A DNA stretch of 63,168 nucleotides, filler included, from Folioceros fuciformis (lineage: Eukaryota), in the NCBI GenBank assembly GCA_049999805.1. It is 9 parts of 9 records of this genome, joined end to end, with 100 filler letters (N's around TTAATTAATTAA, not from the genome) between each part and the next. Parts side by side here need not be neighbours in the genome. Positions count along the whole stretch, not along the records: positions 31,953 to 37,898 come from JBNGIO010002282.1; 8 more parts are not named here. One strand, written 5' to 3'. The notes under the pieces were generated by a model that saw only the letters and a program-made list of their open reading frames with translations, ran no database searches and was not told the origin of the DNA. Below, piece after piece: positions 1 to 63,168 of this stretch; position 1 is the first letter of the stretch; the number at the start of each line of letters is the position of its first letter. Made by a program: the position numbers and the translations under genes.

Positions 1-772
1 AGGATTTGCGCGCGCAGTACACGGACGCCGCCTCCGACTCCAGCACGGTCAGCAGCGGGAACGGGCTGGCGCTCCCCATCCTCTCCGGGGGACAATAAGG
101 GCCGGTGGCCATGCCCGCCATTTGGGCGCACCTGCGCATCGTCTGCTTGGCCGAATCCTCCCATATGGCGGGCACCGTGAGACACCACTGCACGTCCCGG
201 GACGTGATGTGCGGCCCGTACTTCTCCCTCAGGTGCTCGATCACGAACTCTGATAGCTTCCTCAAGTACTCGGTGATGCAGTCCAGGGTGGTGATTCCTT
301 CCGGCAACCCGGCCAGCGCATCCAACTGTTCCGCGTCCGCCCAGTTTTGCCCTTGCCGCCCGCCCCTCCATCCCTCCGGCGCCAGATTGAGCTTGAACTT
401 GAAGAGGAAGAGGCCGGCGCTCTCTGGCCCGCGCTCTCTGCCCCGATTCCTGAGCTGCCTCAAGTGCGCCTGCTGCGCCCCCCAGCCCCAATGCGTAGCC
501 CTGTACTTGGCCTCAGGCCCCTCTCGCACGTAGTACAGGCTCGTCTGCGTCTTGCAATAGCTCTTCTCCTGCCCCGGCCACTCGTAGTGGCAGAACACGT
601 TGTCCGGCTCGTCCCTGTGCGCGAACGCAAAGCCCGAGAATGTAGTCCCGAAATCCAAACCCACCACGACTCTGGCCTCCTCGCTCTCGCTCCCCCTGCT
701 CCCCGCCGAGGCCAAGGCCGAGGCCGATGCCAACAGTCCTTTGCCTTTCCTGGCCTTCCCCCAGGCCGCCAT
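1..772 (-). CDS. HSPA12-type atypical Hsp70 (actin-like ATPase), N-terminal part; runs off the window start
   Basis: Hand translation from ATG at 772 (not in the ORF track): MAAWGKARKG...VVVGLDFGTTFSGFAFAH (phosphate-1)...YEWPGQEKSYCKTQTSLYY...HWGW...FKLNL...ITEYLRKL...VQWCLTVPAIWEDSAKQTMRRCA...VLESEAASVYC. No intron seen. Collinear with the paralog at 31953-32982. Confidence 0.9.
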   Translation of the reverse strand, partial: MAAWGKARKGKGLLASASALASAGSRGSESEEARVVVGLDFGTTFSGFAFAHRDEPDNVFCHYEWPGQEKSYCKTQTSLYYVREGPEAKYRATHWGWGAQQAHLRQLRNRGRERGPESAGLFLFKFKLNLAPEGWRGGRQGQNWADAEQLDALAGLPEGITTLDCITEYLRKLSEFVIEHLREKYGPHITSRDVQWCLTVPAIWEDSAKQTMRRCAQMAGMATGPYCPPERMGSASPFPLLTVLESEAASVYCARKS

Positions 773-2078
773 GGATGAACCAAATTGTAAGCTGATAACT
801 GCGTTTCCTCCCAGCAGGTTACGGGAGAGGGAAGCGGAAGGGAGAGCTGCCCCGTTCTCATGCTCTCCAGGAGAACTAGCGACCAAGTCTCGATGAATGC
901 AGCGTTTCTTGGAAGTTACCTTTTCGTGCATGCCTGCCCACCAATCGCTCTGCGTCGAGCAGTACACGCGCAGCGAGGAGCAGTTCACGCGGAGCGTGGA
1001 TCCCACCGCATGTGTTCTACTGTTATCTTCGGGCCGACTACACACTGTACTTAATTCAGACCCACCACCCCCAGATTGTTTGAAGTGCACGCAGGCTTTG
1101 AAGCTTCTCTTGCGCCGCAGATCAGTCTGATGAGACTTTTCCATACACCTCATGCCATTTGCTCCGTTTATTCGGAACTGGATCAGCAGCCTTGGGTTGT
1201 CTCACCTAGAGCTCGTCTAATCAGAGTTGGTGAAGAATCGCATTTCTCATTGCTACGTAGTATTTGGAGTTGATTCATCACTCTGAATGCTCATCTCACG
1301 AATTATGTACAACCCTGTGGAAAGGAACACATCAAAACTCCGCACACGGGGAGGAATGCGGCTAGTACAAGGATATGCAGACATCTCCAACACCACCTTG
1401 ATCAGTAATTGCGGGATACATATCTCGGTGGAATGCAGACTGCACCACGGATTTGCCTCCATTTCTCAGACACCTCACAAGCCCCAAGGCCCGGCAGACA
1501 CGGCTTCGACGGACCCTCATCCCTCGGGCTTGCGGGAGCCAGTGGCTTGGGGCAATGAGATGTGAAGCCATTTATTATTGATGTTCCACACGACTTTTTT
1601 CACATACCGTGTAGCGCCATCCTCGCGCAAAGAATCCTGGAGAGGCAACAATGAGATCGGCAAGGGGTGAAAGTTGGTGATGATTTCCGTCCCTCCGAGA
1701 GGCGGATGAAATGGTAGTGTGGCACGGCAAATTGACCCCCCAAGGACCTCTGTGTCCAGGCCCGTGTGCGAGGAAAATGCTCCGGACGCAGCTTGCTTTT
1801 CCTGTGACGCCATCGCTGCGCTGCGGGAACGCTTCCCCAACGGAATTGGAGTTGTGGAGACGCAAACTGGATGGTTATCTGGTTGTGGGGTCCCGGCGGA
1901 GGTGCCAACACCTACTCACAATGAAGAAGCTGAGACCTCATGAGGTCCGGATGAAAGACCACCAGTCCAATCCTACAAGGGACTTCAGTAATCTTGATGA
2001 GAAAGACTTCTCCGTCAACAGAAAGAAAGAAGACGTTCCCAGAGATGTTCACTCGCCTTGGAGTCGAAAGACGAAGGG

Positions 2079-5000
2079 CTACTGATCCGACAGAGACAGC
2101 CTCTTGGCTGGCTTCTTCAGTTTGCGAGGATGTTGGGCTTTTCGTGCGAACTTGGAGTTGGCACGACTCTGACGTGACTGTCGGAGTTCCTCCTCGTTCA
2201 CTTTCACGGCCCAATCAGGACAAGATTCCGGAGCATAGTCGTAGTCGTAAAAGAGCTCTTCACCAGCAGTGATCCGCTCCTTCGCAAAAATCCCTACGCG
2301 GTGGTCTCCACTCACCAGCACTATCTGTGAAGCAGACAACAAGCCTGTAAGGTCCCAGGTTCCACAAAAGTTCTGAAATTAAGCAGGGCTCCCTCGCTCT
2401 CTCGGGTTGTCGGGGACGGTTACCTTGGCGAAACAGTTCGGGTGGCTGGAATGATTTGCAAACTTCAGTTTGTCCCCTTTCCGATAAGCATCGATGCAGA
2501 ACTGGAGAGAGGTCAAGAGGACTGAGATGTTAGAATTCTTCCTCTACTGTGCCTCGCGTACCACAGCAAGACTGCAGTGGTGTCAGGTTCTTGCCTCGTT
2601 GTTCAGGTTGAAGAGGTAAGAGCGGCCTTCATGATCGTATTTTCTTCCCCTTCGTTCTGCTTCATCGTGGGTGATAAGCTCCCCTGTATACTCTCCAAGA
2701 AATGTGTTCTTTTCCACGGGGTTCTGCACAGTAAGATTCAAAATGTCGAATCAACACCACAATGCAGAGTAATGAAATATCTGACCCTCCATTCAGCACC
2801 AACCTTCAGAAAAGCTCCCCACCCAACGATGCTTGATCTTCCCAGTAGAACCTGCATGACAGAGAAATGGAATAGGTTAATCCAGCCTGCCTCCTCCATT
2901 TCCCTCCCTGCCTCTCCCAGACTAGGTAGCTGAAACACAGCGCGTCATCTGCCTGCCTAGAGTACCCGTTGTTTTTGGCCGAGGAAGAGGGACATATTAT
3001 GGCAGTCACAGATGTCTTCTCGTTGAGGTGGTCCAATGCAAGAGCCATCCCCACAGCTGAAGAAAATCACACCCATGATCCAAGTTTATACACTACAACC
3101 TCACCAATACCCCCAAGTGACTGAAAGGCAGAAAGCTCCAAGTTAAGGTGCACAACAAACACGTGTCTCCCGAGCACTCCAGCATGCTCACCTTATCCAG
3201 CATTTCCTGCAAACATCAGGGTCACACTCCCGTGAAGCAGCAAAACAAGGACAATTCCTCGTACTGCAGTGACCCTTTGCACAATTGCATCCTCTAAAAC
3301 GATATTTGCAACTGCTTGCACACCTGCACAAACCACACAAGGATCCGACATTCAAGAACGTAAATCCGAGTTCTCTACACCAACCAAACAATTGGTGACA
3401 TTGACACATAGTGAGGCATGCACGTTTCTTACCCACAAAGCTTTTCACAGCAAGTTGCATTAAGCTTGCAAGGGCATTCCTTCCCACACGTTGGGAAACA
3501 GGCACAGGGATTGTAGTTGGTATACACATCCCTCTTAGCAAGATCGCTCAGCCGCTGGCGCAGAGCATTTGTCATACTGCTCCCCGACCCTTTTCTACCC
3601 GCTCTTCCTTTCCTCCTACCTCCACCTCCACGTGGGCGGACGTCTCCTTCCTGCTTCAACCAGCCCACTCTTACACCAATGACATGCATTCCCATGCTCA
3701 GTCCCATAACTACCATTCATCCCACCAGGACAGCAAATCTACCCGTGCCAATTTCCGACACAATACACTCAAAACAACAGTATCTGATACAAGTTTCGCA
3801 CCTGGTCATTGCCTGCCTGCATCGGCTGATAGGTGCCGCTACCTGCTTTTTGACTCTCTTCTCGTGTAATCATGAATTTTGACACCTCAATACACGTCTT
3901 CCAGCCTTTGAGAAGGTTTTGGGAAATAAGGCAGCTGCAGCAGCAGCCAAACAAAGAACCATGGCTCAGATGAAACCTACTCTAGGTTCACTTAATCAGA
4001 GCCATGACCATGGCTTAATGGGACAAAATGGATACCTGTTGCAGCCAAAAATTTGTAAGCCTTTCTCATAAAGATCTTTCTCGAGATTTGTCCAGCCAAT
4101 ATTGTCTCCACCCGTTTCAGCAAGCGAATCTGTCACAGGACGTAGCCTTGCCCCCTGATCTCCACTGTTTGTACTTGCTATATCTTCATTTGCTGAAGAA
4201 GCAGTCTTTTCCTCTACCACATGGCCAGAATCAGCTTCTGCTTCAGGCAAGAATTTTGGGACACTTTTCTCCTGATCATGCTCAGTTTCTGGGATCAGCC
4301 GAATTGAATTGTTTCCCTGATCTCTGGTCCGCTTCAGACACACCTGCACCTCCTCTGTCTTCTCACTGTCATCTTGTAGCCCTCCTGACAGTTCATCTTC
4401 TGGCATGAATTTCCTCTTGCTTCGTGCTACAGTAGCTGGACTATCCCTAAAAGAGGTTATTCCTTGTGCAAGAGCACTGGACGAGCCCACTCTATCCAAA
4501 TGACCTTCAATTGTACCCACACCCATCCTTTCAGAGCATGACGTGTCTTGCTTCTGTATGGAGCTGAATCCCTGCTCCTCACAGCTTCCAATACCAGATA
4601 CCCCACTGAGCTCAACAGGCTGTTGTGACCACAATGCAGTCAAATGGTTTCACCCATTGTCCACAGTCCCACAACTTTGGAATCTCACTCTTAAACACAA
4701 CATCCACATTTAGGAGCCATACGTACCTGTAACACACATTGAGAGCTACAGGGTCTTGATCTTTCGACATCTGGTTGTGTCCAATGGCGAGTTACTTCAT
4801 TCTACAATGGTACAGCCCCCAGCCAGTAAGAATGCCATAATCTCCAGCTTGCAAAACAGCGAGAGGTCAGACAACAGGAACTGCAATATCTTACAGGCAA
4901 AGCGAGTTCCTGTGAGCAGCCATGGAGCACGCAGTCAAAAACCTGCAGATTAAACGAGTAACGTGTGCTTGGTCAGTTGAAGAAGCTGACCAGGGACAGT

Positions 5001-6373
5001 AGAAAAAAACACCATGACCCTCGTCATCAGCAACCACAAATAAATGACCATGACAATATATACATCAATGGCAGAAGCTGGAGAGCCTTACTAAGCATCG
5101 GCGGCAGAAGAGGCACTCAAAAGCGTCCATTGCCTGTTTCAAGCTTCGACTAGCAAGAATCCGGTTGTCATCCGGTGTCTCATTATCCTCTTCCACTTCT
5201 TTCACAGCTTTATCAACATTCGATGAACTTCTGCTCGTGGTGGAGCTGCATGTGACGCTTGACTTGGAAGCCTCCACAGTTTTTTGACCGTTTTGTTCTG
5301 CTTCAATCTCATCATAACGTGCCTGTCTCAGACAGAGGTCCACAGCTCAAGTTGGGAAACCCTGTTCGTAATCGAGGGGACAGGATGAATCGATGAGTCA
5401 AATTGGGCTGGGTACACCTGCCTGTACCTTAACCTCGTCACAGCTCTTGTCCAGAATGGTTGCAAGCTCTTCAAGCACCTCAGGGCCTGAACCATGCTTC
5501 TCAATCATCTTCCTGCACAGAACACATGAGGAAAGCTGTGAGAGTCACTCCGGAGAAATTCGGACCTCTCCCGTCACTCTCCATACATCAGGACAGCCGC
5601 TGGACAGTACACGATAACGGAATCATCAAGTTTGTGGAAGGTGTTCCCATCATCCAGTTCGTCTCTGGACCTTCTCGAAGACTTGGTGCAGTCGACGAGA
5701 GCACAATTTTTGCCATCATAGTAGACCTTTTGATGCCCAATGACTGGAAGATCCTCAGTAATAAATTCGTTCCTGCGCACAAGACAATACCATAGATACG
5801 AATCACAACCCCATGCAATGAGCACGCAAAGTCATCAAGAACGAAGCCAACAAGACTTGGGACTCACTTTTGAACAAAAACCCAAGAAATGTATGGCGGC
5901 ACATTCTGCACAACATCAAGCCTGACTGGATGCTTCTTGGTGAGGAGCAACTTCGTTCCATCAGCTGCCGAAAATTCCACCTTGTCCTCACAGCACTTAT
6001 CATTAGATGTCCTTCCATCGCAGCGGGAAGCATGGACCTTGCAAGCTGCAGTTAATCCTAATGGATCAGATAAGGGCAAAGCTTTCGTTTGCTTCTTCAA
6101 CAGTTGCGCCGACTGGTTCCCTTGCTTTCTTGATAGAGTCTCCAGCTTCCCACTGAACCTCCTCAAATTTGCGGAATTTCGCTCCAGTCTTGCCTGCTTA
6201 GCATAAATCTCTCTTAGATGCTCATCCCTCTCAAAGTTTTGACCCACACTGCTAGGAGGCAGGGAACGAGCGCACGTCACCTGCAGGCGTCTCACATTGT
6301 CAGCTTCAAATTCAGCTTTCACGTCCTTCAAGGTGCGGGCAAAGGCTTTGGACAAGTCGTCGCTTGTCCCCAT
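2079..6373 (-). CDS. E(z)/CURLY LEAF-like PRC2 histone H3K27 methyltransferase, multi-exon
   Basis: Exon peptides in the expected order: [46 protein letters not shown]-like [20 protein letters not shown] ([40 protein letters not shown]), SET ([63 protein letters not shown]). Start Met at 6373 is a best guess. Confidence 0.93.
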
Positions 6374-7975
6374 CTTGATGCGTGGTCCTTCAATCAATGA
6401 CGAGTTCGTGGCCACACATCTGCACGCATTCCGGGAACAGACGCTGGTATGGCAGCAGCCTGTCGCTGCCCAGTCGCTCCTCGCCCGAGCGAAGCCCTCT
6501 GGGCAACCAGCCCTGATGAAAGGCAAGTCGCATATTCACTGGGAGGCTGCTCCTGCCGATGCTAGGTCGCAAAACAGAGCTCATCTGATTCAAAACCACA
6601 GCCAGTTCCCGACCATCACACCATTTCCACCGGCCCCCGCGACGAGCCTTGCGTTTCTCCTCCGCTCTTGTCGTATCGTGCACGAGCGACCACCATTCCT
6701 CCCGTCAGCCAGCCGATCGATCTTTCGTGATTTCTTGGGTCACTTGTTGTCGCTGTTTGTGTAAGAGCGAAACAAAACACACTTGTTGTTGTTATGTAGA
6801 GATTTGGCAGCGGATGGTTTACACACAGGAAGCGACTTCCGATAAGCGTATCCTAATATTTAAGGCTGTCTATATTTAGTACTTTTATGCAGTCAAGGTT
6901 GATATGGAATGAAACATGGAGACAGTTATAAAAGAAAATATTGGAGACCCATCCACCCGTAAAGAGAAGGGATTAAGCAACTACACAAAAATGAGAAGAC
7001 TAGCCCTAATCTTGCAACTATGATAGGTCTTTGCACATGCCTTGACAAAACTTCGTGAAACTCTTGTTCATGGCCTGAGGCCATTGCCCAACCCTTTCCA
7101 CCCACCATAGGAAAAAGGGAACTTTAACATAGGGCCTCCTTGAATGAGAAAAACTTATTTTCCCTTGGTAACGAATAACCATAACACTCTGCTTAATAAG
7201 GTGTTTAACCTACTTAATAGGAAATAAACACTCATGTTATTATTTGTTCATAATGCATCTCTTTATGAGAAGTTATCTCACAAGATAGAGCACAACAAGT
7301 TAATGTGCAATAAGAGAAACTAAAGGGACATAAACATAGTTATACGTATCTTGTAATTAAACTAGTAACCTTGATTATTTATTATAAAATGTACTTTTTA
7401 ATATTCTCTTAAGATGACTTATCTCATCATTTTTCATGATCAGAAATAACCTTATCATGTTGAAATATTTTTTTTAATTTATAGATCATTTATATCTATA
7501 AGCATATTTATGCAAAGATAAGAGAAGTACTTAACATCTCATTACTACAATGTGTCTAGTTAGCTACTCCAATTAGCATCCTTCCATTGTCCATTTGGCC
7601 TAAGCTATGTGGACGTGATGCAGATGATAATTATGGAAAAACAAATCTAATAAATAGTATATTAATTATTTATATATATTAATAATGTTTGATTATATAT
7701 AAAGTATAAATATAGTTCAATTTTGACTGTATCCAATAGAAATATTGCAGTAATAATCGTTACAATCTACACAAAGTTTCAGCAAGATATATAATAATTT
7801 TTAAGTGTTTGAGAATAATTTGTTTGCAAACTAAACTGTATTTACAAACCTTAGCTAAGTTGTTATATAGTTTCTCGGAATTTAGTGATACGACTGGAAT
7901 CCGAATCCGAAAGCAGTTGCGGGTTTGGCTGTGCCGTGAGAGTCAGATTCCGCTGCTACCCACATGATTCTGCCG

Positions 7976-9706
7976 TCACAAGGGCACTTCCTTGTTGAAT
8001 ATCCAGCTAATGGAAGCGTTTTTGGCAGGTCTGTTTTGCGATCGGCTCTCGGCTCTTTCTTCCAACCTTAGAATGCGTCTTGGAAGATTACACACGTAAT
8101 CTTGAGCCCGCTGGGCCTCGCTGGAGAGTCCCACTCTGTCTTCCACTTTCCAGGCTTGAATCAAGTGCTCAATAATTTGCGCATAGTCTCTGCTCGTATA
8201 CACTCCACATCTCTGAGCAACCTGTGAAAGCAAGGATCAAGGCGTCACAGATCAGTTTCACTACCGGTTTTTTGGAAAACGGAGGACGAGATAGGAGTTC
8301 TTGACTTTGGTGGCGAAGCAGCCACCAAACCAAAGCGAGACGCACAATGAAGACTTGTTGGATACATGCAAGGAACGGATGCGAAAGGTGGTCCTCTTAC
8401 TGAGGCGTAGTCTTGAAACAGGTGACGATTTTCCCCATCAAACATCAAGTGAGCCGGCATCGTGATCCTCTTCCTCATCATCTCCTCGAATGCAATCATG
8501 GCACCACTAGGATCTAGATTGAACAGCTGCTCCACGATCCGAGTATAGGCAATCTCGTGTCTTTTCTCATCAGAGGCAATCATCCCGCAGATAGTAGCAA
8601 GCTTGCTCTCCCCAAATTTCTTGGCATGTTTCGCAGTGTTACCATGGGAAATAAATGTAGCGCGCTCCTGGAAGGAAGTGTAGATGAAGCCATTGTAGGG
8701 ACTGTTGTCGATTCCGGGATCCTGCAGAAGACGCAGAAGTGACGATTGATGGTTAGAAGGCCCTGCACGGGACTTGCACTGCGCTGCTCCAGTCACTGTG
8801 CAGGAAGGAAGCGGAGTTTGTGGTCAGAAGGAAGGCAATCGACAAAAACTTTTCCTCTGAAGCTCGCATGGGAGGATGAGAGTCATCATACCATGCCCGA
8901 GCCAATCAAATGCTGAGTCGTTCTCTCTACCATCTTCATGTCCACCCTGCCAGAAAGATACAGATACTTGTTCAACAGATCTCCATGGCGATTCTCCTCT
9001 GCTGTCCATGCCCTGACCCACACTCCCCATGGTGTTGGACTGCTACCTGTGGTATCTCTCACTCCCTCGAACGTGTTGAAAACAGACTGGTATGTTGGCA
9101 GAGCCTCCTCCGTGATCATATCCCCCACCAGGCACACCAGATAGTCATCCGGGAGCTCCCGTGCTCTTTGCTGCAGCGCTCTCACCTCCTCGTAGAAGCT
9201 ATCGGATGATGCATCGGGAAGGTAATCTTGGGGCTGCCAACACTTGTCTACGGGCTTCAGCAGAGGCAAGAGAGAAGCCTGAGCCCAACTATCCAGTGAC
9301 TCGATGACCTCCAGCTGTTCTCTGGGAATTTGAAACTTCGCTTGTCCATTTGTCACTCTAGTAGTCCTCTGTAGTTGACCTCTGTCAGTCATCAGGTTCT
9401 GCTCAGCAGAAGACTTCAAGGTGGGTTCCACTTCCCTGCAACGACAACACACACAATATAACACTCCGCAACAACGATCGATTACGCTCGCCCATAATTC
9501 CATCACCACATCTACATTGCGACAATTCTTCACCTCTGCTTGACAGATATTGCCGACAACTCGGATTTAGTCCGAAGCCGGGTAGGGAGAGCTTTACCCG
9601 GACCCAAAACAGGTTGTAGCAAATTACGTTCGATAACATCCTGACTAGACAACGAGATCGGAGGGAGAGCAAGCTGTTGGAAACAGCTGACAAGCTTCGC
9701 CGCCAT
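7976..9706 (-). CDS. SAD: Plastid acyl-ACP (stearoyl-ACP) desaturase, 4 exons
   Basis: Motifs [78 protein letters not shown]. Exon 1 (9706-9534, [11 protein letters not shown]...) is transit-peptide-like and splices in frame to exon 2. Confidence 0.95.
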
Positions 9707-11673
9707 CGCTACCCTGTCCCGAGATGGGATGTCTACACAACCTTGAGAACTGGAAAAACGAACGCCTCCTTCCGCCTCTGCAATGCAGTTTCAGATACTC
9801 GCCACCCAGGCACCAGCTTCAGCCAGGAGCTGGAATAGATTCGTTCAGAGAAGACAGGCACGCGGAGTCTCCAGAATTATGACCACACAGAGACAGCACC
9901 ACGATGCTTGAGTATGCATGTCACACCAACGGAGCTAACTGGGGACTCCGACTCAGATTCTGCAACATACCTGCCTGGCTAATTGAAGCTCAGATTCATC
10001 CACCGAAGACCAAAAGCAGATTGCCTGTCCTGTGGTGCAGGACAAAGAGGCACGTGCTAAGCAGCAGCGAAATTGGATGGGCAAGAGAGAAGCGAGAGGG
10101 CGAATGCCATAATTACGAGGATGATGAAATCTAAGGCAATGCCACTGCAACTCCAAGGCATCCAGGACCTCGGAGACCGCCTGACACACCTGAATGTTCT
10201 CTTGCGATCTGGCGTCTGGCTTCTGGGATTGCTGCTGCGCCTTCTCCTGGCTCCCAGAGACCGGAGAGCCCAAATAATGGGGGAACCGGAGCAGGGTGAG
10301 AGAGGGGAGAAGCCGGGGCAGGGCTCTCTCAGGCCTTGATGACCAGCAGCAATGGAGGCAGGTGCAAAAGGACTTGTCACCTGGGAGCACCGTGACTGTT
10401 CCTGCGTCACTGCATACGACGAAGGCCTACACAGCACAGGAGAAGCATAAAGGCAGAACTGAAGGGGGTTGTGTTTTGTAGCAAATCCACCACCACCCTC
10501 AACCGCTCCCACATAGTAAAACTTCCCACTTGATCAGCTAGCGTCCCCTCTCTCAAAAAATGCTCCAGAAATTTTCTCGGGCCCAGAGAGCTTTGCTGGT
10601 GTCCCTCCCGGAATAGTTACTTCCAGTCACCTTCCCACCACGGGATTTGTGGAAGTACGAACTGCGGGTGGTTCCTCGAAATGTGGGCGTGTCAGGTGCT
10701 CTACTGCAACGATAAGGAGAACAAGGGTTATGGGTTCCATGTGTCTGGCTACACATACCTGTAAACAACCGCAAGCAAGTTGCATCATCTGCTTGCTCAA
10801 GAATCGGCGAATCCCGCAAATCCCACCTGGTGTAAAAGAGTTTGTTGGACAGTTATTTGACTCCATGCCGCCCGTAATGCTGCTGCCCCGCGGGACACTG
10901 TAGGCAGTTGGAAAATGCCAGACAGCCCAGGGGATCAAGGACCTTCCTTTTAAAGCTGCATGACAGCGAACAGGAGTGTGCAAGTACCTTGCGATGATGT
11001 GACCGCCTGCTCAGCGGGTGTCACAGGGATACGAGTTTACTCGTACTGTCCCTGAGCCATTTTGTGACTTCACCTGGTTCGTGGACATGTGATGGTCCCT
11101 CCGCTGTAAATGCCCTGCGGTTTGCTGGCCTGCCCTAAGGTCCCACCCAGGGTGTGGTCGGTGAGATTGCTGCAGCATTAGACTACCACGAGCAGGAAGT
11201 CCAGGCGCACCGTCTATTTGCGGTCAGATAACACCCCTGCTGTGCATGCAACAGCACTTTCAGTTGAAACAGATATTGAGAAAACCACAGGGCAAGAGTG
11301 TACTTACGTGACGACTCCGGCGAGACCAGATCTTTGCACTCCTGTGGGATTAGTTTACGCACAAGCCAGGCTCACATCACCTCACAAGTGGAGGGGCCAG
11401 CTTTATTGCTGCATTGAAACAGTCTACATGCCGCATTCATGGCCCAGCTACCGTATGCTTGCTTGCACTCACGATGGCTACAGCCAGCATTTCAACATGG
11501 CCCAGCACTATGATGAAGTCAAGTCAAGCAAGCTTCGTTGGAGCCAAAGCCGTGCATGCCAGGCGCCGTGCTCCGGATCCGCCGTGGCTCCCCTGTCAAG
11601 AAGGAGGCCGAACTGACTCCTGGCTTGCCTCCGCCAACATCACGGTTTTCACTTGCCGGGCCTTGGTTTCACG

Positions 11674-14600
11674 TTATGATGCGCCGGCGTCCTGCTCTCG
11701 GAGAGAGAATTTCAGTATCCAGATGTCTCGCTCGAAACGAAGCAGCTCCTGCGTACAGAACGAAGAGATTGAATAGAAGTTCCAGGAGACGAGATACGTT
11801 AACAATCGGCGTAGTGGAACCCCGATTGGGAAGCAGCACTTACTTGAAGTTGCCTCTTGCTGAACAAGTACTCCAATTTCTCTTGCACCACAAGCTTCAC
11901 CAGTTCTTTGCTTGCGTCTGCTGATTCAGCGCCTGCCCGGACAAGGAACGCAATAATCTGCCAAAACGACACGTGCAGCAGGAGTTTGAGCAAGCAGATG
12001 AACATCCGTGAAAGAGGCTCCCCCAGAGCTCGGCTGACAAAAACTGCAGAAATGGAAGTCTAATTTGCACCCACCTGCATAGATCGAAGAACGAGTTCGG
12101 GGATGCAGCAGCGACGACACAGTCCCCTCGTGATGTAATCTGCAGGTGTCTGCAGCTCCACGTCTCCGTCTACGTAACATGCATCGATTCGTGCTACTTC
12201 CAAAGCATACCCTACTTGGAAGTGTGGCAGCTCCCCTGCAAATTTCGTAAGAGACATGCGCGTTGAACGAACTACCTCACACATCAAGACTCAATCAAGC
12301 AACTATGCACATGCATCCAATTAACTCTCCAATTACCTTTGACCGCTGTCGCCATAATCCGCGCAAGGATCCCCCCCTCCTGACTGAAAAGTGCACCAAT
12401 CCCGTCACCATTTTCAGGTGAGCAGCGCAGAGCAACGTTCAGATAACTTTCGTCTGTAGAGTTCACGGACACATTCACCTGGCAACAAAAAGGAGTCAGC
12501 TTAAGGTTACGGCTGTGTCTGCAGAAGGAAGAGCTTCACAAAAGGACATAAGCTTCTTACAGTAAGCTCTCTCTGTATAACGACGTGATCACCAGCAGCT
12601 GTATACAGAGCGCTGGTCAATGCTGTGCAGACTGTGGCATCTGGGATCAAGCAGGTGCCCGCAGATGAGGTCAAAACAGCAGTGGCTTTCAACTCTAGCC
12701 ATCCGTTGGCTCCAGAGGGAACTTCCGCCCCGCTATCTGCTAACCACAGCACATCCTTTCCTGCGAAACACAACGGAAGTCATGTAAACCGCATGCGGTG
12801 ATCAAGCCAACGTGTCTACGTCAGGTCTCCGCTTGAGTAAAGCAGAAACTCACTTTTCAGCAGGGCAAAGGCAGCATCCAAAGCCTGCCTAGCTGCCCCA
12901 ATTGTTTTCTCCATTTCTTCCGACGTCAACTTATTAGGGAGTAGACTTGCGCTCGCCTCTTCTACCTTGTACCAATTCCGGTACAGAGCATCACACGCAT
13001 AGTATTCCCTCTGAAACATGAGCGTAGTCCCACAGCATATTGTAAGTATTGCAGATCCGTGGGCAAAGCGATCTGTCGAGAACGACCATACCAATCTTGC
13101 GAGACAGACTTACCCAATCATTGAACTCCAAAAGATTATCATGAACTCTATGCTGGTTAAGAGAAAGAAGGTTGTCCATAGGCTGCTTCAGAGGCTCTGC
13201 CAGGTGCCCAAGTAGCACATGGGCCCCAGCGGGCAGCTTCAATGTGCGCCAGAGTGAAATTAGTGCAAATTCCCTGAAAAGGAGGTTGCTGCAGACACAG
13301 AAGAGCAGATAATCAGCTTCAATCCTTGCCAGGTGTCTCACAAATGTAGTGCGGGACACAGGACACACCTGTATTGAAGAGCTCTCGCAAGAAGTTCACC
13401 ACCGAGAAGATCTGCGTTGCGCACAGTTGGGGGAGGGGTGAAGCATAACCATTGCACTGTGTGAGCCTTACGTGCACTTTCCACTCTCTGATGCTCTCCT
13501 GCTTCTTCTACCTTCACGTGCCTCACCCCTGGTTTCAATTCACGGGCGCTGCTGAGAACCCTGTTCACATCGATAAGATACGGGTCAGGCGAATGGACAC
13601 AGTCTAGACTACATTAGAAAGTAGTTTCAGTCTACGTCTAGAGCACCACATCGCACTCCAGGCAAATCCTACTCCCAACATTACACATCAACCTGGTTTG
13701 CAGAACATCCTTAAACAACCACTAGAGACCTTTGCAAAATTTCTGAAACAGATCCCTTGGAAGCAGTGTCTTCAGGTGTAAAGGGGAGGTACTCTACAGC
13801 AGACTTGAAAATCTTGTACTTCACCAGGACGCTGTAACCGAAGTGCGTTGATTAGGTCGGCGATAAAGAAGATACTCACACAGTCCTTCAACAGATTCGA
13901 CAAACCTTTCGTTCTGCCGAAGGTCCATCATGTGCACAAAGAGTTCAACACACAAATGAGGGGCTAGTTGTGCGGCATAGACACCTACGAGCTCCTCCTT
14001 TTGCTGTGTGAAGAGAAATATAGCATACCTGCGTACATCAGCAAACCGTCATACTCACGAGACGGCATTGCCGTAAGAAAACATATCTGACCAAGCAGGG
14101 TTGAGCGCACCCACGTGTTTAAGATTAAGTCACCACTAAGCAAAAGCTTCTCTTTAAACGCTTCCCTAATCGTATCTGGCAGAACTGCCCGTAGCACGAG
14201 CACTAAGTGAGCAGCAAATCGAATCATTTGGGGATGACCGTGCGGTCTGTAAAGCGAGACACCAGTTAGTTCACATCTGAGCAGTCTGTGATACCTACCA
14301 CAACAAATACCGAGCTCGAAAAAAAAAATTACCGGACAAGGGTTCCCTCTTCTCGAGATGGTACAACCCATTCCCTCAGAGCATCAAGTAGGTGCCCTAC
14401 CTCTCCTAACATCAGGCTCATCTGTTACAACATAATGTATGAAGAGGATGAATCACAAACCTTCCTGGCAGACAGCGTTTCACACTTGTTGAAGACATAC
14501 CAAACTGATCAGCTGCAGACATATACTGACCTGCACAAGTCTTTGGTGCTCTCGAGAGCTCCGATGCACATTCTCATGGACCAGATCCCTTGAAACACGG

Positions 14601-17456
14601 ACAACCAATGTAAGTCAGATGCATGCATCATCTGAACTAGAAGTCTATGGGCTTGAACGGTGTCATACCCTGTTTGCAGCCTTTGGAACAGACCCATCAG
14701 ATCACGAGGTTGTTGATTTACAACTGGATGAGGCCAGCTGTTTGGACCTGCTGTTGTTTCCATATCATCAGCCGGCCCAATGTTGCGAGCCACGTTTATG
14801 CTGCACTTGTGGAGCTCCAGGTCCACTTGTACATCCAGCCAAGACCTCACCAGTGACCAACAAGCTGACTGAAACAACACGTCGAAAATCCGGTAGAGCT
14901 TCAAGATGAAGAGATGCAGGCCTGAAAATAATTTAGACCAGTCTTCCACCTACCTCCCAATCCAGACACACTGGTAACATTCGCATAACATTGCTGCATT
15001 GAGCTGCGTACACAGCTGCCTCATATCTTCCTTCATCTGAGTGCTCACCAATTTTCTGAAAAAGGAAATAACAAGATTTTCGATACACATCCAAGCCCCT
15101 TAAAAAAAAGCCTAGTGAGCTTTACATTGAAAGAGTAGCGAAGGACGGTAGACATAGGAAGACTCACTATCTCCATACCAGACATGCTCAGACTGAAGGA
15201 GACAGAAAGGAGAACCAGGCCTGTACCTTGTCCACCCCACAAAGGCATTTGAAAGAATACCTGTGAAGCATGGAAGCAAGCCCATTTCCACAGGCGACGT
15301 TGGTGACCATATCCACTTTCCAGTTCAAGAGCTTGGAGAGTTCGGTCTTTGCCTTGGTTAGACCAAGACTCTACTGAAGGCGAAGGACCAATGTCACCGC
15401 AGCCCCCCAAACTGGCAGCTCTCCATGCCTGGAACATCATGTTGACCAAGATTAGATGACACCAAAAATTTGACATAAAATGTCTAAGCAAGAGAAATTT
15501 CTCTGACCTATATTGTGCGAGCAACTCAAAACAACAAAAATCAAGCTGTGATTTCCATATTCATGCTAAGAAATGCGAAGAAATTTACACCTGACCAGCA
15601 ATTCGGCAAAGCTGTCTTGCTTCCCCAAGTCTGCCAGCCCGTATGAGTCTCCAGACATCTTCAAGGAGGCCTCCCTCCAATTTCTTTCACCCACACGTTG
15701 AAACTCAGACACACATCAGTTGAAAGGGGCACAAACCTCCATCAAACTGATATTATGCACGGTCAGTACCTGGTCTTCAGGGTGAATAAGAGCATTTTCT
15801 CGGGTTGGAGCATCTGGATCCAAATGTTGAACAAGTGTAGCTTGACCAGCCCGTTTCCGAATAGACCGTTGTGTTTGATACCAAATGCCTAAATTTTGCC
15901 CGTAGGATCCAACATACCACCCTTTCTTCTGCAGGAAGAAACAGCAATCATTATGAAACATCCTCATCCCCCACAACTACGGAGCTTGTACGTGCAGACT
16001 GCCCTGAGAACACATAGCTCGCCTGTTTCTCAGAGTCAAGCTCTTTCGAAGCAAGCTCCTCGAGCCATTGAACTATCCGTAGACATTTTTGGGCTGTTTC
16101 ATCTGTTGCAATAAACTGACATGCGCTTTGCTGGGATGTGGCTGGAGTCTGTCAAGAATACGGGCATTGATGACAACTTCAAAGAAAGACATCGCTTGAA
16201 GCCACAGCTCGTCCGAAGATTTTGAAATTAACACCACACTAGCCTCTGACGAGTTTGAAAGCAATACCACAATAGCGTCTGAAGAATGGAAGTCCTCGGG
16301 ACCTGCACACCGTGGTATAACAAAAGTCGACTCAGCACTCTCTATCTTCAACTGGCCAAGCGTATTCTGTCTGACCAGCATAAGGGTTAGGGGCTTGCCT
16401 TTGCCAAACAAGTGCCACAGCAAGGCCCATGATGCCGCTTCACCATGCAGCATTTGACCCTTCAGCCGCATCAAACGATCCTCAGTGACACGGTGTCTAT
16501 CAGCTGCTTCTTCTCTGTGAAGCGTGAAAATCTACTGAGCAATGCCCTCCTTCAAAAGTTATGCCAAAAAAATTACCATGCCAAAAGCAATCATATAATG
16601 GCATTGAGGTACCTGACCAACTCTGCAAGCTCCCTGCACGCGCTTTCAAAGTGCTGCAGGAGTTCTTGAAAGCTTATAAAACCTACAAGATCCGCCCCTT
16701 AAAAAACTTTCAAACGTACAATTGTGTGGATAGACACCGCCAGGCTGTAAAATCTACCTTGCGAAGCAGCATCCATGATTGAAGCAAACCGTGCAAACGA
16801 GCTCTCAGCACTGTCAGCAACCTCCTCTCCTGGTTCCTGAAACCCAGAACACAGATCGAGTCACGACCTTTCAAACACAGCAAAAGAAAAACCTCGCCCC
16901 GACCGTGTTAAAAACAACACTACAAAGCGTCAAGAAAACTGTTCACAAAGAGAGGTAGAAATACGAAAAAAAGTACAGACTTGCTTCACAGTGATCAATC
17001 CGATTGGAGAAGCAGCTGGCCTGGCCAAACTCCTGTCTGTCAACTTGTTGACTCCAGCTGCACTCTTGGGAGCTGCAGAACCTGGCCACTCCTCTTCTTC
17101 TTCCTCCTCCGGCTCTGACTTTCCCCTACTTCGCACTGCAGACCAGTCCGGTGTGAGCGAGTCGGGGAAGAATTTGGTGGTCCTGCTAGGGGTCTGAAAG
17201 CCCTCCAGAGGTGCATCTTTGGTCGGTGTTGCATCCAGAAATGCTCCTGTAGCGGAGACGATCCTTTGCAAATCCGGACTGAGAGGCTGCGAACCGATTG
17301 ATCTTCGCTTCCTGTCACCAGCATCCCGTCCCGCATTAGACCACACTCAGGCATTGCAAAAGCATGCACGCACGCAAGCCACCTGTAGCGGCGAAAGCGC
17401 TCCCTCCCGGCGACATCATCCAAGTCCTCCAGCTTGTCCTCCATATCCGCCTCCAT
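11674..17456 (-). CDS. NUP107: Nuclear pore complex protein NUP107, multi-exon
   Basis: Exon peptides match recalled plant NUP107: RERFRRY, GEAASWALLWHLFGKG, GIWYQTQR..HLDPDAPTRE, WRAASL..RTLQALELESGYGHQRRLWKWA, HGHPQMIRFAAHLVLVLR, REYYACDALYRNW, LCRRCCIPELVLRSMQV, LFSKRQLQ|ELLRFERD. Stop TAA at 11674-11676. Confidence 0.92.
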
Positions 17457-17760
17457 AGCTGTTTGAATTCACAGCCCCCGAAAACGTTCGGGCTCAAGTC
17501 TTCTTTGAGGAATAAGACGACTGAAATTAAAGAAAGTCTGAGAAAGGGCCCTAATCATACTCCATAAGCGACGGCGGGTGTTTTGTATAACAAACTCAAC
17601 GCGAATGCTGGCCACCGGGTGAATATAGGGGGTGGACGAGGAAGAGAAATTTCGTCAAAATCCACTTAGGAAGAACGGATTTCGAGTCGTGCGAATGAAA
17701 TATAACAGCTATAATCCAAACAGAAAGAAATGATCATCGATCGAACGGGGGTAACTTGGC

Positions 17761-17768
17761 TAGGGTTT
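17761..17768 (-). promoter_or_regulatory. Telo-box (AAACCCTA) about 300 bp upstream of NUP107
   Basis: TAGGGTTT on the + strand. Telo-boxes are common in plant housekeeping promoters, but an 8-mer can occur by chance. Confidence 0.3.
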
Positions 17769-18362
17769 AGCTCGACTCTCCACTCCAGAGGGCTGAACGC
17801 AGACGCCGTACATGTGATCCCTGACCCTGTAGAACTAAACACGTCTGACCGCGGCTTCATCTGGCTCCATCACATCGCGCGCAGCTTCTGTTCCAGTTGG
17901 GAATTTTTATTCAATGGTGGCCTCTGTGAAGAAGGCCTGCGTCCTCTTGCCATTTCCGAGCGTATGAGGTTCTGGTTCCAATCATGAGAGCTGTAGCAGA
18001 CACGTCTCGTCCAGTGACGAGGCCGCATGAGCTGGTCACCTGATTCAAGGACGCGAAGGGAAGCAGGCCTCCTTGATGCGCAGGACCGGTGAGCAGCCAT
18101 AACATTCGTTTCACAGAAGTCCGACGACCACCATCCGGCATGCCACTGGCGAGTTCTGTGTCCTGGATCGGAGGAACAACCCTTTGGGCATGACGCAGAC
18201 ACAAAAGAGGTCTGTCATTTCCAGTCCATAATTAAAGACTATCTTCATAGACGAAGAGCCCACGAGTACGACATACACAGAATAAATTGCCAAGGCTGAA
18301 CACCTTGGGTAGAAGATGTACTGCTTTACTGCAAAAATGACATGATCCTCGGACCATAAGGC

Positions 18363-19045
18363 TTAGAACCGCAGCTTGGAGAAAAACCACCGGTTCTTGC
18401 CAGTCTTAAACCTCTCCTCGAAAACTGTCTTGGTCTCCTGAGAAAATCCCATGCCAACCAGCGATGAGTCTACGAACAACAGTATGCTTGGAGAATAAGC
18501 TACAAAGCCGCTATGCAGAGGTGAACACGGCAGGCACAAACCTTACGAGCTTCTACTCGCTTGGCCTTTGTTTCTAGCTTCTCAGGCACAACAACGTTCT
18601 TGAGGTCCACGTCCAGAGTATACCTGTCGAGCAGGTATTCATCAACAACATGCAAAGCAAACCCACACCGGATCTAACAGGATCACAAAACACGAGACAG
18701 GGGCAAATGCCACACCTGGTAGGCATGATGTGGTTGTAGTTCACAACCTTGATGAACGCTTTCAACCTTGAGCGCTTGGCGATCGTCTTCGCAGAAGCCT
18801 TCTTGATCACCTGCTCATCAAAGGTCCCAGTTAGCCCTAGCCTCCGTTCAATCAGACTCCAGACCTCTGGAGTGTCATCCGCTGCGCACCTTCCTAGGAT
18901 ACTTTGCAATACCCGCAACCAGGGCATGCCCGTACCGCCGCTGTTGCGTGCCTTCATCGAAATTCCTCACAATTACGGCCTTCCGCCCGGCGTACCGGCC
19001 ATGAAGGAGCACAACCACCTTGTTTTGCTTCAGAAACTTCACCAT
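18363..19045 (-). CDS. RPL27: 60S ribosomal protein eL27, 4 exons
   Basis: [26 protein letters not shown]...|[23 protein letters not shown]...|[24 protein letters not shown]. Confidence 0.97.
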
Positions 19046-19198
19046 GTCTGCCAACCGCGAGGAAGCGCTCCCTCCGCCTCGGTCCGCTGACAACCCTGAC
19101 CATACAAATGGCCCGTAAGGGTCGACAGGAAGCTTTCGACCTGTATTTCTAATAAACCCCCACGGCTGCCACAACCTCCACAACTCGTTTTCGCTTTC

Positions 19199-19293
19199 AA
19201 TTCTCTATTGAATATGCCACACTGCGTTACCCACATGGCATACCAAATTCTCTATCGAAGATGCCAAACTGCGTTACCCATATGGCATACCAA
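19199..19293. repeat. 47-bp direct duplication in the RPL27 upstream region
   Basis: AATTCTCTAT(T/C)GAA(T/G)ATGCCA(C/A)ACTGCGTTACCCA(C/T)ATGGCATACCA occurs twice, at 19199 and 19246. Confidence 0.85.
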
Positions 19294-19649
19294 ACCGGAG
19301 AGAAGGGTCTCTTGGAACCTTTCTTTTAAGGAACAAGGATTGGCTTCTTTGGGTTTTGGGTCTTTGGGTTAAATTCGGGCCTTTGTTCGGTTTAGTAACA
19401 CGACAACGCCAACCTCTTTTTTTTCATATAGTGCATGCTGGTCGTTTAGGCTTGGTAGGTCACACTGGTTTTGGGTTTAGGGCTCCTTGGTGGCGGTGGA
19501 GACCTTGCAACTTCAGACTTACGGTTCCTCATTTAGGGGTTCATGCTTAGTGGTGGAATCGTTTTCTCTCTCTCCACCTTCCGTCTCATGCCTCTCCTCC
19601 ACCCCCATGCCTCCCCCTACTCTCGCGAGTCCCCACTTAGCACACCTAC

Positions 19650-22600
19650 AAGCGGCTCACCCTATTCCACCATGCCTATGCCTCCCTCTATCCCTCCATA
19701 GCTGCACGACGGCCAAGCTTGCAGCTCATCCTATTCCGCCATGCCTATGCCTCCCCCTATCCCTCCATAGCTGCATGACGGCCAAGCATGCAGCTCACGC
19801 CTTAGGCGCCCTATGTGCACCCATCACCCTCCCCTCTATGGTCTTATAGCCCTTAGTGTGGGGCCTGTGCAAGGTTCCATGACCTTAGGCGCCCTGGCTG
19901 TCGACCTCCTGCTCTGTCATACAGCGATGTAGGAGGGGCCACATGCCATCGCAAGTAGCGATAGCCTAAGGCCTCCAAGCTGCAGCCCACTCAGTCATAC
20001 ATCGATGTAGGAGGGCCAGTAGCGATAGCCTAAGGCCTCCAAGCTGCAGCCCACTCAGTCATACATCGATGTAGGAGGGCCATCTGGCCACTGCAAGTAG
20101 CAATGACCTGAGGACCCCAAGTTGCAGCACCCCCCGGGAGGTAGTTTATGCACTTCAGCCCAACCTTGAATACTCTGTCCCCTACATCTTTAACTGCTAC
20201 ACACCTGCACACGCTGTTAGTGGTAATTCATACTCTCCCTCCTGTACACGTCGATGCAGGATTGGTGGCTGTGCAAATGTCTTACCACAATTAGCAGTGT
20301 AACCGCCTATAATACAGGTGCTTCAGATGCGTCGTTGTGACCACATTGTAGTCCCGGAATGCTACAATCGTCATTATCCTCATTGTCCACACCATACACA
20401 CATGGTGCCACTATCCCTACAAGCCTTTTTGCCTCTTGGAATGCATTGTGGGAACGTGTCCAAGAATGTCCCCATCTCCATATTTCATTTTCTGCACATG
20501 TGTAAATTCCACACCCAGACACCCTCACCCATCGCGGAGTCATGTGCCTACCAAAGGTGACAAATACTTGAGGCATACTCAAATCTTATAGGTAGCATAC
20601 TTAATGCGAGCAAGTTGAGGCCCATTATTGTAGGTAGTGTACTTGGTGCGTGGGGGCTGAGGCCCATTCTAGTAGGTGGCAAGAAAGCAACAGCTAGCGA
20701 TAAGGAATTCACAACTATTGGCCAGGAAGAAACCGGACTTTGCTTGGTTTCTTTAGCAACTTTGTCATAAGAAAGAAGATTTGGCTTGGTTTCTTCAACA
20801 ACAAGCACGTCCTCAACACGAATTTGCTTGGGTTGTTGAAATTTGTGTCTTTCATGAGTTATCCTATAAGATGTAGCAATCGCAGTGAGGGTCAGCCTAA
20901 ACCCTAGTTATGATCACCGCAATATAAGATGGTTGAGAGCTTTGCGGTTTTGCTGCCTTGTGCGATAAAGCAATGCTAAAGAAACCGTAAAAAGCCCAAT
21001 GGATAAATGTAAAATGATATTGAACGTCCATTTAAGAAATGTTCTTGAAAAAAAAAACTCTAAAACATTTGAACAACTTCGAATGTCCGGTATGGAAAAA
21101 TCCATATTTCAAGGTAATGCCTAAACCGAATCCATATTTCAAGGTGATGCCTAAACCGAATCCATATTTCAAGGTGATGCCTAAATCGAATCCATATTTC
21201 AAGGTGATGCCTAAATCGAACATAGCCAAAAAAAGCATCTTGGGATATATACCCTAGATACCTAAGGTAAAAAGCCAAAAATAGTCCAGTCTCCCCTTTG
21301 TTCAATTTGGTGTGCCTTATATCCAACCTGGCTTGAGAGCTTTTCTTTTCAATTTTCTACAAAATCAAGAATATATATTATATAGGTAATAAAAATATGA
21401 TTTCTAAGAAGAAGGGAATACAGATACAGGTACGGTGTCATTTTCACCAACTACTTTTTCAGTCTAGGAACCGTCTAGCTTTGCTACTCTCGGCATGGAC
21501 CGAGCGAGCGTTTTTATGATTTTTAATCGCCATATATAGTATCCGATATCCCATGAATTCAAATGTCTTCATATATATCGAAACTTAAATCCTTTATAGT
21601 AGGGGAACTAGATGACCTTCAATAAGTTGAGAATCTTGTTATCATTCTTAGAAAAATGAATTGTCAAAGTTCACTACATCTCGGGTTAGTTGTTGAGCAT
21701 TAGCTCATGCTTACTTCTCCATCTTCAATTATGTTGATTAACACAGGTTCCATGCAGGGTCCTCCAATACACTCTTCTAAAAGTTTTAACTATCACCTTT
21801 TACCCATACGTGAGTCATGGGCTTTGCTTGCTGTTCTATATCGTGATCATATTTTTTCTAAAGAATACAAAACATTCATCACTTTTAATTCAAAACCTTT
21901 TATGTGCCTCAGAGAACTTATAGTCCGAGAACTATCCTAGCACCCTTGGATAAGTTTTCAATGGCCAAGGAAGAGTTTTGGGTGGAAGGCGATTCTGCTA
22001 AATAAGCTACCAATTTCAAGCTCGGTTCCGGCTGCTGATCACATTTCTTTTGATCTCTCCCTTTTCTTCTCCCCCTGCTCATACTAACACCAAGGGCCTT
22101 CCATTTTCAAGATTGTTTGACAATCCAACGGCCCACTGTCCCTTTTAAGTCGTCAGTTGGATGTAATGGATGCTTGTTTGCTACCCTAACCCACTCTAAC
22201 AGGAGTTCAACTCCTCCAACCTCTCCACTAACATCTTTTGTTGTGTTCTTCTTGCTTCTAACACGTCCCAAGTAGGTCTGACCAACTGTCTGTGGGCCCC
22301 GCAGAATTGCTCTTAGGACTAAACTAACAAATTGACAAGTGCTCCTCCCATGACGATTATGCGTTAACCACTGTGGGAACCGTTAAGGGAGATGCTGCAG
22401 GAGTGAAGCTGAATGGCCCGGACGCAACCTCAGCCGTCATGGAAACAGCGGTGGAAGAAGCCCTTGCAGACAGCCACTCAACAATAAGAAGGTAGCGCCC
22501 ACCAGATCTAGAAGAGTAGACAACAACCAAGGATCAGCAAAGGCTGTTGGTAGGGCTAGCAAGGGGGCTGACAGTTCGTCAAGTTGATGGTAGGGTAGAC

Positions 22601-23800
22601 TAGTCTAGAATAATGGTGTGCTATAAACTATTGTTTTGATTGTCGTGTCCTAGTAGTCAACCTGTAGAGAGAGGAAAGGGACTAGAGGTAGGAGTCCTCT
22701 AGAAGAGGCTGTGAGCCTCTAGCACTCGTTTGTCACTTCACAATCTCGCTTGTGATCTATCTTTGCTTGGTTCTAGACGAGCAGTAAGTTGCTGGTTGTG
22801 TATTATCTAATAGGATCGCGAGCAGTGTGTTGCTGGCTGTATAATGTATGTTAGGATTACGAGCAGTGTGTTGCCGACTGTGTAGTGTCTGGTAGAATAG
22901 CGAACAACGTGTTGCCGGCTGTACAATCGTCTGGTAGAATCGCACATCGTGTTGCCAACTGTGTAGTGTCTGGTAGGATCATGAGGTGTAATGGCCAGGG
23001 TGAAGGGGCTTGCCCATAGCTTTAGATTGTAAAGGATGTGTCTTTCTCTTGATTGTTCACTCTGGTTCCTTGATGGGCAAGTGCTGTATGCTAGCCATGT
23101 TTCATGGTGTCTAGTAAAGTTGTGGGGTGGAGGTATCGGGGAGGGAAGGTGTTTCCCTTTTCTCTACTTTGGGGTTATAACGTTTAGTGACTTTTGCCGA
23201 GTAGGGGAGTCAATAGCGAAGTGTAGAAGGTAGTGGCGTTGTTGCTAGTGTTGGTGCCGAAGTGAGTGAGTGAAGGCACTGAGGGAAGTCATAGAGCTGA
23301 GAGGTTAGTATTGTTGTAGTGGCTGGAGCGGATTTGTGGGCACCGAGAGAGGTGGAGTCAACCGCTGAACAACGAGGACTGTCCCACACCTGATCGGAGC
23401 TAGAGGGGAGCCCTCGAATCCGTCATCCAATAGGTTGAGTTAGACCCTCCATCCATAGCAGCAAGGAACCCCATCGCTCCTTCATGGAAACGAAACCCAA
23501 TGTCTCAACTACAATGGGATAAGTATGGACACTAAAGGTCGAACCCTTTGGCAAACAATTGCCCGGGGTTTTGCCACCACACTTGCTCTTGAGACCAATA
23601 GGGCCATGGGCAAGGACTTTTCGAGGATCATCAAGGACTACGCAAAGGTATGTCATACTCATATAAATGGGGTTCTTTCTTTTCCCTTTATTGTGGTCTC
23701 TTTGCTTCTTTCGATAATGCGTATCCATTGCTTTGTAAAGAGAATTGGCTAACACGAGTTTTAGAACAGCAACAAGCGCAGGTCAAACGCCTTCTTTAGG
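19650..23800. repeat. Repeat-rich, probably TE-derived degenerate interval
   Basis: Local tandem duplications (about 69 bp x2 at 19661-19797, about 61 bp x2 at 19960-20080, about 41 bp x5 at 22779-22980). No recognisable intact ORF. Element class not identified. Confidence 0.45.
21099..21219. repeat. 30-bp minisatellite x4
   Basis: AATCCATATTTCAAGGT(A/G)ATGCCTAAA(C/T)CG repeats at a 30-bp period. Confidence 0.95.
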
Positions 23801-25279
23801 TACCGATGGTAGGTAGGCCTTCTATTATTCCACATGACGACATTTTGGGAGCAATAGGTAGTTTTTGAGAATGATGTTTGAAGGGGCTAGTACCCTTTTG
23901 GCCTTTGGACCTGCTTGGGTTGTTCCTCCTATTTTTTGAATACATGGTACTTTCCATCTCTGTTTTCAAGAATAGAAAATAAAACTAGAGAGTATGCAAA
24001 CTATAAAGACAACCCAAATGACTGAATAGCTAATGTAAAATGCTAAGAGAAAATTCCGAAGATCGTGCTTAGTAAAGACAATTTATTTTAGAGGAAGGCT
24101 CCTATGGAAACTTTGGACCCAAGGGTGGAAGACGTTAAGATGTGTGCTACAAGACACGCAATGTAGAGGAATAAAAATATTCGATTTATTCTGACAACGA
24201 AGGCGAAGAGGTGAGAGACGGAACACACTGGGATTGCTGTGGCACAAATTTGCGCAATGTGTGCACCTGGCCGCCCGATCCTCGTGAGCGAATTCTAGAA
24301 ATGTAAATAAAGCCCGGTTGAAGCGGGGCCGGGCAACGGCTCAATTCCGTGGCCAACGCTCCAGGTCGTTGATTGGAGGGAAACAGGGGCAAAGTAAAAG
24401 AAGCGGGAAAGAAATATCGCTACATTCTGGTCCGCACACGGTGTACGAATGACGCAAATATGAGACATTGTCGGTGTGGGGTTCAAGGGCGGAGCAGAGC
24501 CCTTTATGAGCAGTGGCGGCAGCCCAGGAGGGCGTGGCAGCAGCAGCGGACGCCTATGGGAACCTGCAGCTCCTGTTTTATGTTACCCTCTCGAAATAGA
24601 CGCCATCCAGTACAGGAAGCCGTTCGAGATAGCCCGGAAAGATGGCGGAAAGAATGGGACGCTTCTTTGGTACGTGTCGGTCAGGGGAAGGGAACCGTGG
24701 TGTGCTCGGAAGTGTACTGCTCCGGGTCTGTCCGATTCTCCGTGACGCCCGAGTGTGTGAAACCGGAGCCGCGATCCCCACCGGCCCATAGCTTTGGCGA
24801 GCTCCAGGCGTCGCTGGTACGTGCGATCCTCATCCCCGCAGCGCCGGTACGTGCTGCTTTCCAGCTGGGGGGGATTGTTTTGAATTGCTGTGGTTTGGTC
24901 ACGCGATTGATCCGGCGGAGGTGCGGCAGCAGCTGGAGTGGAAGCCAATGCCGGTGGTGGAATGAGACTGGATGTGCTCAATTTGGAGCGGGATGGAGTC
25001 TGGATGATATTCCTTGGTCGAAGGATATTTTGCTTGTTTCGGGAGGTTTTGACGTTTGGACTCGGATGCTGCAGTGTCGGAAGGAGGCACGGTCTGGAGT
25101 CGGGAATGGAAGAGGATGGAATAAGAGGCAGAGCCGCTTGCAATTGTGTCTACAGTTTGTTCCAGTGATCGAGTAGAGGGATCCAGCGGTCCTCTTCACA
25201 GCGGGGAGGGAGGGAGAAGTGTCGGACTGCGTGGGAATTTGTCAGATTATAGTCATAGAGGTTGTGCAGAGGTGGAAAC

Positions 25280-28200
25280 ATGGAGGCCAATCCGGATATG
25301 CTGGTCGCGAGATCAGAGCAGACTGTGGCCGAGTCGTTCACTGCTCGGGGCACTAAACGAGGTTTTCTGCGGTCCAGGGCTCGGGATTGGTATGATTTTC
25401 AGGACTACTGGCACGACTCGGTGGCCTCTTCATCCTTCCTTCACGGATCCTCCGTATTTGATGCCTGGTTACTTGCTGCAGCAGCTCAAGTGAGTGTCAA
25501 GACAGGGTTGCTACATGGACATCGCACGCAGATATCCCGTCTTTTTCCCTTTGCTGCACTGTCTCCAGTTGAAGCTTTACGCCAGGTTTGACCGTAAGAG
25601 GCTCTAGGAGCTTAGTCTGCTTACCATTGGCGTTGCAGGTTGGACAAGTGATTGTAACTCTTCCTTATAGCTTTTCCCAAATGGGATATGCGGGAGGCAT
25701 TATCTTCATGCTCATTTATGGTACTCTCGGATGCTGGTCTGTGTTTCTGCTCACCTGGCTCTACTTTCAAGTCAAAGCAAGATTGATCAACGAGAATAAT
25801 CCAATGCACGAAAGACACATCATGCAGGTGAGACAGCAATTCCTGTCCATTCCTCATGAAGTTGTGCTCGAGGGCTGGTCGAATTGCTGGTCTCGTTTCT
25901 CTCTGCAGATAAGGATCCAATTTCAGACGCTTGTCAAATGTTCGGTTTTGCAGTACCATGAAGTTATGGGGTTGGTTGCTGGTGTTTGGTATGGTAGGGT
26001 GACTTTCGCATTCAACATCGGAGCTTTAACTCTTGCCTCGGTCATTCAGCTGATCGCGTCAGCCAGGTGAGACAGCCCGTGGAATTTGATCTTCAGGGGT
26101 TACACGCGCCAGCTGTTTTTGGGAGGAGGCCTAACTCATCCTTGTGGTACCGCCTCCAGTGATCTATATTACATCAACTCAAACTTGGACAAGCAGAGAT
26201 GGACAGTTGTGGTCGGAGTGGTCGGTATTATCAGCATATTCCTTCCCAGTTACAGACAGTTTCGGGTTGGAGCTCTTCTGGCAGTACTGGGAACCACCGT
26301 CACAGCGGTTTACCTTACGGCTGCTGCTCTGAATAATGGCCAGGTAATGATCTGACGGTTTCAAGTTGATGGGTAGCAAGCCACTTCGCACCTCTTGTTG
26401 AGGATGCCGATTATTCGTTTTGTGGCAAACAATTCTTTCGGCAGACTATGTCTTTCACATCTGAATTCCTCAATCTTGTGGCTGGTTCCATTAGGTTTCG
26501 AATGTAAGGCACACAGCCCCAACAAGCTCTGTCAAGTTTTTCACGGGAGCCACGAACATTCTTTTTACGTACGGCGGCCACGGCATTACTGTGTACGTTT
26601 TCCGAACTCTGTCATCTATGTCAATTCCGAAACCCCTCGGCTTCACTAGGTTTGCATGGTTTAGATAGCAAGGGAACTGTTGTTTGCCTTCGAGTGCAGT
26701 TGAGGAAACGTCTGCCAGGGAATGTCGTGCACATCTACATTCCTACATTAGTCACATCTCCTAGTCTACTATCTTCGTCCTGTAGAACCAAACAAACCTA
26801 CTAACACAGCTAGTATTCGTATACCACCTTTCCAGCCTAGCAACTACCTAGGAGACCCAATTTCTCCTACCTCAAAGGCCTGTGTGGTCAGTCATACGGT
26901 CCGGATGGATTGAGTTGCTTGAGAAGCCCAACGAATGTCAAGTAGAGCACTCTGTCTTTGGCACCTGTACGGTGCCTCCTGTTGTGCTTGCAAAAGTACT
27001 TGAGCTGGTCCAGAGTGCACAGGCCTAAAGTCTGTGTGAGTAGAAGGAAAAGCCAGTTGATCTGCCGCTTGCGGCCGTCAATCACAGGCTTCACGCAGTC
27101 CACTTGATGGCACAGAGAGCAGTCCAGCAGGCGAGGCACCATCCACATCTTAGGTGCCCTGTCGTGCATTGAATCCTTGTTGGCCAGAAAGTATGTGCTG
27201 ATCTGGTGGAAATTGCCCTGACCACAAAGTTCACGTTTAGACAGATAACCTTTGACCTTTCTTCCGACGCATCATGGCTGGTGTCTTGGGAACAGGACGG
27301 TAGGTGTCAACCAACCTCTATATCCACGTCAATCCTCTGGAGCCCGTCACACCGCTTGCACATAACCTCTCCTTCAATCCTATGGATCCAGGCTCTTGCC
27401 AGAACCTCCAAGGAATGCACAGTGGCTCTGCGATTCGTGGCCCAGGGAAATGGTGGCTCTACCTCTTCTTCCTTTGGCCCTGTCGCCGGCTCTGATGTGG
27501 TTTGCGGCCTCCGCCTGGCTCCTCTTCCTTCCTGTTATGACAACCCAGGATCATGAATCCAGTGAGCCAGGCCGCCATCTCCGTAACACGGATCAGAGAT
27601 GTCCGCGTTCCCTAGTCAGACAAGGACCTTTCCTTTTCTCTTTACTTCACGCACGGCGTGGTTTCCGTGGTCGGTGAAGGTCACACCGGCGTCATCATCT
27701 TTTTCAATCTCGTTGAACTAGCAATAAGAAACTTCAACTTTCATCTAGCATTTACTTGTAGACCAACCGAGCCGACCCAAACCGACCTATTCAGTAGTTT
27801 GCTCACCTGAGGAGATTCGTCAGTGTAGCTAGCAGTAGCTGCTGTGGAGGAGCTAGAAGAGGAAGCCCTCTCCCCTCCCCATCGTCTGCTTGCGGAGCCG
27901 GGGGGTGAGAGCGTGAGCCTCAGAGCCTCGTCCTCGCCCGAATCCGACATCTTCCAATAGTGTGCCAATTCGGAGTGCTTCCCATGCTTGGATGGATTTT
28001 TCTGCCTTCTTGGGATTATTGCCCGTCCAAAGCCCTTGCGCTTCACGCAAAACGCTCCAATGCCAGCCACCAATTGTCGGTGGCGCCCCCTTAATTAACG
28101 CAGGTTTATTAGGAGGTGCCTCCATTGCGGTTTCAAGGCACCCCACCCACATGTCTACACATGACCCTTGCCTGTACCTGTTACGAGCTGGAAGTGTTCT

Positions 28201-30047
28201 ATTTCTGGGAGTTTCGAGTTGGTCTATGTTGCCAGCGTCATAGTGTGTTTTCGATAGGGGCCTCCGTTCCTTCAAACATCTCACCATCTTGTCTGATTTG
28301 TACGGTGCTAGCTGGCTGAAGCTTGGTGAGTAGGCCTTTGTCTGTTGACTGTGGGGGGATTCATGTCTGACTGTGAGCCAAGATTGGGTCCACATTCGAA
28401 TGGAAGATAAACGGGATAATGGGAGACGTGTCTGCCGACGTGTCTATGGTATCTGCTAGTTCCCCTTCGGCACAAGAGAGAGAAATGGGGGGCTGTCGAG
28501 GAAGGTTGGGGAACATGGCTGTGGGTATGGCAATCGGCAGTCAATAAGCTCGTCGGGGAGCGTTGCATGTGAGCTTGCTTGTTACTAACTAAATCAGTGC
28601 TTCAAAGCGTGCAGTGAATGTAGGTCGCCCTATCTTTGGCTTCCACACGAAGGTGTGGGGTCCGAGGGGGCTCGAATGATTGATGCTGTCGAAAGACAGC
28701 ATCATCGATTCGAGATGGGTTTCCTGTTGGGTGAAGTAGATCTGAGAGGTGGCAGGAGATATTTACTAGGTACAACTCAGAGGGTGCAGCAGCAGGAGGA
28801 GGACGTGTCGCCCGCAGCTCCGAGCTCTGACGCTGAGCTGCAGAACCGGGCGCCGGGCTGTCCGCCTGTGTCTGTGCTTCGATTGCGGGGGTGTGTCAGG
28901 CGACTCCAGTTCTGCCGCCGGGAGTACATGTCGAGAATGTTTGACCTTAACTCACGGTATACGGGTATCTTGCTCTTCTCTCTCATTGAGCTGTCTGGCG
29001 CGCTCTCTCTCGGCAGGTCACCTGCTATTTTCTGCCTGTCGGACCCCAGCGTGCGGGTTGCGGGTCACGCCTGAATCACCCACCCAACTTTAGGAGATTT
29101 ATCCTGATCAACAAAACCTGAGCCGGGGTTTAACTTACTGCTGTTGTGATTTGGTGCTGGCAATCACCACGATCCGTCCTGGTTGCTGATTCGGCTGGTA
29201 CGAGATGTTTTTGCCAATTTCTGTGCAGAGAAATTATGGAGGCGATGCACCATCCAAGACGGTTCAAGTTTGTGTATATTTTCGTTGTCGTGTACACGCT
29301 CTCCCTGACCATTCCCAGCGCCACATCAGTTTATTGGGCATATGGTGACCGTCTGTTGGAGCGATCGAATGCCTTCTCTGTGCTGCCTCCCTCAGGGTGG
29401 CGAACTCTGGCCCTAGTGTGCATCCTCGTCCACCAGGTTGGCGTACGACAAACCTTGTCCAGACAGGACTGCTGTCTGCGTAGTATGTAGAAATGACAAA
29501 ATCTGACAGCAACGGTGGTGTTGCAGCTCATGGCGTTTGTGGTGTTTATTCATCCAGTGTACTTGGTTGTGGAGAAGGCTACGAGGGTGCACACTAGAAA
29601 TTTCGGGCTTCGAATTCTCGTACGACTCCCAGTGTTGGCTCTGGTGTGGTTTGCAGCCATAGCTATCCCATTCTTCGGGCCCATAAACTCCGTCATGGGA
29701 GCACTATTGGTGTCCATAGGAGTATATGTTATACCGCCGGTGGTTTTCAACAGAATCTTCAGGACCCACGAAATGCGAAATGTAAGAATATTCCTCACGG
29801 CCTGTACATGCTATCCTCAGTTCCAGGTTCCACTGATGCCTGACCCTCGCGTGTTCTACAGGATTCCATCGTGAGAATTCACCCGCGATTTGCTGAAGTA
29901 ATCTGGAAACTTATTTTCAGCATTAACGTCCTGGTGGTGATCTGGGTGGTGGTGGTGGGATTTATCATTGGGTCATGGGCGAGTTTGACTACATTCATCA
30001 GGGAAATCAACACTTTCGGCTTTTTCGATAAGTGCTACCAGTGCTGA
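25280..30047 (+). CDS. Divergent AUX1/LAX-like (AAAP family) permease, 8 exons with a 2.6-kb intron 5
   Basis: HGSSVFDAW..Q|VGQVIVTLPYSFSQMG, HIMQ|YHEVM, SVIQLIASA|SDLYYINSNLDK, FFTGATNILFTYGGHGITV|EIMEAM, LTIPSATSVYWAYGD..SNAFSVLP, RLPV..PFFGPINSVMGALLV, FGFFDKCYQC*. Splice positions correspond to those of AUX1/LAX genes. Confidence 0.92.
26888..27950 (-). CDS. Nested intronic gene, plant DUF7086/At1g49330-like protein (259 aa, 4 exons)
   Basis: Exons 27950-27807, 27717-27628, 27531-27316 and 27217-26888, all GT-AG and phase 0, give one open frame: MSDSGEDEALRLTLSPP...PPFPWATNRRATVHSLE...GEVMCKRC...MHDRAPKMW..LLDCSLC..VKPVI..KRQINWLFLLL..LGLCTLDQLKYFCKH..HRTGAKDRVLYLT. Confidence 0.9.
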
Positions 30048-30960
30048 AGTTTCCCTAACCCCTATTGCGGCGAACTCCGTTATTTTGATGACTGGACTGT
30101 GGCAGCTACATCGCCACTTACTCTGCGGATAAGACAGTTTTCGACGTGACCACGAGACACGTCCGTAACCCGTAAAGTTCCAACTGCCAGTGATGCTGGA
30201 CTCGACATAAATACCATGTGGCCTTTGGAGCGTTTCAAACATCAGACACTTTTCACAAGCTTTTCGTGCTTTACCTTTTACCTTTACTGTTTGTGCTGCT
30301 CTGTCATTTCAGTCAACAGTACCGCCGCGTACGAGTGAGGAAACTTTCTCTCGGCGGACTGTATGTGCCACACTAGATGGCCCTCGACGATTCGGAGTCT
30401 ACACGGGAAAGGTGGTGCATTCATTTACAATATACCCCAATTTTGACATTTACACATGCATGGACCTCCTGTGGTTGAGCTCGTGGATGGTTCAGGGTTC
30501 AGGGTTTAGGGTCTGCGTGACGTCTGTGTTCATGGTGTCCGCGTTGCATAGAAATTTGTATGAAAAAATTTCTTTATTCCAAAAAGGAGATGAGAGGCCA
30601 AAAAAGGGGACGAATACAAACAAAAAAAAACGCATTTATACGAAAATATATGGTAGAATATACTGCAGATTCCCGTACTAAACATAGCCACGTCACCAGA
30701 CCTACCTCTACACCACCGTAGAAGGACTTTTTTTTTTTTTTTTCCTCGAGTTTAGGGTTTATCACTGTAACGGGTATGTGGAACATGTATTGTGTTTTTT
30801 ATTTCGGTTCATGCAACCTCGTTATAAAAAAATGAGGATGAAACATGTCGAGGGGTTCGCAGGGGGTTAAGATTTGGTAGTGTTTCAGAGATGCACCATG
30901 GTTGTCTGCCACATGCTGCACCTCGCCGTGGGCGCACAGGTGTGTCATCCTCCTCCTCCT

Positions 30961-31120
30961 CCTCCTCCTCTCTAGAGGAGCATGCCTTAGAGTAGGAGAG
31001 CCTCCTGCTCTCTAAAGGAACACGCCTCAGAGTAGGAGAGCCTCCTCCTCTCCAGAGGAGCACACCTCATAGTAGGAGAGCCTCCTCCTCTCCAGAGGAG
31101 AACGCCTCATAGTAGGACAG
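30961..31120. repeat. 40-bp minisatellite x4
   Basis: AGTAGGA(G/C)AG core recurs at 30991, 31031, 31071 and 31111. Confidence 0.9.
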
Positions 31121-31852
31121 CTCGCGCTGCCGGTTCCGCACCCTCCTCGTTGGCGGGATGCTGGACATGGAACTTCAATCTGCATCACCACCCCGCCGAT
31201 TGTCTTGTCCCGCACCATTGCTTGCCTGGGGTCCGGATATTATCAAAGTAGGTGTCTCACTCAAGACCCCTAGATAGGGCCCTACGACCGAAGGTGGCAG
31301 AAGTGGTAGTCCAAAATGTTTTGGACCTTATACCATCGAGCAAAACTTTGTGTGAAAGCCAGTCTAACCGTATCGGTATTCCATACTCGCCCTTAGAATA
31401 TCATTTCCATTATGAAGAGGAGAGGATATCTCGTATATCCTATTCTAGTTTGGATATCTAAGCTTATATGAAAAAAGACTATTTGAGTCACAAAAGAGAT
31501 TAAATTTTTTACCTACTCTAAATATAAGATAAAAATATATATATAAGACTAAAAGTGAAAGGATAAGCCTTGAGAATACTATCCTTAAACAACCTATTAT
31601 CCCTATGGATGTGAGGATATTTTCGATGAGAGATAACCAAAAACTTACCTCAAATGGAGCCACTAAATTTGAACTAGTTGACTAAGTTATATACCATATT
31701 TACCATTAATGGATGATAGACTGTGTACTTTGTAACCCATATGTGCCGTGCCGGATGCTCGATAGCTGAAGATGGAGATTTTATGTACATCACGTTTCCC
31801 ATCTTGGGATGGTATGTAGTTTGAGATATAAACACGGCTGGCCAATTAGGTG

Positions 31853-31952
31853 NNNNNNNNNNNNNNNNNNNNNNNNNNNNNNNNNNNNNNNNNNNNTTAA
31901 TTAATTAANNNNNNNNNNNNNNNNNNNNNNNNNNNNNNNNNNNNNNNNNNNN
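31853..31952. other. Artificial scaffold linker N44-TTAATTAATTAA-N44 (also at 37899-37998, 44159-44258, 45845-45944, 48121-48220, 51715-51814, 53765-53864, 56998-57097)
   Basis: Eight identical 100-nt spacers with a 12-mer that puts stops in all six frames. Confidence 0.97.
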
Positions 31953-32982
31953 CCAACTCCTGCGGCTCCAGATCCTCGTCCGCTCCAAACACCGCCTTCA
32001 CCTCCTCCCATTTCCGTAACATCGCCGTCTTCACACCCGGACTGGTGGCCACCACATCATCGAAGCAAGGGATCCTGGCGCTCACAAACCTGAGGAAATT
32101 CGCGTCCACAAACGTGCCCCCGCACATGTCCCCCCTGCTCTGCCGCACCTCCCGCAGCGCCAAATTTTCCCCTTCCTGGCTATCCTTAGTGTGCACCACG
32201 ATGTCCACCGTCCCCCCTCCCACATCCGCCACCAGGAACTCATCTCCACGCACCAGCCGCAGCTGTCGCATCTTTGCGCAGAAGAACGACGCGGCCTCGG
32301 ACTCGAGTACGATGAGCAAGGGATGCGGGCTGGCCCTGCCCACTTCCCGTGCGGGGCAGAGCGGGCCCGTCACGATTCCGGCCCGCTGCGCGCAGTTCCT
32401 CATCACCTGCTTGGCCGCATCGTCCCAGATCGCAGGTACTGTGAGGCACCACTGCACATGCTGCGCCGTGACGTTGGCCTCCCCATAGGTCACCTGGACG
32501 TGCTCCAGCGCGAACCTGCAGATGCTGCTCAGGTAGTCTGTGATGGCCCGTACCACCGTGACCCCCGGGAAGATCTCCGCCTCCTCATTCCCAAACCTCC
32601 TGCCACTCCTGGAGCCGGATCCTCTGAACCTGGAGGGCAGCCGCCCGCGCTGGCCGGGCCCCGGGGCCAGGAAAAGCTTGAATTGGCTGGCCAGCACGCC
32701 GTTCGCCTGGTTCTTCTCCTTCTCCTTCATGTGGTGCAGCGGCGCGGGCCATCCCCACAACGTGGCCTCGTACTCCGGCGCGTCCGCTTTGCCGTTGTTG
32801 AAGTAGAAGATGCTGGTGGGCGTTTTGCAGTATGGTTTGCCTACCTGACACGGCCACTCGTAGAAACTGAACACCTTCTCCGGCTCGTCTCTGTGACCGT
32901 AAGCGAAGCCCGAGAATGTAGTCCCGAAATCCACCCCGATCACCACCCGGACCTCCACCCCGGCCGCTTGCGACTTCTGCAT
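31953..32982 (-). CDS. HSPA12-type atypical Hsp70, N-terminal two thirds; truncated by the contig end
   Basis: VVIGVDFGTTFSGFAY (phosphate-1), YCKTPTSIFY, WGW, FKLFL, ITDYL, WCLTVPAIWDDAAKQVMR, VLESEAAS, VADVGGGTVD (phosphate-2), GDMCGGTFVDANF, WEEVK. Intronless over the visible part. Confidence 0.93.
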
Positions 32983-33624
32983 TGCAGCAGCAAAGAGTTA
33001 CCCTATCCTGCCGACGCCCCGCAATTCTTCGAACCTGGGAGGACTGTCAGGCACGCCAACTAGGCTGGGCCAAGGCGCATCCAGGGAAGGATGTTTCCCT
33101 TTCTAAGGAATTGATGACCACGTCAAAATTTAAAGCCAAGATCAAGTAGGCGTTCATGTTTTCCCAGGATAAGGCAGGCAGGAAATGCGCTCCCGCTCGC
33201 AACTTGCCTAGCCTCTACCCGCCACACGGGGGGCATGCAGGAGACTCCACCACCACCTCCAGTCTGGCATCTTCACGGCTCGCTCCAGGAACCAGCTGAA
33301 GAGGAGTTATGAGGCCGGTCTGGAAGAAGATGATCGTCGCCGTAGCGCAGCAAAAGTTGAAGAAGCCGAGATAAGAGGAGTTCAGCTATGGCACCAGAGA
33401 TGACGAGGTATGATTCGCTGAAATTCGCCGGGCGGATCAAGCTCTGCAGGGCTATAAAATGAAACGGAAGAAAACGAGTTTTGTGCAATGCAGCGCTCTG
33501 ACTGATTATAACCACTGTTTTTCATTTCGAACAACAGTCGATTCTCCCATCATCAGGGGGCAGTGGGTCACACTGTTCCTCTTCCTCGATTCAAGTCAAT
33601 CCGAGTCAGCCTTTGACAGCTGCG

Positions 33625-35530
33625 ATGGAAAATGTTGAAGCTGCGTGCAGAAATATGCTACATGGCGCCAGAGATAACGAGGTACTGTTCTGTAGGCCGA
33701 TCAAGCTCTCAGACTGGCAATTTTGTACAACCGGAAGAAGACGAATTTTGGGGAATTCCGATGACTGACCTGTGCGCTTGCTTTCTGTTTGAACAACAGT
33801 GGATCCTTGAGTCATCAGGAGCCCCGGCTTACGAAAACCCTACTTCCTCTACCTCAGTCCAAGTCGTGCACACCCAACCTTCAACAGCTGAAGTGCTGCA
33901 GCAGCCAACTCCAATGATCGAATCGGCCCGGATTATGGATTACGAGAGTGCAGCCCCAAGGCCGGGACAAGTAGCCAATCAGTACCTCTCCGCGCTGGAT
34001 AATGTTGAAGCTGGATGCAAAAAGATGCTAGAGTTGGCCTCCCAAGCAAGGGTAGAGCTCAAATGTAGAGACCTGGCGGTGGACCTACCTGAGAAGACAG
34101 CCGATGGCATGATTATTGCCGAACGGCAGCGGTTGGGATATGAAAGAGATGGTGTGAAGGACACCAACGATCATCCTTCCAGCGGGGGAGCACTGGCCCC
34201 AGTCTCTGCCCATCCTCGGGAGCAAGTTGCCAAGATTCAGCAAAGGGAATGTGGTCATCGGCCAACAGGCTCGTTGGACGACGCTAGCGAGTACCATTCT
34301 AAGCAGAGGGAAGGGGTAGCTGATGTTCTTTCTCACCTGAAAAGCTGGAGCAGCCACACTGCAGCGTTTGTTTCTGAGGCTATGGAGCATCACAGGCAAC
34401 TGGAGATAGTGCTGACTCTACCGGAGATCAAGCAAGCACAGCAGGATTGTCATTCCAACGTTAACACCAGTGTGACCAATATGCATCCGCAAGAGCTTCA
34501 AGTCCGCGGCGGCCTAGTGCAGTCTGCCGATCACAAGTGCATGAGGGGAACGCCGGATGATGGGAGAAATTCGGACTCCCTCCATCGGAGAGGATTATCT
34601 GTGCAGAAAGATATTCCGCCCTACGATCAGCACGGGCATACGACGAAGACCGCATCACTGAAGCCGGATGTGCAGCTGGCAACCCACCAGGAGGCACCGC
34701 TGACGAACGAGAACGAGCTGGAGAAGAAAAGGCTGGAGCTGGAGAACGTAAGGCTGAAGGAGGAGGTATGGGCTGGGCAGCAGCAGGTCAAGGAGCTGAC
34801 GAGGTTGTTGGAGCAGAAAACCGCAAGAAAGTCGAGGTCCGGAGCCTACTGCGACGATGAAGCAACACCTGTCCTGCTGGATGATCATGTGAGTAAGGTG
34901 AAAGACAAGCTGCTGTTGTTTGCTCAGGAATACGGCAAGGCGATGGAGAAAGCGGGGTTGCCCTATGGAGATTCCGGAGTGATCCGCAGGACGAACTTTG
35001 CAAGGTCTGTCCACCGCAAGTACCTTGCGGCCCATGTCATATGTACTGTCATGTTCCAAGGCTTCGAGATTGATGGGTTTTGCGGGCCAGGACGTTCGGA
35101 TGTGGACAAACCTCACGGAGCGTTCTTCGAGGAATTCCAGCAGCTCAAGTCCAACAAAACGGTTGTTGACCTCAACCCGACCAACGCCTCCAGTGAGATG
35201 GTCCAATTTGCTCGTACCAAGTTTTTCAGCATTACTCCTGAACAGCTTGTACCGACATGTGAACAACCTAACCATCCCTACTACAAAAGGTTCGTGGCTC
35301 TTGCAACCGCACTGTGGCTGTTGCAAAGGTTGGCCCTCTCCTTTCTGCCCAGTGCAAGTATCTTTCGAGTGGATAGTGGAGCCCACTTGGATCCTTTGTA
35401 CATGGCTAACATTGTGGAGGACGACGAACACTCTTTCCTTTCCAAAGTTGCATTCATGGTTGTTCCGGGCTTCCGTATAGGTAAAATTCTCATTAGAAGT
35501 TATGTGTATTGTCAAAGTTCTGGCATGTGA
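33625..35530 (+). CDS. GIL1/IRKI (DUF641-associated)-like coiled-coil protein with a GrpE-like C-terminal module
   Basis: Long ORF to 35530. Coiled coil ELEKKRLELENVRLKEE..VKELTRLLEQK, then HRKYLAAHVICTVMFQGFE, FFEEFQQLK, FARTKF, YYKRFVALATALWLLQRLALSF..ASIFRV..DPLYM..V.FMVVPGFRIG..IRSYVY, typical of the IRKI/GIL1 C-terminal region. Probable intron 33682-33799. The 5' end is uncertain (ATG 33625 or an upstream exon). Confidence 0.8.
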
Positions 35531-36579
35531 AGTTCTTAGCGGCTCAAGATTAGTGTCTTGTGGGTGCTTCATGCTGCCTTGTGGATGCTTGGTGCTAGCT
35601 CGTGGGAACTGCAAAAAATGGAGTTGTTGCAAGGATGAGTGATGTGCATGATCTCTAGCAGGAATCTCTTTCACAGTTGCAGGAATGTAAAAGACTAGGG
35701 AGAAGTTTGAAGTGGAAGCTATTTAGTTGCAGATATGAAAGGCTCGGATAGAATCTTGGAGGACTTTTACTGATCCTCAAATGAGCATACGAGGAGTTGT
35801 GGTCTGGGCTTAGTGTGGAGAGACAAAGGGAGGAGCTCAGTTGTGAGCTTACTGTAGAGAGACATGGTAGCTCAGTTGATAGTATAATGTGGAGAGATAG
35901 GGGAGGAGCTTAGTTCGGATCTCGATGTAAAGAGATAGAGTAAAGGGCTTAGTTGTGAGATAATTGAGGAGAGCTTGGAGAACAAGCTTGTCAAGCGTAG
36001 AAGCCACTTGGCTTGGGTACATGGCTGGAGCAGCATCACAAGTGGACGGGAAGGTATGTACTTGGAATCTATTATACCTTCAAAAAGGAAGGTCGTGAAT
36101 AGTCGAGATCCCAGCCGCTTTCCCCGGGTGATGCGAGATCCGAGGCCCTTGCGGAAGGAAGGGTGGCGTTATTCTTGTCGAGAGAGATGGATGACAAAGG
36201 GGGGCGTTGGAGAGCCGAGGCCTTTGCGTGTTCTTGTGGAGAGAGATCCCAGGCCTTGTGTAAGGAAGGGCGGCGTTATTGAAGTGAACAGACGAGATCC
36301 GCCCGAGGCCCTCGCGCAAGGAAGGGAGGCGTTAGTCATGAGGGGGACTATTCTTAGATCTGTTAGCTAGGGGCAGAAATGAAAAAGGGAATTGTGATTC
36401 TAGAAGCTTTTGTAATCTTCCTTGTAGATCTGCTGCTGAATGCCAAGTTGATATCCATGGAAAAAATGTTGCACTCTGCGTAGTCTCTAGTCGAGGGTTC
36501 TGGATTGCACAAACTCCAAGGAGGCACCCACAAGGTGCTTCTTGGACGGCTGCCTCCTCTGGCCATAGGAGGCCGATTG

Positions 36580-36735
36580 GGCTGCTCTCTGTCCCTTTTC
36601 TTCATCAGGCTCTCTGCTACTTCTCTTCATCAGGCTCTCTGTTCCTTCTCTTCATCAGGCTCTCTGTTCCTTGTCTTAATGAGGCTCTCTGCTCCTTGTC
36701 TTCATTAGGCTCTCTGTTCCCTTTCTTCATCCGGC
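36580..36735. repeat. 25-bp minisatellite, about 6 copies
   Basis: AGGCTCTCTG recurs at 36607, 36632, 36657, 36682 and 36707. Confidence 0.88.
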
Positions 36736-36905
36736 TACCGAGGCAAACGGTACGGCTTCACATACCTTGGGTCAAAACAGATATCTATCCGCAGGTGTCG
36801 TGAATGCAGCCCAATTTGCTTAGCTGCCTGCGCCTTCACGGCACCATCATGCTCAGGATTGCGGGGACAAGGAAGAGAAGTGTGGAACCGAGAGCAAGCC
36901 AGCGC

Positions 36906-37898
36906 TCACACCACGGGTGTATCGAGCGTCAAGCCGATGACATCGTGCATCACGACCACCTCATTCCGATCCCCGAAATTGAGGCGCCGCCCCCGAACCT
37001 CAATGCACGATAATCCAAAGTACATGGACAGCTCTACTTCCCTGTTCAGATCCAGTTTCTTAGGATCGTCAGATATGTCCATGCTGAAGGTGGCCTCGAG
37101 CTTCACTCCAGAGTCGGTTGTGTAGCGCACCTCTTCCTGCTCCGAGCTATAGATGTTGATGTTGAGGGTAGTGAGGCCACAGATAGAGGGGCTCCCTCTG
37201 TACTTGATGCAGTCCTCCAGAGGAATTTCCTGCCCTTTCCGCACATAAGCCTTGAAGGTGTTGATGCAGTAGAAGTTCCCCTGCGACATGGTCTTATAAG
37301 CAGGGGGATCCCCAGGCTGGAACCTACGCATCTGCTGGATCCCGTACGTCCTGCGGCTAATCCTGGAGATGACCACGTTCGGCGAGAAGCCGAAGAAGAC
37401 GGCCCCTTGGCACACAGCGCTGCCGGGATCCGGCGGGATCACAACCCGATCACCCAGCTGCCTGGCAAAGGCCTCCCTCACTTTGAGCCTGAGATACGGT
37501 GAGGAAGAGAAGCCACCCACCAGCAGCATCATCATCACCTGAGGAGTCAGCCGTTGCCGGATCAACCCAATGATCCCATCCACCACAGGGTCGAAGATGG
37601 TTCGCATATCCCACGCCGTGATCGTCATCTCTTCGTAGTTCTCAGACTGGTACCCTATCATGGCATCGTACTCCTGCCAGGCCCGGGACAAATTGTGAGG
37701 AATTTCCAAATCCCCCGTCCACTGGTCATCGCCATCGAACGACACCTTCATGTCCAGCCAATGTTTCAGTACCTTGGTGAGAGTAGCGGGCACACGCTGC
37801 ACCTCATCCAGGAAGCAGGGAATCCTTTGACTCAGAAATCCCAGAAAGCCCTGGTCCACATGCGTCCCCCCGCAGAGATCCCCCGAGCTCTGCGACAT
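36906..37898 (-). CDS. HSPA12-type atypical Hsp70, C-terminal half; 5' part lost at the contig end
   Basis: SGDLCGGTHVDQGF, IFDPVVDGIIGLI, LLVGGFSSSPYLR, AVCQGAV, RISRRTYG, F..YVRKGQEI, INIYSS, VELSMYFG..IEV. No helical lid or EEVD tail. The Met at 37898 lies at the contig edge and is not the true start. Confidence 0.9.
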   Translation of the reverse strand: MSQSSGDLCGGTHVDQGFLGFLSQRIPCFLDEVQRVPATLTKVLKHWLDMKVSFDGDDQWTGDLEIPHNLSRAWQEYDAMIGYQSENYEEMTITAWDMRTIFDPVVDGIIGLIRQRLTPQVMMMLLVGGFSSSPYLRLKVREAFARQLGDRVVIPPDPGSAVCQGAVFFGFSPNVVISRISRRTYGIQQMRRFQPGDPPAYKTMSQGNFYCINTFKAYVRKGQEIPLEDCIKYRGSPSICGLTTLNINIYSSEQEEVRYTTDSGVKLEATFSMDISDDPKKLDLNREVELSMYFGLSCIEVRGRRLNFGDRNEVVVMHDVIGLTLDTPVV

Positions 37899-37998
37899 NN
37901 NNNNNNNNNNNNNNNNNNNNNNNNNNNNNNNNNNNNNNNNNNTTAATTAATTAANNNNNNNNNNNNNNNNNNNNNNNNNNNNNNNNNNNNNNNNNNNN

Positions 37999-40900
37999 AG
38001 TATGTTTTGGGAGGAAGGTAGCATGGGGAGCTGGTTCAATATGGGGGTTATCTCCCTGCTCCCTAAGCAAGACGCCAGTTTATCAATCTCCAATTGGCGC
38101 CCGATTACCTTGCTTACTACCACATACAAGGTGATTGCTAAGATACTGGCTAACCGAATTACTCCATTTTTTGATGATTGAATTGAGAAAGAGCAGTGAG
38201 GGTTCATTCAAAATAGGTGCATCCTGGACAACCTCCTACTCCTTAGGGAAGCTAAGTACAACACTCAGGTATAGAAGCAAGCCGCTGTTTTCGTTTCCCT
38301 TGACTTTTACAAGGCTTATGATTCTGTTGAGTGGCATTTCCTGTGGCGATGCCTTCGTAGTTTCGGGTTCGGGAATAATTTATGCAAATGGATAGCCATC
38401 TTGTGTGAAGATGCTGGAGCCAAGGTGGCTGTTAATGGATCCTTTACGGAGCGCTTTGGCATCTCTCGGTCGGTACATCAAGGTTGCCCCCTTGCTCCAT
38501 TCTTATTTATTATCGTCACTGACTTCTTTCTCAGAGCAGTCAAGCAAGACCCGCCAGTGGTGGGCATTCGGAACCCTAATGGATCGCAGCTAAGGGTCTC
38601 GGCATTTGCAGATGATACTCTCCTCTTTTCCTCGGCAGAGGAGGCTTCATTGAAAGCGCTGCGCGAACAGGTCAAAGTCTTTGGTGAGCTGTTGGGCTGC
38701 AAGGTGAACTGTGGTAAGACGTGTATGATGTGTCTTCATTTAGAGGGGGAGCCTCCCCAGTGTATTAATCACATTAGGCGAGTGACTCTGGGTTCTACCC
38801 ACAAGTATTTGGGGCTTCCTTTCCAATAGGAGGAAGAGAACGAGAGATTGGGAAGTAGGTACTTCTCATATTCATTCGCAAAGCGGCTAGTCTGCAGTTG
38901 CTAGAGCTCAACCTGGCAGGTAGGCTGGCGGTGATTGATCATGTCCTTACCGCCTCCTTATGGTATTATCTGTTTTTGTGGGCCCCTTCTAAGACAGAGG
39001 TGAAGCGCTTAAACAGGTGCTGACCTCTTTTTCATGGAAGCGTTCGGGGGATAATATGGCTGGATGCTCTAAAGTGGCTTGGCAGCATATTATTTAGGAG
39101 CGGGGTTTGGGGGGTCTCGGGGTGGTGGACCCGGTTGCCAAGATGAAAGTTTTGCATGCTCAATGGGTTGTTAGGGCAGCAGATCCTACATACTATCCTT
39201 GGAAGAGTCTTCTAACACAGTACTTGGACTGCAACCAAGCTGTCCCCAGGGGAAGGAGATCTATAGACAACATTATGGCTGACAAACTGCTTCTCAATAT
39301 TGCAGATTGCTCCCCGCTTTTCAAGTCCATTTGGAGCAGTTATCTGGAGGTTAAACAAAATATTATCTCGGGTAACGTCTCTCATGCAGATGATGTTCTT
39401 GGTATTCCTTTACAAGGATTCTCGAGGCTGTGGGTTTAGGATTTCAGGTTAAGGGTATATCGGTCCCAAATTTTCGGGCTAGCGTGTCGGAGGGGTGTTT
39501 TCCAACTTGGGCATTTATGGAATAGATCCGAGTCCCGCAGGAAAGAGGTAGAGGAGGTCAAAGGGGAATTTGGCATTGGTGCCCGGCATGTCAGGCTTAT
39601 TTTTCCGTGGCTGCACGAGGGGCTAGAGGAACAGGTGCAACAGATTTTAAGGCAACCACTTACCAGAGGCGAGGAAGGGTGGTATGCATATTCCATGGAT
39701 AGCAGGGGAGTCAACTCGGAGGAGGAGGACGAACAGGAGGATGCAATAGATTTAGATAGAGCAGTCTAGCTTGCAAGAGCTGATGGCAAAGAGGCGTTGA
39801 AATCGTTCCAGGTCATGTCGCTTGCCGGTTTTTTGAAAGTTCAGGGAAGGGAGGACGGGGAAACCCGAGGAGGGCAGCTGCGGGCTATCACTGTCCTCTG
39901 TAAGTCCGTTCGGGCTAGGCGCTGGTGCATTCTAAGCGAACATCCTAGTGGGCCGCAACTTCCGATAAAGCGAAGGCTCTATGTTGGTTCCGTTTGGATG
40001 AAAATTGGGCTCTGACCTTCAGACAAGAACTGTACAAGTGGCCCAAGCGTCCAGGGAGTAAGAAGGCTACTTTTCAATCTTTCTTCAACTTCCCAACGGC
40101 GGATTTATTCCTCTGGCTGGTGCGAGCACAGAAAATCAAGCAAAGACAACCAATGGCTCCCTGATTATAGTTATCTGGACGGCGACAAAGGGAAGCCGTC
40201 AAGCTACTATGGAAGTCCGCAGGAATCCCCCCCAAGGTCAGGTATACGGTTTGGTGCTTCTTTCAAGCGTGTTTGCCTAATGCGGATCGATGGGTTGGGC
40301 TTTTAGTTGCAACAGGAGAGGAAGTGTGTCAACTGTGCAATGCTAGGGCCCCGAACAAGAGTCAGCATATGTTCTTTCACTGTAGCTTTGCTCAAGAGAT
40401 ATGGAGGGAGGTAGGCAGCTGGCTGCGATTCATTTCACCTAGTGCTATCCTCAGGATCACGATGCAATCAGGCTTATTTGGGCTGGATGCAGCCTTGGGC
40501 AAGCCTCTTCTTAAAACACAATGGTGGGGCTTGCTGTGGTCTTTGTGCCTTTTTCATCTTTAGGTCAATTGGTCCGCTGTGGTCTATGGAGGACAGGAGC
40601 CAGCTTCATCGAAAGCTTTGTTGTGGTGCATATTGGAGCATTTATTGATTGCAATAGAAGCGTTAGAGCAATCCCGTCGAAAATAGTTTAAGAGGAAAGA
40701 GTGGAGGTCGGCGGGCTTCCTTATGACTGAGACATGTACGAGCTGGAATCATTTGTGCCCATGGGGAAGGTGAGCCCTTAGGGGCCTTGGGAGACTTTGA
40801 AGGGTTAGTATTAGTGGCTTTGGCAGTCTGCGGGTAGCATAGTGCAGGGGAGCAATCTCTGAGCTTCTCATCTTGAGTTTTGGACTCAAGGTCATTCTTC

Positions 40901-41020
40901 CACCCCCCTCCTGTGGTGCTCGACATATGTACATACGTTTGCAGGGGGTCCCCCCCCCTTTTGTATCGTAAGTGGGAGGCATCTTCCACTCTTAATCAGA
41001 ATTCTTTTTCGTGAAAAAAA
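37999..41020 (+). mobile_element. Degenerate L1-type LINE (RT plus zf-RVT); 5' end cut by the gap
   Basis: GVISLLPK..NWRPITLL..YKVIAKILANR, QGCPLAPFLF, SAFADDTL, KYLGLP, GGLGVVD, CQLC..HMFFHCSFAQEIW. Multiple stops and frameshifts. A-rich end near 41013-41020. Confidence 0.9.
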
Positions 41021-43255
41021 TACATTGACTTAAAGGCTTCTAAATGTGGGGAGAGTAAAAAGATAATGAAACCCTAGGATTCAAATCCTAAGCCTCTTGA
41101 TCAACCTTTTCTGGAGACGTTTAAGGTCACTACAACATCTTGACCATTGCTACAACATCTCCTCAACACTGAGTGTTGAAGTAGAAGAGGAAGAAGGGAG
41201 TGCCCGGCTAGAAGTGTGTTGGAATTACCTTGAGTTTTGTAGCATATTACAATGGTCTCAAGTGCATGGCACACACTTGGGCACGCAAGGCCTTGTGGTG
41301 GCTGTGTATTTGTTTGTGCCATGAAAACCTGTAGGTTTTGTATACTTGAAATCCACGGTTTGAAATCAATCAAAGATAGGCATAAAACAAGGGGTTTCTG
41401 AGAGCAAAGTATGAATGAGCATTTAAAATCATGTGTGGATAAAAATCTAATACATTCATGTCCCGTCATACGATTCATGGTGGAATTGCATTGTGAAGAG
41501 TGTCTGTTGTCCTCCTTTTACCACTCACAAAAACTTGCAAAAACTGAGTACAATGGCAAGAATGACCATTTACCGTTTGGATTTAGGGTTTAGGGTCCCA
41601 TTTTTGTGGATAGACCCGAACTATTTCAGACGACATTAATAGCTAATCTTTGCCACCTAAGGAATAACCTCAACCTATGAGCCATTAGTTGGCATCGACT
41701 GGATTTCTATAAGCGCACCAACCACTGGTAAATATTTATAGTATGAACAAGTATTGAGGAAGCTAAATAGGGAATAATAAGTTCACATAGTGAGGCAAGT
41801 TCACCCTCCCTTTTACTAGAGACTAGTTTCTCCTTGGTAAGCTATCTTAGGTTCCAACTACTTTTTCTTAATTAATGTAATCTTGCTATAGTAATAGCTA
41901 TCATAGCCTGATCTTTTTTTACCTAGCTGATTATCTTTATTTGATTTTTTTTTGCTAACATGCTTATCTTAATTTGATCTTTTTTTTCACTGACATTACT
42001 ATCTAACTCTGATCTTTTTTCGCAACATAACTATCTTAATCTGATGTGACTTAGAGAAATAGACAACAACAAATAAAAATATTTTTATAGATTGCTTAAA
42101 TAAAAGTATGTTTTGGGACTATTTACATGCTTGATGGTCCTGTTGGAGGCTAGTAGATTTCCAATTGTCATTATAGCTTAGGGTTTAGCATAGTTCGGAG
42201 AGCACTTATTTTGTTATGTATGTAAAAGGAAATGTTAAAAGGAAAAGAATGCATTCAAAGATAACAATTTAAAGATAAACACAATCCATCTAAGGAGATC
42301 CTAGATAAGAAAGTGTCTTCTAGATAAGCTCCTTACCTGTATGAGGATACATACACAAGCAAACAAAAAGCAAGAGTGCTTTAATAGCATAATAAGAAAA
42401 ATGAAGTTGCTCAAAGGTCTCTATGCTGCAAAGTTCTTCTCATTCTCATAGCCAAGATGTCGCAAAGCTATTCTCATTCTTAATCCCGAGATATTATAAT
42501 CTTTTTCCATCGAAGTTGTCTTCCTCTTTGAAGCGGTCACCATAAATGATAATATAATAAAGTATTATTATAATTACTTTATTGTATTATTATTATTATC
42601 CATTTCGACCTAAATCGTTGTAGGAAAGGAGATCATAAACTACTTTAGATTATTTTGAGTATAATGGATTGGGTTGTAAGATACTTTATGGCATGTTTGG
42701 ACTTTATGGCATGTTTAGTGCTATGGATTGGGTTGTAAGGTCCTTTATAGCATGTGTAGGTCCAAGGTTCCATTATCGATATTCTATTCTCAAAGTTGAA
42801 GACTTGCCAAGCCTTATGCTATATATGTAGTATTCCATCAAAGTTACTTTCTATTTCTATCACCTTAGCCACAAATAGTTGAACCCTAGGCTATATATAT
42901 AGATGATCTAACAATCTAACAATCACTTAGGACATGTGACCTCTTCTTGCCTACCTACAAATTGCCAAGATTAACTTCGTATCTTAAAGTCACATGTGGT
43001 ATCCAAGTTGCTAGAGCAGAAAAAAATAGAAGAATCGTTATATCTTATAAAAGCTTTCTAATCAATTATTGAGTATTTTTTCCATCTTAAAAAATGAAGA
43101 AAGAAAGGAACTCACGACGAAAGTTCCAAAGCAAAAGTAAAGAAAGAATCAACAACAATCAACAAAAGCACACAAGAATCCACAAAGGCAAATTAGCAAT
43201 AAAAGGTTATAGACGTTGTACCAAAAGCCAAAATAATCGTGTGGCAAGACAAGCC

Positions 43256-43965
43256 ATGGCCTCCTCCACATCCAAGGTTTGTGGGGGTATGAGTGGAAAT
43301 TTAAATGGTTTAGAATGTCTTGTTAAATGGTACATTATGTTGTGTGTTACTGTAAGTTAAGCATGTTAGTTCCATTCAACCTTAATGTTTTGTTCCTCAT
43401 GTTGCAGGGATCTTTTCAAGGGAAGAAGTTGCACAATCGCTTCAAGCTTAATCATAAGCTATGGGAGAGTGATTCTATTAGGAAGTCCCGCAATTACTTG
43501 AAGCTTAATGATGAGCTAATGGATATTGATTCAATCAGGAAAAGAATTATAGACCTCTCCAACCTAGAGAAGAGCAAAATGACTAATATTCAAGGAAGAG
43601 GATGCAACCAACAACCAAGAGCCATGTCACAAAGTACGAAGGTCGTGGATACAAAGACAAATGTGCACTATGGAAGAGAAATGGTTGACAATATGGGGCA
43701 ACAATTTTTATTAGCTCGGCTTAGCGCCATGCAAATTAAAAGTGAGGAGGATGTGCACCATGAAAGGGCAACGTTTGACAATATGATGCAAGAATTTTTA
43801 TTAGCTCGGCTTAGTGCCATGCAAATTAAAAGTGAGGAGGATGTGCACAACGGAAGGGCAACGTTTGGCAATATGACACAAGAATTTTTATTAGCTCGGC
43901 TTAGAGCCATGGAAATTAAAAGTGAGGAGGTTGTATTTCCAAAGCCTGATACACCTCATAGTTAG
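43256..43965 (+). CDS. Orphan hypothetical protein with three 30-aa tandem repeats (possible intron about 43277-43408)
   Basis: 90-bp units (43663-43930) stay in frame: VHHERATFDNMMQEFLLARLSAMQIKSEED. Plausible GT..TGCAG intron after MASSTSK. No family recognised. Confidence 0.35.
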
Positions 43966-44258
43966 ACATAGCAAGATTATAGAGCAAAAGAGCTTATGTT
44001 AGATAGCTTCAACTCAATGCAACTTTAATTGAACATGAGGAATATAGTTAAAATATTGAGGCTCAAAATCTTTTTACTATGTCAGTGTTTAGGGTTTAGG
44101 GTCAAACATCAAGTCCAATTCTATGGACAAACATGCTTTTAGTGCAATTCATCCGAACNNNNNNNNNNNNNNNNNNNNNNNNNNNNNNNNNNNNNNNNNN
44201 NNTTAATTAATTAANNNNNNNNNNNNNNNNNNNNNNNNNNNNNNNNNNNNNNNNNNNN

Positions 44259-44372
44259 CAAGAAGCTTCCAAGTAATTAGCTTAAGCTAATCTAAACTAA
44301 TGGTACTTAACTAGACACTAATCTTACACTAAACACATTAGTCTAAGCACATTTGACTTTATTAACCCTATA
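44259..44372 (-). mobile_element. Fragment of the Copia LTR family seen at 53559
   Basis: TTAGCTTAAGCTAATCTAAACTAATG..ACTTAACTAGACACTAATCTTA..TAACCCTA is the reverse complement of the LTR start at 53559-53710. Confidence 0.85.
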
Positions 44373-45386
44373 AAAAGTCCAAAACATGGGACACCATGCT
44401 TAACCATGGAGAAAAATCTAAAACGTCATGTTGGAGTGACTTCGTTTATGTAGAACCAGCCAACCGGGCAGGTGGATGGATGGGTGCATGAGTTACAATG
44501 CTTGAGCATGGAGAAAAGTCTAAAATGTTAGGCTAGAGTGATTTCTTCTATGAAGAACCAGCCAACCTACGTACGGACAAGAAGAGGGAGGGGTTGGTGG
44601 GAGGAGGAAGAAGCGAAAGAAGGAGAAAAAATAAGTGTCCTCCTTATGCTTGTTGTTGCCTTAGTTGTCAATATGACATAACTCCTTTGGTCATGCACAC
44701 CCTAGTCGAAGTCCTCTCTAGAGTTTTCTTCGATTATGTTCCTTCCCTTTTAGACCTATAAGCAGTTAAGCTTCTTTCGCAAGCTCTAAGACTTGGTTAA
44801 TAGCTACCGCAATAGACTTTGGCCTAACCACTTCTACAATCTAAAATCAAAGAGCAAATCAAACATTAAAAATTAATAATAACCATAATTGTAACAACTT
44901 CGGCTGACTGTACATAGAGAGAGACTTCAAATAGTCCCAATTTATTAATTCCATAGTGTACGACCAACCTTACTAGGGCAATGGAGGTTTGCTTTGTCCT
45001 AATAATTGATGTTAATCCCAGTAGGATGTTGTCTTAATAGCAACATGCCAAGGCACTAAGCCTATAACTGCCCTTAGCCAAAAAGGTAGATAACGTATGT
45101 TACCTTTTGTTAAGTGTGTACGAAGTTCAGTCACCACGTTCCCTTTTGCTAGGTGTGTAAGGAGTTTGGCCACAAGGTTTCCTTATGCCATGTTTGTAAG
45201 AAGTTAAACCACACTATTAGTGATCCAATGGTCTATGGTGCTCCAATGTCATGTGCGTTGTTCCACTTGAAGGATCGCTCTAGGAGCTACATGGTGAAGG
45301 AGGAGAGGAGGAGGCAAGAAGGAGAGGAGAAAGAGAGGTCACACTCTCACAATGAGTCTTAATATGCAAGGGAGCTCAAGGGGGTA

Positions 45387-45559
45387 TTTATACCCTCTAG
45401 AAGAGCTCCCTAGGAAGCTTCACAAGAAGCGCACAGGAAGCTGCGCAAGAAGCTTCGAACAGATTAGCTTAAGCTAATCTAAACTAATGATACTTAACTA
45501 GACACTAATCTTAGACTAAACACATTAGTCTAAACACATTGGGCTTTAATAACCCTACA
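45387..45559 (-). mobile_element. Copia-family LTR copy (possible solo LTR; probably extends further left)
   Basis: Near-identical reverse complement of 53559-53764, ending ...TTTAATAACCCTACA, which is the TG start of the LTR. Confidence 0.88.
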
Positions 45560-45944
45560 CCACCATGGTCATGAGTGAATGTTTTGAAACCTACAACAAA
45601 TAATACATACATGAATGCCAAGATGCTCATTATTGTCACATCTACACCTATTTTGTAATTAGAGGCAAAGTTTTGAAAGTGTTCGTCTGTAAGAAGGATT
45701 GATTTGTGAAGCGACGAGTACATTGATCTCGGTGTCCATTTGAGGTGCGAGTGGAATATTCCATATGGAATGCTATGAGACTAGGTATGCCAAGCATGGG
45801 CTTGCTCGAACAGGAAGCGCTAGTTGTGTGTGGACGACTAGAGTNNNNNNNNNNNNNNNNNNNNNNNNNNNNNNNNNNNNNNNNNNNNTTAATTAATTAA
45901 NNNNNNNNNNNNNNNNNNNNNNNNNNNNNNNNNNNNNNNNNNNN

Positions 45945-48120
45945 GTTGCGTCCTGGAATGGCAAACATCACCCATCATCGCCGTAATTAGCATCAGGCTC
46001 TCCGCCTGCGGTAGAGAGTCGGTTCCCACCCACTACCCGCAGATGGCAAGCCGTACGGCCATTGGCTGGCCATGGTACAGGAAATGCATCACCCCAGTCA
46101 AATCCCCAGCAGCCCTTGCTTGTCTCTCCACTGGACCACCTCCTGCATCTCCATCCACGACACTGGACCACCTCCTGCATCTCCATCCACGACCCTAGAC
46201 GACAGGGTATCAACTTCTTGAGGCATCCCGGATCTCACCTCCTATTCCTCATATGATTCCAGTCAGGTGCCCCAGCACGCCCTCGGTGCCCGAGACCCTT
46301 TCTCCACCAGCCTCCCTTGATTCGCCTGCCGGCCCAACTACTTCAGCCAAGTTCCAGCCAGCCCGCTGCCGGCCCAACTACTTCAGCCAAGTTCCAGCCA
46401 GCCCGCCACCATCCTGTTTGGCTTGCTAGATCCGGCCATCATGATCCGGCCATCATGCACCCTGTTAGCCCTCGGCTGACCTGGATGCCACCTGGGTGCA
46501 ACGCCACCCACCATGCCCATCTGACCTCGCCAAGACGAGACCTTCACCAGGCTTGTGTGTTGTTGCTGCAGATGCTACTAGAGGCCGGCCAGAGCGTGCT
46601 TCTTGACACACGGTCCCCGAGCTGAGCAAGGCTGAGGATAATTCAGAAGCAGCGGCTAGTGGTTTTGCGACTCCGCTTTCTGCCTTCTGTCCAGCCACCA
46701 AGAGATCTCCAAAAAATGGCCGCGACCCCTCCAACTCAACCAGCCCCTTGATCTGATGCTGGCCGCCTGGCAGCCCGCTGCCCCAGCGTCCTACCATCCC
46801 TCCTCCGGCCAGGTCCCCTCTGGCTTGTCAGGATTTGGCCCCAGCCTGCCTCGTCTCACCTGCTCGTGCCTGCTCCACCCCCACCTGCGGCCGTCCCGGT
46901 GCAACGCCTACCAACAACCCCGCCACTTCGATTCGATCTGCCATGCATCCTACCGCCTCCAGACCCAGTTGTCGCCGAGCCGTCGGTCATCCCATTCGCC
47001 TGCCCGGGCCCGCTCCACTGCCTACGACTTAGCCATCCACCAGAGTGCCCTGCCGGCTTGTCAGCAGCCCATCGTGCCCGGATCCAACCAGTAAGCTTGC
47101 CGACTAGAGTCGACTTGCCAACCTACCTGCCTAGATCTAGCCAGACCGCCAGCCCTCACCGCTTGCTGCCTGCTTGCAACCTCGTTGCTGCTTAGCAGCC
47201 TGGCCGAGTTACCCGACTGCCCTCTTGGCGGTCCAATCCTCCAGCCGGTACTTGCAATCCTCTGAGTCGTCCGCCTGTCGGGATCCATCCCAGCAGTAGG
47301 CTAGCCCGCCTGCCGCTGATCTTGGCCAGGTCCCCAACTCGGGTCTGGCTTGGTTCTCCTGCTTACCATCATCTCGGCCTGGACTACTAGCTCTCTTCCT
47401 GCAGGGTCCCTGCCTATGCCGGCCCGTTTCGATCAACAGAGCTGCCCAGGCCGCCAGCGAACTTGCCCGGCCAGCCCCGCTTGCCGAGCCTCCTCAGCAG
47501 CCCTCTCTTCTGCCTTCCGGCCCGGACTTAGCTTGGGTGCTCTGCCTCCGACACCTTCAGGACGCCGACTGGCTGCAAGATCTGCCTCGGCCAGCCGTCA
47601 ACAGTGGGGCTACCTAGCCTTCAGCTAGTGGCGGCGCCTACCTACAGCTCGGCCGCTTCGAGCCTAAATTCAGCCAGACCCTCCTTCCATCGCCTGCAGC
47701 AGACGTGCCCATCGTCAAGCCATGCCGCCTCCAGCGTCCCGCCAGGTCGTGCTCCCCCTGTAGGCCGTCCTAGCCTGGACTAGTTCACACACCGCCCTAA
47801 ATAGCCACTGCTGGCTACCCGCCAGCAGCCCGATCGAGCGGGCTGCCGCTGTCGAGTTGCCTACGTGCCGTCGGTCCGCTTTATATACACCAGTGCAAAA
47901 ACGATTGTTGCCAAAATTGAATGAATAAAATAATCAAATTACAAAAGGTTTACAAAACATGTGTTTAAATATTCATGACCTGGAGTCATCTTGTTTCACT
48001 TTATCTAAACATATTTAATCTAAATTAAATACATACAACCCTAAGTGTGACAGGGCTTGTTATCTTAACATTAAGGCCGTGCTCCCCCCGCAGGCCGCCC
48101 TAGCCTGGACTAGCTCGCAC
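45945..48120. repeat. GC-rich low-complexity repeat contig of unknown class
   Basis: 41-bp tandem duplication at about 46325-46405. 47746-47790 recurs at 48076-48120. No recognisable protein motifs. Confidence 0.4.
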
Positions 48121-51100
48121 NNNNNNNNNNNNNNNNNNNNNNNNNNNNNNNNNNNNNNNNNNNNTTAATTAATTAANNNNNNNNNNNNNNNNNNNNNNNN
48201 NNNNNNNNNNNNNNNNNNNNGACATACCCAGATACCCGTTCCTATGTTCAAACCATTATTTTATTATTTTATTATTTTATTATTATATTATTTAATCATT
48301 CAATATTATATATATTTAATTAATATTAAACTAATCACCCAACCCTATGGCCTGGTACCGAACCTAAACCTTCCCAGGTCTGGGACCAGACCTATACCCA
48401 CTCCTACAACCAAACCAACTATTTCCTGGTCAATTAACCTAATTAGCACAAAGAGAAATAGGAAAAATGACCATAAAATAAAGGAAAATTAGAAAAAATA
48501 AGTTGAAAAAGAAAACCATACCATACCACTATTAACCCTTTTTCAACCAAAACAAACTACTACCCCAAACTTTGGAGGTTCACAAGGGAGCACACACCTA
48601 CTGTGGTGTGAGAAGGAGTTCACTCCATCACTTATGTAAGTGCATCGTAGGAAAGACAGCCACCATCACTCAATGATATAGATTTCGAGAAGAGATCTAC
48701 ACAATGATATAGATTTCGAGAAGAGATCTACACTAATAGTGGGAGATTTGTGACCACTACACACCAAGCTCCAGGATTTCATGGGTCTTGTGACCACAAG
48801 TGCTTCCAAGGATAAACTTGGGGATCGCATCTCCAACAAGGGCTATAGAGAATGTTTGTGGAGCTTTCGACAAAGGAGCAAGTGTGTGAAAAGCCTACAA
48901 TGAGCTGAGAGGATGGTTGAGAGACGAACTCACTATCAACGGTACTCAAAACAAGTTGATGTACTGATTGTGTTCGTAGCTTTTAGATAAATATGACCAA
49001 TGTAGAAAAGTGCTCACACAAAAAAAATTTGGCGAAGCAAGTATAAGGACTTGCCTTGGGCATAGACAACCAACTATGAGGAGGGCATATCGGAAATTAG
49101 AAAACCACCTATCCTTTCATCACTATTTAATCACTTGGCCTTATACACTTTTGTATCCTATGGACTAGCAAAGTTTCTTAGAGGCATGAAAGGCTTAAAA
49201 CATTGGTTTGCTCATTTTCATGCTTATCAAGCAGGCACGGATATGTTGGGGTCATCTCATTAATTTCATGCTCGTACGTAGTTTCTGAGGACAAGCAAGC
49301 TAGAGCGGACCAACAAGACCATTGAACAATGTCACACATGCCTATCAGAAATACATATAGGTGTGCAATGCTCAGGTAGTGGTATCGAAGCTCAATATAA
49401 ATTGAGAACTAAAGAGTGATGAAGAAGGAGCTCTACTACAATTAGCCAAGTCTACACTTGACTATCTACATGATCCCCAATTCAAGGATGAAGAAAGTGA
49501 TGCACACAAGGCACAAGTGCAACCTAATCATAGTTATGTTTTGAGTGTTTTCTAGAAGCAATAGCTTGGCAATTGGTAAATTGTTTTGTATGTTAAACTT
49601 GGATATGTGCTCTTGATAATGCTCACTACTCAACAATGCTCCAATTGTTGACAAGAAGGGTTATTTTGGATGTTAGGGCTACGTGGAGTAGTATACTTGC
49701 ATGATGGTGGCTAGTTGGTAAGTGCATAACATTTAGGATAAACGATGAAATAATTTGGTTACAAAAGCAATGACCACTATGCAGCCAACACGACACGAAA
49801 ATTGTCATAGCATGTAAAGAAACATGCCCATGGCCTGCATGAAACATGACATCAGCATACCGAATAGATCACATACATGCATTGAGAAAAGTAAAGTTGA
49901 GACCCCTACGTCATGATAGGTGAGGTTACCGTAAGGAGATATCGGTTAGTAGGAGTTTGTGGAGATATGGTGGGTAGTCATTAAAGGTAAGATGAGGCGT
50001 GGGTGATAAAAGGGAAGAAGATCACCGTAGAGTCCACCTTAGGGCGGGTTCAAACTTCCACACTACATTATGAGGCTTCCACACTAGCCACTACATTATC
50101 TCCTCACCAAGAGCATGACTGCCACCTAAGTCGAAGAATAAGTTGAGAACCCCTAGAAGAACATATGGAGAATGACACCCAAAGAAGTTGTGTGTTAACA
50201 CAGCTCAAGCTCGGCGATGATGTCCAACATTTGACAAAGCCACTTACAAGCCCATTGTCTTAGCTTTTTCTAAGAATTTTAACTAGCAAAATTCCATGCC
50301 TGTCACTAACTAGTATTTTCAAGCTTTCATAACCAACAAGCTAAACACATATGCCATATGCCACATGTGAGGAGATAATGTAGCGGCTGGTGTGGAAGAG
50401 GCTAGTGTGGAAGTGTGCAAATTCAAGCTCTCCATTAGCTTGCTTGCTTTCGCCATCCTTGTTGAGAAGTTTGGATAGAGCTTATTTGGATGTTGTCTTC
50501 CACTAGCTTCCATGACTCTCCTGCCTCTCTATGCTATTTAGAGAGCAATTAGAACCAACAAGCTCCAAAGTAGCCCATGGTGAGTGGGGCCTTGTGCATG
50601 CAATTGAGCAAGTTGCAAACACTAGACAATTGTAGATAAGAAAGAGAGTGTAAATGGAATGAGTGAGCTCGACGACGCAAGAAGGAAGGCAAGGTGTTAG
50701 CAATGCCCCAAACTACTGACACCCTTTCATATTTGCATAAGTTGAATGTGCTTACCGCCACCTGTTTATATTTGCATAAGTTGAATGTTTACTGCCACCT
50801 CAAATTGTGCCTCCAGTGAGTATCAATTTCTCATTGGTACTCCATCATAGTTACTTTGGGTTAGTCCTTCCCTACTCCACACTTAAAACTGTGATGGTCT
50901 ACCCAGCTCCTTATCCTGGATCGTCCAACTCCTTATTCCGGTGTATCCCACTTCACATCGAAGTCGGCCCATCTATTTGGCTTAATCCACCTTATTTTTT
51001 GCCCCCTTATCCCGTACTTTTACACCACCAAATCCGTGCCGGAAGCACAAAAAAGAAAAGAAAAAGAAAAGCTGACTTGTAAAGGTGGTCCCATCTGTCC

Positions 51101-51814
51101 GACACTAACTCTCATTGTTAAACCGATCCTAAAAGAAATCAAAGTTGGCAAGAAAAAACCTACTACCACACATAACTGAAGATGCTGTCTGCACGGCAGA
51201 CGCACCGAATTTAAATGCAGGTGGGCGAGGGAGACTTTTTCTTCTAGGTACAGTAGTTTTCGGTTCATATTTTATCCGGATGTTTTTCGGTTGTTAAATT
51301 CTGTTCGGGCCCCTCGGGGTGTTCCGCTGGAAATGAATACCGTTTCCGCCGTCGTTTTTTTTAGTCCCACGATTGGGTTGCCTGGTTGAATGACGGAAGG
51401 ATCCGGAGATGGCTCGGTAACCAGGCGGGGCTGCGAGGTTAGGTGAGTGTAACCTAGGCTGCGACATGGGCACAGGCGCGGCGGTTACGCGAGGTTTCGC
51501 CGAGGCAGGTGGCTCGGACCGGGCCGGAGTTGGAGGTCCTGTGGCCTACAGACTCTCTCTCAGGCTTTTCTTTGCCTCGTGGCCCAGCGAGCAAGTGAGC
51601 AAGCGTCAAGGGTTTGAGCCAAGGGAATGCCCCGCGACGCAACCGGACGCGAGCAGACGAGGCGAGTGCCGATCGCTGACGGCGAAGAGTTGTAGTCGGC
51701 GCTCATATGAGGACNNNNNNNNNNNNNNNNNNNNNNNNNNNNNNNNNNNNNNNNNNNNTTAATTAATTAANNNNNNNNNNNNNNNNNNNNNNNNNNNNNN
51801 NNNNNNNNNNNNNN

Positions 51815-53764
51815 TGCAGGAACAAGTTCCTCCACTTGTAGACGAGGAGAGAGTGCAACCAGCTCAGGTCGAGGCGCCAGTGTTTCGTAGGTCAGGAAGG
51901 ATCTCACGTCCTCCTGACAGGTATGTTGCATCTCTTGATTATGTCATGCTGACGGATTGTGGGGAGCCCTCTCGTTACCAAGAGACTATGTCAGTGACTG
52001 ACAAAAACAAGTGGGAGAAGGCGATGCAGTCGCAGATGGATTTGCTCCATAAGAACCAAACTTGGGAGTTGGTTCGGTTGCCTAAGGGCAAGAAGGCGTT
52101 GCCATGCAAATAGGTGTATAAGATGAAGGACATACCCTATTATGGCAAACCCAAGTACAAGGCACGATTGGTTGCTAAAGGTTTTAAGCAACAGCAAGGT
52201 ATTGACTTTGATGAGATTTTCTCACCAGTTGTCAAAATGACTACCTTGAGATGTGTTCTTGGTCTGTTTGCGAGGAACGACAGGAACTTGTCCAGATGGA
52301 TGTGAAGTCGGCATTTCTGCATGATGATCTCCAGGAAGAGGTATACATGCAGCAACTAGAGGGTTTCATTGAGAAGGGCAAAGAGAGTCTGGTATGCAAG
52401 TTAAAGAAGAGCCTTTATGGTTTGAAGCAGGCACCCAGGGAGTGGTATTTCAAGTTCCACTCATTTATGCTTTCTCAAGGCTACAAGCGTAGCGATATGG
52501 ATCATTGCCTCTATACGAAGCAAGCTAAGGATGGAAGCTTGCTCATTCTAGTCCTCTATGTGGATGATATGCTAATTGCTGGGACTAACAGTGATGAGAT
52601 TTCAGCGTTGCAGTCAAAGTTGAATGGTCGCTTTGACATGACAGACTTGGGCGAGGCAAGCCATATTCTTGGCATGCGTATTCGTCGAGACAGACAGAAG
52701 CGTTTGATGTACTTGTCTCAGACAAAATACATTAACAAGGTGCTTCAACGTTTCAATATGGAGAAGGGGAAGGTCTTAAGTACTCTGTTGCCTCCATATG
52801 TGAAACTTTCGAGCAAGGATTGCCCAAGTTCTGCATAGGATAAAGCTGAAATGGAGAAGGTTCCATACTCATCAGCTGTAGGGAGTTTGATGTATGCAAT
52901 GATTGCTACACGTCCTGACATTGCTTTTGCAGTGGGAGTGGTTAGCAGGTTCATGTCAAACCCTGGCAGGAAGCATTGGGAGGCAGTGAAAGGAGTTATG
53001 AGGTATTTGAATGGTAGAAAAGCTTTGTGCTTATGTTTTGGTAGTGAAGATGCATTTGTAGTGGGATATACGGATGCTGATTATGCAGGGGATATGGACA
53101 AAAGGAGGTCCACATCAGGTTATGTCTTCATGTGCACTGGAGGGGCAGTCTCATGGCGATCTCGTTTGCAATCGTGCATAACGCTATCTACCACAGAGGC
53201 TGAGTATGTTGCAGCGACTGAGGCTTGCAAGGAAGCCATGTGGCTTGCTCGTTTAGTGGGAGATTTGGGGATCAAGGGTGAGCTGCCAGTGTTGCATTGT
53301 GATAGGCAGAGTGCTATCCAGTTGGCGAAGAATCCAGTGTTTCATACGTAGACCAAACATGTGGAAGTGAAGTATCACTTCATTCGAGAGGTGTTGGAAG
53401 ACAAGAGGGTACAGCTTGTCAAAGTTCACACCAGTCAGAACCCTGCAGATGTTCTTACCAAGGGGCTCTCTACGGAGCAATTCGCACAAGCTCGGACACT
53501 CATGGGCATGAGCTAGACCACTGTCTTATGAAGGTAAATTGGCCTTTAAGTGGGAGGTTGTAGGGTTATTAAAGCCCAATGTGCTTAGGCTAATGTGTTT
53601 AGTCTAAGATTAGTGTCTAGTTAATGTGCTTAGACTAATGTGTTTAGTCTAAGATTAGTGTCTAGTTAAGTATCATTAGTTTAGATTAGCTTAAGCTAAT
53701 CTGTAGGAAGCTTCCTGTGAGCTTCTTGTGAAGCTTCCTAGGGAGCTCTTCTAGAGGGTATAAA
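51815..53764 (+). mobile_element. Ty1/Copia LTR retrotransposon 3' part: RT-RNaseH, PPT, 3' LTR start; disrupted
   Basis: [87 protein letters not shown]. In-frame TAGs and one frameshift. PPT AAGTGGGAGGT at 53548-53558, then TGTAGGG at 53559. Confidence 0.95.
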
Positions 53765-53925
53765 NNNNNNNNNNNNNNNNNNNNNNNNNNNNNNNNNNNN
53801 NNNNNNNNTTAATTAATTAANNNNNNNNNNNNNNNNNNNNNNNNNNNNNNNNNNNNNNNNNNNNTTAGCACGAGATTTGTGGACCTTGACGACATTGGGT
53901 GTACAAACCGGGTGTGTGAATGCAG

Positions 53926-54128
53926 GGAGTTTGTGGTGCGAGGCGTTTCCACAACACATCAATTTTGGACATTGTTCAAAAATTGTAGCACACGAAGGTA
54001 CATGGGCGCTGTGGAAGGGCTTGAGACCACGTGTGATGTTCCACACCCCTGCCGCAGCCATCTGTTGGTCTACCTACGAGGCTAGCAAGGACCTTCTCCA
54101 GCACTGGAACAAGAAGCAGGGCCATTAG
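53926..54128 (+). CDS. Mitoferrin-like mitochondrial carrier, terminal exon only (apparent 1-nt frameshift)
   Basis: After TGCAG: GVCGARRFHNTSILDIVQK, then a frame shift to IVAHEGTWALWKGLRPRVMFHTPAAAICWSTYEASK, matching the recalled plant mitoferrin C-terminus. Confidence 0.8.
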
Positions 54129-55511
54129 CGTATGGCCTCTGGACGGATTACATTGTGGGTACCTTGTTAATCACCGTGGAGGTAGGAGGTGAGACGATTT
54201 GGAAGTGGTAGACATCAGGCTCGTGTGGTGGGATGAGGGGTCCATTCCTGTGGTGGTAGGATGGCCTCATTCTATGGTTCAAGAGCAATTGTTGATGCCA
54301 CAGCCAAGCATGTGAATATCTCTCCATGGCGTGATTTGTCGAGGAAACTTCCACCATTCTCTTAGAAACTTCCACCACACACTCTTTTGCTTTGTGGATG
54401 ATAACTCTTCCAAAGCTCCACTAATAACAAATAACAAATAACAAAACTACAATGAAAATAGAAGTTGATGACAAGCCATTATGACATGCAAGGGGTGTAT
54501 GATCCCAAGATAACAAGTCATTATCACATGCAACGAGCATATGATCCCAAGACATGTACAGTAACAACATGGTTAAAAAAAACAGTAATAATTGATCCAT
54601 TAATATATAAAAATATACACAAATTCCAAAAATCCTCTCACAAAGATAGAAGATAAAGACACATCATACAAGGGGCAAAGAGAGACACATATCACACCAA
54701 GCAGAAAGCGAAACAACAAATGAGTGCATGGCCTCTGGACAAGGGAACTATATAGTAATTATTAATTACCAACTTTGGACTCGGCCCGTGTCATACACCG
54801 ACTCAGCCGTCGCCCTGCTGACACTGAACTAAGGCCACAATTTTCTTCATAGCGCCTTTTGCCTTGAAGGACACTGTGAGCCATAGTTTTTGGCAATTTC
54901 CCTAACTGGGAATTTGCACAATTCATGGTGTCATTTTGATCCCTTTGCAAGCTCAGTCCCAATTCCCATATGTGTTAAAATAATCCTAGGACAAGAGGTT
55001 AAAAAAGGTTTGGTTTAAAAATAGTAAATTATTTAATTTAATATCCAAGGATTTATAATTATTATGAACATGTAATTAGTATGGTCATAAAGACACTTAC
55101 CTCATGGATTCATGGGCTAGGTCTTGCGATTTAAGTTCAAAAAAAGTCCTAACAAATATGTTTTAGTTGTTGTTGATGCATTGAATAATAAGTTTCCTAA
55201 TCTTTGTATGCTGCATGTTTGTCATCTATTCTATCCTAAATTGTATCCTACATGCTGGTCATCTATTTAGTCCTAAATTGTATTCTAAAGATGGACATGA
55301 GCGTATTTGGTTACTTAATAGTTTGTTAAAAGTATTGTTAAAATTTTTTGGAACTAAGTCTTTAGGTGTAAATATTAAGGTTTTCGACCCTTTTGTAGTT
55401 GATGAGGTGTATTGAGCTGAGTTGCTTACATTTATGTCGATCTTGAAATTCTTGTGTTGAATTGACAAAATATATTTAACAATTTAGGAGTAGGAAGCAC
55501 GAACACCCTTT

Positions 55512-55720
55512 ATGTTACGTCCTTGGGAATTATGTCTAGTCATACCTTGTAGTACTATTATGCTACATGTGAGCGGGAGATTTTCTAAAAAATTAGTGAT
55601 GAATATTATGAGAACTAATCTTCAAATTCTGACCTTGGATGAATTGATAAGTATATCCATAAATGGTCCGCGTGTTAAGGTAGTAGATCCATAAATGGTC
55701 CGCGTGTTAAGGTAGTAGAT
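55512..55720 (+). mobile_element. hAT transposase remnant (C-terminal dimerisation region)
   Basis: WELCLVIPCST...RFSK...MRTNLQILTLDELISISINGP resembles the hAT P.S....ER.FS....R..L....L..L motif. Followed by a short tandem duplication. Confidence 0.55.
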
Positions 55721-55906
55721 CGGACTGGTATTTTTAGAGCTCAGAAAGACCAAGCCCTGACAATAGAATATACTACATATTTTATATTTTTATATTATTC
55801 ACTTAATATATATTGTATTTAGTGACCAAGGGTCACAGAAAGGTATTGTCCCTCCTCGGTCCAGGACCAAGGGTGTGCAGGCTAGGCGGTCCTAGGGACT
55901 AAGATA

Positions 55907-57152
55907 TAGTCGACCCTCCCCGAATCTCACATGTTGGGAGTAGGGTTTAGGATAACATTTACGAAATCTAGCACTTAGAGAATTCATTTAGTCTTATCTT
56001 GAGAATAAAATATTTAAATTTTATTTAATTATATTCATGTACCATGATATACATATTTAGTTTCCTATTTTTAATATATAATTAAAAATAATATAAGTTC
56101 AAGTAAATTCATATTAATCTTATAAATAGTTTAATAATATCTTCTGAGTATTATAATAGTAGAGTTGGATTGTAGTTATTGGGAGCACTTATTTTCCTAA
56201 AACAAGTAACATATAGTGTTTATAAAAAAAAAAATATTTAACCTTATTCCTGATTTTGAAGAGCATTCAAAGACATAACATTTATAAAGTTATAATATCT
56301 ATAGAGTACACAAATTCGGTCATACTAACATTTGTAGAGGTATAATATTTATGAAGGTCATAATCTCGGTCAAAATGACATGCAGTCGACCCTTTCTAAA
56401 ATATGACCTCCCTAAATGTTATACCTCTATAGATGTTATGGGTTTGAGTACACCCTAGTTGGGAAGTAAGGTTAAATGTTATTTTTTTGTAAATGTTATA
56501 TTATATGTTACTTGTTACTTATTATTACTATTAATTTTTAACTTGGACGCTTGAGATGGGCATGCAGAGAAAAGGAAAGGAGCATGAAAGGCAGGAGGGA
56601 GGAAGGAGAGAGCAAGGTAGGAGGGAGGAAGAAAGAGAGCAAGATAGGAGGGAGGAAGGAGAGCAAGGTAGGAGGGAAGAAGAAAGAGAGCAAGATAGGA
56701 GGGAGGAAGGAGAAAGATTGACCCCTACTATATTTGCATAAGAAATTATTGATTATGAGGCGACAAATGCATGTACATCTTTTTAATTTTGGATTGAGAT
56801 GATATATAGGCTTTTGTTCAACCTCCACCCCAAAAAGTTATAAAACAGGTTAGGTTCTCTTAGAAACACGTAGAAATAACCTGGTTTTCTAAGGCTAATT
56901 TCAAGTTCATTTCTTATTTTATTTATTATAAAGTTATATTAATAATTATAATTATAATACTTAGATTATGTATTTAATAAAATAGATAAATAGATATNNN
57001 NNNNNNNNNNNNNNNNNNNNNNNNNNNNNNNNNNNNNNNNNTTAATTAATTAANNNNNNNNNNNNNNNNNNNNNNNNNNNNNNNNNNNNNNNNNNNNTAA
57101 ATGTTACCCAATGCCCTACTCCCAACAGGTAACATTTAGGGAGGGTGGACTG
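55907..57152. mobile_element. Non-autonomous TIR element(s), Tc1/mariner-pogo-like MITE
   Basis: 55907-55961 (TAGTCGACCCTCC..GTTGGGAGTAGGG..TAACATTTA) is an imperfect inverted repeat of 57098-57152. TA flanks both ends. A second CAGTCGACCC end lies at 56383. The span crosses a linker. Confidence 0.6.
56590..56715. repeat. Purine-rich tandem repeat
   Basis: Repeated GAGAGCAAG(G/A)TAGGAGGGAGGAAG units. Confidence 0.85.
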
Positions 57153-59387
57153 TATTGAACATAGCATGTGTGTAAAAATCAGTCCACAACAATGCTATGG
57201 ATGAAAGTAATAATAAAATATAGCTGCGCAAGATGATGGCCAAACAAAAAAGAATATGCGCCAAGAAAGGTGGAGAGAGTTTATAAAGTTTGCCACCGTT
57301 CCCTTCTCTTCCGTTACCTTTTCCCTCTCATCTCAAAGGACGACAGGAGTGGAGTATTCTCTAAGCATGCGTCGGTGGCAAGAAGGAAGTCAGCCGCCCA
57401 CGTTTGTTCCTGTAAACTCAGAACGTTATGTAGCTAATCTCTTTCAAACTGGTGAATGAAGTGCTGTGCAGAACGACGTGACACAAGCAAGCTTTGTCCC
57501 TCGACATGTGATTCCAGACTTGCAGTGCTCCTACAGGACAATCTCATTGATCAAGATAGTCTCATGCCTGGCAGTTGGCGGAGTTGAGCACCTCGGGTGT
57601 CATTGCAGGCTCATCAAGACTTTGCTGGTATGCACCGTAACCGCACTCCTGGTCTTGGAACGAAAGCAGTCTAGGCGCTGCTGTGCGTGATTGATTGATT
57701 ACTTGCACACCACAGGGTTTTTACCTCTTCCAAGTGCAGTCTTGGGACAGAAAGTAGGTTCCACGAAAGCTTCACGGTCCGTGCTGGCAGGTAATCGAGA
57801 GGGAGTCCGGACTCCGCACCTCGGGACATACCTTGCCGACCGCTGCGCGCTGAATGGACGAAAGGTACAATGAAGCACAAGTGGCGGACAACGTTTCACT
57901 CTGGACAATCTTTGGGCCTCTCACCGGAGTAGGGTGATGTCACTCCGCCTGGCTGGGTGGCTGGCAAGGCAGGTACCCTGGAGGAGTGTGTGAGATCGAG
58001 GTCTGTCCTGGATGTGGAGCAGGGTGACGATCTCATGGCAGCAGGATGCAGAAACTGGCCACCAGATGATTGACAGTGTGCACGGTTCCTCGAAACCCTG
58101 TGGGTGTGCGCGGCGCCTTGTGTGCCAGAGAAAAACAGAGGAAGGAGAGGAGAGCTAGGCAAGGTTGCAGGTAGCAGGTATTGATGTATCTGCATTTGTG
58201 CGTGATGTACACACACATGTACACATCAGGATTCCATTACCGAGGCACGGAGGACAAGGATTTGATCCTCAGTACTGTACGTTTTACTGCCTTCTTGATG
58301 CCACAGAGACGTGGGCCGGGCCACATATGTACATACATACACTGTGTATGGATGTATGTATGTATGTAATATTTATGTCCCTACAGTCGGCTCTGTTGCG
58401 CGGCCGCTCTCTTTCTGTACACAACTTTACTCTTGCTGAGGTATCATGTCGGCTTCAGGTTCTGGACCCGTGCAGAGTACTAGAAGCGTGGGCCACTGAT
58501 GCATTTATGTTTTGGTGTCACAGTGTTAATGCGTGTGGCTGGGCTGGTACCGTAGCTTCTTCATGGAAACATGGTTGGAGAAGTGGAGGTGGCGGTCGGG
58601 TGAGGTTGCTGCCACGGCAGGCTAGGTGGAGCTTTCACCTGTAGCTGGCTCGGTACACTTTACTTCGCCCTTCTTTTTCATTCTTTCTATATGCGTTGTA
58701 CTGTACAGCAAAGGGAACAGGTCTGCCTCTCCTTTTTGTTCAAAATTTGCCCAAAGCAAGGTACAAAGGTCACGCAGAAACACAAAACGGCTAGGCCAGC
58801 CGCGACTGCGACTGCGAGCGCGGGCTCGGGCGGGCTCACCACAAGACAAGCTAGCCGGCTTGCGTTTTTCAGCTGTGGGACATAGGGCATTCAAATTGCA
58901 ACATCCTGTATATGTACATCCTGGAAAGGAAAAGCCAGCATCGAACTCGAAAATTGATGAGCCCAGTCTCCAGATCTCAACATGATAGCCAGTCCTCCAG
59001 TGCTGCTCTGCTCTGCACTACACTTCAGACCTAGAAAAGTACAGCGTGTGTAAGTAAGTACCTACGTACATATATATCTGCTGATGAGCAATTAAATCAT
59101 TCAACAGCGAAAGGTTCGCGGCGAGTATCATGGGCCGCTACCCCTTGCAACGTCGGCTCCAAGAATTGCAACAGCAGTTATGACGGGTACTAAGGTGAGC
59201 CTAACACAATCGTGGATGGCGATCTATGCAACAACCAGGCAATTCCCTCCGCCGGGGTTTGGACTTGGATTGCTCATATCATGGCAAAGACCATGTCCTC
59301 AAGCCTTCTTGAATACTACCTGCATGTGCATCTGACGTGCGTGTGGATTGTCGTGAACTCCCATGTCTTGTATGTATGTACGCACTT

Positions 59388-61424
59388 TCATGAACCCACT
59401 CGCATGCGAGACATTCCACGAAAGGCTTGATAGTTCTTCACCGAGGAACAACCGAGACAGCTCAAGATTCCTGTCCTATTTGGAAGGAGAGCCTTCAGTC
59501 TCCCCACGCTCTCTTCCCTGTCACAGGGCTGTTCCGTCTTGTAACGCCTGTACAGAGGAAAGTGCTCAGGGGCTGAAGTGTCAGCCGGTGATGAATCCGC
59601 CTGACTCGCTTGGTTCTTAGCCAACAAAGCTTTCTTGAGACCTGGAGAAGCACTGGCATTGCTGAACCTCCCTGGCTTCACATCCTGAGGGCAGTAAGGC
59701 AACGCCCCATCCACAAGCTCTGCACCAACTGAACTGTTGCTTCCGGAGTTGGATGATGAAAAACTGCCGAAGCTGCCTCTACCACCCCCAATGCTGCCAG
59801 AGCTGCTATTGCTTGCTGGTGAATCTGTCTGTCGGGACCCTGCTACACCATCACGGGGTTCCTCAAGGAGCTCATCCAGGGAGAGCCCTTTCAGACCAGT
59901 CCAGGCCACGTTATTGCTGCCCACTAACTTCTTGGGCACTCCAGCGATAGCACGTCCATTATACTCGCGTTCCCTATCCTCAAGAGGCCAACTCGCATGG
60001 CTGTCGAAGGAAAAGGCGTCCTTTTCCTCCACAGAAGCCCGCTTCGGCTTGGGCTTGTCCTTGTCTGCACGTCTGAACATCCTCAAAGGGGACAGAGACC
60101 TCACCCGTCGGTGGGCTGGAGGAAGTGCAGCCGGACTACCCGTTCCCGCCTCTTCCTTGAAGAGCTTTTTCCCTTTGCGAGCGCCCTGCTCTTCCTTGCC
60201 GCTCCTCAGGCCGAAAAAGAAGCCGCTGCCGCTACCACTTCCTTTCTCCTTGGAAAAGGATTTCCCCTTCCTGTGCATCGGAGTTCCAGGCACACAGGCT
60301 CTGCCACCTACCAGGGAGCAATCTGCAGAGGCGAGATTGCTCTCTCCACACCGAGTATCCAAGCCATCAACCGAGCTTACCGGACCCGAATCAGCGAATA
60401 CTCTGCTAAACTGTTCGGAAGACGAAGAGAAAAAGACATCAGAGACACTCTCTTTCGCAGAGCTGAAGCCCGTGCCTGTGGATCCAGGCGTCAATTGTCC
60501 ACTCATCAAGTGCACATCCGAGTAGCTGAGCCTCGGTTCGTCCCCGCCTAATGCACTCAGAGAGGTAGCACGTCGCCCAGTCCGGTTGGAGAGGCCACAC
60601 AACGCCAGAAGCTTCTGGGCCGGCGACGCAGAAGCTGATCTCGAAACCCGGCCGCTTATCATAGTGAGCCCCACTGCCTGGCCCAGCGACGTTGGCGTAG
60701 CTGGTGTGGGGCTCCTAAACGAAAAAAAAAAAAAACGGAAGCTGCCCATATCATCCCCCGCTTCCGTGAGAATCAACGATTCCGAAGTCGGGGACCTAGA
60801 ATGCTGCTTGCTGATCACCAGCTGAGACTGCAACCGAGGAGGAAGCTTGAGTGGCAGGATTTGACCCTGGTGGATCAGCTGATCGGCCGCAGCAACCAAA
60901 ACACCTTCTCCCCCACCATTGCGGGCAAGGGCACCTCCTCCGGCCGTGTGCGCCTGAAATATGGAATTGGAGAAATCAAACTCCGCCTCCTCTGCCTCGC
61001 ATGTCTCCGCCGATTCGTGCAGAGGGCTCAACGGTCCAACCCGCGGACTGTCCTTTTCCTTGCTTACACCCGGAGCGCAAACCTCCTCCCCCTGCTGCTC
61101 CTGCACACCTTCCCAGGGGAGCATGAGCGGAACCAGCGGCGACTTAGGCGTGCCAGGCTTCTCCTCCCACTTGAAAGGCACCGCACCTTCGAGGTGACAA
61201 GGAGGCAGCAAGCTCTCGGTGACGGCAGAATTGCCGTCAACGTCGTCCATGGAGCGCAGAAACTTCACAGGACTGGACGGGGCACTAAAAAACGGCGGTG
61301 TTGCCCCCGCCCCGAGGTGCTCCTTCTCATGCTTGAAGGAAAAGGAAAAAGCTCGAATCCGCTTAGGAGAAAGCTCAGGCGCCCCAGTCCGCCCAGGCGG
61401 CGCAGCCGTCTGCTCTATCCCCAT
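59388..61424 (-). CDS. Intronless DUF1645/DUF688-motif plant protein, largely low-complexity (678 aa from the likely Met)
   Basis: FFSAPSSP, AVPFKWEEKPGTPKS, EFDF, AADQLIHQGQILPLKLPPRLQ, RVRSLSPLR, C-terminal LLPNRTGILSCLG. The frame is open from 61787, but the likelier start is MGIEQ at 61424. Confidence 0.8.
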   Translation of the reverse strand: MGIEQTAAPPGRTGAPELSPKRIRAFSFSFKHEKEHLGAGATPPFFSAPSSPVKFLRSMDDVDGNSAVTESLLPPCHLEGAVPFKWEEKPGTPKSPLVPLMLPWEGVQEQQGEEVCAPGVSKEKDSPRVGPLSPLHESAETCEAEEAEFDFSNSIFQAHTAGGGALARNGGGEGVLVAAADQLIHQGQILPLKLPPRLQSQLVISKQHSRSPTSESLILTEAGDDMGSFRFFFFSFRSPTPATPTSLGQAVGLTMISGRVSRSASASPAQKLLALCGLSNRTGRRATSLSALGGDEPRLSYSDVHLMSGQLTPGSTGTGFSSAKESVSDVFFSSSSEQFSRVFADSGPVSSVDGLDTRCGESNLASADCSLVGGRACVPGTPMHRKGKSFSKEKGSGSGSGFFFGLRSGKEEQGARKGKKLFKEEAGTGSPAALPPAHRRVRSLSPLRMFRRADKDKPKPKRASVEEKDAFSFDSHASWPLEDREREYNGRAIAGVPKKLVGSNNVAWTGLKGLSLDELLEEPRDGVAGSRQTDSPASNSSSGSIGGGRGSFGSFSSSNSGSNSSVGAELVDGALPYCPQDVKPGRFSNASASPGLKKALLAKNQASQADSSPADTSAPEHFPLYRRYKTEQPCDREESVGRLKALLPNRTGILSCLGCSSVKNYQAFRGMSRMRVGS

Positions 61425-63168
61425 CTCCTCCTTCGCACTCCAACCGCTCCAACTTAGGCCTCGAGGCGATTCTTCGAGCGCTGCAACGACACAACAGAAT
61501 GACGGTTTCAACCCACTGGCAACCTCCGACTCACTAAACAGGCAACAAACCGACAGATCTGTCGGTACGCAATTCCCAATCAAAGGCAACAAGCACGGCA
61601 TAAGACGGAACGGCGGGCGAGGAACCGGCACCCTGCATAGCGCCCGAGGACAGAGCCAAGAACGCAACAATTCCCGAACCGAAAACCAACAATACAGAAC
61701 CCCGCAGACACTTCCACCACCGACAGTACCGGAGAGGAAGAAGAGCAGGCTGATTACGAAAGCGAGGACCCTCGAGCACCCAGGCATGAACTAGAACACA
61801 AGAGGAATGCCACAAGGGACGGCGCCTAACGCTTCCGAGTAGCAGGCGGCCAAAAAGGCGTGGAAGAAACCTGAAATTGCAGGCAGGGAAATGTCATAAC
61901 CCCGGGATCTGACGCCCACGCCTCCGCCGTAGGAAGAAGACACATCACGCACAGTCCAAGACGGAGGCGTCTGAAATTTTGAGATAAGGAGCAGCGAATG
62001 CGATCCCGCAAAGAAGCTGCCGCGGTCGCATCAGCAAGGGCATGGCGTCAAGCGGCGTGAAGAATGCAGAATTGGTGTGGGTGAAGGCGCAGCTGCCCGG
62101 CACCTTCTATGGCGTTCTCGGCCGCTTCCATGGCTGCGTCTCGGTCAGCCTGATGAAGAAGGAGAACGAGGCAGGCGCGAGGCCAGTGGGTAGGGGAGGC
62201 GGGCCACTGTTCCTGCCCGTTAACTTCACCCTTGGCCCGGGTCAGGTTACGTATGTCGGATCGTGAAGCACGAGTCAGAGTAGAAGAGGCGGCACACGTG
62301 GTCCGGCAAAAGGGCCCTTGTGTTTGGGGCAAGAAGCAGGGGGGGGGACGACGGGCCCCAGTCGTGACCGCGACGGCAGCCGGTCGTGAGTGGTAACCGA
62401 CCGTGAGAAAAATTACGCCTGGTCGACGTGCATCCAACTTGGGGACGTGTAGAAAGGTATGTGAGGAGCAGCCACGGAGCGGATCGAAAGTGGGGCGAGC
62501 GAAACATTCTCCGCAAAACCCGACGCGACAGTGCCGGGGACATCGGGCGACTTGCCCGTCGATGCCTTCCGTGTAGGCGGGTATGACCCTAGGTAAAAGA
62601 GTTCATGGTAATCGTGTCCGTCATGAAGCCTGCTTGGGCGCAACGGCAAGATGCTACGCTCGGTTACGCTGTTGGCTGTTGCTCGCGGAGCGTCAGGAGA
62701 CGACCGGTTCCCGGCAGGTTCGTTACGCAAAGGCGGCTGGAGCCGGAGCATGGACTGGCGTGCATCATTCGCTCACGTCTCAGACCCCGTCTCGTGGCTC
62801 GTCTCGTCCGGCGAGTTGCGGCTCATTTGACACCGGCGTCCTTCGCAGGTGCGTCTCCGCATGCCGGTAAGGAACTCGTGCGCTTCGGGGACGGGATGGG
62901 ATGGCTCACAATCATGTCTTCGTCCCTTACCGATGCACGCATTCGCAAGGGCAAGGGCAAGGGGCAAGGCAGCGGGAAGGACGGCGCCCGCCTCGGCCAG
63001 CAGGTGCCAGGGTACAACGGGCAAGTGCCAAGAAAAATAGAAAGGAGCGGAACGGAAAACGGGGAACGGGAGCGGGAAGGAAGCTCTGACAACGGAGCCG
63101 GAGCTCAATGTGCGCCACGTCTCGCAGGCAGGGCTGGCGTCTCACCTGCGGCAAGTGCTGATCTCATG

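What the first reader, a model, noticed from the sequence alone, without database searches (positions are those of the whole stretch)
31953..37898. Candidate undescribed module: atypical HSPA12-type Hsp70 paired head-to-head with a GrpE-like (GIL1/IRKI) gene
Seen: within one unbroken contig the layout is Hsp70-like (minus, ATG 32982), a short divergent spacer (about 0.2-0.65 kb depending on the partner's start), a coiled-coil GIL1/IRKI-family gene (plus), then the 3' half of a second, different Hsp70-like paralog (minus). The partner ends in a long predicted helix, a helical block and a module patterned like the GrpE beta-head. Established: GrpE is the nucleotide-exchange factor of DnaK/Hsp70 and the two genes are often linked in bacteria. 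HSPA12-type proteins keep the Hsp70 ATPase fold but lack the canonical lid and EEVD tail. Inference: this may be a co-regulated, tandemly amplified ATPase plus exchange-factor pair sharing a bidirectional promoter. The layout resembles paired immune receptors, so it could be a stress or defence switch. I know of no description of such a pair in plants. Caveat: the third Hsp70 copy at 1-772 has no visible partner upstream.
Basis: partly seen in the sequence, partly recalled or inferred. Interest (0 to 1): 0.88.

Follow-up and report, generated by a model that had tools for sequence, protein, structure and literature searches.

The report
GrpE-like plant gene between orphan Hsp70s
A plant gene of the poorly understood GIL1/IRKI family, whose end looks like the bacterial Hsp70 helper GrpE, lies between two atypical Hsp70 genes; this hints at a working partnership but does not show one.

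Summary
The layout is real. Contig 31953-37898 carries the 5' half of an HSPA12-like Hsp70 gene (A, minus), a GIL1/IRKI-family gene (B, plus) and the 3' half of a second HSPA12-like paralogue (C, minus, 47% identical to A). The A and B start codons are 642 bp apart. B is transcribed and spliced.

The "module" claim is not supported:
- The pairing is seen once.
- A third HSPA12-like gene has no partner within 31 kb.
- 0 of 70 metagenome GIL1 loci have an HSPA12-like neighbour.
- 0 of 3 named species show co-location.
- 0 of 14 long family members carry a fusion.

These linkage tests are weak.

Verdict: partly supported. The GrpE-like head in the DUF641/GIL1/COST1 family is the useful lead.

The parts
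31953..32982 (-). A: 5' half (343 codons) of an HSPA12-like Hsp70 gene, ATG at 32982, cut by the contig end
   Evidence: ORF. Atlas nearest clusters are Hsp70-family, score 0.96. 629 relatives; the best are Calypogeia 40% and Selaginella 'HSPA12A-like' 43%. The phosphate-1 and phosphate-2 motif columns are invariant in alignment A5. Pfam HSP70 reaches only 10.1 bits for this fragment.
32983..33624 (.). Divergent spacer between the two start codons (642 bp). It holds B's 5' exon, which carries an upstream short ORF and ends at 33407, and intron 1
   Evidence: Sequence; RNA-type contig 32794-35005 with two joints; three-frame reading of the spliced form.
33408..33537 (+). B intron 1 (130 nt, GT..AG)
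   Evidence: Joint 33405->33536, cut +2, in X2 record 11. GT at 33408 and AG at 33536 read.
33682..33799 (+). B intron 2 (118 nt, GT..AG)
   Evidence: Joint 33679->33798, cut +2, in X2 record 11; boundaries read.
33625..35530 (+). B coding region: ATG 33625..33681 joined to 33800..35530, 595 codons. GIL1/IRKI-family protein. Only about the last 290 residues have relatives
   Evidence: First in-frame ATG of the spliced frame. In the representatives search all 190 hits align within residues ~336-635 of the unspliced 635-residue frame.
34703..34834 (+). Long helix (44 residues), presumed coiled-coil stalk
   Evidence: AF2 model 1, helix 22-65, block pLDDT 86-97.
34853..35527 (+). Head: helix, helical insert, helix, then a small beta-domain; GrpE-like
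35360..35509 (+). PF24994 GIL1_IRKI_C domain. Positions 35378-35503 align to E. coli GrpE residues 146-188
   Evidence: Pfam 35.7 bits. HHalign local score 30.1-34.1, P 2e-4 to 6e-4. Reversed GrpE scores 11.9 and 0 of 256 column shuffles reach 30.
35531..36905 (.). Convergent spacer between the stop codons of B and C, covered by an RNA-type contig
   Evidence: X2 record 12, 35089-37090, depth 62.
36906..37898 (-). C: 3' half (330 codons plus stop) of a second HSPA12-like paralogue; it has no EEVD tail
   Evidence: ORF. 47% identity to A over the overlap. It aligns to the C-terminal halves of full-length relatives.
2..772 (-). D: third HSPA12-like gene (5' part) on a different contig, with no GIL1-like gene in the 31 kb upstream

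Best explanation
B is an expressed GIL1/IRKI-family gene lying inside a small cluster of old, diverged HSPA12-like Hsp70 paralogues in a non-seed streptophyte genome. Its conserved part is a coiled-coil stalk plus a head. In that head, a helix pair and a C-terminal beta-domain copy the GrpE head, with a helical block of roughly 100 residues inserted between the two helices. I think the head is a remote relative of GrpE. I think the protein works as a dimeric stalk-and-head adaptor whose head docks on the nucleotide-binding domain of a partner and changes its nucleotide cycle. That is how GrpE acts on DnaK, and it matches what is reported for the family member COST1 on the GTPase RHD3. Which partner B serves is not shown. 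The adjacency to HSPA12-like genes is a single observation. It more likely reflects B sitting in an expanded gene cluster than a conserved two-gene module. Shown: the layout, transcription and splicing of B, family memberships, the predicted fold, and the ranking of GrpE. Inferred: homology to GrpE, dimerisation, docking on a nucleotide-binding domain.
For: Layout and paralogy. Splicing of B: two GT..AG joints in one contig. Family: PF24994 above cut-off, and 190 relatives, all plant where named. Fold: pLDDT 87.2 and 92.3. GrpE ranking: ranks 1-3 of 48,161 chains for both models; 5 of the top 10 and 8 of the top 10 Foldseek rows; ranks 1-5, 8 and 9 of 824 in the second look. HHalign: P 6e-4, then 2e-4 with a GrpE profile of 60 sequences from two phyla. 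Controls scored 11.9 (reversed), at most 20.5 (256 shuffles) and 16.1 (unrelated HSPA12 profile). COST1 is a dimer; its C-terminal domain is modelled next to the RHD3 GTPase domain and it raises GTPase activity (PMC13189119, passages). Against a conserved module: D has no partner; 0 of 70 GIL1 loci (692 kb) hold an HSPA12-like sequence; in Ceratopteris, Selaginella and Calypogeia the sampled members of the two families lie on different chromosomes or contigs; 0 of 14 long family members carry an Hsp70 domain.
Confidence: 0.5

Rival explanations
1. B is a dedicated GrpE-type nucleotide-exchange factor for the neighbouring HSPA12-like ATPases, and the pair is co-transcribed from a shared bidirectional promoter.
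For: HSPA12-like genes lie on both sides of B, and the ATGs of A and B are 642 bp apart. RNA-type contigs cover A, the spacer and B without a break. The head is GrpE-like. A keeps the ATPase motifs. A 2026 review calls HspA12 function unknown (PMC13580251, one passage), so an unknown cofactor is plausible.
Against: The pairing is seen once. D has no partner in 31 kb. 0 of 70 GIL1 loci have an HSPA12-like neighbour. 0 of 3 named species show co-location among the sampled members. 0 of 14 long forms carry a fusion. GIL1-family genes are common in seed plants such as Amborella, Salix, Asparagus and Welwitschia, whereas none of the 120 listed relatives of A is from a seed plant. The family as a whole therefore does not depend on HSPA12. 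The one family member with reported biochemistry among the papers I read acts on a GTPase.
Confidence: 0.2
2. The GrpE resemblance is convergent or a chance match. B is an ordinary GIL1/IRKI coiled-coil scaffold acting like COST1, GIL1 or IRKI, and the adjacency is chance.
For: All structural and profile scores are sub-threshold. Pfam GrpE is not matched. Only 42-45 columns align in HHalign. The language-model search, with the family's own Pfam entries excluded, put MIEAP clusters nearest rather than GrpE (0.82, a lead only).
Against: GrpE was named before any search and then came first out of 48,161 chains with two models and two aligners. The alignments cover nearly the whole GrpE head (95-106 of about 110 residues). 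The HHalign score is about 9 sd above column shuffles, and it rose when the GrpE profile was made more diverse.
Confidence: 0.25
3. The layout is an assembly chimera.
For: The contig is short and both flanking genes are cut by its ends.
Against: Contigs of three runs from two studies lie on it with no differing letters. They bridge A-B (32794-35005) and B-C (35089-37090 and 35352-37090). One DNA run may be the source sample, but X2 belongs to another study.
Confidence: 0.03

Closest known systems
GrpE / GrpEL1 / Mge1 (nucleotide-exchange factor of DnaK-type Hsp70; Pfam PF01025)
   Different: No Pfam GrpE match. About 10-19% identity in the structural alignments. A helical block of roughly 100 residues lies between the two head helices. 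There is a long unconserved N-terminal part. The gene is nuclear and plant-specific. Exchange activity is untested.
GIL1 / IRKI / COST1 (plant DUF641 family; PF04859 + PF24994)
   Same: PF24994 above cut-off. 27-49% identity over the last ~290 residues. Same stalk-plus-C-terminal-domain build. COST1 is a dimer that acts on a nucleotide hydrolase (PMC13189119, passages).
   Different: B has no detectable DUF641 N-terminal domain (no hit at E<=10), like 49 of the 96 aligned members. Its closest relatives (P0126/P0276, 44-49%) come from unnamed assemblies. Its first ~300 residues have no relatives.
HSPA12A/B-type atypical Hsp70
   Same: A, C and D align along full-length HSPA12-like proteins of Selaginella, Calypogeia, Diphasiastrum, Klebsormidium and amphioxus. 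The ATPase motifs are kept and there is no EEVD end.
   Different: Only 28-30% identical to the animal members. The family here is multi-copy (three genes on 9 contigs). Function is unknown in any organism (PMC13580251, passage).
Bacterial grpE-dnaK linkage
   Same: An Hsp70-type ATPase gene next to a GrpE-shaped gene.
   Different: The genes here are divergent and convergent eukaryotic genes with their own transcripts, not an operon. There is no J-protein gene on the contig. Linkage is seen once.

Membership tests
GIL1/IRKI (DUF641) family | C-terminal PF24994 domain above Pfam's cut-off | tested here: met
   35.7 bits against a cut-off of 27, E 8.8e-9.
GIL1/IRKI (DUF641) family | N-terminal DUF641 domain (PF04859) | tested here: not met
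   No hit for B at E<=10. 47 of the 96 aligned family members have it, so it is not universal.
GIL1/IRKI (DUF641) family | Family-wide conserved residues of the middle and C-terminal region | tested here: met
   19 invariant columns shared with 7 relatives. 190 relatives at E<=1e-3, best 6.8e-52.
GrpE (PF01025) | Match to the GrpE sequence model | tested here: not met
   No PF01025 hit for B at E<=10. 7 of 96 family members hit it weakly (best E 0.028).
GrpE (PF01025) | GrpE head fold: helix pair plus C-terminal beta-domain | tested here: inconclusive
GrpE (PF01025) | Conserved beta-domain sequence motif | tested here: inconclusive
   HHalign P 2e-4 to 6e-4, probability 28-47%, 42-45 columns. 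0 of 256 shuffles reach the score.
GrpE (PF01025) | Homodimer through the long helices | not tested
   The only support is a report that COST1 is a dimer (PMC13189119, passage).
GrpE (PF01025) | Accelerates ADP release from an Hsp70 | not testable with these tools
   Needs biochemistry.
HSPA12-type Hsp70 | Actin-like/Hsp70 ATPase motifs (phosphate 1, phosphate 2, connect) | tested here: met
   The invariant and near-invariant columns of alignment A5 include A's D18-F-G-T-T, E227/A231 and G256-G-T-x-D.
HSPA12-type Hsp70 | Pfam HSP70 above cut-off | tested here: not met
   Fragments: A 10.1 bits, D 13.6 bits, C none, against a cut-off of 20.6. Full-length relatives P0007, P0006 and P0011 pass.
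HSPA12-type Hsp70 | Nearest relatives are HSPA12-like, not canonical Hsp70 | tested here: met
   (Selaginella 'HSPA12A-like', Branchiostoma HSPA12A).
HSPA12-type Hsp70 | No EEVD tail; no helical lid | tested here: inconclusive
   C ends without EEVD. The lid was not modelled.
Bidirectional-promoter gene pair | Head-to-head start sites under 1 kb apart and co-expression | tested here: inconclusive
   642 bp from ATG to ATG. Both genes are covered in one RNA-type run. Contig depth cannot show co-regulation.
Paired plant immune receptors | NB-ARC, LRR or TIR domains in the pair | tested here: not met
   No such Pfam hit in A, B or C at E<=10.

The most novel reading that the evidence does not exclude
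The whole plant DUF641/GIL1/IRKI/COST1 family descends from GrpE and kept its way of working: a dimeric stalk with a head that opens a nucleotide-binding domain. In non-seed streptophytes a DUF641-less subfamily, B and its relatives, is the missing exchange factor of the orphan HSPA12-type Hsp70s, and this head-to-head locus preserves that partnership.
Probability: 0.12. Interest if true: 0.85.

Novelty: new variant of a known kind. Interest (0 to 1): 0.58.

Why it matters
Two poorly understood protein groups meet at this locus. A 2026 review calls HSPA12-type Hsp70s functionally unknown (PMC13580251, passage). The plant DUF641 family (GIL1, IRKI, COST1) has phenotypes in gravitropism, autophagy and ER shape, but I found no structural rationale for them. 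My searches found no paper linking the family to GrpE (one incidental co-occurrence). If the head is GrpE-derived, it gives the family a concrete, testable mechanism: docking on a nucleotide-binding domain. It also fits the report that COST1's C-terminal domain sits by the RHD3 GTPase domain. And it nominates a candidate cofactor for HSPA12-type proteins. If the adjacency is chance, the fold link still stands as a lead on its own.

Tried and rejected
- Complex prediction of two copies of B 340-635 with A: no answer. Score 0.00, controls not run, my alignments not used, and A is a truncated domain. This counts neither for nor against binding.
- Sequence search of A, B and C against PDB chains: nothing useful.
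- Family profile against PDB sequences: only coiled-coil proteins among the 60 listed; GrpE was not among them.
- No listed holder is on record as RNA. X2 is RNA only by guess plus the two spliced joints.
- First try of the search for related loci with the 96-sequence alignment failed because it lacks a conserved stretch. A smaller alignment worked.
- Getting a diverse GrpE set: E. coli GrpE through the search for homologous proteins and genome contigs gave only relatives of 86% identity or more. These were not used for the profile. Diverse copies came from the genome search.
- Atlas search of the head with its own families excluded: MIEAP clusters at 0.78-0.82, below the 0.9 mark. I could not fetch MIEAP sequences to test this. 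No paper holds both MIEAP and HSPA12.
- Rejected: A and C as two halves of one gene. They overlap at only 47% identity.
- Rejected: recent tandem amplification. A, C and D are 47-48% identical.
- A joint in X2 from 37896 to 32185 with 38 extra letters most likely shows C's transcript running on into sequence that resembles A, not a rearrangement.
Full report
**What the window is.** The 63,168 bases are nine separate contigs joined by spacers of 44 N, twelve bases and 44 N. The finding covers exactly one N-free contig, 31953-37898. No whole genome is held for it, so neighbours beyond the contig ends cannot be read. Other contigs carry a plastid-type acyl-ACP desaturase gene and reverse-transcriptase fragments. 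With the protein hits below, this places the DNA in a streptophyte.

- A (31953-32982, minus) is an open frame of 343 codons from the ATG at 32982 to the contig end.
- C (36906-37898, minus) is 330 codons plus a stop, and the contig end cuts off its 5' part.
- B is a long plus-strand frame between them.
- Within the window, A and C overlap over 65-70 residues at 47-48% identity, so they are different genes.
- A is 48.5% identical over 241 residues to a third copy, D, at 2-772 on another contig.
- B has no second copy at E<=1e-3.

**What A, C and D are.** As fragments they fail Pfam HSP70: A scores 10.1 bits, D 13.6 and C nothing, against a cut-off of 20.6. They also find nothing among PDB sequences.

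A has 629 database relatives. The best are Calypogeia fissa (40%), a Selaginella protein named 'heat shock 70 kDa protein 12A-like' (43%), Diphasiastrum, Ceratopteris, Klebsormidium and Mesostigma. Mucoromycota and animal HSPA12A proteins follow. None of the 120 listed rows is from a seed plant.

Full-length relatives pass Pfam HSP70. The language-model search gives Hsp70-family clusters at 0.96. A, C and D align along these relatives with the ATPase motifs intact, and C ends without EEVD. 'HSPA12-type' is therefore correct. A 2026 review states that HspA12 lacks the lid, that its function is unknown, and that it is massively expanded in bivalves (PMC13580251, one passage read).

**What B is.** Pfam finds GIL1_IRKI_C (PF24994) at its very end (35.7 bits, cut-off 27) and no DUF641 domain even at E<=10.

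An exhaustive HMMER search gave 190 relatives at E<=1e-3. All align only to about the last 290 residues. The best is P0126, 49% identical, from an unnamed assembly. Named hits are all plants: Ceratopteris, Riccia, Ceratodon, Calypogeia, Selaginella 'GRAVITROPIC IN THE LIGHT 1', Amborella 'IRK-interacting protein', Welwitschia, Asparagus, Salix and Tanacetum.

**Transcription and gene model.** Three public runs hold the contig: X1 and X3 (DNA, one sample) and X2, from another study and labelled RNA by guess. X2's record 11 (32794-35005) lacks two stretches that are bounded by GT..AG in the genome: 33408-33537 and 33682-33799 (boundaries read). That is what splicing gives, so B is transcribed.

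The first in-frame ATG of the spliced frame is at 33625. This gives 595 codons (33625-33681 joined to 33800-35530). The exon before it carries a short upstream ORF. The ATGs of A and B are thus 642 bp apart.

RNA-type cover runs without a break from A through the spacer into B. Another contig (35089-37090) runs from B's 3' end into C. Because these are contigs, this shows presence and overlap, not co-regulation.

**The GrpE question.** This part surprised me.

- *Models.* AlphaFold2, with a 96-sequence alignment, models B's last 296 residues at pLDDT 87.2. The model has a 44-residue helix, a second helix, a helical block, a last helix and a small beta-domain. The head alone (225 residues) reaches pLDDT 92.3 and pTM 0.90.
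- *Foldseek against the PDB.* There is no hit at E<=1e-3. GrpE or GrpEL1 chains fill 5 of the top 10 rows for the long model and 8 of the top 10 for the head (best E 0.056, probability 0.54).
- *Profile-profile comparison.* I built GrpE profiles from ORFs found with PF01025 in sampled bacterial genomes. HHalign aligned the family's C-terminal domain to E. coli GrpE residues 146-188. With 31 GrpE sequences the score was 30.1 and P 6e-4. With 60 sequences from two phyla the score was 31.5-34.1, P 2e-4 to 3.3e-4 and probability 38-47%.
- *Controls.* Reversed GrpE scored 11.9. 256 column shuffles had mean 11.7, sd 2.1 and maximum 20.5, so 0 of 256 reached 30. The unrelated HSPA12 profile scored 16.1.

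My reading is that a GrpE-like head is likely, about two in three, and that common descent is plausible but unproven.

**What is known of the family.** The paper on COST1, a DUF641 protein, reports three things: a dimer by gel filtration, an AlphaFold3 model in which COST1's C-terminal domain lies next to the GTPase domain of RHD3, and stimulation of RHD3's GTPase (PMC13189119; abstract and passages read). It does not contain the word GrpE. A stalk-and-head dimer acting on a nucleotide-binding domain fits the GrpE-like build. It also shows that family members have partners other than Hsp70s. Searches for GrpE together with DUF641, COST1, GIL1, IRK-interacting or 'GRAVITROPIC IN THE LIGHT' found one paper with an incidental co-occurrence and none on the link.

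**Is it a module?** I found no recurrence, though the tests are weak.
1. D has no GIL1-like gene in the 31 kb upstream.
2. A scan of JGI metagenome contigs found 70 loci (692 kb with flanks) encoding family members. tblastn with A, C, D and relatives P0006-P0039 found an HSPA12-like sequence in 0 of 70. None of these loci is close to B (24-39% identity), and many may be from plants without HSPA12-like genes.
Ceratopteris: chromosomes 05 and 11 against 31, 26 and an unplaced scaffold. Selaginella: scaffolds of 4.34 and 2.45 Mb against 0.56 Mb. Calypogeia: a 13.7 Mb contig against five others. Both families have more members than were listed.
4. 0 of 14 long family members carry an Hsp70 domain.

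A, C and D are old duplicates at 47-48% identity, so there is no sign of recent amplification of a pair. The complex prediction gave no answer (see Tried and rejected).

**Verdict.** The layout and both family assignments are confirmed. The GrpE-like pattern gains real but sub-threshold support at the level of the whole GIL1/IRKI family. The functional pairing rests on one locus. I put the pairing at about 0.2 and the broader 'GrpE-derived family serving HSPA12' reading at about 0.12. The lead most worth following is the fold link, which gives a plant family of unknown mechanism a testable one.

Noticed in passing
window 31853-31952 and seven further sites: The window is not one stretch of genome. 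It is nine contigs joined by 44 N + a 12-base all-frame stop linker + 44 N, so genes on different contigs are not known to be neighbours.
   Followed up: yes
window 33520-34030: B's 5' part holds internal duplications: 38-39 nt copies at spacings of 262 and 370 nt, 76-85% alike. The ends of exon 1 and exon 2 and their introns look like copies of one another.
   Followed up: partly
window 34853-35527 (B head): With the family's own Pfam entries excluded, the nearest named clusters in the protein atlas are MIEAP (mitochondria-eating protein, PF16026) clusters from chordates and molluscs (0.78-0.82, below the 0.9 mark). MIEAP also combines coiled coils with a C-terminal domain, as I recall, so it may be an animal counterpart. 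I could not test this.
   Followed up: no
window 37896 joined to 32185 in run X2 (table 5c): One RNA-type contig runs from C's first bases on the contig, through 38 letters not on the contig, into sequence matching A at 32185 onward. This is probably C's own upstream part, which resembles A there.
   Followed up: no
window 8248-9566, minus: Two exons of an acyl-ACP desaturase gene (FA_desaturase_2, E 3.9e-49 and 8.5e-69).
   Followed up: no
window 38275-38826 and 52215-52835: Reverse-transcriptase fragments: RVT_1 (E 5.7e-25) and RVT_2 (E 1e-44).
   Followed up: no
window 59391-61790, minus: An open frame of 800 codons with no Pfam hit at E<=1e-3.
   Followed up: no
P0409 (Ceratodon purpureus, 1082 aa), P0173, P0204: Some moss and unnamed family members are over 1000 residues long, with only PF24994 recognised at the very end. 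Their long N-terminal parts are uncharacterised.
   Followed up: partly
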